Assembly: GCA_000146045.2 (NCBI GenBank)
Contig: BK006941.2
Coordinates: 736,001 to 800,000 of the forward strand
Direction of reading: 5' to 3'
DNA from: TPA_inf: Saccharomyces
Taxonomy: Eukaryota
Length of the DNA stretch: 64,000 bases
Shown piece by piece: positions 1 through 64,000 of the stretch; positions within the stretch are counted from its first letter, which is position 1; the number at the start of each line of letters is the position of its first letter. A program made the translations under genes and the position numbers. The notes below the pieces were generated by a model. It made no database searches. It saw nothing but the letters and a program-made list of their open reading frames with translations, and was not told the DNA's origin.

Positions 1-322
1 ATACGTCAGTATGACAATACGTCATCCTAAACGTTCATAAAACACATATGAAACAACCTTATAACAAAACGAACAACATGAGACAAAACCCGTCCTTCCC
101 TAGCTGAACTACCCAAAAGTATAAATGCCTGAACAATTAGTTTAGATCCGAGATTCCGCGCTTCCACCACTTAGTATGATTCATATTTTATATAATATAT
201 AAGATAAGTAACATTCCGTGAATTAATCTGATAAACTGTTTTGACAACTGGTTACTTCCCTAAGACTGTTTATATTAGGATTGTCAAGACACTCCGGTAT
301 TACTCGAGCCCGTAATTCAACA
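1..322 (+). mobile_element. Ty3 sigma solo LTR, 5'-truncated by the window edge; ends ...CCCGTAATTCAACA 17 bp upstream of tR(UCU)
   Basis: Near-identical over its length to the Ty3 sigma consensus as I recall it (GTCAGTATGACAATACGTCA...CACTCCGGTATTACTCGAGCCCGTAAT-CAACA). The 16-19 bp spacing to a tRNA gene is the classic Ty3 integration geometry. Confidence 0.85.
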
Positions 323-339
323 CAAGTGTAATTTCAATA

Positions 340-411
340 GCTCGCGTGGCGTAATGGCAACGCGTCTGACTTCTAATCAGAAGATTATGGGTTCGACCCC
401 CATCGTGAGTG
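340..411 (+). tRNA. tR(UCU): tRNA-Arg (anticodon UCU)
   Basis: 72 nt cloverleaf: acceptor GCTCGCG/CGTGAGT with G-U pairs, anticodon loop CTTCTAA, T-arm GGGTTCGACCCCC. Matches the yeast tRNA-Arg(UCU) sequence. No intron. Confidence 0.9.
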
Positions 412-661
412 TTGTTTTTTTAAATAATTTCCTGGCTGAAGGGAATAATGTTGTTCAACAACGAAGATATTTCTTATTTTTCTAAGAGGTATTATGATAT
501 GATACATGACAATAAACATTATGAAATTTTTTGTGAAAGATGTATAAATTTATAAAAAAAAAAAAAAAGTTACTTCCTCCACTTCGTTAGCTCATATTAG
601 TTTCTTTTATTCCCAGACTTTCTGCTTTTGATAATAATCTAGCAAAATAGAAAAGGCATGA

Positions 662-2203
662 CTATAAACCAAAACCACCATTAGAATAGGCCATTGGTTT
701 TATATCTGGGTGCTCAACAGCTTCGAATGTCTCAATTATTAGATTTTGGTCGTCATTCCTGCCAGCCTGTAAAATACCATGGCCTGGTACAACATGAATA
801 ACACCCCCAAGATTACCTTGGCTATCACAATAGTTTGGAGCACTGAAAACTGTCATTAATTTACCCTTCTGCTCGAATTGCACACCACCCATTCTTAACT
901 CGTGAGATCTAAAAATCTTGCGCAATTTGTTGTTTCTTAGAAATCTATCTGTAATGTCGGGTCCAAAAGCATGTCCTAAACCACGCTGAGAAGGACCCAT
1001 CCCGTTGGCTTCTTGTGGGTCCGCCCATAGAAGTTCCATAAAGGCGCCATCTCTAGGTGGTTGGGCAAATCTATCAATATTCTTGAAATCAGACAAAGTT
1101 GCTGAAGGATCACTTGGTAAACCACCATGCATTACAAGGTAATCATTATTAATTAAGGTAGCCAATGGAAGGCTCTCAAAACTTTGTGCAAACATGTTAA
1201 ATATCCTTTGTGAATATTTGTATTTACACTCATCTTCAAACCCATAGATTTTGTTCATATTATCACTCTCATGATTACCTCTGTTCAAAAAGAAATTATT
1301 TGGATGTAATATTTTCAAACAGTAGAATAATAGTGCAACTTCACACGACCAAGAACCACGGTCGACAAAATCACCATTGAATAGATAAGTGTGCTTAGGA
1401 CCTACTTTACCAAACTTGCGAAATAAATTCAAAACATCATAAAATTGGCCATGCGTATCACCACATACTGATATCTTAACATCAGGAGTAGAGTTATTTT
1501 CTAGTTCTACCATAGATGGCTCTTGACGAAATAAGGTATCAGCATGAGAGATAATAGCTGCAACGTACTTTTTTGGTAAATATTTTCCCTTTAGGAAAAG
1601 ATCGTTAACCATTTTGGAAATAAACTCTTGAGACATGTTCTTGATCTTTGCACCTTTAAAGGCATTCTTATCGTCATACAGCTGTTCAAATTCTAACTTT
1701 GGACCTTCATAATTGGCTAAATCTGCATTAGCATCAAATGAACTCAAGTTCAAAGTCTGACACAAACTGATCTTGGCTTCATTTTCTGCGCCTCCGATAG
1801 CTTTCCTAAATCTTTCTTCTCTAATGAACCTATCACATGTAAGTAACGCCTTAGTAGCAGCCGGATCATTGGGCTTCGCCTTTAGAAGCACATTCAAATC
1901 TTTCCTAGCCTTTTTAAATTCTAGCAGAGCCATGCAGGATAATGCACGTCTATGATAAGCTTTGATATTTTTGGGATCCAGTTTAATGGCTTCATCACAG
2001 TCATTTAAAGCGCTTTGAAAGTTATCTACCTTAAAGTGAGCAAATGCTCTGTTCGAAAAATAGATAGACTGTGTAGAATCTAAATCGATCGCCTCTGTAT
2101 ATTTTTCAATGGCCTTTAAAAAATGTTTTTCCTTCACAAAAACATTTCCTTCGTTCTTTCTTTCAAGTGCCTTCGCGCGATCTGCTGCTGTGGGTGTTGA
2201 CAT
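662..2203 (-). CDS. PPT1: Ser/Thr protein phosphatase T (N-terminal TPR repeats plus PPP catalytic domain), 513 aa
   Basis: ORF-track protein has TPR repeats at the N-terminus and GDTHGQ / GDFVDRG / GNHE PPP-family motifs. Length and position next to ASN2 match YGR123C. Confidence 0.93.
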   Translation of the reverse strand: MSTPTAADRAKALERKNEGNVFVKEKHFLKAIEKYTEAIDLDSTQSIYFSNRAFAHFKVDNFQSALNDCDEAIKLDPKNIKAYHRRALSCMALLEFKKARKDLNVLLKAKPNDPAATKALLTCDRFIREERFRKAIGGAENEAKISLCQTLNLSSFDANADLANYEGPKLEFEQLYDDKNAFKGAKIKNMSQEFISKMVNDLFLKGKYLPKKYVAAIISHADTLFRQEPSMVELENNSTPDVKISVCGDTHGQFYDVLNLFRKFGKVGPKHTYLFNGDFVDRGSWSCEVALLFYCLKILHPNNFFLNRGNHESDNMNKIYGFEDECKYKYSQRIFNMFAQSFESLPLATLINNDYLVMHGGLPSDPSATLSDFKNIDRFAQPPRDGAFMELLWADPQEANGMGPSQRGLGHAFGPDITDRFLRNNKLRKIFRSHELRMGGVQFEQKGKLMTVFSAPNYCDSQGNLGGVIHVVPGHGILQAGRNDDQNLIIETFEAVEHPDIKPMAYSNGGFGL

Positions 2204-2419
2204 ATTCGAGATATTTGATTATACCAAGGCAAGCGTTATTTCTTGCCTCTAAAATTGTTAAAGTTCTGTGTCAAGCTCTATAAGCTGTTTTCGCCAATTT
2301 TCTTACCTCATCTGTGAAATTTTTCAGTTTCCCGCCGTCGTTTTTTTCCCTGGTTTAGCGTTTTAACGGAAAAAGAAATACATACATACAATGATTGAAA
2401 AAATATTTTCATAAAGAAG

Positions 2420-3060
2420 AAAATGAGAAGGAACTTTTGAGGACTAGAAGTGTTCCTGATAATTGTCTCAGCCAGAATTTTCAGTGGCCAAGGTACGAAC
2501 AAGAAACTGCTAAAAGGAAAAAAAATACTCAGAATAACAGAAGATGACAGACAGTATTGTGGAACCCCAACAATTATCTCAAAATTTACCTATTTCTTAA
2601 GTATAAACAGTACACTGCATCAGTGGTATTAGATTTGTCATGGTGTAAAATTTTATGATAAAAAAATACAACATGGCGGGCGTAAAATAAAATACATATT
2701 CGTAATCCTGGAATATTACGCCAACTACAACCAATAACTTATGATTATATTACCAGAATATTATCATGTATGGCTCTCAAAATATGACATAAATGGTTTC
2801 TATTAAAAGCATCATCAATTCAATGAAGCTGAAATTTCAAGGATTGGTGATGTAATAGAACAATGAGCGGCGATATCATAGAACGAAAAAAGAAGTAATC
2901 GTCATTTTTTGTAGCACTCTTATTTCCTTTTTTAGAGTTCTAATCCTCAAGGTGAAACCGTAACATATGCATATACTTAACGATACCGCCTTCTTTGAAA
3001 ATTAGAAGCCTTATATCTATTTCGAACGCACATATGTTGTCATACACAATGCGACACATG
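2420..3060 (+). mobile_element. Degenerate Ty1/Ty2-type delta LTR remnants: the 3' end of one delta (ends ...GGAACCCCAACAATTATCTCAAAATTTACC-TATTTCT about 2598) followed by a diverged near-full-length delta (about 2690-3050)
   Basis: Blocks alignable by eye to the delta consensus (TATATTACCAGAATATTATCATGTATGG; GAAGCTGAAATTTCAAGGATTGGTGATGTAATAGAACAATGA; TTTTAGAGTTCTAATCCTCAAGGTGAAAC). Boundaries are approximate. Lies just upstream of tI(AAU), as expected for Ty1 targeting. Confidence 0.5.
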
Positions 3061-3121
3061 AAAATACTACTCTTTACACCTGTATTATCAAACTATTAAT
3101 CAGTGACTTCCGAAAAAAATA

Positions 3122-3195
3122 GGTCTCTTGGCCCAGTTGGTTAAGGCACCGTGCTAATAACGCGGGGATCAGCGGTTCGATCCCGCTAGAGACCA
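3122..3195 (+). tRNA. tI(AAU): tRNA-Ile (anticodon AAU)
   Basis: 74 nt: GGTCTCTTGGCCCAGTTGGTTAAGGCACCGTGCTAATAACGCGGGGATCAGCGGTTCGATCCCGCTAGAGACCA. Anticodon loop CTAATAA. Matches yeast tI(AAU). No intron. Confidence 0.9.
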
Positions 3196-3746
3196 TTTAC
3201 TTTTTAGAATGCAAATATAAGATCCCGATAAATCATAGAACCACCACTTACTTATTCACTTATGTGGTCCTTCCTGCTGTGGGCAGAGAGCGATTTGCAC
3301 GTACAAAGCGATCAAATTACGAACAAAACAATACATAAGAGGTTTGGACACGTTCTTAAGGCTAACTCCACATTGCGATAACAAGATTAAAGTGAGCTCC
3401 TGCTCATTCCTAATTGGAACTCATCATGCCTCCCATCAAGGTGGAGCCTGGATTTTACTAAAGAAACCGTTCGAACGGCTCTGTATTTACTAAGAGGGGG
3501 ATATATCAAATCGTGGAAAACATGAGAGAACAGTCTCGTTGCGTGCAACAGCCGCTATCCTGCTGCTCTCTGCATAACTGGACCTTGCGTATTGGGTTCA
3601 TTCTTTTGGCTTTGTGAAACGATTCACAAAGCCATACGTCCGTAGTATGGACCCTGCAGGAATGGTCTACATTTTCTATCTACTAGTAAAGCTTTATTCA
3701 CATATGGGTGCCGCACGGCGCGGGTTTTTGCAAATTTTCTTAGCAT

Positions 3747-3753
3747 TGACTCA
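3747..3753 (+). promoter_or_regulatory. Gcn4-type TGACTCA element about 190 bp upstream of the ASN2 ATG
   Basis: Perfect TGACTCA seen in sequence. Asparagine synthetase genes are under general amino-acid control (established knowledge). Assigning function to this site is inference. Confidence 0.35.
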
Positions 3754-3943
3754 TGGCAAGATTTCTCCAGAAAATCAGTAAAGCCTCATCCAGCCTCTCT
3801 TCTTGAAAAAATTATGACTTTGAATCGCATATTTCAAAGATTTGCCACTTGCTTAGTTTCATTTATTCTAATTTAACTTTTATACTATTTTTTTTGCTTC
3901 CCAGTTAAGCTCACCAAAACACAAATACTCACTACAATACAAT

Positions 3944-5662
3944 ATGTGTGGTATCTTTGCAGCCTTCAAGCATGAAGATATTCACAACTTCAAACCAAAA
4001 GCTCTACAACTATCTAAAAAAATCAGACACCGTGGCCCAGATTGGTCAGGAAATGCCGTTATGAATTCCACCATTTTCGTTCACGAGAGGTTGGCTATTG
4101 TTGGTTTAGACTCCGGTGCCCAGCCAATCACTTCAGCTGATGGCGAATATATGCTTGGCGTTAATGGTGAGATCTACAACCACATCCAACTAAGGGAGAT
4201 GTGCTCTGATTACAAGTTTCAAACTTTCAGTGACTGTGAACCCATCATACCGTTATATTTGGAACATGATATCGATGCTCCAAAATATCTGGACGGTATG
4301 TTCGCATTTTGTCTGTATGATTCCAAGAAAGACCGTATTGTCGCTGCAAGAGACCCTATCGGTGTTGTCACTTTATACATGGGGCGTTCTTCTCAGTCTC
4401 CAGAGACCGTTTATTTTGCCTCCGAATTAAAATGTCTAACTGACGTTTGTGACAGTATCATTTCGTTCCCTCCTGGTCATGTCTACGATTCTGAAACGGA
4501 CAAGATTACTCGTTACTTTACCCCAGACTGGTTGGATGAAAAGCGTATCCCATCCACCCCAGTTGACTACCATGCTATCAGACACAGTTTAGAAAAGGCC
4601 GTTAGAAAGAGGCTAATGGCTGAAGTTCCATACGGTGTTCTTCTATCCGGTGGGCTGGACTCTTCTTTGATTGCTGCGATTGCTGCTCGTGAAACGGAAA
4701 AAGCTAATGCTGATGCTAACGAAGACAACAATGTTGACGAGAAGCAACTTGCAGGTATCGATGACCAAGGCCATCTACACACATCCGGTTGGTCTCGTTT
4801 GCATTCGTTTGCGATTGGTCTACCAAATGCACCTGATTTACAAGCGGCTAGAAAAGTCGCCAAATTCATTGGTTCTATCCACCATGAACACACTTTTACA
4901 TTACAAGAAGGTTTGGATGCTTTGGACGACGTGATCTACCATTTGGAAACTTACGACGTTACCACTATCAGAGCTTCTACACCAATGTTCTTACTATCTA
5001 GAAAGATTAAGGCCCAAGGTGTCAAAATGGTTCTTTCTGGTGAAGGCTCGGACGAAATATTCGGTGGCTATCTATATTTCGCACAAGCACCTTCTGCTGC
5101 AGAATTTCACACCGAATCTGTGCAACGTGTCAAGAACTTGCATTTGGCAGATTGTTTGAGAGCTAATAAGTCCACGATGGCTTGGGGTCTAGAAGCTCGT
5201 GTTCCCTTCTTAGACAAAGACTTTTTGCAGCTATGTATGAACATTGATCCAAATGAAAAGATGATCAAGCCAAAGGAAGGACGTATCGAAAAATACATTT
5301 TAAGAAAGGCATTCGACACTACAGATGAACCAGATGTTAAGCCATACCTACCTGAAGAAATCTTATGGAGACAAAAGGAACAATTTTCCGATGGTGTTGG
5401 CTACTCATGGATTGACGGCCTAAGAGACACTGCTGAAAGGGCCATTTCTGACGCCATGTTTGCCAATCCAAAGGCTGATTGGGGCGACGATATTCCAACC
5501 ACCAAAGAAGCTTACTGGTACAGGCTGAAGTTTGATGCTTGGTTTCCTCAAAAGACTGCGGCAGACACTGTCATGAGATGGATTCCAAAGGCCGATTGGG
5601 GTTGTGCCGAAGATCCTTCAGGTAGATACGCCAAAATACACGAAAAGCACGTCAGTGCTTAA
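3944..5662 (+). CDS. ASN2: Asparagine synthetase (glutamine-hydrolysing), 572 aa
   Basis: N-terminal MCGI (Ntn amidotransferase Cys2) and SGGLDSS PP-loop. The 572 aa length fits both ASN1 and ASN2. Synteny with PPT1 and YGR125W assigns it to YGR124W. Confidence 0.93.
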
Positions 5663-5892
5663 TACGAGCGCAATCGTATTCTTATAATTGACGAGTGAAC
5701 CAAGAAATGCGGTGATACAAACGGATATTAATCTATATAGATATATGTATATAATAAAAGTTTTCAATCTGCTGACCCCTTAGGTTACTTATCTATAGGA
5801 TTCGAATTACGATATGAAACCCTTTCGGTAGATATCACATGGAATACTGCAGCCGATTGATTAGTTAATTTCTTATCTCGCTTTTTTTCTCT

Positions 5893-5926
5893 TTATCTAT
5901 CTATCTATCTATTTATCTATCTATCC
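5893..5926. repeat. (TATC)n tetranucleotide microsatellite in the ASN2 3' flank
   Basis: CTTTATCTATCTATCTATCTATTTATCTATCTATCC read directly from the sequence. Confidence 0.8.
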
Positions 5927-6157
5927 TTATGCTGCAAAATGAAAAATTCCCTAGGAAGTTCGCGCTATCAAGGTTCTTTTTCCCACGTATCGGTCCCTGA
6001 GTGGATCCCAAAAAATGTGTGGGACTATGACTATATATATAACAGTCACAGTTGAATCATATTAATGTTCTATTTCTTGAGGTGATTTCAAATTGTGGCT
6101 CCAACAAGTAATCTCGGCAAGCTATCCCTTTTTAAATAATATTTTGCATTCTTTTTC

Positions 6158-6177
6158 TTTTTTTTTTTTTTTTTTTT
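6158..6177. promoter_or_regulatory. Poly(dT) tract of 20 T about 150 bp upstream of YGR125W
   Basis: Homopolymer run seen in sequence. Poly(dA:dT) tracts are nucleosome-excluding promoter elements in yeast (established knowledge). Confidence 0.6.
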
Positions 6178-6324
6178 CCATCTCACAGCCCTTCTTTATT
6201 TTTTCAATAAGGTAACAGAGTTGATAAGGAACCAGATAACAATCAAAAAGAATCGTTTCATTTCAGAGCTACCACCGGTCTATAAGCAAGACAGTTTAAA
6301 ATCTCAAAAATTTAATTTAGAAAT

Positions 6325-9300
6325 ATGGGAAGGACTATTAGGAGACGCCGGAGTAATTCGTCGCTTTCGGAGGCCATATCAGTTTCTTTAGGAATAAATC
6401 AAGACTCATCTGTGAACAAGATGCATAGAGCGAGTGTTAGCGCAATGTCTCCTCCATTATGCCGTTCATACATGAGCGGATTTTTTACTGGTGGAAACTC
6501 ACCTATGATCAATAATTTGTCGGATTCAAAACTTCCCATCTCGAACAAACAACATCCTAAAGTGATACATGGATCAGAAAATTTGCATAGGCAGACAGCT
6601 CAACTATCCAATGAATTTTGCTCCTCTTCTGTGGAAGAAAATTCTCCCACAATTAAGGATTACATGGACATTATAGGCAATGGTGATAGAAAAGATGATC
6701 AATCTATGCGTACTATAGAAGAGAATATTGATGAAGAATATTCAGATGAGTACTCCAGATTGCTACTTAGCCCAGCATCGTCTAACGTGGACGATGACCG
6801 AAATCGAGGACTACAGAATAGTTCACTACCGGAATTAGAAGATGGTTACGCGGGCGGATATCAGTCACTTCGTCCCTCCCATAATTTAAGGTTTAGGCCA
6901 AGAAACTTGTGGCATATGTGTACGTCATTTCCTTCCAAATTTGCACATTATCTGCCCGCAGCAGTGTTAGGTTTGCTTTTGAACATTTTAGATGCCTTAT
7001 CTTATGGTATGATCATTTTTCCAATCACAGAGCCAGTTTTTTCTCATTTAGGGCCCACTGGTATATCCATGTTTTATATTTCCACCATAATATCACAAGC
7101 CGTGTACTCCGGAGGCTGGTCGAGTTTTCCTTCCGGGATTGGGAGTGAAATGATTGAAATTACTCCGTTTTATCATACAATGGCATTAGCTATAAAAGAG
7201 GCATTAGCAGGTAATGATGACGAAATCATAACGACAACGATATTTTGTTATGTGATAAGTTCGATGCTCACAGGTGTCGTTTTCTATGCATTGGGTAAAC
7301 TACGACTAGGAAAGATAGTGGGATTTTTTCCACGACACATATTGATTGGCTGTATTGGAGGTGTTGGTTATTTCTTGATAATTACAGGAATTGAAGTCAC
7401 AACGAGGGTGGCGAAATTTGAATATTCATGGCCTTTTTTTTCAGGGCTGTTTACGGATTATGACACATTAGCGAAATGGTTATTACCTGTACTATTGACT
7501 GTAGTTTTAATCGGCACTCAACGCTACTTTAAGAACTCACTCGTTTTGCCAAGTTTTTACATCTTGACGTTAGTTTTGTTTCATTTTATTGTTGCGATCA
7601 TTCCAACATTATCCTTGGATGCTTTGAGACAAGCTGGATGGATTTTTCCTATTGCCAACTCAGATAGTAAATGGTATGACCATTATAGATTATTTAATGT
7701 CCATAAAGTTCATTGGTCACTAGTTTTGCAACAAATACCAACGATGATGGCATTGACATTTTTTGGTATCCTACATGTTCCTATAAATGTTCCTGCGTTG
7801 GCTATGTCACTACAAATGGATAAGTATGATGTTGACAGAGAATTGATTGCACATGGTTATTCCAACTTTTTTAGTGGATTATTAGGTTCTGTCCAAAATT
7901 ACTTGGTATATACCAACAGTGTTCTGTTTATTAGGGCGGGCGCTGATTCGCCATTCGCTGGGTTCCTTTTAATAGCTTTGACTATCTGTATTATGATCAT
8001 TGGACCAGTCATAATATCATTCATTCCAATCTGTATAGTGGGCTCTCTAATTTTCCTACTAGGCTACGAGTTATTAGTGGAAGCGTTGGTCGATACATGG
8101 AATAAATTGAATAGATTCGAATATTTGACTGTTGTCATTATTGTTTTCACGATGGGTATCTTTGATTTTGTCCTAGGTATCATCGTTGGCATTTTAATTG
8201 CATGTTTTTCGTTTTTGGTGGATAGTACGAAATTACAAACCATTAACGGTGAATATAATGGGAACGTCGCAAGAAGTACAGTATATCGTGATTACGTTCA
8301 AACAAAATTTTTGGATGGAATTGGTGAACAAATATATGTTTTAAAGCTCCAAAACCTTCTGTTTTTCGGAACAATCATATCTATTGAAGAGAAAATTGAA
8401 AGATTGCTGCAAATAAGTAACAAAGATGCAACAAAACGCAGAATAAAGTATTTAATATTGGACTTTAAAAATATTAATGCCGACAATATTGACTATTCTG
8501 CGGCAGAAGGTTTCAATAGAATTAAAAGATTCACGGAAACCAAAAGAATCAAACTAATCATATCTTCAATCAAAGAAAGGGACCGTATTTACAACGCCTT
8601 CAATAATGTGGGATTACTAAACGATGTGGAATTATTTGCTGATTTAAACAGTGCGTTGGAATGGTGTGAAAACGAATTCCTTTTTCAATATAAACAATTA
8701 AGAAAAAAGGCGAAAGAAAGATTGGAAGAAGGAAAGCAAAATAATGTCGTATCCGCAGTAATTGCAGCCACTAAAAACAAAAAAATTGATACAATAGGAA
8801 ATGGTTTAAACAGGGGAAGCAATGGAGACACAGCGAGAAACTTAATGTCACTACCAACCAATACTCCTCGTAATTACCAAATACTTTCTGTAGCACAGAA
8901 TGTATTTGTAAACGACGAACAAGCAGTGAAGAATTTCAAAAAGGAGTACAAAGATGATGAACCTGTCCTGCCTATATTGTTATTTGCATTAAAGCAGTAC
9001 CGACCCGATATAATATCTGAAGTTCAAAAAGTAAGAGAAAAGGAAATCAAGTTTTGGGCACAACTCTGCCCCTACTTCACCAGGCGCAGATTAGCAAGTC
9101 AATCACATTTACTACATGCAGACAACATTTTTTTCCTTGTGGAAACAGGTATGTTGAAGGCAACATATGAACTACCACAAGGAACCTTGTACGAGATTTT
9201 TTCAAATGGCACATGCTTCGGAAAAATCATTGCGCCAGGGAATGCTATGCCTAGAGAACAAAAGCTCACCATCGAAACTGAAACTGATTCCGTATTATGG

Positions 9301-9435
9301 GTTATAGACTCTAGCTCGTTGAACAAATTGAAAGAAGACAATCTAGCATTGTACGTGGAGGTTGCATTAATGGTCATGTGTATCAAGGACACCAGATTCA
9401 AAGAATTACTAGGTTACACACTTGTTAGCGCATGA
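6325..9435 (+). CDS. YGR125W: SulP/SLC26-family anion transporter-like membrane protein with C-terminal STAS-like region, 1036 aa
   Basis: Long multi-TM ORF. Length and position match YGR125W (uncharacterised vacuolar membrane protein). The SulP-like assignment is from memory of the family, not a search. Confidence 0.8.
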   Translation: MGRTIRRRRSNSSLSEAISVSLGINQDSSVNKMHRASVSAMSPPLCRSYMSGFFTGGNSPMINNLSDSKLPISNKQHPKVIHGSENLHRQTAQLSNEFCSSSVEENSPTIKDYMDIIGNGDRKDDQSMRTIEENIDEEYSDEYSRLLLSPASSNVDDDRNRGLQNSSLPELEDGYAGGYQSLRPSHNLRFRPRNLWHMCTSFPSKFAHYLPAAVLGLLLNILDALSYGMIIFPITEPVFSHLGPTGISMFYISTIISQAVYSGGWSSFPSGIGSEMIEITPFYHTMALAIKEALAGNDDEIITTTIFCYVISSMLTGVVFYALGKLRLGKIVGFFPRHILIGCIGGVGYFLIITGIEVTTRVAKFEYSWPFFSGLFTDYDTLAKWLLPVLLTVVLIGTQRYFKNSLVLPSFYILTLVLFHFIVAIIPTLSLDALRQAGWIFPIANSDSKWYDHYRLFNVHKVHWSLVLQQIPTMMALTFFGILHVPINVPALAMSLQMDKYDVDRELIAHGYSNFFSGLLGSVQNYLVYTNSVLFIRAGADSPFAGFLLIALTICIMIIGPVIISFIPICIVGSLIFLLGYELLVEALVDTWNKLNRFEYLTVVIIVFTMGIFDFVLGIIVGILIACFSFLVDSTKLQTINGEYNGNVARSTVYRDYVQTKFLDGIGEQIYVLKLQNLLFFGTIISIEEKIERLLQISNKDATKRRIKYLILDFKNINADNIDYSAAEGFNRIKRFTETKRIKLIISSIKERDRIYNAFNNVGLLNDVELFADLNSALEWCENEFLFQYKQLRKKAKERLEEGKQNNVVSAVIAATKNKKIDTIGNGLNRGSNGDTARNLMSLPTNTPRNYQILSVAQNVFVNDEQAVKNFKKEYKDDEPVLPILLFALKQYRPDIISEVQKVREKEIKFWAQLCPYFTRRRLASQSHLLHADNIFFLVETGMLKATYELPQGTLYEIFSNGTCFGKIIAPGNAMPREQKLTIETETDSVLWVIDSSSLNKLKEDNLALYVEVALMVMCIKDTRFKELLGYTLVSA

Positions 9436-9834
9436 GAGCGTACACGTATATTTATTTAATTTCTTTTATTGCCGGCGTATTGCAAGTAATTTACACCAGT
9501 ACTAAATAAAAGCAGGATGCTCCTGCATCTGTATAAGTGATGCCGTTGTAGGATTTTTACCATCTCGACTATAAACTTTTTGTACTTGAGTCTTCACTTC
9601 CGGAATTTTACTGCGCGATTTTCTTTGATAGGGCCCCTATCGTAGACGAAAAGTGATAATTCCCATCGATGAGCAACTACATACCTCACTTGACTTAATT
9701 GCTCTCCTAAAGAAAAAAAATACCGTTACTTTTTTCATTAATATACTACCACAACAATTCACAACGGGTAGTTGTACGGTTAGTTTATATCCGCATTAAC
9801 AAATCAAAGTCATAACAACGTATCAACGTAGACT

Positions 9835-10527
9835 ATGCCTGTCCCATCTGTTACTGTCACTACCGATAATGAATATGAAGACATATCGTCCTTTTCTTCT
9901 ATTGACTCTTACAAACCGGAGCCCTTTACTGGGTTCAAAGATTCTGAAGCTCCAGAACAGCCTCTTTTAAAAAACGATACCATTGTTGGAAAGGGGCAAC
10001 TGGAAGATGATAGTAATGTAGATGATCAACACCGTCATTCAGATGTGCATTCTCATCACAGTTCTAGTACTTTAAAAAGGCCAACTTCAAATTCGATAGA
10101 AAAGATGGTTACCCACAATGCTTTAGAGGGCAACTCAGAAACAGTTGATTCCTTAAAAGAAGATGGTTTAAATTTGAACAAGAAAGCTCTTCCGGATATT
10201 ACCGCCCCAGTAACAAACTCAGCTCACGATGCTGCATTTCCAGAAGAGTATCGTTTAGAAACTGAAACCGGGTTGGTCAAATTGAAGACGCTTGAAAGTT
10301 TGAAGAGGGAGGACTCTCGCGTATCCTCAACTAAAAAAGAGCATATTAACGACCATACAGATATGCATTCGACACGATCCAAGGTTACTACAAATTCTCA
10401 AGGTTCTTCTCTAGAACCAAACAAGTTGAACATGGCAGTAGAGAAGAATAAGAAGAGGATCGAAAAATATCAAAAACATAAATCAGAAAAGGGGATCAAG
10501 GGGTTTTTTCATAGAATTTTCGATTAA
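9835..10527 (+). CDS. YGR126W: Uncharacterised hydrophilic protein, 230 aa
   Basis: The ORF is 230 aa. Position and length match YGR126W. Confidence 0.75.
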   Translation: MPVPSVTVTTDNEYEDISSFSSIDSYKPEPFTGFKDSEAPEQPLLKNDTIVGKGQLEDDSNVDDQHRHSDVHSHHSSSTLKRPTSNSIEKMVTHNALEGNSETVDSLKEDGLNLNKKALPDITAPVTNSAHDAAFPEEYRLETETGLVKLKTLESLKREDSRVSSTKKEHINDHTDMHSTRSKVTTNSQGSSLEPNKLNMAVEKNKKRIEKYQKHKSEKGIKGFFHRIFD

Positions 10528-10575
10528 GTGGCATAGCAACATTTAGTTCGCAATGCGTTTACTTCAGAATCATTC

Positions 10576-10600
10576 TTTTTTTTTTTTTTTTTTTTTTTTT
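10576..10600. promoter_or_regulatory. Poly(dT) tract of 25 T about 200 bp upstream of YGR127W
   Basis: Homopolymer run seen in sequence. Confidence 0.6.
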
Positions 10601-10797
10601 GCCTCACATTATATTCTTGGCATCTGCCTAGCTTTCGACTTTTTCGTTCAATTCCTAAAGCGCTAAAAAAATAGTCTCCCCCTGAAAGTGGAGTAGGATA
10701 GTAGTATATGAAGTGAGGCAGAAAAGGAAAGAAACGCTTGCATTTATTAACACACCTGTGGCTAAAGTATTAAAAACCAAAAACTAACGAACAAATA

Positions 10798-11736
10798 ATG
10801 TGCATTTTAATGGCCACAAGGGCACATCCTGACTATGAACTCATCTTAATATCTAACAGAGACGAATTCTTGGCAAGAAAAACACATGCTACATGCTGGC
10901 ATAACAATGATTTTATCCTTTCACCCTACGATCTGGCCAAAACCTCAGCAGAAAAACAAATATTTGGCACTTGGTCTGGCATAAATAAAGAAGGAAAATT
11001 AGCCACTATTCTTAATTTAAAACTTGACAATGAGCAAAATAATACGAAATCAAGATCCCGTGGTCTGTTACCATTTATATTTTTGTCGATCCATAAAGCA
11101 GATTTTGAAGATTGGGATAATTACAAAAAGTTTGAAGGTCACTATGATGGGTTGAAGTCCACAGGTGATTTTAATTTTTTTTACGGCGACGTTATCAAAA
11201 AGCAATATAAAGTTATTGATTCTCTAGGAAGAACTTTTGATGTGTTGAGTTCTACCTGTAGGAAAGATCTTGATTCTTACATGGTTGTTTCTAATGGTAA
11301 ATTTTATGACAGCTCCAGTATACCAGGGCAGGCTTGGGAAAAAGTAAAGGTAGCACGTGATAGTTTAGAAAATCTAGTTTTAGAGAATATTGAATCAGAT
11401 GAGGAGAAAATAATATCAAGTTGCTTTCAACTCGCCTCGAAGTCTTCCCTTCCAAGCACTATTTCAAACCCAGATGTCTTGCAGATGGTAGATCCAAATG
11501 TAACCATGAATACCATATACGTACCACCTTTACGGAGGCCTCCCAGGGATGACTTAGGTGCCTCAATTCCTGATGGTGATTACTACGGAACTCGCTCTCA
11601 AATAGTTTTACTCGTGAGTAAGGATTCAACGAGAGTTACCTTTATAGAAAGGGTCCTTTATAGCTCAGATGAAGACGTGCGCAAGTATTCGGTAACCTCA
11701 CCTAAGGAGGAAAAAAGGTTTAAATTCAAATTGTAA
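10798..11736 (+). CDS. YGR127W: TANGO2-family protein (yeast TANGO2 homolog), 312 aa
   Basis: N-terminal MCIL...ISNRDE motif typical of TANGO2/NRDE proteins. Length and position match YGR127W. Confidence 0.8.
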   Translation: MCILMATRAHPDYELILISNRDEFLARKTHATCWHNNDFILSPYDLAKTSAEKQIFGTWSGINKEGKLATILNLKLDNEQNNTKSRSRGLLPFIFLSIHKADFEDWDNYKKFEGHYDGLKSTGDFNFFYGDVIKKQYKVIDSLGRTFDVLSSTCRKDLDSYMVVSNGKFYDSSSIPGQAWEKVKVARDSLENLVLENIESDEEKIISSCFQLASKSSLPSTISNPDVLQMVDPNVTMNTIYVPPLRRPPRDDLGASIPDGDYYGTRSQIVLLVSKDSTRVTFIERVLYSSDEDVRKYSVTSPKEEKRFKFKL

Positions 11737-11949
11737 AAATCACAATCTTCCATTTTATTTCAAACTAGCTTTAAATTCCATCTTCTTCCCCTCAGAACAT
11801 TCCGGTATCTCTTGTTGGACACATCTAATGTATATGATGTTTTCAAATTCTAAATGCCTGTTAGTTTATCAGTAACCACAGTAGACGCTATATATATTAG
11901 TTCCTTTTCTATATAGGTATTATACAATACAATCAAATTCATTGCATAC

Positions 11950-14091
11950 TCAAATGTCCAAGTATTCCATGGTGTAAGTGGGTAAGGCTCGCTTCTGAGA
12001 AGTTCCGTTATCAAAGGTTGAGCTAGCAAACCCATGCTGAAAACCTTTCGTATCAATCAAATTCCACAATTCGGTATTTCTTTCAGCAATCTCAACTTGT
12101 TTGTCAATATATAAGGTTAAGTTCTCCAATAGAGCACCTTCTAATGAAAATAGCCCGATAGAATCTAGCACAAGGGACAAGAGTTGAAATAGCTGCGTGC
12201 TTTGGCTAGGGTTGAAGCATTCTGGTGAGCTGTCTTCACCACCGCTTGTTATGAACTCAATGAAATTTTGAACGTCTAATTTACTTAGTTTCTTCATTTC
12301 TTGTTTAATAGAGTCTCTGGTGAAATCCTGCAAAATCCTAAATGAGATATCAAGTAATAGTTCCCTGTTTCTGATAGAAAACAATTCTTCAAGTAGTTCA
12401 TTTAATGGCAAGTTTGGGCATGTTACAATTGCTTGTTTAAATAATCTAGGTTGGTCTCTTAGTAAGGATAGCAAGTTGCGTGTACGACTCAATGGAAACA
12501 ATGGGTGTGTCAATAAAAACGTTAAAGTTTTTGGATAATCATTTCCGCTAAACTTTCCGAAAATTAGATCTAAAACTTTATTCAAAAAGCCAGGATCAGA
12601 AATATATCTATCTTTTTCAGTATAATGTTCTTCTTTGATTTTTAGTTCTTTGAAAAATATGTCATCAAATGATGTAATGTCATTATCTTGAAGGGCTGAA
12701 AGCTTTTCAATAACTTCATTACAGTGGAGGACTGGAACGCTTGAATCCCCGCTGACGTCGTTACATTTCACTCTCTTGTCATTTATGTCTTTATCATCAA
12801 ATAGCGGCTTTAAAATAACTGAGCTATCATTATTTCCAACTTGAAAACTCTTGCCTAATGAGTCCTTCAACGTATTAGTTCCAACATCAATATTAATTAT
12901 TTCTAAGGAAGACGTTGGGTTTGGTCCATTTTTCGTTGAAATACCAATTGCTATTGTTTTTGAATTATGCGACTTTTCTGAATTGATCACTGCAGATTTT
13001 AATAGTTGGAATGTTTTCACGTGAGTTAATTCTCTTTGGCTTAAAGTAGAACAATGCAGTAAGTCTAGTAGATAAATGACGTTGTTTACGGTCAGTAGAA
13101 CTCTGTTTACTGAAACAGGTTGGAAAGAGATTAAGTCATCTCCAGGACTGAGTTTATCCACCATCGGAAATTCAATAACTTGTTGCAATTGGCAATGTGG
13201 TAAAGAGTAAATGTATATTTTCCCCTGGTTCAATTTGTAAAGTTTTCCAAATTGATAACAAAGCTTTGAATTTTCAAAAGAAAATCCTTCGATGATAGTA
13301 GATGATAATTCTTTTATGGGCGAACTTTCTCCACTGCCACAATCTGTTAGCTCGAGCAATTTATAGCAGACTTTATCATCCTGTAATGGACAGAGAACAA
13401 AAACATATTCAGTTCCATTTTCAGTGAACCATTTAGCATATTTTAAGTTATCATAAGATATATCAAATGAATGCAAAAGTGTTAACTTAAAATCAAAAAT
13501 TTCAATCAACCCGTTCTGTAAAATTGCAATTACTAAGCTGTTCTTGGTGTCAATTTTAATACTCATGACTTTGGCTTTCGCCTTGATCTTATACTGAGAT
13601 AAAAATTCGTCTGAACCCGTGTATGCTTTATTGTCAATATCACTCTCACTCAGATGGTCATTTGAGGTATCAGTGGTATCTTCCAGTGCCTTAGTGATAA
13701 CATTTAGCGTATAATTACCCTTATTTACCATTAAACCAAAGGCCCAAATTTCAACATTTCTTTTTTTTTGGGTGTTGATAGTCTTCTCGTTGTTGGCTTC
13801 ATCATCGGTACTGGCTTCTATATTTCCGTCAATGTTCGCTTGACCTTTCTCAGCATTGCATGCCGTGATAATATTTGTAGAGGGTATTGGGTAATCGAAT
13901 GTTAACTTTGGTGTAGGATTAATAATATATTGAGATATAGATGACCCGGAAATACCTAACGTTATGTTATTTGTAGATTCATTAAAGGTGCCATCTGCGA
14001 CTTGAACGTAATCTGCTTGTAAAGAAAAATTGCTCAATGAAGCAATTTTTGGGAGAGTTGCTAGTCTAAATGGTTGAGACAGGGATGGCAT
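11950..14091 (-). CDS. UTP8: SSU processome / t-UTP subcomplex protein, 713 aa
   Basis: 713 aa ORF in the position of YGR128C. Identity rests on synteny and length rather than a recognisable motif. Confidence 0.8.
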   Translation of the reverse strand: MPSLSQPFRLATLPKIASLSNFSLQADYVQVADGTFNESTNNITLGISGSSISQYIINPTPKLTFDYPIPSTNIITACNAEKGQANIDGNIEASTDDEANNEKTINTQKKRNVEIWAFGLMVNKGNYTLNVITKALEDTTDTSNDHLSESDIDNKAYTGSDEFLSQYKIKAKAKVMSIKIDTKNSLVIAILQNGLIEIFDFKLTLLHSFDISYDNLKYAKWFTENGTEYVFVLCPLQDDKVCYKLLELTDCGSGESSPIKELSSTIIEGFSFENSKLCYQFGKLYKLNQGKIYIYSLPHCQLQQVIEFPMVDKLSPGDDLISFQPVSVNRVLLTVNNVIYLLDLLHCSTLSQRELTHVKTFQLLKSAVINSEKSHNSKTIAIGISTKNGPNPTSSLEIINIDVGTNTLKDSLGKSFQVGNNDSSVILKPLFDDKDINDKRVKCNDVSGDSSVPVLHCNEVIEKLSALQDNDITSFDDIFFKELKIKEEHYTEKDRYISDPGFLNKVLDLIFGKFSGNDYPKTLTFLLTHPLFPLSRTRNLLSLLRDQPRLFKQAIVTCPNLPLNELLEELFSIRNRELLLDISFRILQDFTRDSIKQEMKKLSKLDVQNFIEFITSGGEDSSPECFNPSQSTQLFQLLSLVLDSIGLFSLEGALLENLTLYIDKQVEIAERNTELWNLIDTKGFQHGFASSTFDNGTSQKRALPTYTMEYLDI

Positions 14092-14399
14092 TTTGAATCT
14101 TTACTATCCTCCGGAATGATTTGCTGTTCAAGGAGCGCTAGGTGTGACATATAATATTACAAATTTAACAGTGACCTCATCTCATCAAAGTTTTCAAATT
14201 TTTCAGGCATCTGCTACAGCATAATGAAAAAATTTGAAAAATACAGACATTTCCGTGTAGAATGACAAAAAAGCTAGAATATTACTATATTTTCCTTAAA
14301 AGAGCAATATTTGCGATGAGGGGCTCTCAATGACAATGTTTGACTTCTCTATTGAACTGTAAGCGAAGCAAAACCATATCTTGTCAAAGTATTCGAAGA

Positions 14400-15047
14400 A
14401 TGGATTTTTACAAATTAGACGAGAAGCTGAAGGAGTTGAAAAGGAAAAGAGTAGATGTATCTATAAAGAGTAGGAAGTTGGCTGACAGAGAGATTCAGGA
14501 AGTAAGCGCAAATCGAAAACCAAGAGTATACAGTATGGAAGACGTAAATGATGCAGATGAATCAGTAGGAGATACAGAAAGTCCTGAAAAAGAGAAAGCA
14601 TTTCATTACACTGTCCAAGAATATGATGCGTGGGAACGTAGGCATCCTCAAGGGAAGACTGGGCAAAGCCAAAGAGGTGGAATTTCCTATGATCAACTTG
14701 CAAAATTGAGTTATGAGAAGACCTTGCGGAATCTCGCTACGCAAACACAGAATTCGAGCAAACAGGATAGTTCCGCCGATGAAGAAGACAATAAAAACGT
14801 ACCCAAGAAGGGTAGAATCGGCAAGGTACAGAAGGACACTAAGACGGGTAAGATAACAATTGCAGATGACGACAAGCTAGTTAATAAGTTGGCCGTTTCT
14901 TTGCAATCTGAGTCGAAAAAAAGATACGAAGCAAGAAAAAGACAAATGCAAAATGCAAAAACACTGTATGGGGTTGAAAGCTTCATTAATGACAAAAATA
15001 AACAATTCAATGAAAAATTGAGCAGGGAATCAAAAGGATCAGAATAA
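14400..15047 (+). CDS. SYF2: Pre-mRNA splicing factor (NTC-associated), 215 aa. The in-frame upstream ATG at 14340 would add 20 aa.
   Basis: [17 protein letters not shown]... lysine- and glutamate-rich protein. The 215 aa form matches annotated YGR129W. The longer ORF in the track starts at 14340. Confidence 0.8.
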
Positions 15048-15393
15048 GCTTCTCTTTTATTTAGAATATACCGATATAACCAAAGGAAAGTTTTAATACC
15101 CTGGATTTTTCATCGACCGTCACGTGACGAGCTGAGGTTAAATGCCCGCAAAAGTGCTTCAGAAGAGAGTCCATCTTACTCGGTTATTTGAGCACGAAAC
15201 ACTAGAGAATAACTAACTGGTTGATAAATTGTTGATTGAGTAAATATTGGTACATAAAACGGTTACAAAGAGAGGTAGATTAGGAAGGGTGAAAATAATC
15301 AAAGGATAACTTGATGATACTCGACAAAGAATAGAAGAGAAAAATAAAATAGAGGTGGGATATTCCTTGAACAAAAGTGGAATATTATTTTTT

Positions 15394-17296
15394 TTAGGCA
15401 TACATGACGTCTTCCTCAGTATGATATTCATACAAGGAATCGTCCTTTGGAAGGACGCTCGTATTCTTTTGTGAACGGTCATTTGGTATTTTGTGGTTTT
15501 CAGCCGCGTGTATACCTTCAGCTTGTTTGTGCTGCCTACTCAATATTTCTTGCTTCAAGGCCTCATCAGCGTTTTTCTGGCGAGTTTGTTCCTCGATAGC
15601 CTTTTCAGCTTGTAATCGCGTTCTTTCCCTCTTGACTGCCTCCAGTTCTTTCTCTTCGGTTGCCAGCTTATCCTGTAGTTCAGTCAATTGGTCATTATAG
15701 GTTTGCTTGACTTGAGTAATTTGCTGCTCATGATCTAATTGAGCCTGATGCGCTTGTTCCTCCAGCTCTTGGCGCTGTTTTTCCAATAAGTTCTCTTCTT
15801 TGCGTTTTCTTTCTTCAGCTTCTAGCTTCAACTGTTCTTCATGAGCGCGGCGCTCATCTTCGAGTCTTTTGGTAATTGCCGATAGTTGAGTTTTTTCATT
15901 GGCGTTTTCCTGCTTGATTATGGTCACTTCGTTCAATAAGCTTGATATTTGATTATCAATATCATTAATTTGTGGAAGATATTCCTTGTTCTCTACACTT
16001 TCCAAAACTTGTACATTTTTTTCATGCAGCTTCTTATTTTCTTCAGTTTGGGTAACCAAATCCTCCTTTTTCTTTTCCAGATTATCGATTTCGTTTTGAA
16101 CTTTGCCTTGTTTCAAATTAATCTGGTTAATCTTAAAGATCTGAGCATCCAACTGTTGAGATAAGTTACTTAAGTTCGTGGTCCAGTCATTGAACTCCTT
16201 TTGGACATTCGTTTTCTCATTGTTCAAATCATCGATTTCTGACTTAACGTTGGTTTGTTTGTCCAAGACCTCATTTTTCTCCTGCAACTTTTGGTTTTTC
16301 ATATTTTCAGTGTCTTTTAATATCATTAGTTTCTTATTATTATGCTCGGCATTAACATCAATGATTTTTTTGACCAACCGGTTTTTACTAACTTCAATTT
16401 TCTCAGAAGTTTCTTCTCTCATGGCCTTCATTGAATTTTCAATTTCGTCAATCTGATTTTGTAAATCTTGTAGCTTTTCTTTGTATTCTTTATTTTTAGC
16501 ATCATATTTATCCTTTTCCTTTGCTCGAAGATCAGCTAACCATGCTTGATGAATTTTTTCATCATAATTGATTTTATCATAAACTGCCTTTGATAGGTAA
16601 CCATGTTCTTTTGTCTTTACAATTAATTCAGGATTTTCTGGAGTGGCCACTGGATTGGATGGAGCGGCGGTCTTACTTTTTTGGGTAGATGAAGAAGTAG
16701 GGCTTTTCCATAAAGCGAAAATTCCGGTTCTTTCCTTTCGAGAAGGTTCCTGAAAAGGGACCTTGGGAGCCTTGCTTGGATCGATTGGGCTTTCATCTTC
16801 TTCGGATTCCGGTTCCGAGGTTTCTGGAGTAGACGTTCTCTCAGCAGATTCCTCTGCAGACGATTGTTCGGTTTCCTCTTCTGCATCCCCTTCCGCTTCC
16901 ACTTCCTTTTTTTCTTCCCCACTGGGAGGATTGACTTTTTTTACATCGGATTTTTCCTCCTTTTGTTCGTCTGTTGGCACGACACCTGACTTTGAACCGC
17001 CACTTTGATCTGTAGTGCGTGGTTCCAACACCCCATTCTCGGATGAGATTGGTTCCGCTACATTAATTTGAGCTGAATCAGCAGTGCCTTTGCCAATTGA
17101 AGTAGACTCACTCACTTTGTCTTCATGTTCTTCCTCCACGGAAGTTGCTTCATCAGCACTATTTTCGACAGCATTAGTAGTAGAAGTGCTGGTAGTAGAA
17201 GTACTGGTGGTAGTGGTTGTCGTAGTTGCAGTGTCAGCAGTTGCTTCAGTGGCCTCAGATGTGGTAGTAGAAGTAACGTCCCCTTCATCTGATGAA

Positions 17297-17334
<38 letters not shown>

Positions 17335-17844
17335 TGATGTAGAAGTGGACGAAGAAGTAGTAGTGTCAGTGTCATCTTTTTCATCCTTAGTTAAGTCAGT
17401 AATTTTCTGGCACTTCTTCAAATATTTCAAATGTTTCTCCTTTAGTTCCAACTCAGTTAGTAACTGATATTGTCTTTCTTCATTTTGAGTTAGGTAAGTT
17501 GGAAATCTAATATCTTTGGCTCTCTTAGCATTTTTTGGTATGTTTTTGTACCCTAAATCCTTAGGTTGCTGTTTTGAATAGGCAGAAGTAGCACTTACGG
17601 TAGGAAACTTTCTGTTTTTTGCGTCTTCCCCATATGCCCGGTTGTTTTGCCTATTGGCGAGGGCATCTTGTCTAAATGGCGAGACCCACTCTTCCTTACC
17701 TTTTGGCTCATTGGACACAACCTTTTGCAAAAACTGATAAGGGCTTTCCTGCTGATGCGCTTGCTGATTTTGCGTATTTGCCGAAGATTGATTGATCAAT
17801 TGCGTAAAGGGGTCGTCTTCTTGACGGTTGATATTGAATAGCAT
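15394..17844 (-). CDS. YGR130C: Eisosome-associated coiled-coil protein with a long Ser/Thr/acidic low-complexity region, 816 aa
   Basis: 816 aa with S/T tracts, SSSSSSSSSSSSSSSS, and an extended heptad-rich C-terminal half. Matches YGR130C. Confidence 0.85.
17293..17339. repeat. (GAC GAT)n trinucleotide repeat on the + strand. It encodes the 16-Ser run of YGR130C on the - strand, with adjacent imperfect GGTAGTAGAAGTRCTGGT repeats at 17180-17215.
   Basis: GATGAAGACGATGACGATGACGATGACGATGACGATGACGATGATGATG read directly from the sequence. Confidence 0.85.
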
Positions 17845-18725
17845 GTTTTGAATACGTAGTTGATTGACCTCTTTCTTTTAATTGCGTGCAGCTGCTCTCA
17901 GGTTTAAGATGTACGAGGGTCCACGGGGTAGCAAGCACAAGAACGATGATATATATGACAGAACGATGGATAAGAATGGTATGTTGTCTGCACTGTTCAG
18001 CATTCGACTACCCCTCTCCCGGTTCTTTTCTCCTCGTTTCAATTTAAAAAAGCAACTCGCTACCCGGCCGCACACCCCTTATTCCTGTTCAGCCGTTTAA
18101 GGTGAGAACCCTTTACTTCATAGCCTTTGTAGATCTTTCTATTGCTACCATTGAAGGGTCGGTGACGTGGAAATTTTGACATTTATCAGTGGCGTATTGG
18201 GAGGCAAGCAATTGAAAGAACTGTGATTTATTTCCGCTTGTTCGAAATTATTGATGTTTAGCACTTTGCAGTAGCGACAATACAATATATGTGCTTTTAG
18301 TGCTGGGATAGTTCGTAGCTCCATTTCGGGGCGCTTGTTACATTTATTGTATATGCGCGGATGTGGCACATGCTGTTGAGATCTCACTCCTTTGGTATCT
18401 CTTTCCTGCGCCGCATTGTGCCGGCAGAATGTCGCGCTTGTATTCTCATGAACTTTTCCTCTTTACGAACCCTTTGGCGGCATGCCGTTTAAAATCTGTT
18501 GAAGATTTCCTTTACGAACAATGAGCAATGTTTTGCACAGGCAGGTGGGAAGTAGGGCCTATCGCGCCTTGGATGCAGATATAAGTATAAATATAAATTA
18601 TAATAATTGGCTGTATCAGTAAATCCTTCTTGCGATGGGAGGAAGCACGATAGAGTATGTTAAGCTTTTGAGAGGCTTCATATTCATTGGAATTTTAAAT
18701 AACAATAAAGCAACAACAATAATAA

Positions 18726-19250
18726 ATGCTATCAGCTGCAGATAATTTAGTGCGCATCATAAATGCTGTTTTTCTTATTATATCCATAGGTCTAATCAGC
18801 GGCCTGATAGGTACACAGACAAAGCATAGTTCTCGAGTGAACTTTTGTATGTTTGCCGCCGTTTATGGTCTGGTTACGGATTCATTATATGGGTTTTTGG
18901 CTAATTTCTGGACATCATTAACATACCCAGCAATTTTGCTTGTTTTGGATTTTTTAAATTTCATATTTACGTTTGTAGCAGCCACCGCTTTGGCTGTAGG
19001 TATAAGATGCCATTCGTGTAAAAACAAAACATATCTGGAACAGAATAAGATCATACAAGGCTCAAGCTCCAGATGTCATCAATCTCAGGCTGCTGTTGCG
19101 TTTTTTTACTTTTCCTGTTTTCTATTCCTCATCAAAGTGACTGTGGCCACGATGGGTATGATGCAAAATGGTGGATTTGGCTCTAATACCGGATTCAGCA
19201 GAAGGAGGGCAAGAAGACAAATGGGCATACCTACAATTTCCCAGGTTTAA
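18726..19250 (+). CDS. FHN1: MARVEL-like four-TM membrane protein (Nce102 paralog), 174 aa
   Basis: Small hydrophobic ORF of 174 aa at the position of YGR131W. Confidence 0.8.
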   Translation: MLSAADNLVRIINAVFLIISIGLISGLIGTQTKHSSRVNFCMFAAVYGLVTDSLYGFLANFWTSLTYPAILLVLDFLNFIFTFVAATALAVGIRCHSCKNKTYLEQNKIIQGSSSRCHQSQAAVAFFYFSCFLFLIKVTVATMGMMQNGGFGSNTGFSRRRARRQMGIPTISQV

Positions 19251-19588
19251 GCCTACTGGACTGAAAAAAAGGCAATTCGCGTACAATTTTCGTTGATCGT
19301 TCTTTATATAACCTTTGCATTAAATAAATTTAACAAAAAAAGTTCTTTCTAAAATAATATTATGGTGATACATGAATGTGCTTTAGTTTTTTCGTAGGCT
19401 CATCCATGTATATATATAAATGATAAAAAACTAAGTTACGATATTGATAGCATACGTATTCGTGTTGGTAACTAAATGGAAAGATGGAATATGTTATTGG
19501 CGTTGTTATCCCCCATATATACAGGTTTCTAATATGATTAAAAAAAAATTTTCTCCCCTAGTTTATTGTGTTCATAGCTTTTCCAGAC

Positions 19589-20452
19589 TTAACGGCCAAT
19601 GTTCAAAAGCAAGGAATTTGGTGATCCCGAAGACTCGCTGTTACCACCACCAGAATGTTGACTTGGTAAATAGACAACGTTAGATGAGTTTGCTAATGTT
19701 TGAGCGATGTCCTTAGAAGCTTCTAATCTTCTAATCAATAACAGACCATCACCAACTTTAGCTAAGGCTTTTGAAATGAATTCAGCACTTTCTGCTTCAC
19801 CTTCAGCTCTGATAACAGAAGCTTGTCTCTCTTGCTCTGCCTTTTCGACAAGGAATTTGGCTCTTTCGGCATCTTGCTGTGCAATCTGCTTCTGCTCAAC
19901 TGCTTTCGTGAATTCGGGACCAAACGTCATATGAGTGATAGAGACATCTTCCAACTTAATACCGAATTCGTTGGCCCTCGTAGAAAGCTCTTTTCTGATT
20001 TTTTGAGAAATAATTTCTCTCTGAGTAATTAACTCAGCAGCATCAAATTGAGCTACTATAGACTTTAAAACCTCATTGCCGATAGATGGTAACACTCTTT
20101 CGTCGTAATCGAGACCCAAATTTTGGTATATTGCGGGTAGCTGTAAGACCTCTGGTCTATGTAAGACTCTCAAGGTCAATGACACCATTTGCAAATCCTT
20201 CGTACCAGTATTGGTAGCAATGCTCTTTGGTTTCGTCCTCACATCGTATATGATCGCCTTCTGTAGCCAAGGCACCAAGAAATGAGTGCCTTCACCCACA
20301 ACCTGTTGCTTTACACCATTGATTCTGTCGAAAATAACACCACGAGAACCACCCTTCACATCATACATGGAGTACTGAATCCCGCTAGCAATTATACCAA
20401 TGGGCAACGCCACCTTGGTGATGACATCGATAAGTTTGGCAGAATTAGACAT
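19589..20452 (-). CDS. PHB1: Prohibitin subunit 1 (SPFH/band-7 domain), 287 aa
   Basis: Recognisable prohibitin sequence: an SPFH core followed by a coiled-coil tail. 287 aa. Confidence 0.92.
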   Translation of the reverse strand: MSNSAKLIDVITKVALPIGIIASGIQYSMYDVKGGSRGVIFDRINGVKQQVVGEGTHFLVPWLQKAIIYDVRTKPKSIATNTGTKDLQMVSLTLRVLHRPEVLQLPAIYQNLGLDYDERVLPSIGNEVLKSIVAQFDAAELITQREIISQKIRKELSTRANEFGIKLEDVSITHMTFGPEFTKAVEQKQIAQQDAERAKFLVEKAEQERQASVIRAEGEAESAEFISKALAKVGDGLLLIRRLEASKDIAQTLANSSNVVYLPSQHSGGGNSESSGSPNSLLLNIGR

Positions 20453-20895
20453 TCTTTTCTAAAGTAAATTATTGATTTTGAATGTAAGTTTCGTACCGTT
20501 GATGGTTGGTTTACCGATTTATTTTTTTTCCTCTTCTTTCTGCTTAATATTATATACCTCAACCGTTGCATCCATGAGATCGTCAAACTCCCTTTCCCTG
20601 AAATTTATTGATGCGATACATTCGCGTTACCCGTATCATCATGAAGACGAGTTTATTCTCATCAGTGTTGATCTCTCATACTTGAATAACTCATTTGCAA
20701 TGGTCTAAGACTCCAACTATGTAGTCATAGTCATTCACTGAAGTTTCTCTTTTCGAAATCCTGAACGGAAGCGGAATATATGTGGTATATATCGCATATT
20801 ACTGCTTCACAGCATGCAGCGCAGACTGGCCGGGTTATGCTGCCACTTACTGGAGACAACATAAAATATACATAATCATCGCCTTTATACATAAT

Positions 20896-21447
20896 ATGCC
20901 AAACTTCTGGATTCTTGAGAATCGTAGGAGCTATACGTCTGATACATGTATGTCGAGGATCGTGAAGGAGTACAAAGTCATACTGAAAACATTGGCCAGT
21001 GATGACCCCATAGCGAACCCCTACCGGGGGATAATCGAGTCACTTAACCCGATTGACGAAACCGACTTGAGCAAGTGGGAAGCTATAATTTCTGGGCCGT
21101 CAGACACACCTTATGAAAATCATCAGTTTCGAATACTAATAGAAGTCCCTAGTTCCTACCCCATGAATCCACCAAAGATAAGTTTTATGCAGAACAATAT
21201 TTTGCACTGCAATGTTAAATCAGCCACAGGAGAAATATGTCTGAACATCCTTAAACCAGAGGAGTGGACTCCTGTATGGGATTTGTTACACTGTGTTCAT
21301 GCTGTTTGGAGACTCCTAAGGGAACCCGTTTGTGATTCTCCACTTGACGTAGACATTGGTAATATCATCCGCTGTGGCGATATGAGTGCCTATCAGGGGA
21401 TTGTAAAGTACTTCCTAGCAGAAAGAGAGCGGATCAACAACCATTGA
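20896..21447 (+). CDS. PEX4: Peroxisomal E2 ubiquitin-conjugating enzyme (Ubc10), 183 aa. The first in-frame ATG at 20782 would add 38 aa.
   Basis: UBC fold with catalytic-Cys context (ICLNIL). The 183 aa form from MPNFWILENRR matches YGR133W. Confidence 0.85.
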   Translation: MPNFWILENRRSYTSDTCMSRIVKEYKVILKTLASDDPIANPYRGIIESLNPIDETDLSKWEAIISGPSDTPYENHQFRILIEVPSSYPMNPPKISFMQNNILHCNVKSATGEICLNILKPEEWTPVWDLLHCVHAVWRLLREPVCDSPLDVDIGNIIRCGDMSAYQGIVKYFLAERERINNH

Positions 21448-21769
21448 TACCACGTAGGATGGATGTGTTCGAATGGCAAACAATGGGCCCTCACTTTTAT
21501 CTGATGCAATTTCTACCTTACCCGGGCAGCGCCAATTTATGAATACAAATACTTTAACAAATTGCACTATTGATGTATTGACACATTTGTATATACATAT
21601 ACATATATTAATAAGGAGCACGAATTTTTGACAAGTAGTGCACGCAATATCTACATTAGTTAGCTTTTCCATTGACGCTGAATTTTATTTTGGCAGCCCA
21701 GTAGATCGTTGAGGAGCTTTTTTCAAACACTTTTTCTCTCTTAACTCCACATACTTACGTAAGAAAGTG

Positions 21770-24700
21770 ATGACGAAAAAGAAAGCAGCTACTAATTATG
21801 CTGAAAGGCAAAATTTAGCCAGTGAAGATTCTTCAGGTGATTCGGTTCATTTTAAGGACTTTATTCCCTTACAAGAGTTACTGAAAGATAAAAATTATGT
21901 TCCATCGGTGGAAAATTTGGAGAAGATCTTATATAATGAAACCATGTTTAATGATCAGAAAATATGCTCTAACCTATTGCTTGAGGCTCTCATAATTACG
22001 TTGTTCACAACAATTTCAGGGAAGTCAGCTTTACGATTAATTCAGACTTCTTCTTTGAAGGAAAGAAAATCCTGGGCCCAGTCCTTTGAAAATAACAGTT
22101 CTAGCTATGCTTCCATAGTACTGAGTTGGAAAGATAATGATATATTACTCCTGAAATTCTTAAGGTTTTTATTAGCAAATAAAACGGCCCCTCTTCAAAT
22201 TAATCGGTACAATCTTCCAGAATACAAACTCCCGTTGAGCTTTTTAATTGTTTCAAAAATTACTATTCCGTCCATATTACTCAATGAAACGTATAATTTG
22301 TTAAAGGACTATTTGTATTCGATAACTGGCCGTATAGAGAGTTTGATAAGCTGCAGCTCCACATTTGATAAGCCAGCACTTGTCGTTAGAAAAATTTTAA
22401 AAGATTACAATAGAATGATAGAATGCCGAAATTTTTATTTCTGGTATTCCTTTAATGCTGAGAACAGAGTAAATCTTACTTTTAGTGATAACATTAGCCT
22501 GTTAATGGAAAATGATGAAGGCAATGCTGGAAGTGGCCTTGACGATAGCCGTTTTGATCATCAAAAACAACCGAGAGAGGCGATAATGGGCCGAACAATA
22601 AATGACCAGGAACAAATATATTCATTCGAACTGAACCAAGATGGAACGCTTGAAATACCCAACGTTATGGAGCATTCTTTACTAAGACACGAGCTTCTTT
22701 TTAAAATATTAAATCTCACTACGGTATTGACGCCATTATTGGAACTACAATTTTCTACGCTATGTGGCTTAGTAGATCCATTAATGCAGCCTACTCCCAA
22801 TGATAAGCATATTATATCGATAGACTTTCTTTTTCAGCTTTTTTTGGGATTAATGTCTCAGTCGATCAAGACTTCTCAAGAACACAACGACCATTATGAC
22901 TGGAAATTTTATATGTGTTTTAACATGCAAAAAATTATTGATGCTACCATGTTGAGGCTCAACTGCTTTGATTTTGATATATTAAACTCGGTAAACAATA
23001 CAGATAATGCAGTTCATTGGAAGACGCAACTTCACAGATGGCTACCGCATGGCCTGAATACACAAGACTTGGAATTACTCTATATGATTGATATACTGGC
23101 GGTATATACCATCTACAAGTTGTATGAAAAAATACCTATACAACTAAACCCATTTTTATTTTCATTAATATCCTTATGGAAAAACCTCTCCTGTGTTATA
23201 CTTTTAGCCTTAGAAATTGATAGAATTGAAGAGGAGAATGGCACTTACGAAACGCCGCTTATGGTTCGCGCCACAATTCGTGGAGCCGCAGCATTGAGGT
23301 CTGTAATAGCTACCGTTCTCAATGGATTAGTGAAAAATAATGATCATGATTTCAAGCACGAGTCTTTAAACACATTCATGTCGCCCTATGGAAGAAAATT
23401 GTGTCATGGTGCTTTATATGCCGATTTAAGGTCACATACTGCATCTCTACTTGCGCTTGGAGCAAGCATCGAAGATGTAACAGATTTATTTGCCGATTTA
23501 CAGTCAGGTGATAGATTTGATGAGGATATTAGATATATGTTTGATTATGAATGTGAAGATTATGATGAATCTTTCTCTGAAAGCGATCATGGAGGATTGG
23601 ATGAAAGCGTTGTTAACCCAACAGAAAAAATAGCATCTGGTAGTAATAATGTTTTCTTTCGGAGACGGTGCAATTGCATCTTCAATGATGATAAGTTGGT
23701 GGCAGAGGATGGTGCAAATGAAGCCTTTGGGTCAACAAATAGCGAAAACGTTGAAGGCGCAATGCATAATAATAGGAATGCGGTACATAACGCGACTACA
23801 GCCACTTCTGATCACGTCGTTACGTCACCTAACCCACTTTCCGTTAGATCAAGAAGTACTTTTGAATTTGACTATAGTGGGGAAGATTGGAGGGACGTTC
23901 CCAGAGATTTCAATATGTACTATTCGCCATCTTATTCATTCATCCATGAGCCTAAGTTAGATGTCATATTTAGTTTGACTCTACGTGGCGCAACAGAAAA
24001 GTTGAATAAGGAGGAATCCATATTGTTAGTGCGTTCAGTTGCATCGTGTGTAAGGAACGAGCAGGACCAAATGATTTTAGCAGACCTGGAGTCTAATTTT
24101 TCCGCAAGTATAAACGGCGATGTAGAAGGTGAAGGAAATACCAAAATGTCCAAGATAGATAATGAAGATCTCAGAAGAACCACGCCGGATGATATTTATG
24201 AAATATGGTCTGAAGAATCAGCATTTGAAAGGATGCTAAACGTGAATCACGACGTTGCGTGGAGATTAATGGATGAAATGTTAATGTGCACCGGTTATAG
24301 GAGAATATTGATATGGTTCCTTACGCATTTGGAGTTAAAACATTCGTTGATATATTACGTTTTTGAACTAATAATGGGGTTACGTGGAAAACCGTTTTCC
24401 GGAGAAGCCAGTGATCAAGATAAAAAGGATGATATGATATATGAGATCTTGAAGAAAAAGCAGAAGAATGAAGATGCTTCAGGACTTCCCTTTTCAAGGC
24501 AAGGACCTATCGTATTATCTGATATTGAGACTAAAATGTTACTGCAGGAGTTTTTTATGAATGCTGCTATTTTTTTGTCATCAAAAAATAACGAAGAAGA
24601 GAATGAAGACGGCGAGAAAATCTCCTTGTACTCCCTTGGTTTGGTTAGGTTGATCTGTTACATGGTGCAGACACTCATCGCGAACGACAAGTTTTTTTTT

Positions 24701-25138
24701 ACCAAATCAGAATGCACTTTTGAGCTTCAAACTTTACTGATGACATGGATTGGCATCCTTCCTGAAGCCAAAGATTTATTCTTTAAGATCAAGACAAGGC
24801 TCGCCATGGAAGAAGAGGATAGTGCCGATACTATGCAGCATGAGGGCAGGAAGAACTCTGACATAGAGAAGAAGCTAAACGCTAAGCCAGCTTCTGAACT
24901 GAATCTGAAATTGTTAAACCTGTTTCCCTCAAAGCCTGCAAACAAAGACGATAGTTCCCCTATTAACACGTTGCGTAGTTTTATCGCTGATTACTCCTTC
25001 GACACCCAGGTGAACCCTCCAGGAAGAAGGGTGGTGTTCTACGATGGTAAGATTTTGCCATTGCCCAAAGCCGATAAGCCTATCCCACTTCATGAATATA
25101 TAACACTCGCAGAGCTCGATGTTGGAGACAGTGAGTGA
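21770..25138 (+). CDS. CAF130: CCR4-NOT complex associated subunit, 1122 aa
   Basis: Length 1122 aa from the second Met. Position matches YGR134W. Confidence 0.8.
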   Translation: MTKKKAATNYAERQNLASEDSSGDSVHFKDFIPLQELLKDKNYVPSVENLEKILYNETMFNDQKICSNLLLEALIITLFTTISGKSALRLIQTSSLKERKSWAQSFENNSSSYASIVLSWKDNDILLLKFLRFLLANKTAPLQINRYNLPEYKLPLSFLIVSKITIPSILLNETYNLLKDYLYSITGRIESLISCSSTFDKPALVVRKILKDYNRMIECRNFYFWYSFNAENRVNLTFSDNISLLMENDEGNAGSGLDDSRFDHQKQPREAIMGRTINDQEQIYSFELNQDGTLEIPNVMEHSLLRHELLFKILNLTTVLTPLLELQFSTLCGLVDPLMQPTPNDKHIISIDFLFQLFLGLMSQSIKTSQEHNDHYDWKFYMCFNMQKIIDATMLRLNCFDFDILNSVNNTDNAVHWKTQLHRWLPHGLNTQDLELLYMIDILAVYTIYKLYEKIPIQLNPFLFSLISLWKNLSCVILLALEIDRIEEENGTYETPLMVRATIRGAAALRSVIATVLNGLVKNNDHDFKHESLNTFMSPYGRKLCHGALYADLRSHTASLLALGASIEDVTDLFADLQSGDRFDEDIRYMFDYECEDYDESFSESDHGGLDESVVNPTEKIASGSNNVFFRRRCNCIFNDDKLVAEDGANEAFGSTNSENVEGAMHNNRNAVHNATTATSDHVVTSPNPLSVRSRSTFEFDYSGEDWRDVPRDFNMYYSPSYSFIHEPKLDVIFSLTLRGATEKLNKEESILLVRSVASCVRNEQDQMILADLESNFSASINGDVEGEGNTKMSKIDNEDLRRTTPDDIYEIWSEESAFERMLNVNHDVAWRLMDEMLMCTGYRRILIWFLTHLELKHSLIYYVFELIMGLRGKPFSGEASDQDKKDDMIYEILKKKQKNEDASGLPFSRQGPIVLSDIETKMLLQEFFMNAAIFLSSKNNEEENEDGEKISLYSLGLVRLICYMVQTLIANDKFFFTKSECTFELQTLLMTWIGILPEAKDLFFKIKTRLAMEEEDSADTMQHEGRKNSDIEKKLNAKPASELNLKLLNLFPSKPANKDDSSPINTLRSFIADYSFDTQVNPPGRRVVFYDGKILPLPKADKPIPLHEYITLAELDVGDSE

Positions 25139-25391
25139 GCAGTGAATTGCTCATGTTTTCTCTGCATCCTCATTTAATGACAATTAGCCATGTAATAACA
25201 TCTTGAGGCAGTTAAATATTCGTTACCCTGCAGGTGGCAAAAAATTTATAGAATAAAAGCATAAAAAGATGGATATCTATGTAATAAGGAAACATTGGCA
25301 GAGCGAAGAGAACAGACTGCTTTCTATAAAAAGTTTTCGATCAGTCTCTATTTTAATAATTGATTATTGGATATAGTTAGTAGTGTTAAAC

Positions 25392-26168
25392 ATGGGTTCC
25401 AGAAGATACGATTCCAGGACAACAATTTTCTCCCCTGAGGGACGTCTATATCAGGTTGAATACGCGCTAGAATCCATTTCACATGCAGGTACCGCAATTG
25501 GGATTATGGCATCTGATGGGATTGTTCTTGCAGCAGAACGCAAAGTCACAAGTACTTTACTAGAACAAGACACCTCTACCGAAAAACTTTATAAGTTAAA
25601 CGATAAAATTGCGGTTGCCGTTGCTGGACTGACTGCAGATGCAGAAATTCTAATAAATACGGCTAGAATTCACGCTCAAAATTACCTTAAAACCTATAAT
25701 GAAGATATACCAGTAGAAATTTTGGTGAGAAGGCTAAGTGATATAAAACAAGGTTACACGCAACATGGTGGTTTAAGACCATTTGGTGTGTCCTTTATCT
25801 ACGCCGGTTATGACGATAGATACGGTTACCAATTGTATACATCTAATCCATCGGGAAACTATACAGGGTGGAAGGCTATTAGTGTTGGCGCTAACACATC
25901 AGCAGCACAAACCCTACTTCAAATGGACTACAAGGATGATATGAAAGTCGATGATGCCATTGAACTGGCTTTAAAAACGTTATCCAAAACTACCGACAGT
26001 AGCGCGCTGACTTATGACAGGTTGGAATTTGCTACTATCAGAAAGGGTGCTAATGACGGAGAAGTGTATCAGAAGATTTTCAAGCCTCAAGAGATAAAGG
26101 ATATATTGGTAAAGACTGGTATTACCAAGAAGGATGAAGACGAAGAAGCTGATGAAGATATGAAATAA
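25392..26168 (+). CDS. PRE9: 20S proteasome alpha-3 subunit, 258 aa. An in-frame ATG 3 codons upstream is at 25383.
   Basis: MGSRRYDSRTTIFSPEGRLYQVEYA is the canonical proteasome alpha-subunit N-terminus. The acidic C-terminal tail fits PRE9. Confidence 0.92.
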   Translation: MGSRRYDSRTTIFSPEGRLYQVEYALESISHAGTAIGIMASDGIVLAAERKVTSTLLEQDTSTEKLYKLNDKIAVAVAGLTADAEILINTARIHAQNYLKTYNEDIPVEILVRRLSDIKQGYTQHGGLRPFGVSFIYAGYDDRYGYQLYTSNPSGNYTGWKAISVGANTSAAQTLLQMDYKDDMKVDDAIELALKTLSKTTDSSALTYDRLEFATIRKGANDGEVYQKIFKPQEIKDILVKTGITKKDEDEEADEDMK

Positions 26169-26427
26169 GGTTGGAAAGTATTGTTTGACTTCATGCTTAT
26201 ATAAATATGTACGCATAGAAACATATCTCTAAAATTAAAAGTGAAAGAAAAAAATCGCTAAGATTCCCCTTTCGGGGGAAGGCTGAAGAAACTTTTTTTT
26301 GCGCAAATTTCAAGATCGGAATCGCTCGAGAGGCAAATATAAAAAAGGGCCTGCTCGTTTGGCCTACTTGTTGTTGGATTCTAACTCCAATCTAATTTTG
26401 GCAGCACTTCAAAAATAAACAAAAGCG

Positions 26428-27153
26428 ATGTCTGCGTCACTAGTGAATCGATCATTGAAAAATATAAGGAATGAATTAGAATTTTTGAAGGAATCAAACG
26501 TCATATCAGGCGACATTTTCGAATTAATCAATAGCAAGTTACCTGAGAAATGGGATGGAAACCAAAGATCGCCCCAAAATGCAGATACAGAAGAGTACGT
26601 TGAAGCTTTATATGATTTTGAAGCTCAACAAGATGGAGATTTGTCATTGAAAACAGGTGATAAAATACAAGTTTTAGAGAAGATTTCTCCAGATTGGTAT
26701 AGAGGCAAGTCAAATAATAAGATCGGAATATTCCCTGCAAATTATGTGAAACCTGCTTTCACGAGATCAGCCTCACCTAAATCTGCGGAAGCTGCTTCAA
26801 GCTCGACTGTTTCTCGTCCCAGTGTTCCACCTCCATCATACGAACCAGCCGCATCACAGTATCCTTCACAGCAGGTTTCAGCACCTTATGCACCTCCAGC
26901 CGGTTATATGCAAGCTCCGCCTCCACAGCAACAGCAGGCGCCTTTACCATATCCTCCACCTTTCACTAATTACTATCAACAGCCTCAGCAACAGTACGCA
27001 CCACCTTCACAGCAAGCACCGGTGGAAGCACAACCGCAACAGAGCAGTGGGGCTAGTAGTGCCTTCAAGAGTTTTGGTAGCAAATTGGGAAATGCTGCTA
27101 TATTTGGCGCTGGTTCTGCTATTGGTAGTGATATTGTCAACAGCATTTTTTAG
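26428..27153 (+). CDS. LSB1: SH3-domain, Pro/Gln-rich Las17-binding protein, 241 aa
   Basis: SH3 domain (ALYDFEAQQDGDLSLKTGDKIQVLEK...WYRGKS) followed by a PQ-rich tail. Matches YGR136W, the PIN3 paralog. Confidence 0.88.
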   Translation: MSASLVNRSLKNIRNELEFLKESNVISGDIFELINSKLPEKWDGNQRSPQNADTEEYVEALYDFEAQQDGDLSLKTGDKIQVLEKISPDWYRGKSNNKIGIFPANYVKPAFTRSASPKSAEAASSSTVSRPSVPPPSYEPAASQYPSQQVSAPYAPPAGYMQAPPPQQQQAPLPYPPPFTNYYQQPQQQYAPPSQQAPVEAQPQQSSGASSAFKSFGSKLGNAAIFGAGSAIGSDIVNSIF

Positions 27154-27761
27154 TATTCTGTCACGAAATATTTGTTTCAGTGATTTAAACTTACCCAATG
27201 ATTTTCGTAGCTTGAAAGAGAGAAAAACTCATACAGAATACGGATATGTGATGGTTGCTTAACGTAAAGAGCTCCAGCAGGATTTTTGAGTTGCATAATG
27301 TCAATTAGCGTGTTGATTATCCCGCGCTTGAAATTATTATGTAGTACACTATAGATGTATGTACACACATATACATGGAATAAAAAGTTAAATGTGATAC
27401 TGAGAACATTATTTGAAAACAAGAGACATTGGCCACGAGGAGTGTAGCGGCAATTACAATAATGTTAAAATTTAAAGGTGCAACTGTGTCGTCTTCGAAT
27501 AAGCAGGCTTTATGTGAGAAATAACGGTGTATGACTTCAGGAAGAGTAGCAAGAGCGATCTTGATATTCAGAAGCTGCAAAACAATAATACTTTGATATT
27601 TCGTTAAAGAGTATGTAGAAATGTCCGACGTTTTTTTGAGAAGTTCCTAATATAAAATATTAAAAATTAATTTTTCAGAATATATGTGGAAATTTGTTAT
27701 TTTTGTATCGTATATATGAATGACTAGAACATCATTATTTTTACCGGAAACTTGCACCAGC

Positions 27762-29606
27762 TTACATCTCAACACTGTCGATGGAATAGTCCTTCTTGGA
27801 CAACTTATGTCTCAAGCCCTTACCCCAGTAAGAAAATGCAAAAGGTAAAGCAATCATAGCAGTGGAGATGAAAGCCAACAACCAAGAACCCCAGTGCAAA
27901 TTCAATTTGTGGTACATTTGAATGGTAAACAAGGGGAAGGCAGCACCACCGGCGGATCTTAAGAAAACCTTTGTAGCCAGAGCACTGGATGCGTATTGGA
28001 CGTAGCAATCAATAATGTAATTATTCAATGAATAATAAATCAACACCATACCGAAACCAAAAGCTAAACCAGCTGAAGCTGGACCAACCCAAATAATATG
28101 TTTATAAGCGGTAGCACCCAGGATCCATAGAGCAATTGCAGCAAATGGAGCACCGATCTTAGCACCTAGCAAACGATCTTCAGGAGTAGGTTTACGCTGT
28201 TTGACAATTTGTAAATATTTGTTTTCACAGTAGAAAGTTGTGGCTAACGCCCAAAGAGCACCGATAACAATAGGAATAAACATTAAACCCACAAGGTTAT
28301 CTTTGTAGCCATATAGTTCACCGAAAATGACAGGGAAGGCAAAGAAGAACGCATATAGTAGAGAGTAAATCAAACACACGTAGAAACAAGTGGCAACTAG
28401 AACAGGTTCAGTGACAGCGAAGTACAAAGGTCTCAACAGACAAGCCCTCATCATTTCACTCATACTGACACCTTGCGCTTCCTGCTCAGTCATAATCTTG
28501 GGATTACCAGTTTCCTTTCTTAATCTAGCAGCCTTTCTCTTCAAGATAACTGGAGCGTACGTTTCTGGGATGGCAGAAGATATGATCCACATAACACCTG
28601 CAAAGGCCATATTGACCCAGAAAATCAGGTCCATACGTCCGGTAGAAACGGAAATAAAACCGTTAACTAGTGGACCAACAACGGGACCAACGTAAGGAGC
28701 AAAAGCGAAGAAAGCAATAGCCTTACCTCTTGTTTCACTTGGGAACATATCGGCAATAGACCCACCAACTAAACACAAACCAGATGATGACCAAACACCA
28801 CATAAAAATCTACAAGCTAAAAGACAACCTAGATTTGGAGCTAAGGCGCAAGGGATATTGAAGATGACATAAAGACCCATAGAAACAAAGTAAGCAACTC
28901 TTCTACCGTAAAGATCACTAACAGGAGACCAAATCAAAGGACCCAGCGAGAACCCAATAACCATTAAAGAACATGATAAAATAGCGGCTTCCATACCTAC
29001 ATGGTATTTCTTTTCAACGGTTCCCAACCCACCACTGATACAAGCAGAACCGTAGGCAACGCAAATAACTAAGATGGACAACAGGACAGTGTAACTCCAA
29101 CGAACCCATGAGGGCCAATTGTGAGGGTTTTCTGGATCACCAGTAACAAAAGTAACGAATTCGATCTCTGGATCTAGCTCGTTTTCACCGCTCTGGTCTT
29201 CACGTTCTTCAGTTTCTTCCTCTTCCATTTCTTCTTTACCTGTGGATGAGGAATTGGTAGCGGTACGGTTCAATTGCTTTGTTCTAGTACGAGATAAGGC
29301 AGAGGCGGTTCTACCCATAGATTGTAAGGTAGCCACTGGAACCAGCCCAGATGGTGTTTCCATGGTATATTCTTCAGGGAAAATGTTATTCTTAGCAGTT
29401 TGTGGCGCATTGATATCAGGCACTGGGGCGGCTGAAGTGACACCTAAATCTTGTAAAGACTTGACGGTCTCAGTCTTAGTTAACTTAAGTTGATTTGCAC
29501 GAGAGTTGGTTTTTGAGGGGACATACTGTTGAGGTTGTTGGCCCTCAACGTCCACCATGGAAGTGTTTTGTGAGTTGAATGAAACAACAGATTCTTGATC
29601 ACTCAT
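27762..29606 (-). CDS. TPO2: MFS (DHA1 family) polyamine/drug:H+ antiporter, 614 aa
   Basis: 12-TM MFS transporter with a Ser/Thr-rich hydrophilic N-terminus. 614 aa. TPO3 paralog. Confidence 0.9.
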   Translation of the reverse strand: MSDQESVVSFNSQNTSMVDVEGQQPQQYVPSKTNSRANQLKLTKTETVKSLQDLGVTSAAPVPDINAPQTAKNNIFPEEYTMETPSGLVPVATLQSMGRTASALSRTRTKQLNRTATNSSSTGKEEMEEEETEEREDQSGENELDPEIEFVTFVTGDPENPHNWPSWVRWSYTVLLSILVICVAYGSACISGGLGTVEKKYHVGMEAAILSCSLMVIGFSLGPLIWSPVSDLYGRRVAYFVSMGLYVIFNIPCALAPNLGCLLACRFLCGVWSSSGLCLVGGSIADMFPSETRGKAIAFFAFAPYVGPVVGPLVNGFISVSTGRMDLIFWVNMAFAGVMWIISSAIPETYAPVILKRKAARLRKETGNPKIMTEQEAQGVSMSEMMRACLLRPLYFAVTEPVLVATCFYVCLIYSLLYAFFFAFPVIFGELYGYKDNLVGLMFIPIVIGALWALATTFYCENKYLQIVKQRKPTPEDRLLGAKIGAPFAAIALWILGATAYKHIIWVGPASAGLAFGFGMVLIYYSLNNYIIDCYVQYASSALATKVFLRSAGGAAFPLFTIQMYHKLNLHWGSWLLAFISTAMIALPFAFSYWGKGLRHKLSKKDYSIDSVEM

Positions 29607-30252
29607 ATTTGTTTTGTGTATTATTTTTGTGATTAGTTATTAGATGGAATTAAAGGAAAAATATCAATGGACAAAAAATATTAGGGTGTAGAAATAAAGA
29701 ATAATAGCAGGGCTTTGATAAAAGAATGTATCAATTACTTTTTGAAATTAAAGTTAAAATTAAAATTCAAACCGAAAAAAAAAAAAAATTAAATATTAAA
29801 CTTGATATAGTAGGAGAAGGAAGTTGTATATTGTTCTCTATAAACACAAACAATAAAATGATATATTTGTTTTCTTATTTCTTCTTGATGTCTTCAGGAA
29901 AAAAGAACATAAACAAATACAAAAAAATCCTAGTACGAAACCTCAAAAGGGTGTATGCGCAATGTATATATATAGCAAGAAAAAAAAATAAACAGTGGCA
30001 TTACAGTGCATGCGGATGGCAGTGTTCTTCGGTGGCTTTTTCGAAAAACCTAGAATGCGTTTAAAAGACTCAGACACCTAAGCAGAATATGCGAATGACT
30101 CGTTCAGTAAAATGCGACGCGACAGTTTGTTTTCGTTCTGCGCTGCTGTGTTCTCTATTCTTTTGAGATGAATTTAACGGCTATGGAATCATCTCGAGAA
30201 ATCGGTTCTAGTAAGGCACCAAGACATTATGTCCCTCGGGAGGAGAAGGGCG

Positions 30253-30258
30253 CACGCG
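30253..30258. promoter_or_regulatory. ACGCGT (MluI cell-cycle box core) inside the GC-rich TPO2-CBF2 intergenic block
   Basis: Motif seen in sequence (GCGCACGCGTCAGG). Whether it functions as an MBF site is inference. Confidence 0.25.
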
Positions 30259-31428
30259 TCAGGCTTCCACGACGTCCGCCGTGCATGCGCTCTCGCATTT
30301 TTAAGGTTTAGTGCGGCAGGCGACTGCGCTGCGGCCAGCCCGTGAGACCACCCGAGGGAATTTGAGTAAGCGCGCCCATTGCGGGGTTTTTGCGGTTTGC
30401 GCTGTTTTCCGCACGAGGTTTCTCCGGACACAGTTAAGCAGTATATTTCACTCGGAAGCGCCGGAAAATTTTTTTAAGCGCAAATATATTCAGGTAAGCA
30501 GCAAAAAAATACTTTTTCCGGTGGCCCGTGATGTGTTTGTAACAGCTTCTGCGGTACTTTGGGCGGCTAAATGGCAAATAGATCAGGGGAAGGGTTTTTG
30601 CATAGGTACAAAATAACCGGATTTTGGGTAAGATTCGATCTTCGGCACTTGTGGCGAAGTAAAAGTGTTGAAAAAGTTCGCGTAATAATAGTGTTAGCCG
30701 TTTCAGCTTCGTCCATAAAGTACATATCCACAACTCTCATGGTGCGAAGTACAAACATTGAACGGCAGCTGTCTTGCTCAGCTAGTGGTATGTAAGCAGC
30801 CGCATTCTATTTTTATTTTCGTGCCTTTAAGTGTTAAAACCTGAGGCAGATTTTTTATTTTTTTGCATTCCCCTTCCTTTTTGCCGTAATGGCGCATTCA
30901 GTGCTGATATATTTATACTTCAATGGTGCTTCTCCTTACTTTTCTTATAGAAATAAACATCAAAACATGAACCTCAAATTCATCCGAAAATGACTGCGGC
31001 CACTCACCTTGCTTCTTCCCCACAAATATTTGTGTTCTCTGCTTTCTTTGTGTGTACTTTGTCTTGCTCTATATAACTTTCTCTCTGCTGCTGAGTCTTC
31101 AAATAGGTAGATTGATGCCTGTGGACTTTTATACAAAGGAGTTTGAGTGATTACATTCAAGATAAACGTGAAAAGTTATTATTATATCTTATGCTAAACA
31201 ACAGTGTAATTGCGTTTGTTAAGCACAATCTCAAAATAATGCGCTAACAGTGGTGCGCATACTGCCATTTGTTATGGGCTATAATCGGATAGTGTATTCT
31301 TCTTGTTTGGTTATGTATCTCAACATCCAGGTATCCGTTACCCCACTTTGATACCAGGAACCTTTCGCGTTTTCTCTCGCTTTTATTTTTTTACCGCATA
31401 CAAACAAACAAGAAAAAGTAGAAAACAT

Positions 31429-34299
31429 ATGAGATCATCGATTTTGTTTCTACTAAAATTGATGAAAATTATGGATGTTCAGCAACAGCAAGAAGCTATG
31501 TCATCAGAAGATAGGTTTCAGGAACTGGTGGACTCCCTAAAGCCAAGAACTGCGCATCAGTACAAGACCTACTATACTAAGTACATACAATGGTGTCAGC
31601 TCAATCAAATTATACCGACACCGGAGGACAATTCTGTAAATAGCGTCCCCTATAAAGACCTGCCAATATCTGCTGAACTGATACATTGGTTTTTGTTAGA
31701 TACATTAATAACCGATGATAAGCCTGGAGAGAAAAGAGAAGAGACTGAAGATCTTGATGAGGAGGAGGAGAATTCATTCAAGATCGCTACGTTGAAGAAA
31801 ATTATAGGCAGTCTCAATTTTTTGTCAAAATTGTGCAAAGTTCATGAAAATCCAAATGCTAATATAGACACAAAATACCTGGAGTCAGTCACCAAGCTTC
31901 ATACCCATTGGATAGATTCACAAAAGGCAATCACCACTAATGAAACAAATAACACAAATACTCAAGTGCTGTGTCCACCATTATTGAAAGTGTCTTTGAA
32001 TTTATGGAACCCAGAAACTAACCATCTCTCTGAGAAATTTTTTAAAACCTGTTCTGAAAAATTAAGATTCCTGGTGGATTTTCAATTAAGAAGTTATTTG
32101 AACCTTTCATTTGAAGAAAGATCAAAGATACGATTTGGTTCCCTCAAGCTCGGTAAAAGGGACAGAGACGCTATAATTTATCATAAAGTAACTCATTCGG
32201 CGGAAAAAAAAGATACGCCGGGCCACCATCAACTCCTTGCATTATTACCCCAAGATTGTCCATTTATCTGCCCTCAAACTACATTAGCTGCATATTTGTA
32301 TTTAAGGTTCTATGGTATACCATCTGTTTCGAAAGGGGATGGCTTTCCCAATTTGAACGCTGATGAAAATGGCTCACTTTTACAAGATATTCCCATACTA
32401 AGAGGCAAATCACTGACAACTTATCCCAGAGAGGAAACATTTAGTAATTATTATACAACCGTGTTTAGGTATTGCCACTTACCTTATAAAAGAAGAGAAT
32501 ATTTCAACAAATGTAACCTTGTTTACCCAACTTGGGATGAAGACACTTTTAGAACATTTTTCAATGAAGAAAACCATGGAAATTGGTTAGAACAACCTGA
32601 GGCCTTTGCGTTCCCTGACAAAATACCGTTCGACTTCAAGAAAATCATGAACTTCAAATCGCCCTACACTTCGTATTCTACAAACGCTAAAAAGGACCCT
32701 TTTCCGCCTCCAAAGGATTTATTAGTTCAAATATTTCCGGAGATTGATGAATATAAAAGACATGATTATGAAGGTTTGTCTCAGAATTCAAGGGATTTTC
32801 TAGATTTAATGGAAGTTTTACGAGAAAGATTTTTGAGCAATCTACCATGGATTTACAAATTCTTTCCTAATCATGATATATTCCAGGACCCCATTTTTGG
32901 AAATTCCGATTTTCAATCATACTTCAATGACAAAACTATACATTCAAAGGGTTCACCCATTTTATCATTCGATATACTACCAGGCTTTAATAAAATCTAT
33001 AAGAATAAGACAAATTTTTACTCACTCTTAATAGAAAGGCCTTCGCAGTTGACATTTGCTTCGAGTCATAATCCAGATACACACCCCACTCAAAAACAAG
33101 AATCTGAGGGGCCATTACAAATGAGTCAACTTGATACTACACAATTAAATGAATTATTGAAGCAACAGAGTTTCGAATATGTGCAGTTCCAAACACTTTC
33201 TAATTTCCAAATTTTATTATCGGTATTCAATAAAATTTTTGAGAAATTGGAGATGAAAAAATCTTCAAGAGGCTATATTTTACATCAGCTTAATTTATTC
33301 AAAATTACCTTGGATGAAAGAATTAAGAAATCTAAGATTGACGATGCCGATAAATTTATACGTGATAATCAGCCCATTAAAAAAGAAGAAAACATTGTGA
33401 ATGAAGATGGGCCTAACACATCAAGGCGGACAAAGAGGCCGAAGCAAATTAGATTACTCTCAATTGCGGATTCCTCCGACGAATCCTCCACGGAGGATTC
33501 AAATGTATTCAAAAAGGACGGTGAATCCATCGAAGATGGCGCATATGGAGAAAATGAAGATGAGAATGACTCTGAGATGCAAGAGCAGTTAAAATCTATG
33601 ATAAACGAACTTATAAACTCCAAAATAAGCACTTTTTTACGGGACCAAATGGATCAATTTGAATTGAAAATAAACGCTTTATTAGATAAAATTCTTGAAG
33701 AAAAAGTCACTCGTATTATCGAGCAAAAACTTGGTTCACACACGGGGAAGTTTTCAACGTTGAAGAGGCCACAACTATACATGACGGAAGAACACAATGT
33801 TGGATTTGATATGGAAGTTCCTAAAAAACTTAGGACCAGTGGTAAGTACGCAGAGACTGTGAAAGATAATGATGATCATCAAGCCATGTCAACTACTGCA
33901 TCGCCGTCTCCTGAGCAAGATCAAGAAGCAAAGAGCTATACTGACGAACAAGAATTTATGCTGGACAAATCCATAGACAGCATAGAGGGAATCATTCTTG
34001 AATGGTTCACCCCAAACGCTAAGTACGCCAACCAATGCGTGCATTCAATGAACAAATCAGGTAACAAGTCGTGGAGAGCTAATTGTGAAGCTTTATACAA
34101 GGAAAGAAAATCAATTGTTGAATTCTATATTTATTTGGTAAATCATGAGAGTCTCGACAGATACAAAGCAGTTGATATTTGCGAAAAATTACGAGATCAG
34201 AACGAAGGTTCATTTTCGCGCTTGGCAAAGTTCCTAAGGAAGTGGAGGCATGACCATCAAAATTCATTTGATGGTCTGTTAGTATATCTATCTAACTGA
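31429..34299 (+). CDS. CBF2: CBF3 kinetochore complex subunit Ndc10, 956 aa. The first in-frame ATG at 31303 would add 42 aa.
   Basis: The 956 aa form starting [21 protein letters not shown] matches YGR140W. The ORF track gives the longer 998 aa frame. Confidence 0.88.
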
Positions 34300-34568
34300 G
34301 GGAGCTTCGAAGTTTAAACTGTTTCGTATAGGGATACCGACATGTATGTTTATAATATAATGATGTTTACTATGAGAAAAAGGCTGCCGGAATATCAACG
34401 GTTGCTGTGGTGAGAAAATCGGGTAACACCTATAGGGGTTCCATCACTTCAGATGCCTTGAACTTTGAAATCTATACGAATATAGGAAGACTGAGTTGGT
34501 AGACCTGGTAAGATAGAAGAGGAAGAAGGCTTCTTTATTACCGCAACTAAGAATAAACTTATAGCTTC

Positions 34569-35972
34569 ATGCGAATCTCAAAAAATAGTCATAAGCGGCA
34601 AAGAACGAGGCTATATTTCCTCGTTACATTTATTATTTATTCGATAATACCCTGCCGTGCGGTACTCGTGCCTTGGCTGGATGATGACCCATTTGAAGCA
34701 ACGCTTCTAGAAATGGGGGATGAACCATGGAGTAAGGACATCCTTTCAAGCACACCTCCGTTACATCCATCTGAAGTTACCGAGGATAACAAAAGCTTAA
34801 AACAAAGGGGCAATGTACCGCAATATGTCATCGATAATAGCCCTCTGCTCCATTTATATAGTGAAGAAAAGTACTGGCCAGCTGATGTTAAGGATTTTGT
34901 AAAAAGATTCCAGTTGAGAGACCACAGTGGGGAGAAAATTATCAATGAACACCTTCGTGACTTAAGTGACTTACAAGAGTATTATTCGGTAGAGTTAGAG
35001 AACGGAACGTGGGGCCGAGTATCCAGTGAAGGTACATATATGACAAGTTTAGATGATTTTGATAAGGGCCCTGACTGGTTGTTGGGTGAACAACCAGAAT
35101 ATGGTACAGGTCACATAAAGAAAGCACCAGCAGTTCTTTTTGTCGTTGACAAAGGAAATGGTTGGGTAGACGCGTTCTGGTTTTATTTCTACCCCTTCAA
35201 TTGGGGTCCTTATATTATGGGCTCCGGACCATGGGGAAATCATGTAGGGGACTGGGAACATTCTTTAGTACGATTCTATAAAGGAGAACCACAATATCTA
35301 TGGATGAGTGCGCATGGGGGTGGTAGTGCCTATAAGTTCGAAGCCATTGAGAAAATCAAAAGATTGCGTCGTGTTGACGGTAAATTGACAAACGAGGTTA
35401 TTAAGAAGCCTTTAATATTTAGTGCAAGAGGCACACATGCACATTATGCATCAGTCGGTCAACATGCGCACGATGTTCCGTTTTTCTTTATGCCATTGAG
35501 TGACTTTACTGATAGAGGGCCATTATGGGATCCTTCTTTAAACTATTATGCCTATACAGTGACTGTGGGGGAAAAAATGACACCATGCGGCGCTGAAGAA
35601 ACTAAAATGGGACTAGAATGGCTATCGTTCAAAGGCGCTTGGGGCGATAAACAATTAAGACCTAGGGATCCCAGACAAAAATGGTGCCCATTTCAATGGA
35701 AATATATTGACGGACCAAAAGGTCCACTATTCAAAAATATGGAAAGGGTTTCTTTATGCCAAAGATTTAAATGGTGGAATTTTTGGAAGGGCTGCCCGGC
35801 AAGAAGATATATAAAAAGAGGGGAAGGTTTGGATGCAGAAAAGAATGATCTTGTGGGTGACAATTGTGGTATCTTGCTGTACAACATAAGGCCAAAGTGG
35901 CTGCGTAGCATACTCCGTTTTTTGACGTGGAGGGGAAGCGTATGTTTCATTATGGACTACTTTACAGGGTAA
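34569..35972 (+). CDS. VPS62: Vacuolar protein sorting protein (DUF946/Vps62 family), 467 aa
   Basis: N-terminal hydrophobic segment. 467 aa. Position matches YGR141W, the TDA6 paralog. Confidence 0.85.
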   Translation: MRISKNSHKRQRTRLYFLVTFIIYSIIPCRAVLVPWLDDDPFEATLLEMGDEPWSKDILSSTPPLHPSEVTEDNKSLKQRGNVPQYVIDNSPLLHLYSEEKYWPADVKDFVKRFQLRDHSGEKIINEHLRDLSDLQEYYSVELENGTWGRVSSEGTYMTSLDDFDKGPDWLLGEQPEYGTGHIKKAPAVLFVVDKGNGWVDAFWFYFYPFNWGPYIMGSGPWGNHVGDWEHSLVRFYKGEPQYLWMSAHGGGSAYKFEAIEKIKRLRRVDGKLTNEVIKKPLIFSARGTHAHYASVGQHAHDVPFFFMPLSDFTDRGPLWDPSLNYYAYTVTVGEKMTPCGAEETKMGLEWLSFKGAWGDKQLRPRDPRQKWCPFQWKYIDGPKGPLFKNMERVSLCQRFKWWNFWKGCPARRYIKRGEGLDAEKNDLVGDNCGILLYNIRPKWLRSILRFLTWRGSVCFIMDYFTG

Positions 35973-36453
35973 TGAATATTTGGGCGTTTTTCGCTATTTT
36001 AGCATGCTGTAGTGTATGTACTGTGCATCGTCATGTAGCACTATTTCAGCCGTATTTTTCTTTTTTTCTTTCGCACCGTCTGTGGTTGTAAAGTTACTGA
36101 CACTTTTTTTTCTAGAAAGTTCCGGAAAATTGCGACACTCGGTGGAGCTCGAGAGTTGTATCCAGTTTTCTTGTTCGGCGATATTCCGAACCAGGTCGGG
36201 TTGGGCTAACAGCCGCCCAGGATGGAAGAATTAAGAATTTCATAGAAGCCTTCAGTTCTTGGCGAAGTAAAGTGGCAAAACAAATGGAAGATCTATTGCA
36301 TTACATATATAAAAGCATTAGAACAATCTTTTCTCATTGACAGGTATTCTCATTGCTCTATATATATTTTCTTCTTCTTGAAAGAAATATCAGTATTACA
36401 ATCATAACAACAACCAAAAGAAAATAACTAATAGACCCCATTACAATATAGAA

Positions 36454-37686
36454 ATGTTTTCCATATTCAATTCACCATGTGTTTTTGAACAGCTGCCATC
36501 TTTTAGTCAGCCCCTACATTCGCGTTATTTTGATTGCAGTTCTCCAGTGAGCTATTATCCAGAATGTAAAAGGAGGAAAGCAATAAAAGCTAACCTAAGA
36601 GCTCCAAAAAAAAGCGATGCAAATTGTTCAGAACCTTTGAGGTATGCACTTGCTGAAACACCAAATGGTTATACATTAAGCTTGTCTAAGCGGATTCCAT
36701 ATGAACTTTTTTCAAAGTACGTTAATGAGAAATTAGGTGAGCTAAAGGAGAACCATTACAGACCAACTTACCATGTTGTCCAAGATTTTTTTGGAAACCA
36801 GTATTATGTTGAAGATGAAGCGGATGAAGATGCTCTATTGAGATCTGCATTGAAAGATCTGGATTTTAGAGCCATAGGAAAGAAAATTGCTAAGGATCTT
36901 TTCCAAGACTACGAAATAGAATTGAATCATAGAGGTGATGAATTGAGCATATTGAGTAAGAAGGATAAAATCTTTAAGGAATTCTCTCTAGACCAAGTGT
37001 TTGAAGATGTTTTTGTTATTGGCTGTGGAGTTGAAAACATAGATGATGGCTCGAGAGAAAAATATGCACTTTTAAAGATTGGTTTAGTTAAGCATGAGGA
37101 AGAAATTTCCGAAGGTGGCATCAACGAACCAAAGATGCCAATAATTGAATCCAAAATAGACGAGTCTCACGATGATGTTAACATGTCTGAATCTTTGAAG
37201 GAGGAAGAAGCGGAGAAAGCGAAAGAACCACTAACCAAAGAAGACCAAATAAAAAAATGGATAGAGGAAGAAAGATTGATGCAGGAGGAAAGCAGAAAAT
37301 CAGAACAGGAAAAAGCTGCCAAGGAAGATGAAGAAAGGCAAAAGAAAGAGAAGGAAGCCAGATTGAAGGCAAGGAAAGAATCTTTGATAAATAAGCAAAA
37401 AACCAAGAGGTCCCAGCAAAAAAAATTGCAAAATTCCAAATCATTGCCTATCTCTGAGATTGAGGCCAGCAATAAAAATAATAATAGCAATTCTGGTTCA
37501 GCAGAAAGTGATAATGAAAGTATAAACAGTGATTCTGATACGACTTTGGATTTCTCTGTGTCTGGTAATACACTAAAAAAACACGCTTCACCCCTATTAG
37601 AAGACGTTGAGGATGAGGAAGTTGACAGATACAACGAGTCCCTAAGCAGATCTCCCAAGGGAAACTCTATTATTGAGGAGATATAA
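36454..37686 (+). CDS. BTN2: v-SNARE-binding / protein-sorting factor with charged coiled-coil C-terminal half, 410 aa
   Basis: 410 aa. KE-rich coiled-coil region. Position matches YGR142W, the CUR1 paralog. Confidence 0.85.
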   Translation: MFSIFNSPCVFEQLPSFSQPLHSRYFDCSSPVSYYPECKRRKAIKANLRAPKKSDANCSEPLRYALAETPNGYTLSLSKRIPYELFSKYVNEKLGELKENHYRPTYHVVQDFFGNQYYVEDEADEDALLRSALKDLDFRAIGKKIAKDLFQDYEIELNHRGDELSILSKKDKIFKEFSLDQVFEDVFVIGCGVENIDDGSREKYALLKIGLVKHEEEISEGGINEPKMPIIESKIDESHDDVNMSESLKEEEAEKAKEPLTKEDQIKKWIEEERLMQEESRKSEQEKAAKEDEERQKKEKEARLKARKESLINKQKTKRSQQKKLQNSKSLPISEIEASNKNNNSNSGSAESDNESINSDSDTTLDFSVSGNTLKKHASPLLEDVEDEEVDRYNESLSRSPKGNSIIEEI

Positions 37687-38009
37687 TGGGTGATAATACA
37701 TACTCCCCATCTTTCATTTTTACGGCATTAAATAACTAATTATATGCATCTTATATACTACTATAATTCACTGACTTTATGAAAGGAATATAAATCGGCA
37801 CGGCAGAAGGCGGATTTATTTTGTTACAATATAACAAAATAAAAGGGCAACAGTAAAGTAGAAATTATTAGTATCCGTGATTTTAGTACAATTATTTGCT
37901 TCCTAGAAATCCGGTTTTCCATGTTAACATTTATGCTAGTATTTTATGGTGGAATGGCAAGTGATTCACAAAATACAAGCTACTTTATCGAATGATTGAA
38001 ATTCATTTC

Positions 38010-38162
38010 TGCTTGAATAGAATTCAACTATCGTTTATCGATTCTATTTTGAGGATTCCTATACCCTCGAGGAGAACTTCTAGTATATTCTATATACCTA
38101 ATATTACTACTGTTATTAACAATGGAATCCCAACAATTATCTCAAAATTCACCAATATCTCA
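38010..38162 (+). mobile_element. Internally deleted Ty1/Ty2 delta LTR fragment (5' about 30 bp joined to the 3' about 120 bp) upstream of tA(AGC)
   Basis: TGCTTGAATAGAATTCAACTATCGTTTATCG matches the delta 5' end. It continues as TTTTGAGGATTCCTATACCCTCGAGGAGAACTTCTAGTATAT...TGGAATCCCAACAATTATCTCAAAATTCACCAATATCTCA, matching the delta 3' end. Confidence 0.65.
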
Positions 38163-38348
38163 ATTCCATCTTTAGAAAAATTAAGTTCAAATTAACGGAA
38201 ACAGTAATCAAGTAAAAGAGCTTTTTTTTTCTTCTCCCCTTCCTGCCCTGAAGATAATTGAGTAAATGTTACGTTGAGAATGGCTTTTTGATATTTCATT
38301 AGATTTACTTCATTATTCTTCTCTATTCTCCCCTTTCATCAATTAATT

Positions 38349-38421
38349 GGGCGTGTGGCGTAGTCGGTAGCGCGCTCCCTTAGCATGGGAGAGGTCTCCG
38401 GTTCGATTCCGGACTCGTCCA
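38349..38421 (+). tRNA. tA(AGC): tRNA-Ala (anticodon AGC)
   Basis: GGGCGTGTGGCGTAGTCGGTAGCGCGCTCCCTTAGCATGGGAGAGGTCTCCGGTTCGATTCCGGACTCGTCCA. Anticodon loop TTAGCAT. G3-U70 identity pair present. Confidence 0.92.
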
Positions 38422-39192
38422 AATTTTTTTACTTTTAATGAGGTATACTGGAATATTACGGCTCTTTTTTTTTAGAAACATATTCCTCAAATGGGTAAAC
38501 GGACCCTGGTGCAAGGTGTGGGTGCTGAGACAAATACGATCTGAGTTGTTTTAAAAAGGAAAACAAATGAATGCGTGCCCAAAGCGGAAAATTGGTCAAC
38601 ATCGATGCGTAATTAGTAGGCCCAGGTGAGCCTGTGCCGAACATGTATCTCTGCGCAGATTACTATATATTCCCGAGCATAACAGCATATAGTTTTCTTT
38701 CACATAGGCCTTCCTCCAACTGCCATCACTGTACATAGACGTTTCGGCACTGTATATTCTTGTCCCTTTTTTTTTGCCTACTACATTGCTGCATTCAAAC
38801 GATATCGCTCTGCGAACCGTTTAAAACTGACCAAAATAGGGAGACCTACCTTCTAAGGAGAAAAAATTCGCATTGCTAAAAAAAAGCTAAAAGAGAAAGA
38901 GAAGAAGAATATTAAACCAGTATATTCTACTACAACTATCGATTTACTCCGACTACAAAGTGCCTCTTCGTATTTTCAGTCGCTCGAAAAAACAACCCAT
39001 ATTCCATTTGATTCTACGCAGCTGGTAGAAACTTTTACAGGTTTGATAAAATTATTACAATCGTTAGCGGTTACGCAAGGAATAGGAAATAAAGAAACGG
39101 TAAATAATAAGAAAAACACAGCAGATCTAAGCCTATTGCACACAGTATATTATAACCATTACTAGCTAGTGTTACATAAACAATAGCAGAAT

Positions 39193-41508
39193 ATGTCTGT
39201 GCGAAACCTCACCAATAATCGTCATTCCAACAGCGAAAATAGTGTTTCCGGAAGCGAAAACTCCTTTTATTCCTCGAATGAGCAATCAAGACAAAGCTCA
39301 TCATTAGAACCTGCAGATGGTCAGAACGTTAGGGTGAGCGGTAATCCTTTCCTTGGAAGTGAAGAATTTGACGAAGATTATAATTCACCCAGTGGAGACG
39401 ATGAGCGGCGTGGGGCAAATGAATATTCCAGTTCTTCATCCATAAATTATAATAACGATCCTAACAGCGATACTTCTCTTCTGGCTAATGAAAAGAACTC
39501 ACCCGAGAGAAATGGTCAAAGAATGTCAGACTATAAGGGCTATTATGCTAAGACTAACCTAACTTCTGCTAATAACTTAAACAATCATAATAACAATAAT
39601 TATAAGAACATTATAAGCAGTAGTAACGATAATAGTTTTGCATCACATTTACAGCCGCCGGACAGAAACTTACCGTCTCATCCTTCTTCAAATAATATGA
39701 GTAGCTTTTCTAACAACAGCTTAATTAAGTCTCCACCACCTTTTGACAGATATCCGCTAGTAGGAACGAGGCATATTTCAGCGGCTCAATCTCAGTCGCA
39801 GAACCTTATAAATGAAAAGAAAAGAGCGAATATGACTGGCTCATCTTCTTCTGCTCACGACTCTTCATTATCATCCACCAACTTATACATGGGCGAACAG
39901 GATTTTTCGCCCTTTGGCGGTTATCCAGCTTCCTTCTTTCCGTTAACGTTGGACGAAAAGGAAGACGATGACTACATTCATAATCCAAATGTCGAGGAAG
40001 AAGCAAAGTTAGATAGAAGGAGGTTCGTTGACGACTTCAAACACATGGATAGAAGATCTTTCTTGGGGCTTCTGGGTATTCTATTTTTATTTATGGCTGG
40101 TATATTTATTTTCATTGTATTACCTGCAATTACATTTTCCGGGGTAGTTTATCATCATGAACATGTTCATGCGGCAAATTCAGCAGGATCGTCGTCTTCT
40201 AATACTACATCCAAGTCATTGACTGAATATCAATATCCTCAACTTGCGGCTATAAGGACAACTTTAGTTGATCCAGACACACCTGACAGTGCGAAGACAA
40301 GAGTAGCGAAAGATGGATCTAAATGGCAGCTGGTGTTTTCCGATGAATTTAATGCTGAAGGTAGGACCTTTTACGATGGCGATGACCAGTTTTGGACAGC
40401 TCCTGACATCCACTACGACGCTACGAAAGATCTTGAATGGTACTCACCAGATGCCGTTACAACTACAAATGGTACCTTGACGTTGAGAATGGATGCATTC
40501 AGAAACCATGACCTTTATTACAGATCTGGTATGGTACAGAGCTGGAACAAACTCTGCTTTACAGAAGGTGCGTTAGAAGTTTCCGCGAACCTCCCTAATT
40601 ATGGTCGAGTTACAGGATTATGGCCTGGTATGTGGACCATGGGGAACTTGGGCAGACCAGGTTATTTGGCGAGTACTCAAGGTGTTTGGCCTTATTCATA
40701 TGAAGCATGTGACGCTGGTATAACACCAAACCAAAGTTCCCCAGATGGTATTTCTTACTTGCCGGGACAAAAGTTGAGTGTTTGTACTTGTGATAATGAG
40801 GATCATCCAAATCAGGGAGTTGGAAGAGGCGCACCGGAAATAGATATTTTAGAAGGTGAAGCTGATACAATTTTGGGTGTTGGTGTTGCGTCACAATCTC
40901 TACAAATTGCTCCATTTGATATATGGTACATGCCCGATTATGACTTCATCGAAGTTTATAATTTCACCACAACAACTATGAATACTTACGCTGGTGGGCC
41001 TTTTCAACAAGCTGTCTCAGCAATATCCACTTTAAATGTAACATGGTATGAATTTGGGGAGGAAGCAGGTTATTTTCAAAAGTATGCCATTGAATATCTC
41101 AATGATGACGACAACGGATATATTCGTTGGTTTGTGGGAGAGAACCCTACTTTCACACTATATGCTACTTCTTTACATCCTAGTGGTAATATTGACTGGA
41201 GGAGAATAAGTAAGGAGCCAATGTCAGCGATTTTAAACTTAGGTATTTCCAACAACTGGGCCTATATCGACTGGCAATATATATTTTTCCCGGTGACAAT
41301 GTCAATAGATTACGTCCGATTATACCAGCCGAAGGGTTCTACGTCCATTACTTGTGATCCTGAGGACTACCCGACATATGATTATATCCAAAGCCATCTA
41401 AATGCATATTATAACGCCAATTTAACTGATTGGGAACAGGCTGGATATACTTTCCCAAAAAATATTCTAACAGGAGGTTGTAGTAGTTCAAAATTCTCAT
41501 TATCCTGA
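39193..41508 (+). CDS. SKN1: Type II membrane protein with GH16-like lumenal domain, beta-1,6-glucan synthesis (Kre6 paralog), 771 aa
   Basis: Ser/Asn-rich cytosolic N-terminus, a single TM, and a Kre6-like GH16 domain. 771 aa. Matches YGR143W. Confidence 0.88.
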   Translation: MSVRNLTNNRHSNSENSVSGSENSFYSSNEQSRQSSSLEPADGQNVRVSGNPFLGSEEFDEDYNSPSGDDERRGANEYSSSSSINYNNDPNSDTSLLANEKNSPERNGQRMSDYKGYYAKTNLTSANNLNNHNNNNYKNIISSSNDNSFASHLQPPDRNLPSHPSSNNMSSFSNNSLIKSPPPFDRYPLVGTRHISAAQSQSQNLINEKKRANMTGSSSSAHDSSLSSTNLYMGEQDFSPFGGYPASFFPLTLDEKEDDDYIHNPNVEEEAKLDRRRFVDDFKHMDRRSFLGLLGILFLFMAGIFIFIVLPAITFSGVVYHHEHVHAANSAGSSSSNTTSKSLTEYQYPQLAAIRTTLVDPDTPDSAKTRVAKDGSKWQLVFSDEFNAEGRTFYDGDDQFWTAPDIHYDATKDLEWYSPDAVTTTNGTLTLRMDAFRNHDLYYRSGMVQSWNKLCFTEGALEVSANLPNYGRVTGLWPGMWTMGNLGRPGYLASTQGVWPYSYEACDAGITPNQSSPDGISYLPGQKLSVCTCDNEDHPNQGVGRGAPEIDILEGEADTILGVGVASQSLQIAPFDIWYMPDYDFIEVYNFTTTTMNTYAGGPFQQAVSAISTLNVTWYEFGEEAGYFQKYAIEYLNDDDNGYIRWFVGENPTFTLYATSLHPSGNIDWRRISKEPMSAILNLGISNNWAYIDWQYIFFPVTMSIDYVRLYQPKGSTSITCDPEDYPTYDYIQSHLNAYYNANLTDWEQAGYTFPKNILTGGCSSSKFSLS

Positions 41509-42604
41509 GGTTGATTTTTTTTTTTCAACTGGTTAAAACCTACTATCTAAGTGCGCTTTAATTCTAAGGAGGCAAAATAGTCTGCGGTCACAGTCGTTGA
41601 AAGTTCTAGATTTGGGTACGGAAGCAGCCATGTAAATGGTCTTCCTTTGTAATAATATCATCACTGGAGTTTTTAAATTAGAGTACGGATTCAAGTTAGC
41701 GAAAAATTTCTGTTGGTATCTGATAGCAATTTGTCGACAAGGTGGAGAGTTTTTGAAGTTTTTTTTTGTAACAGTTATGTTACACTATTTACCAGAGAAA
41801 CACCAAGACAGGAGCCCTCAGAAGCTTTCGTGTTGTCAGAACATAAATATCTTCTATATGTTTTAATCTTTTATATTAATCAATATTTTATGTTAAATCA
41901 TATTATTATTCGTTAATGGTTAACTTGCGCTATTTCAAAATTGGAAGGATAGTGTGGTTACAAGCGGTGTTTTTGATGTATGTTTACTGCTAAGAGTATA
42001 CCGTCCTGTTTACTTTTTTACCTTTTGTTCCGTTATTGATTTTTCGCAGCAAGGTTGAAGCTTCAAATTTGAAAATGAAATTAAGACGTAGAGATGAAAA
42101 ACAGCGATGAAATTACTTTTTATAGCTTCTTTCCCATCTGACTCCGTTTTATAAACAGGGGTTCTTTAAGGGCTTACAAATAAATATAAACACTAACACA
42201 TATATATTATTCGACCTACAGTTTTTGCGACCAATGAAGTTTACCTATTTTGAGTTAGTGCTTACGTAGTTTGCTTAAGGTCAAGGTGGTATTAAGCTTG
42301 CGCTTTCTCTAAATAATATCATATGGTACAGACAGGGATAAGTACTTCATAATAAACCAATTGCTAGTCCAGTATTTTTGGTACCCTCTTACTGCCGCGA
42401 AATTCAACAACTTTTTAACTCGTGAAAGAGGTTAATATTATTATTCATTTTGCTAGAAATACTACTAAACACCCCATTAGGAAGCTGGTAAATTATGAAA
42501 TCAGCAAAATAAGATCCAACCGGAACGAATTTATTAGAAGCTCAAACACAAGGGTTGATAGTGTGATAAAGGAAAGGGGTGACAACGTGTAGAGGGTAAA
42601 ACTT

Positions 42605-42737
42605 ATTGATTCCTTTTTGTGGATTCCTATACCCTACAAGAACACTGTTGGATATAGACATTATATGCAATATTAATTATGCGACTGATAGGCTTCGTAA
42701 TTCCTGCTTGAGTAAAGACAAGAATTTTCATTTCTCA
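42605..42737 (+). mobile_element. Nested or internally deleted delta-like LTR fragments: a mid-delta piece (about 42611-42646) abutting a mini-LTR TGTTGGATATAGACA...CATTTCTCA (42647-42737)
   Basis: TG...CA termini and delta-like 5' and 3' ends seen in sequence. The internal structure is uncertain. Confidence 0.4.
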
Positions 42738-42783
42738 TTAACTGTTTTTATTTATAACCTAGGAAAAAAAGGAGCTGAAAATT

Positions 42784-43112
42784 TGTTGGAATAAAAATCC
42801 ACTATCTTATATCAACTAGTATTCCTAATGTCAGTATATTGTCATATAAGGCGTTAGATGGTGACATAAGGTATGAAAAGTTGCCATCGAAGTTAGAGGA
42901 AGCTGAAATGCAAGCATTGATGTAATAGGATCAATGAATATTAACATATAAAACGATGATAATAATATTTATAGAATTGTGTAGAATTACAGATTCCCTT
43001 TTATGGATTCCTAAATCCTTGAGGAGAACTTCTAGTATATCTACATACCTAATATTATAGCCTTAATCACAATGGAATCCCAACAATTACATCAGAACCC
43101 ACACTCTCTTCA
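42784..43112 (+). mobile_element. Full-length solo Ty1/Ty2 delta LTR (about 329 bp)
   Basis: TGTTGGAATAAAAATCCACTATC...GAAGCTGAAATGCAAGCATTGATGTAATAGGATCAATGAATAT...TGGAATCCCAACAATTACATCAGAACCCACACTCTCTTCA. Canonical delta termini and internal blocks. Confidence 0.85.
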
Positions 43113-43232
43113 ATTATTATGTAGAAATTTCGATTCTATTTTGAGGATTCCTATACCCTCGAGTAGAAATTCTAGTATATCCTACATACCTAACATTATT
43201 GCTTTATCAATAATGGAATCCCAACAATTATT
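43113..43232 (+). mobile_element. 3' fragment of a second delta LTR inserted directly after the first
   Basis: TATGTAGAAATTTCGATTCTATTTTGAGGATTCCTATACCCTCGAGTAGAAATTCTAGTATATCCTACATACCTAACATTATTGCTTTATCAATAATGGAATCCCAACAATTATTG matches the delta 3' portion. Confidence 0.65.
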
Positions 43233-43615
43233 GTTACAGGCTACGATATTGCGTATAGAAAAAATGTTGAAAGTTCTTCTGCAAGATACAGGAATCCAAA
43301 GGGAATCAATATATCTACCTAATAGTATTATTATTTCTTTTCCATTTTATATGTTTCACTATCCTACTATTTCATCGATCCTCTTATTTAAGCTTTTATT
43401 AAACCTAATGACTGTTCTATAACTTTTATGTCCTCTTTTTACATCATAAATGATAATTAATATACTAGTGACATGAATACTAATCGATGGATGGTAGTTT
43501 GTTCTTATTCTATCAGGGAAATGCATCAGATAATGGATAAAATGGAAAGAATGGAAAGGAATTGTAACATGCCTATATATGGAAAACGAGCTTTTAGAGC
43601 TTTCAAGTTAACCCC

Positions 43616-43687
43616 GGGCGGTTAGTGTAGTGGTTATCATCCCACCCTTCCAAGGTGGGGACACGGGTTCGATTCTCGTACCGCTCA
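43616..43687 (+). tRNA. tG(UCC): tRNA-Gly (anticodon UCC)
   Basis: GGGCGGTTAGTGTAGTGGTTATCATCCCACCCTTCCAAGGTGGGGACACGGGTTCGATTCTCGTACCGCTCA. Anticodon loop CTTCCAA. The 5' end is uncertain by 1 nt. Confidence 0.85.
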
Positions 43688-44314
43688 AGATTACTTTTTT
43701 AATTTTCATACTTTTTCTCCTAATATCTTGCAAATCATGACTGAATTGACATTAACTGATGCAAATGGGTGGGAAAAATGCTTATCAACCCCCTAAAAAG
43801 TCAACTTCTTCGTTAGTGATTGCTATATGTGGCGTCAAGAATTACAAGAAGCTGGCGAGCTTTCCAAGCCCCTTCAGGATTAACCGTTTTTTACCCTTTT
43901 TTTACAAATTTACGGCGGGGAATAATTCTGATACTTTCTCTTTATGAGCATTCCTCAACAGGGATCGGCACTCAATTGCTTTAGTGAATAGTTTTTTTTT
44001 ACGCCAAGAACATTTACCACCCCATTTTCCTGTAGACGTCCAAAACGATACTCTACTTTAAGCCCTTTTTCTGAAGTTTTCATAAAATGTCCGATCTCCT
44101 AACGTCATTTTTAAAATCAAATGGTCTTTTAATAATTATGCACGTTAAAAAACATACATAATTGATAGTAAAGAATCTGGTATTCTATCAGTTACCAAGT
44201 TCAATCGTAAATTTTTTTACGAGCACTAATAGAAATGGATCATGAAATTGATTTTTTGATTTTCAATTTATGAACTACCCAGATATATAAATATTGGAAT
44301 AAATTGTGTATTAA

Positions 44315-45379
<1,065 letters not shown>

Positions 45380-45766
45380 GCTTTTAATGAGGTATGCTTT
45401 TAAAGATTTATATATTTTTTATACACGCTATATACACAATTTTCGCTGATGATTTTGTTTTATTATTGATTTTTAAATTAACCGTAGAAAATACTAAGTG
45501 GAAAGATCCGATAGTGATGAGATAAGACTTTTAGTTATCTCTGTAATGGTGAGTTTTCGCACATCTTGCAATATTAAAAATATAAATCAATTCTTCAAAT
45601 GTCACTTCATGGTCGGGTAACCAAATATGATCTTAAAAAAAATTAAGAAAAAAAAAAATTGAAAATTTTGAGCTAAGCTCATCTCATCTCATCGGCTGTA
45701 ATCAGTAACACATCATTTATTACATCAGTTACAGGTATCAACATATATCTTCAAAAAGGGGACATT

Positions 45767-47890
45767 ATGGTTTTGAAATCTACTTCCGCAAATGATGTTT
45801 CAGTATATCAGGTTTCTGGTACAAACGTTTCAAGATCACTTCCAGACTGGATTGCGAAAAAGCGCAAAAGGCAATTAAAGAATGATTTAGAATATCAAAA
45901 TAGAGTAGAACTGATTCAAGATTTTGAATTTAGCGAAGCCTCCAATAAGATTAAAGTGAGTAGAGATGGGCAATATTGCATGGCTACCGGTACATACAAA
46001 CCTCAGATCCATGTCTACGATTTTGCTAATTTGTCACTGAAGTTCGATAGACACACAGATGCTGAAAACGTGGATTTCACTATTCTCTCTGACGATTGGA
46101 CTAAAAGTGTACATTTACAAAATGATAGAAGTATTCAATTCCAAAACAAAGGTGGTCTACATTACACCACAAGAATTCCTAAATTTGGGAGAAGTTTAGT
46201 TTACAATAAGGTAAACTGTGATTTATATGTTGGTGCGAGCGGTAATGAGTTATACAGGTTGAACTTGGAAAAGGGGAGATTTTTAAACCCATTCAAGTTG
46301 GATACTGAAGGCGTGAACCATGTTTCTATCAATGAAGTAAATGGGTTGTTAGCGGCAGGCACGGAAACAAATGTAGTGGAATTCTGGGATCCAAGGTCGC
46401 GTTCCCGTGTTTCAAAGCTATATTTAGAGAACAATATTGACAACAGACCATTCCAAGTCACCACAACCAGTTTCCGTAATGACGGGTTAACTTTTGCATG
46501 TGGTACGTCGAACGGTTATTCATACATTTATGACTTGCGTACTTCTGAACCTTCCATTATTAAAGACCAAGGTTATGGGTTTGACATTAAGAAAATTATT
46601 TGGTTGGATAACGTCGGCACGGAAAATAAAATTGTTACATGTGACAAGAGAATTGCAAAAATATGGGATAGACTAGATGGTAAGGCATACGCTTCTATGG
46701 AGCCTAGTGTTGATATTAACGACATTGAGCATGTACCAGGTACAGGTATGTTTTTCACCGCTAACGAAAGTATTCCCATGCATACATATTATATTCCAAG
46801 TTTAGGACCATCTCCACGCTGGTGCTCATTCTTGGATTCTATCACAGAAGAATTAGAAGAAAAACCAAGTGACACTGTTTACTCTAACTACAGGTTCATT
46901 ACTAGAGACGACGTTAAAAAATTGAATTTAACGCACTTGGTGGGATCCAGAGTATTAAGAGCATACATGCATGGTTTCTTTATTAACACTGAACTTTACG
47001 ATAAGGTTTCATTAATTGCTAATCCAGATGCCTACAAAGATGAAAGAGAAAGAGAAATTAGACGTAGAATTGAGAAAGAAAGAGAATCCAGAATCAGAAG
47101 TTCAGGGGCTGTTCAAAAACCTAAAATTAAAGTCAATAAAACATTGGTTGATAAACTATCTCAAAAACGTGGTGATAAAGTTGCAGGAAAGGTTCTTACG
47201 GATGACCGTTTCAAAGAAATGTTTGAGGATGAAGAATTTCAAGTCGATGAAGATGACTATGATTTCAAACAATTGAATCCAGTAAAATCCATCAAAGAAA
47301 CCGAAGAAGGTGCTGCTAAACGTATTAGGGCGCTAACTGCTGCCGAAGAGTCCGACGAAGAAAGAATTGCAATGAAGGATGGCAGAGGTCACTATGACTA
47401 CGAGGATGAAGAGTCTGATGAAGAAGAATCTGATGATGAAACGAACCAAAAGTCAAATAAGGAAGAATTAAGTGAAAAAGATTTGAGAAAGATGGAAAAG
47501 CAAAAGGCACTAATTGAACGCAGAAAGAAGGAAAAGGAGCAAAGCGAACGTTTTATGAACGAAATGAAAGCCGGCACTTCCACGAGTACGCAAAGAGACG
47601 AAAGTGCTCACGTTACATTTGGCGAACAAGTAGGCGAATTGCTTGAGGTGGAAAATGGAAAGAAATCAAATGAATCCATTTTACGTCGTAACCAACGCGG
47701 TGAAGCAGAACTTACTTTTATTCCTCAAAGAAAAAGCAAAAAAGACGGAAATTATAAATCCAGGCGTCATGATAATTCATCGGATGAAGAAGGTATTGAC
47801 GAAAATGGTAATAAGAAGGACAATGGTAGGTCGAAGCCCAGATTCGAAAATAGAAGAAGAGCTAGCAAAAATGCGTTCCGTGGTATGTAG
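45767..47890 (+). CDS. ENP2: Nucleolar WD-repeat SSU-processome-associated protein (NUC153 domain), 707 aa
   Basis: 707 aa with an acidic KE-rich C-terminus. Position matches YGR145W. Confidence 0.85.
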   Translation: MVLKSTSANDVSVYQVSGTNVSRSLPDWIAKKRKRQLKNDLEYQNRVELIQDFEFSEASNKIKVSRDGQYCMATGTYKPQIHVYDFANLSLKFDRHTDAENVDFTILSDDWTKSVHLQNDRSIQFQNKGGLHYTTRIPKFGRSLVYNKVNCDLYVGASGNELYRLNLEKGRFLNPFKLDTEGVNHVSINEVNGLLAAGTETNVVEFWDPRSRSRVSKLYLENNIDNRPFQVTTTSFRNDGLTFACGTSNGYSYIYDLRTSEPSIIKDQGYGFDIKKIIWLDNVGTENKIVTCDKRIAKIWDRLDGKAYASMEPSVDINDIEHVPGTGMFFTANESIPMHTYYIPSLGPSPRWCSFLDSITEELEEKPSDTVYSNYRFITRDDVKKLNLTHLVGSRVLRAYMHGFFINTELYDKVSLIANPDAYKDEREREIRRRIEKERESRIRSSGAVQKPKIKVNKTLVDKLSQKRGDKVAGKVLTDDRFKEMFEDEEFQVDEDDYDFKQLNPVKSIKETEEGAAKRIRALTAAEESDEERIAMKDGRGHYDYEDEESDEEESDDETNQKSNKEELSEKDLRKMEKQKALIERRKKEKEQSERFMNEMKAGTSTSTQRDESAHVTFGEQVGELLEVENGKKSNESILRRNQRGEAELTFIPQRKSKKDGNYKSRRHDNSSDEEGIDENGNKKDNGRSKPRFENRRRASKNAFRGM

Positions 47891-48222
47891 TTATATTAGA
47901 AATTGATATTTTAATTATCCTTTCACCTTAAACTAAAAATATTATATGTATGAAGACGAAGACAGCAAAAAGTATGCGTGATACAGTTTACATTATAGAA
48001 TTCTTTCCCCAAATATTGAGGGTTTTGTTTTTTTTTTTTAATGCAGATGTACGTACATATTTTCTTTATCAAAAGGATGTGTAGAGAACTATGTATATAT
48101 GTATATGTGTAGGTTTTTTTTTTTTAGGATGACTAGAAAAGGAAATCGAAAAAGAAAAAATAAGCATGAATCATGAGTAGGTTAAAGGCAAGTCGAAGAA
48201 GATACGAAGCAAGTGAAGCCGT

Positions 48223-58673: not shown

Positions 58674-59492
58674 CTATAGAATAGTGCAAGTGGAAGCGTT
58701 TTTCTTCTTTTTCTTTTGTTGTGAAGTAGCGCTAATTCCTGTCCTGTTGCTAGAACCAGATTTCGGAACGGCATGTGACGGTTTGTGCTTTTCATTAACC
58801 GGAGTAGATTGTTTAACTTTAGCTTGTCCTTGTGAAGATTTGTTATATAAACCTTTTGATGATTGCTTATTGTTTGATTGTTTCGTATCCTGTTTCGCAG
58901 AACTAGGGAGCCTGGTTGATGGAGACTCGATTTTGCTAAATTGTTGACTTTGATTTCTTGCGTCTTTAACTGCAACACTTTCCATTTCATTCCGAATGAT
59001 TTGCCTAACTAAATCAACGAACACTTCATCCACATTGCTCCTCAACAAAGCGCTTGTTTCATAAAAGGGAACTCTACCCCATTTACTGCTTACCTCTATA
59101 CCTTCTTCCACACTTATTACCCTTTCATTGATTAGATCAGCCTTGTTACCTATTAGAACCATTGGAACGCGATCGGAATCTTTGATCCTAAGGACCTGTT
59201 CTCTTAGCTCCATTAATTCTTCCAAAGATTGCCGATCTGTTACTGAATATACCAACAGGAACCCCATTCCTGACTTTATGTATAATTCTCTCATTGCAGT
59301 AAATTGTGCTATACCCGCTGTATCTAAAATTTCCAGGTCGAATACCTTGTTATCGATCTCGATGGTTTTCCTGTAAGAATCTTCGATCGTTGGATCATAC
59401 GTATCCAAATAAACTCCCTGTACAAACTGCACGGTTAAGCAGGATTTACCGACACCACCAGCACCCAATACTACTAATTTATAGTCTCTCAT
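58674..59492 (-). CDS. RSR1: Ras-family GTPase for bud-site selection, C-terminal CAAX (CTIL), 272 aa
   Basis: GAGGVGKS P-loop, DTAG, NKAD and SAL motifs, a polybasic KKKKK stretch and CTIL. This is the classic Rsr1/Bud1 (Rap1 homolog). Confidence 0.93.
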
Positions 59493-60091
59493 TAGTCCTA
59501 ATGTTTCCTAGCCAAATATTTCTAAGCGATGATAGAAGCCAAAATATTAGAACGTTGTATGTAAATGTTCTATATCGTTACTAAATAATAGTATTATTGT
59601 TCAGTGGAGAGGATGAAATTTCAAAAACTTCTTGGCGTAGTTAAGAACGAACGCAATGGTTCTTTTTTTCGAGATCGAGCTCTACTTTACTTTTTTCTTT
59701 TTCTGTCCTTCTCTCTTTTCTTTTTAACCTTTTTCGACGATATTTCGCGTTTGAGAATGTCGAGGATGAATGCGCTTTGACGCGAATTAGTTGTGAGGCT
59801 GACGTTGTGATAAAAAGGCGATGATTCTTGGGAATATACAGTCTGTTTCCACTTGCTAGATAAAATGTATGATATTCCAAAAATGCCTTTCTCTATTGAA
59901 CTGTATGACTGAGATACGCCTGCTTTTACCTTGTATATTATGAGTACTATTCGCCTTTTCCCATAAAGTTGTTTTTTTCTGGGGTTTATGTGTATCGTAA
60001 ATGGTACAAAATAATAAAATTCTTATCTTGAAAATACTGTTTAATACTTTTCATCATTACTAAATAGGTTACGAAAAGAGGTCTTTGAGAA

Positions 60092-60745
60092 ATGGGAAAG
60101 GCCTGTTTGAATAAAGAAGTCGGCACTTACGAATGTGAGGGGGAAAGAGATACCTACTCATTTTTTACCTCTCTCTCAGATATACAGGATTCAAGTAGTA
60201 ACGAGGAACAATGCGGTGTAGGAAGTATATTGAGTGAAGATAGTTTCACGTTTGAAGGGTCCAACGTGAGCATACGGTTATTTTCCTTGGACTTAAATGC
60301 CTTGAATGAAAATGAGAATGGATCCAAGAATCCTGTGAAATTTACCATTCCGCCAAAAATAGAACAAAGAAAGGAAGCAAGACAAAGAGAGAAACGTTTA
60401 AGGAGGGTGGCAGTACTACCTGAGAATTCGAGAAACTACCTTGTTGAATCAAGTATGGATTCAAGTAGGGAATACAGTCAACCATTTTTTGACTGGAGGC
60501 ATGAAATGGTAGAACATGGAGAGGAGAGTGTAAAACCGTGTGGTTGTCATAAATCGAGAAAAGCAAAATGCTTCAAAGAACTGGAGATGGAGAATATAGA
60601 AAAGGGCGATATAAAGAAGAGTCTCTTTTACAGAGACATAATTGAATGGTGCAGAGACTATGAAGTCAATAAAACTAGGGAAGTCTGTGTTCCGTCTATA
60701 CACGAGTTTTACCTACATGGAAATGGAAGTGACAACCTCTTTTGA
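60092..60745 (+). CDS. YGR153W: Uncharacterised protein, 217 aa
   Basis: 217 aa ORF at the position of YGR153W. Confidence 0.7.
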
Positions 60746-60797
60746 AGTATAGCCATGCATATAAATATATGTGTGTGTAAGAAAATATTAGAAGTTT

Positions 60798-61868
60798 TCA
60801 TAATCTAGAAATGTCAGGCTTTGGGCCTAATGGCACTATACCAAACTGATTGATCTTGTTCCTACTTACTTCCATCCTGATGTAAAAGAGCTTAATATGA
60901 TTAAAATCTGTAGTAAATCTAAACTCTGCGTAATTCCAGTATAGATTAATCAACCACAAATGAAGGTACGGGAAACCATCCCTTATAGTTTTCAAATTGC
61001 ATTTGAAGTGCTGCACGTACACGACGTCAAATCTAATTATTGATGGATACAATCTGATATCCGCTTCAGTTAACCTCTGTCCTAAAACAAAATATTTAGC
61101 CAAGATTTTCTGTTTGTTACCACTGAATTGCTCCTCTAAGCGCTTATAATTTTCTTTTAGTACACATTCCATCTTCTGCAAGTTTTCAAACAGTGTTTTT
61201 ACTTCAGTTTCGTAAATCTTTCCGTTTTCTGCTAATCCGACTTTATAGACACCAAGATTAATCTTCGGATGAACCCATTTGATGTTCTTATCAATCTCGT
61301 CTATTAAATCATGCGGAACTAGATCAATCACGTTCGTTTCTTCGCTTTGGATAAATTCATCAAACACGCCACTGTTCAAAATTCTTATGATATCGCCACT
61401 CTCATTGTTAACAATTTTCCTTGTTTTAGAATCCCACAGAACAGGCACAGTGAACTTTGTACCGGGGTACTTAGGATCATTTAAGTAGTACAACTCGCTT
61501 AACCTTGATATATTTTCCACCGGGTCGAAAGCGCCATCCACGAACAACCTTGCAGAGTCATTGTTCACATCACCTAACTCCTCAGATTCGTCTAATTTAG
61601 CTGAAGCAATGCCACCAGTGGCAGTAAAGAATCTCTCTTTATATTTTTCCGGCCGGTGTGGAGCAGGTAAGAAACGGGCACCCTTGGAGTCTAATTGCCA
61701 GTGAGATAACACAAGCCCTAGAACAGGTTCTAATTTCTTCAAAGACCTGGCAAGAATGGCTCTATGAGTGAATGGACACCCAAGGGCCCCGTAAATATAA
61801 TACCTTCCTTTTTCTGGTTTAAAAACAGAATGTGTCTTAGAAATTGTTCCCTTGTAAGATACTGACAT
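60798..61868 (-). CDS. GTO1: Omega-class glutathione S-transferase, peroxisomal (C-terminal SRL PTS1), 356 aa
   Basis: [10 protein letters not shown] active-site Cys context typical of omega GSTs. The protein ends ...DISRL. Confidence 0.88.
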
Positions 61869-62137
61869 GGCTTACTGTTTATGATTATTTTTACGAGTAT
61901 TTTCCTCTATAAGTGGCCATCTCTCCAATTGGCAAAGTCAAGACTTTTGTTATGTCAATATGTGCTACCAAAAATCAAGGGTATTTTCCCACCAGAGCTT
62001 ATCAATGGCAACTGTGAGATATGAACAGCAGTTAGTAAGGGTGTGTTCTCATCCGACCCTCTGATTCATTTGGTGGCCATTACATTTTCCCTCAATGACA
62101 CATTCCCCTATTTCATAACTGATTAAAATGGTAATGG

Positions 62138-62144
62138 CACGTGA
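62138..62144. promoter_or_regulatory. CACGTGA E-box (Cbf1-type) in the divergent GTO1-CYS4 promoter, about 400 bp upstream of the CYS4 ATG
   Basis: Motif seen in sequence. Sulfur-pathway genes commonly carry Cbf1/Met4 sites (established knowledge). Function here is inference. Confidence 0.35.
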
Positions 62145-62542
62145 TAGTAGTGGCTCACAAAACAAAATTTTCTTTCTCAGCGCTGACAAAGCTTCATTTG
62201 CATTCTAACCTTATCACAACAACTTCAACTTCACCCAAGTAAGGATAATCAGCTCTGTCGTGACTGATAAATGCTATATCCGGCATATGCAGTCCACACG
62301 GCATTACCGTTTCACTAATTTATTGCCATCTTCCTCCACAGTTTTGCACCGAAAGGAAAAAAAGAAACCAACACCGAAAATTTTTTTCTCCTAAAGGTTA
62401 AAGTAAACGCAAGGCACTTCACCAGGCTTGTATATATAAATGTCGTGATGCTTCTATGCCAAAGTAAAAGGCAACACTTGAAGATTTCGTTGTAGGCCAC
62501 TTGCTCAAAGGACATCTAGATAAATACGACGTAAGAATAAAA

Positions 62543-64000
62543 ATGACTAAATCTGAGCAGCAAGCCGATTCAAGACATAACGTTATCGACTTAGTTGGTA
62601 ACACCCCATTGATCGCACTGAAAAAATTGCCTAAGGCTTTGGGTATCAAACCACAAATTTATGCTAAGCTGGAACTATACAATCCAGGTGGTTCCATCAA
62701 AGACAGAATTGCCAAGTCTATGGTGGAAGAAGCTGAAGCTTCCGGTAGAATTCATCCTTCCAGATCTACTCTGATCGAACCTACTTCTGGTAACACCGGT
62801 ATCGGTCTAGCTTTAATCGGCGCCATCAAAGGTTACAGAACTATCATCACCTTGCCGGAAAAAATGTCTAACGAGAAAGTTTCTGTCCTAAAGGCTCTGG
62901 GTGCTGAAATCATCAGAACTCCAACTGCTGCTGCCTGGGATTCTCCAGAATCACATATTGGTGTTGCTAAGAAGTTGGAAAAAGAGATTCCTGGTGCTGT
63001 TATACTTGACCAATATAACAATATGATGAACCCAGAAGCTCATTACTTTGGTACTGGTCGCGAAATCCAAAGACAGCTAGAAGACTTGAATTTATTTGAT
63101 AATCTACGCGCTGTTGTTGCTGGTGCTGGTACTGGTGGGACTATTAGCGGTATTTCCAAGTACTTGAAAGAACAGAATGATAAGATCCAAATCGTTGGTG
63201 CTGACCCATTCGGTTCAATTTTAGCCCAACCTGAAAACTTGAATAAGACTGATATCACTGACTACAAAGTTGAGGGTATTGGTTATGATTTTGTTCCTCA
63301 GGTTTTGGACAGAAAATTAATTGATGTTTGGTATAAGACAGACGACAAGCCTTCTTTCAAATACGCCAGACAATTGATTTCTAACGAAGGTGTCTTGGTG
63401 GGTGGTTCTTCCGGTTCTGCCTTCACTGCGGTTGTGAAATACTGTGAAGACCACCCTGAACTGACTGAAGATGATGTCATTGTTGCCATATTCCCAGATT
63501 CCATCAGGTCGTACCTAACCAAATTCGTCGATGACGAATGGTTGAAAAAGAACAATTTGTGGGATGATGACGTGTTGGCCCGTTTTGACTCTTCAAAGCT
63601 GGAGGCTTCGACGACAAAATACGCTGATGTGTTTGGTAACGCTACTGTAAAGGATCTTCACTTGAAACCGGTTGTTTCCGTTAAGGAAACCGCTAAGGTC
63701 ACTGATGTTATCAAGATATTAAAAGACAATGGCTTTGACCAATTGCCTGTGTTGACTGAAGACGGCAAGTTGTCTGGTTTAGTTACTCTCTCTGAGCTTC
63801 TAAGAAAACTATCAATCAATAATTCAAACAACGACAACACTATAAAGGGTAAATACTTGGACTTCAAGAAATTAAACAATTTCAATGATGTTTCCTCTTA
63901 CAACGAAAATAAATCCGGTAAGAAGAAGTTTATTAAATTCGATGAAAACTCAAAGCTATCTGACTTGAATCGTTTCTTTGAAAAAAACTCATCTGCCGTT
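62543..64000 (+). CDS. CYS4: Cystathionine beta-synthase, 3'-truncated by the window end (first 486 of 507 codons, through the CBS-domain region)
   Basis: MTKSEQQADSRHNVIDLVGNTPLIAL... PLP-fold (SIKDR, GNTG) followed by a CBS pair. The frame is open to the window end with no stop. Confidence 0.9.
   Translation, partial: MTKSEQQADSRHNVIDLVGNTPLIALKKLPKALGIKPQIYAKLELYNPGGSIKDRIAKSMVEEAEASGRIHPSRSTLIEPTSGNTGIGLALIGAIKGYRTIITLPEKMSNEKVSVLKALGAEIIRTPTAAAWDSPESHIGVAKKLEKEIPGAVILDQYNNMMNPEAHYFGTGREIQRQLEDLNLFDNLRAVVAGAGTGGTISGISKYLKEQNDKIQIVGADPFGSILAQPENLNKTDITDYKVEGIGYDFVPQVLDRKLIDVWYKTDDKPSFKYARQLISNEGVLVGGSSGSAFTAVVKYCEDHPELTEDDVIVAIFPDSIRSYLTKFVDDEWLKKNNLWDDDVLARFDSSKLEASTTKYADVFGNATVKDLHLKPVVSVKETAKVTDVIKILKDNGFDQLPVLTEDGKLSGLVTLSELLRKLSINNSNNDNTIKGKYLDFKKLNNFNDVSSYNENKSGKKKFIKFDENSKLSDLNRFFEKNSSAV

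Follow-up and report, generated by a model that had tools for sequence, protein, structure and literature searches.

The promoters of HO, FLO11 and ENA1 have large multi-factor upstream regions and belong to highly regulated, TATA-containing stress genes. A different type of intergenic element located 5' of a regulated gene is represented by SRG1-SER3 and the NDC80 LUTI, loci which are not known to be constrained at the sequence level along the body of the element. URS1-type sites drive meiotic long undecoded transcripts at NDC80, a kinetochore gene as is CBF2. The closest described system is the acetic-acid UAS (ACRE) of TPO3, which extends from -790 to -590 and carries the motif GAGGGG at -673 (Mira et al. 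2011, PMC3167633). The TPO3 ACRE was shown to be sufficient when placed on a heterologous promoter, a result that pertains to that element and not to the block upstream of TPO2 which is described here. This block (30070-30660) is very probably a distal cluster of UAS and URS elements of TPO2 that acts as double-stranded DNA. A dense regulatory module for TPO2 had been one of several options put forward in a first-pass annotation of the sequence, and it is now supported by selection in a footprint pattern, by conserved factor motifs, by the position of published ChIP primers inside the block and by the parallel with the TPO3 UAS.

All positions refer to the window, i.e. the whole 64-kb stretch of DNA that was analysed. 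TPO2 (27762-29606, minus strand) and CBF2/NDC10 (beginning at 31429, plus strand), both of which had been named correctly in the first-pass annotation, are separated by 1822 bp of intergenic DNA. GC contents that had been counted by hand as about 65% (30241-30360) and 55% (30361-30420) were exact on recomputation (0.650 and 0.550), and the mean of the window is 0.378 (sd 0.060; 120-bp windows). The highest 120-bp value of the entire 64 kb, 0.667, is located at 30239-30358. The ratio of observed to expected CpG is 1.23 in the block versus 0.81 window-wide. In every TPO2 orthologue examined the GC peak is retained at -725 to -821 from the ATG.

The block resembles the TPO3 ACRE in several respects. 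Both elements precede, at similar distances (-790 to -590 in TPO3; about -620 to -815 for the GC core of TPO2), a polyamine/acid exporter gene that is activated by Haa1, and the two genes form one WGD pair. Each overlaps the GC maximum of its intergenic region: the TPO3 peak at -712 to -593 falls onto the ACRE, and in TPO2 the peak spans -752 to -633 and a Haa1-type core is found at -780. A minimal Haa1 site is present in each, and in vivo binding of Haa1 has been described for both. The upstream sequences of TPO2 and TPO3 are not alignable, however, and the TPO2 block carries GCGGGG and CAGGGG but not the top-affinity motif GAGGGG of the ACRE. The analogy is positional and functional, not one of homology. 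A comparison of S. cerevisiae with S. mikatae shows unusual conservation of the TPO3 upstream region as well. According to Mira et al. 2011 (PMC3167633), the TPO2 promoter contains GAGGGG; the TPO2 upstream sequence analysed here lacks it.

As in promoters of the HO, FLO11 and ENA1 type, the block is separated from the TATA box by hundreds of base pairs (it sits 100-700 bp 5' of the conserved element at 29965-29972), lies in a long intergenic region and contains clustered conserved footprints for several classes of factors; it differs from them in that sites for factors other than Haa1 are predicted from sequence. With SRG1-SER3 and the NDC80 LUTI it shares the intergenic location 5' of a regulated gene and, with the promoter of the latter, a URS1-like core. 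Upstream regions of the TPO orthologues of Vanderwaltozyma polyspora, Torulaspora globosa and Naumovozyma castellii showed no alignable similarity to the block. T. globosa does not have any gene between CBF2 and TPO, and for this reason the relic of a gene was rejected as an origin of the block.

Conservation was determined in a sensu stricto alignment, as the first-pass annotation had proposed. In the core of the block (coordinates of all features are compiled in Table 1), 247 of 411 positions are invariant in seven Saccharomyces species. When six species are compared, 61% of core positions are invariant versus 31% of the four-fold degenerate sites and 73% of all coding positions of TPO2; the corresponding values for intergenic controls are 15% (TPO2-LSB1) and 10% (CBF2-proximal half of the same intergenic region). 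Beyond the moderately conserved distal extension, i.e. past 30660, the invariant share drops to about 10%. Conservation thus defined runs unbroken towards TPO2, including its TATA box and leader, and collapses towards CBF2. Invariance of 61% over 411 bp in six species is probably more continuous than would be expected for a typical yeast promoter. Invariant runs of at least 7 nt occurred 12 times versus 4.5 times expected, and none of 2000 shuffles reached 12. The block is under strong purifying selection which is arranged as short footprints. Within it, S. arboricola carries an insertion of 34 nt and S. kudriavzevii a duplication of 8 nt, a tolerance that fits a modular element. This interspecies conservation makes 30070-30660 more than a compositional oddity.

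Table 1. Features of the TPO2-CBF2 intergenic region, ordered by position in the window; distances with a minus sign are relative to the TPO2 ATG.
Feature	Position	Strand	Remarks
TATATATA, likely TPO2 TATA box	29965-29972	-	-359 to -366; conserved
Core conserved non-coding block	30070-30480		464-874 bp 5' of TPO2 ATG
Sole conserved copy of TAAGCAG	30079-30085	+	AAGCAG in 7/7 species
Putative Gcn4/Bas1-type half site TGACTC	30096-30101	+	6/7 species; within invariant run ACTCGTTCAG
GC-rich core flagged by first-pass annotation	30230-30420		about 60-67% GC; includes 120-bp maximum of window
TCCCTCGG, left arm of inverted pair	30232-30239	+	part of invariant run TATGTCCCTCGG (30228-30239)
Putative MCB-type core ACGCGT	30254-30259		kept in 6/7 species
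CCGAGGGA, right arm of inverted pair	30352-30359	+	part of invariant run CCACCCGAGGGAATT (30348-30362)
Haa1 ChIP amplicon, 100 bp	30356-30455		inside block; includes GCGGGG at 30381
Haa1-responsive-element core GCGGGG	30381-30386	+	7/7 species; CCCCGC in TPO2 orientation, from -780
Third match to minimal Haa1 motif, CCGGCG, predicted only	30459-30464	-	inside CGGAAGCGCCG; 6/7 species
Distal extension, moderately conserved	30481-30660		38% invariant in 6 species
GGCGGCTA, URS1-like core	30562-30569	+	7/7 species, invariant
Second Haa1-type core CAGGGG	30584-30589	+	6/7 species; overlaps STRE-type AGGGG

Conserved matches in the block comprise STRE, MCB, TGACTC, the URS1 core and the minimal Haa1 motif. 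The latter, (G/C)(A/C)GG(G/C)G, occurs four times in the block, and three of these matches are conserved (GCGGGG, CAGGGG and CCGGCG). Affinities of Haa1 for the 9-mers GGCGCGGGG, which ends in GCGGGG, and GGCCAGGGG, which ends in CAGGGG, are 13.6 nM and 4.3 nM, respectively (Mira et al. 2011, PMC3167633). The motif as such is not enriched in the block (four observed versus 3.0 expected for matched composition, P = 0.36), so the link to Haa1 stands on the conservation of the sites and on published ChIP rather than on motif statistics. The 'TPO2 promoter' ChIP primers of Kim et al. 2019 (PMC6379682, supplement) map to 30356-30381 and 30426-30455, and binding of Haa1 to this amplicon is reported to be inducible by acetic acid; in the same study, induction of TPO2 was almost lost in a haa1-delta strain. 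Unpublished binding of Haa1 at TPO2 is also cited by Mira et al. 2011 (PMC3167633), who reported an 18.7-fold induction of the gene by weak acid. Expression of a published 1926-bp TPO2 promoter-lacZ fusion depends on Haa1, and an integrated TPO2-lacZ reporter was induced more than 12-fold by acetate. A published 510-bp TPO2 promoter gave only 1.3-fold of the 4.6-fold mRNA response to potassium starvation; this clone ends at 30115 and is devoid of almost the entire block. The literature searched contained no deletion of the block and no acid-response truncation series for TPO2, and nothing informative on YGR139W or on Ume6, Nrg1, Tup1, Mig1 or Rim101 in connection with TPO2. Haa1 covers just two or three 6-bp sites of the block.

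Several repeats had been singled out in the first-pass annotation, and their positions were in part shifted. The four copies of TAAGCAG do exist, each one nucleotide downstream of the position given (plus strand, 30079, 30435, 30495 and 30793), and exceed a naive expectation of about 0.08. However, simulating the region with a Markov-1 model yielded at least four copies of some 7-mer in 1.7% of runs, and among actual 760-bp windows of this DNA about 8% contain such a 7-mer; P is about 0.02 after look-elsewhere correction. The copies at 30435 and 30793 are specific to S. cerevisiae, and that at 30495 is common to S. paradoxus only. TAAGCAG was rejected as a functional repeated motif, with three of four copies not conserved, and the weight that had been placed on it is not justified. 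The same applies to the inverted repeat CAGTATATTT / AAATATATTCAG, which is present and imperfect as had been noted, with its arms at 30439 and 30482 instead of 30438 and 30481; its pairing requires an indel and is not beyond chance. ACGCGT was found at 30254 rather than 30253, and the recurrence of GCGCTG at 30140, 30326 and 30399 (previously 30138, 30325 and 30397). Closer to TPO2, an invariant ATATATA (29966-29972) sits in TATATATA, followed by the invariant run CAAGAAAAAA; TATATATA is likely to be the TPO2 TATA box. By its agreement with the URS1 consensus, GGCGGCTA is a putative Ume6-type site.

What else the block might be was weighed against these data. That a small protein-coding gene was overlooked here, or that the block is a relic of composition that evolves neutrally, is hardly credible. 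The four open frames reported previously, 30189-30431 (minus), 30311-30616 (plus), 30434-30733 (minus) and 30571-30795 (plus), were recovered under a bacterial start rule; they are stop-free over 74-101 codons on both strands, and the first of them is open in four of seven species. Nevertheless, all four, as well as a YGR139W-like ORF, are interrupted in three or more of the seven species, either by a stop or by a frameshift, the block contains dispersed indels of 1, 2, 4 and 8 nt, and a Pfam search of the four frames yielded no match. Their earlier dismissal as artefacts of GC content was correct. The relic, a further option of the first-pass annotation, is refuted by invariance at twice the level of four-fold sites. 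Very high conservation in the absence of coding potential might instead point to selection on the fold of a structured non-coding RNA, and the nested invariant inverted repeats (TCCCTCGG...CCGAGGGA around GCGCACGC...GCATGCGC) would suit such an RNA. Further, RNAalifold compared with column shuffles, which do not control for dinucleotides, gave z = -3.35 (30070-30480) and -2.16 (30220-30430) on the minus (TPO2-sense) strand versus -0.5 to +1.6 for TPO2 coding controls. This signal may reflect invariant palindromic or inverted protein sites; all eight predicted TCCCTCGG/CCGAGGGA pairs never vary and provide no information on RNA structure. We regard a structured RNA as highly improbable. Folding of the single sequence was no more stable than that of dinucleotide shuffles (z = -0.26 on the plus and -0.31 on the minus strand). 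None of 93 consensus pairs showed compensatory changes, and the covariation term was unfavourable (+1.7 kcal/mol), with the limited power of seven close species. Both the percentage of paired positions and the covariation score equalled the means of pair shuffles. The structure conservation index was only 0.6-0.7 despite the high identity of the sequences, and varying positions, counted from the pair table, disrupt and preserve predicted pairs with about equal frequency. Rfam 15 (E <= 10, 29000-32000) returned five weak chance matches, none of which was inside 30070-30660, and ARAGORN found no tRNA in the region. The 8-nt and 34-nt species-specific insertions and the lack of similarity beyond the genus Saccharomyces also speak against a selected fold. 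The structured transcript offered as one option in the first-pass annotation finds no support in Rfam, folding energy or covariation. RUF20-23 were discarded as an identity, as they are located on chromosome VI.

It is unlikely that a regulatory non-coding transcription unit occupies the block or starts from a promoter within it, with the RNA or the act of transcription as the working principle, for example by SRG1-SER3-like interference on TPO2 or as a URS1-driven meiotic 5'-extended isoform of TPO2 or CBF2. The conserved sequence would then consist of a promoter together with factor sites. The invariant URS1-like core, the length of the intergenic region and the distance of the block from both ATGs are in line with such a unit. 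Yet transcripts of the interference type can do without conservation at a near-coding level over 400 bp or more, inspection by eye revealed no canonical TATA element in the block, and no mention of a SUT, CUT, XUT or LUTI near TPO2 or CBF2 was found in the literature searched; neither Malabat 2015 nor Parker 2018 lists the genes of this locus in its supplement. A transcription unit would moreover supplement a module acting at the DNA level, not replace it. Regulation mainly of CBF2/NDC10 (e.g. in G1/S or meiosis via the MCB and URS1-like sites), or of both divergent genes, would be compatible with the shared intergenic region and with the conservation of ACGCGT (30254) and of the URS1-like core (30562), but is decidedly unlikely. 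The block is 770-1360 bp away from the CBF2 ATG, and some 650 bp in between are poorly conserved (10% invariant); a conserved TTTCGCGT that belongs to CBF2 itself precedes the gene by about 60 bp (31363-31370). In addition, the CBF2-TPO intergenic region of the pre-duplication species Torulaspora globosa measures just 744 bp in total, and an analogous GC-rich UAS is present at TPO3 even though no copy of CBF2 adjoins that gene. The regulatory target appears to be TPO2 rather than CBF2. Finally, the Haa1 sites account for just a few base pairs of the roughly 410-bp block, which is almost as conserved as coding sequence and has at least 12 invariant footprints and nested invariant inverted repeats. 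On these grounds the block might be more than an array of factor sites and specify a non-coding transcript that is conserved and either weakly structured or bound by protein, or else form an enhanceosome-like DNA assembly of fixed geometry for TPO2 and perhaps CBF2, which we consider improbable; the enhanceosome-like variant would integrate acid stress with cell-cycle or meiotic inputs.

With a distal UAS/URS cluster of TPO2 as the preferred reading, the following mode of action is proposed. Under weak-acid stress Haa1 would bind GCGGGG (30381), CAGGGG (30584) and possibly CCGGCG (30459), and from the block it would drive the TATA-containing core promoter of TPO2, giving rise to the reported 12- to 19-fold induction. 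TGACTC, ACGCGT, the URS1-like core, the TCCCTCGG/CCGAGGGA pair and sites of the CGG/CCGGA type most likely bind further activators or repressors, which would set basal repression and mediate other inputs. The choice among the Haa1 sites and the identities of the other factors are inferred; the conservation with its footprint pattern, the conserved motif matches and the position of the ChIP primers are shown, and Haa1-dependent induction is taken from the literature. The GC-richness suggests a nucleosome-covered, highly regulated promoter. Elements of this type are ordinary; the block is unusual in its size and degree of conservation, and it does not represent a new class of biology.

TPO2 is among the genes most strongly induced by Haa1 and serves as a standard read-out of the weak-acid response of yeast, a response of importance in food spoilage and lignocellulosic fermentation. 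The ultraconserved block of 400-600 bp is missed by the '500 bp' or other short TPO2 promoter clones in common use, which is relevant to the design of reporters and biosensors, and its many invariant footprints that are not assigned to a factor are ready targets for mutagenesis.

Protein searches placed the GC-rich block between TPO2, whose 614-aa product was 100% identical to the database Tpo2p, and the divergent gene CBF2/NDC10. Orthologous intergenic regions of six more species (S. kudriavzevii, S. uvarum, S. mikatae, S. arboricola, S. eubayanus and an S. paradoxus-type contig, the Cbf2 protein of which groups with S. paradoxus Cbf2p) were retrieved via CBF2 and TPO2 protein searches and contig look-ups. 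The sensu stricto alignment proposed in the first-pass annotation was run on these and S. cerevisiae, and conservation lay well above that of TPO2 four-fold degenerate sites and flanking intergenic DNA: positions ~30070-30480 were conserved almost column by column and the extension to ~30660 more weakly, while the CBF2-proximal 650 bp were barely alignable. In six species, 61% of core positions (30070-30480) were invariant, as against 31% of TPO2 four-fold degenerate sites, 15% of the TPO2-LSB1 intergenic region, 10% of the CBF2-proximal part (30661-31330) and 73% of the whole TPO2 coding sequence. By these fractions the patch is under strong purifying selection and is no compositional relic, an option entertained earlier. 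The core holds 12 invariant runs of 7 nt or longer (4.5 expected if scattered), a clustering that has the pattern of adjacent protein footprints. Two insertions within the block, 34 T-rich nt in S. arboricola (aligned to ~30468-30476) and, in S. kudriavzevii, a tandemly duplicated 8-nt ACGGCTAT (~30176), indicate that spacing changes are tolerated at some points.

Features of the TPO2-CBF2 locus (window positions; conservation in seven species unless stated)
Feature	Position	Strand	Reading	Conservation
TPO2	27762-29606	-	coding sequence	
Divergent intergenic region	29607-31428		1822 bp, contains the block	
112-codon ORF	29726-30064		taken to be dubious YGR139W	4-17 stops in each other Saccharomyces species examined
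ATATTGTTCTCTATAA-A-CACAAACAATA	29828-29855		possible TSS-region or 5'-leader element	all but one of 28 positions invariant
TATATATA	29965-29972		likely TPO2 TATA box	conserved
TAAGCAG	30079, 30435, 30495, 30793		probably chance repeat	first copy only
TGACTC	30096		presumed Gcn4/Bas1-type half site (motif resemblance)	6/7
GCGCTG	30140, 30326, 30399			
Open frames	30189-30431, 30434-30733	-	no genes	broken in at least three species
Open frames	30311-30616, 30571-30795	+	no genes	broken in at least three species
TCCCTCGG...CCGAGGGA	30232-30239 / 30352-30359		outer inverted repeat	invariant or nearly so
GCGCACGC...GCATGCGC	30250-30257 / 30284-30291		inner inverted repeat	invariant or nearly so
ACGCGT	30254		presumed MCB-type core (motif resemblance)	6/7
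GCGGGG	30381		Haa1 minimal site	7/7
CCGGCG	30459	-	Haa1 minimal site	6/7
GGCGGCTA	30562-30569		presumed URS1-like core (motif resemblance)	7/7
CAGGGG	30584		Haa1 minimal site; includes a presumed STRE-type AGGGG (motif resemblance)	6/7
TTTCGCGT	31363-31370		presumed MBF/SCB-type motif	6/7
CBF2 start	31429	+	annotated ATG	S. cerevisiae only
GAGATCATCGA	within 31429-31441		11-mer	invariant

The composition reported in the first-pass annotation was exact (65.0% GC at 30241-30360, 55.0% at 30361-30420); mean GC of the window is 37.8%, and 30239-30358 is the highest-GC 120-bp stretch within the 64 kb. The motifs it listed are present with small shifts in position: all four TAAGCAG copies and ACGCGT had been placed one base off (the latter at 30253), and GCGCTG at 30138, 30325 and 30397. 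The rarity ascribed to TAAGCAG was overrated, as some 7-mer was found four times in 1.7% of Markov-simulated versions of the region, and the same held for ~8% of actual 760-bp windows from this sequence. Since its first copy alone is conserved, chance is the preferred reading of the repeat. The small inverted repeat noted with it is imperfect and found no support.

Haa1, the weak-acid-stress activator, recognizes (G/C)(A/C)GG(G/C)G, with affinities of 4.3 nM for GGCCAGGGG and 13.6 nM for GGCGCGGGG, and TPO2 is induced 18.7-fold in a Haa1-dependent manner (Mira et al. 2011, PMC3167633). ChIP of Haa1 at the "TPO2 promoter" gives an acid-inducible signal, and TPO2 induction is almost wholly lost in haa1-delta (Kim et al. 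2019, PMC6379682). The ChIP primers in the supplement of that study map to 30356-30381 and 30426-30455; the assay therefore falls within the conserved GC-rich core and spans the invariant GCGGGG. Reported reporter data include Haa1-dependent expression from a 1926-bp TPO2 promoter-lacZ fusion, more than 12-fold acetate induction of an integrated TPO2-lacZ reporter, and, for a 510-bp promoter, only a 1.3-fold response where the mRNA had responded 4.6-fold to potassium starvation. The upstream end of the 510-bp fragment maps to 30115, so that nearly the whole block is excluded from it. The highest-affinity core GAGGGG is said to be present in the TPO2 promoter (Mira et al. 2011, PMC3167633); GAGGGG/CCCCTC was absent from the whole intergenic region, where only GAGGGA (twice), GCGGGG and CAGGGG occur. 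As Haa1 motifs in the block did not exceed composition-matched expectation (4 vs 3.0, P = 0.36), motif presence alone proves little.

Conservation, footprints and the position of the ChIP primers favour one option of the first-pass annotation, a regulatory module for TPO2: in all probability, the block is a distal regulatory region of this gene, acting as DNA. Under weak-acid stress Haa1 would bind its sites in the block and activate the TATA-containing TPO2 core promoter ~400 bp downstream; other footprints would presumably bind further activators and repressors. From the ChIP amplicon and the conserved sites we infer that these Haa1 sites mediate TPO2 induction; the identities of other factors at the footprints are likewise putative. 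Sharing of the block with CBF2 is a minor possibility. Conservation runs on from the block towards TPO2 and collapses towards CBF2, which has its own TTTCGCGT ~60 bp upstream of its ATG; the block is therefore assigned to TPO2. TTTCGCGT fits the published G1/S, Cln3-dependent expression of CBF2. The URS1-like GGCGGCTA, roughly halfway between the genes, may point to mitotic repression of the Ume6 type, or to induction in meiosis, of TPO2, CBF2 or an upstream transcript; a literature search found no Ume6 connection to this locus.

A protein-coding block is contradicted by scattered 1-, 2-, 4- and 8-nt indels and the S. arboricola insertion. The four open frames exist as first described and were rightly regarded as no genes: like the YGR139W-like ORF, each is broken by frameshifts or stops, and no translation matched Pfam. 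A structured transcript, also suggested earlier, received no support. Rfam 15 (E <= 10) gave nothing inside the block and ARAGORN no tRNA; the S. cerevisiae sequence showed no gain in folding stability over dinucleotide shuffles (z = -0.26 and -0.31 for the two strands); of the 93 pairs that RNAalifold predicted for the TPO2-sense strand, none had a compensatory change, and the covariation term was unfavourable; and in pair counting, percentage paired and covariation score equalled pair-shuffle means. Minus-strand alignment energy did fall below column shuffles (z = -3.35; TPO2 coding controls -0.5 to +1.6), but this shuffle does not preserve dinucleotides, and the helices involved are the invariant inverted repeats TCCCTCGG/CCGAGGGA and GCGCACGC/GCATGCGC and two sites containing CCGG, of a kind that palindromic or paired protein-binding sites would be just as likely to give. 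We count the signal as unexplained and not as evidence for RNA. The two repeats lie one inside the other within the GC core; about 0.6 9-bp inverted repeats are expected by chance in 411 bp (back-of-envelope estimate). A regulatory transcript may start in or cross the block; the literature and supplements searched held no mention of transcripts at the locus, and RUF20-23 were dismissed as its identity, being located on chromosome VI.

Two neighbouring annotations deserve comment. The YGR139W-like ORF overlaps both the TATA box and the upstream region of TPO2; phenotypes seen on deleting it would thus stem from damage to the TPO2 promoter. ATATTGTTCTCTATAA-A-CACAAACAATA is found between the TATA box and the TPO2 ATG, 222-249 bp from the latter. 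The S288C-type CBF2 ATG is replaced by GTG, GCG, GAG or ATA in the other six species, whose orthologues are annotated as 930-942 aa from a start further downstream (956 aa in S. cerevisiae). GAGATCATCGA, beginning two bases after 31429, looks more like a promoter or leader element than codons, and the annotated N-terminus may include 14 or more surplus residues.

The upstream region of the paralogue TPO3 could not be aligned with the block at any point. It is likewise unusually conserved (S. cerevisiae vs S. mikatae), with a GC maximum (59%) at -712 to -593 and GAGGGG at -673; the maximum overlaps the acetic-acid UAS (ACRE), mapped to -790 to -590 (Mira et al. 2011, PMC3167633). Every Saccharomyces TPO2 orthologue examined has a GC peak (62-67%) at -725 to -821 and CCCCGC at -751 to -836. 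TPO upstream regions of V. polyspora, T. globosa and N. castellii showed no similarity to the block. In pre-duplication T. globosa the 744-bp CBF2-TPO interval is gene-free, which argues against a gene relic. Gene order supports TPO2 and TPO3 as a WGD pair: TPO2 retains CBF2 and VPS62 upstream, S. cerevisiae TPO3 has TDA6 (VPS62-like) upstream and NCA2 downstream, and T. globosa has VPS62-CBF2-TPO-NCA2-LSB1 in a single row.

The observation holds up and has biological meaning, but its explanation is ordinary. What stays of interest are the block's many invariant footprints without an assigned factor. The TPO2 promoter was already known as a Haa1 target; what is unusual about its UAS region is the high GC content, the length and the strong conservation.
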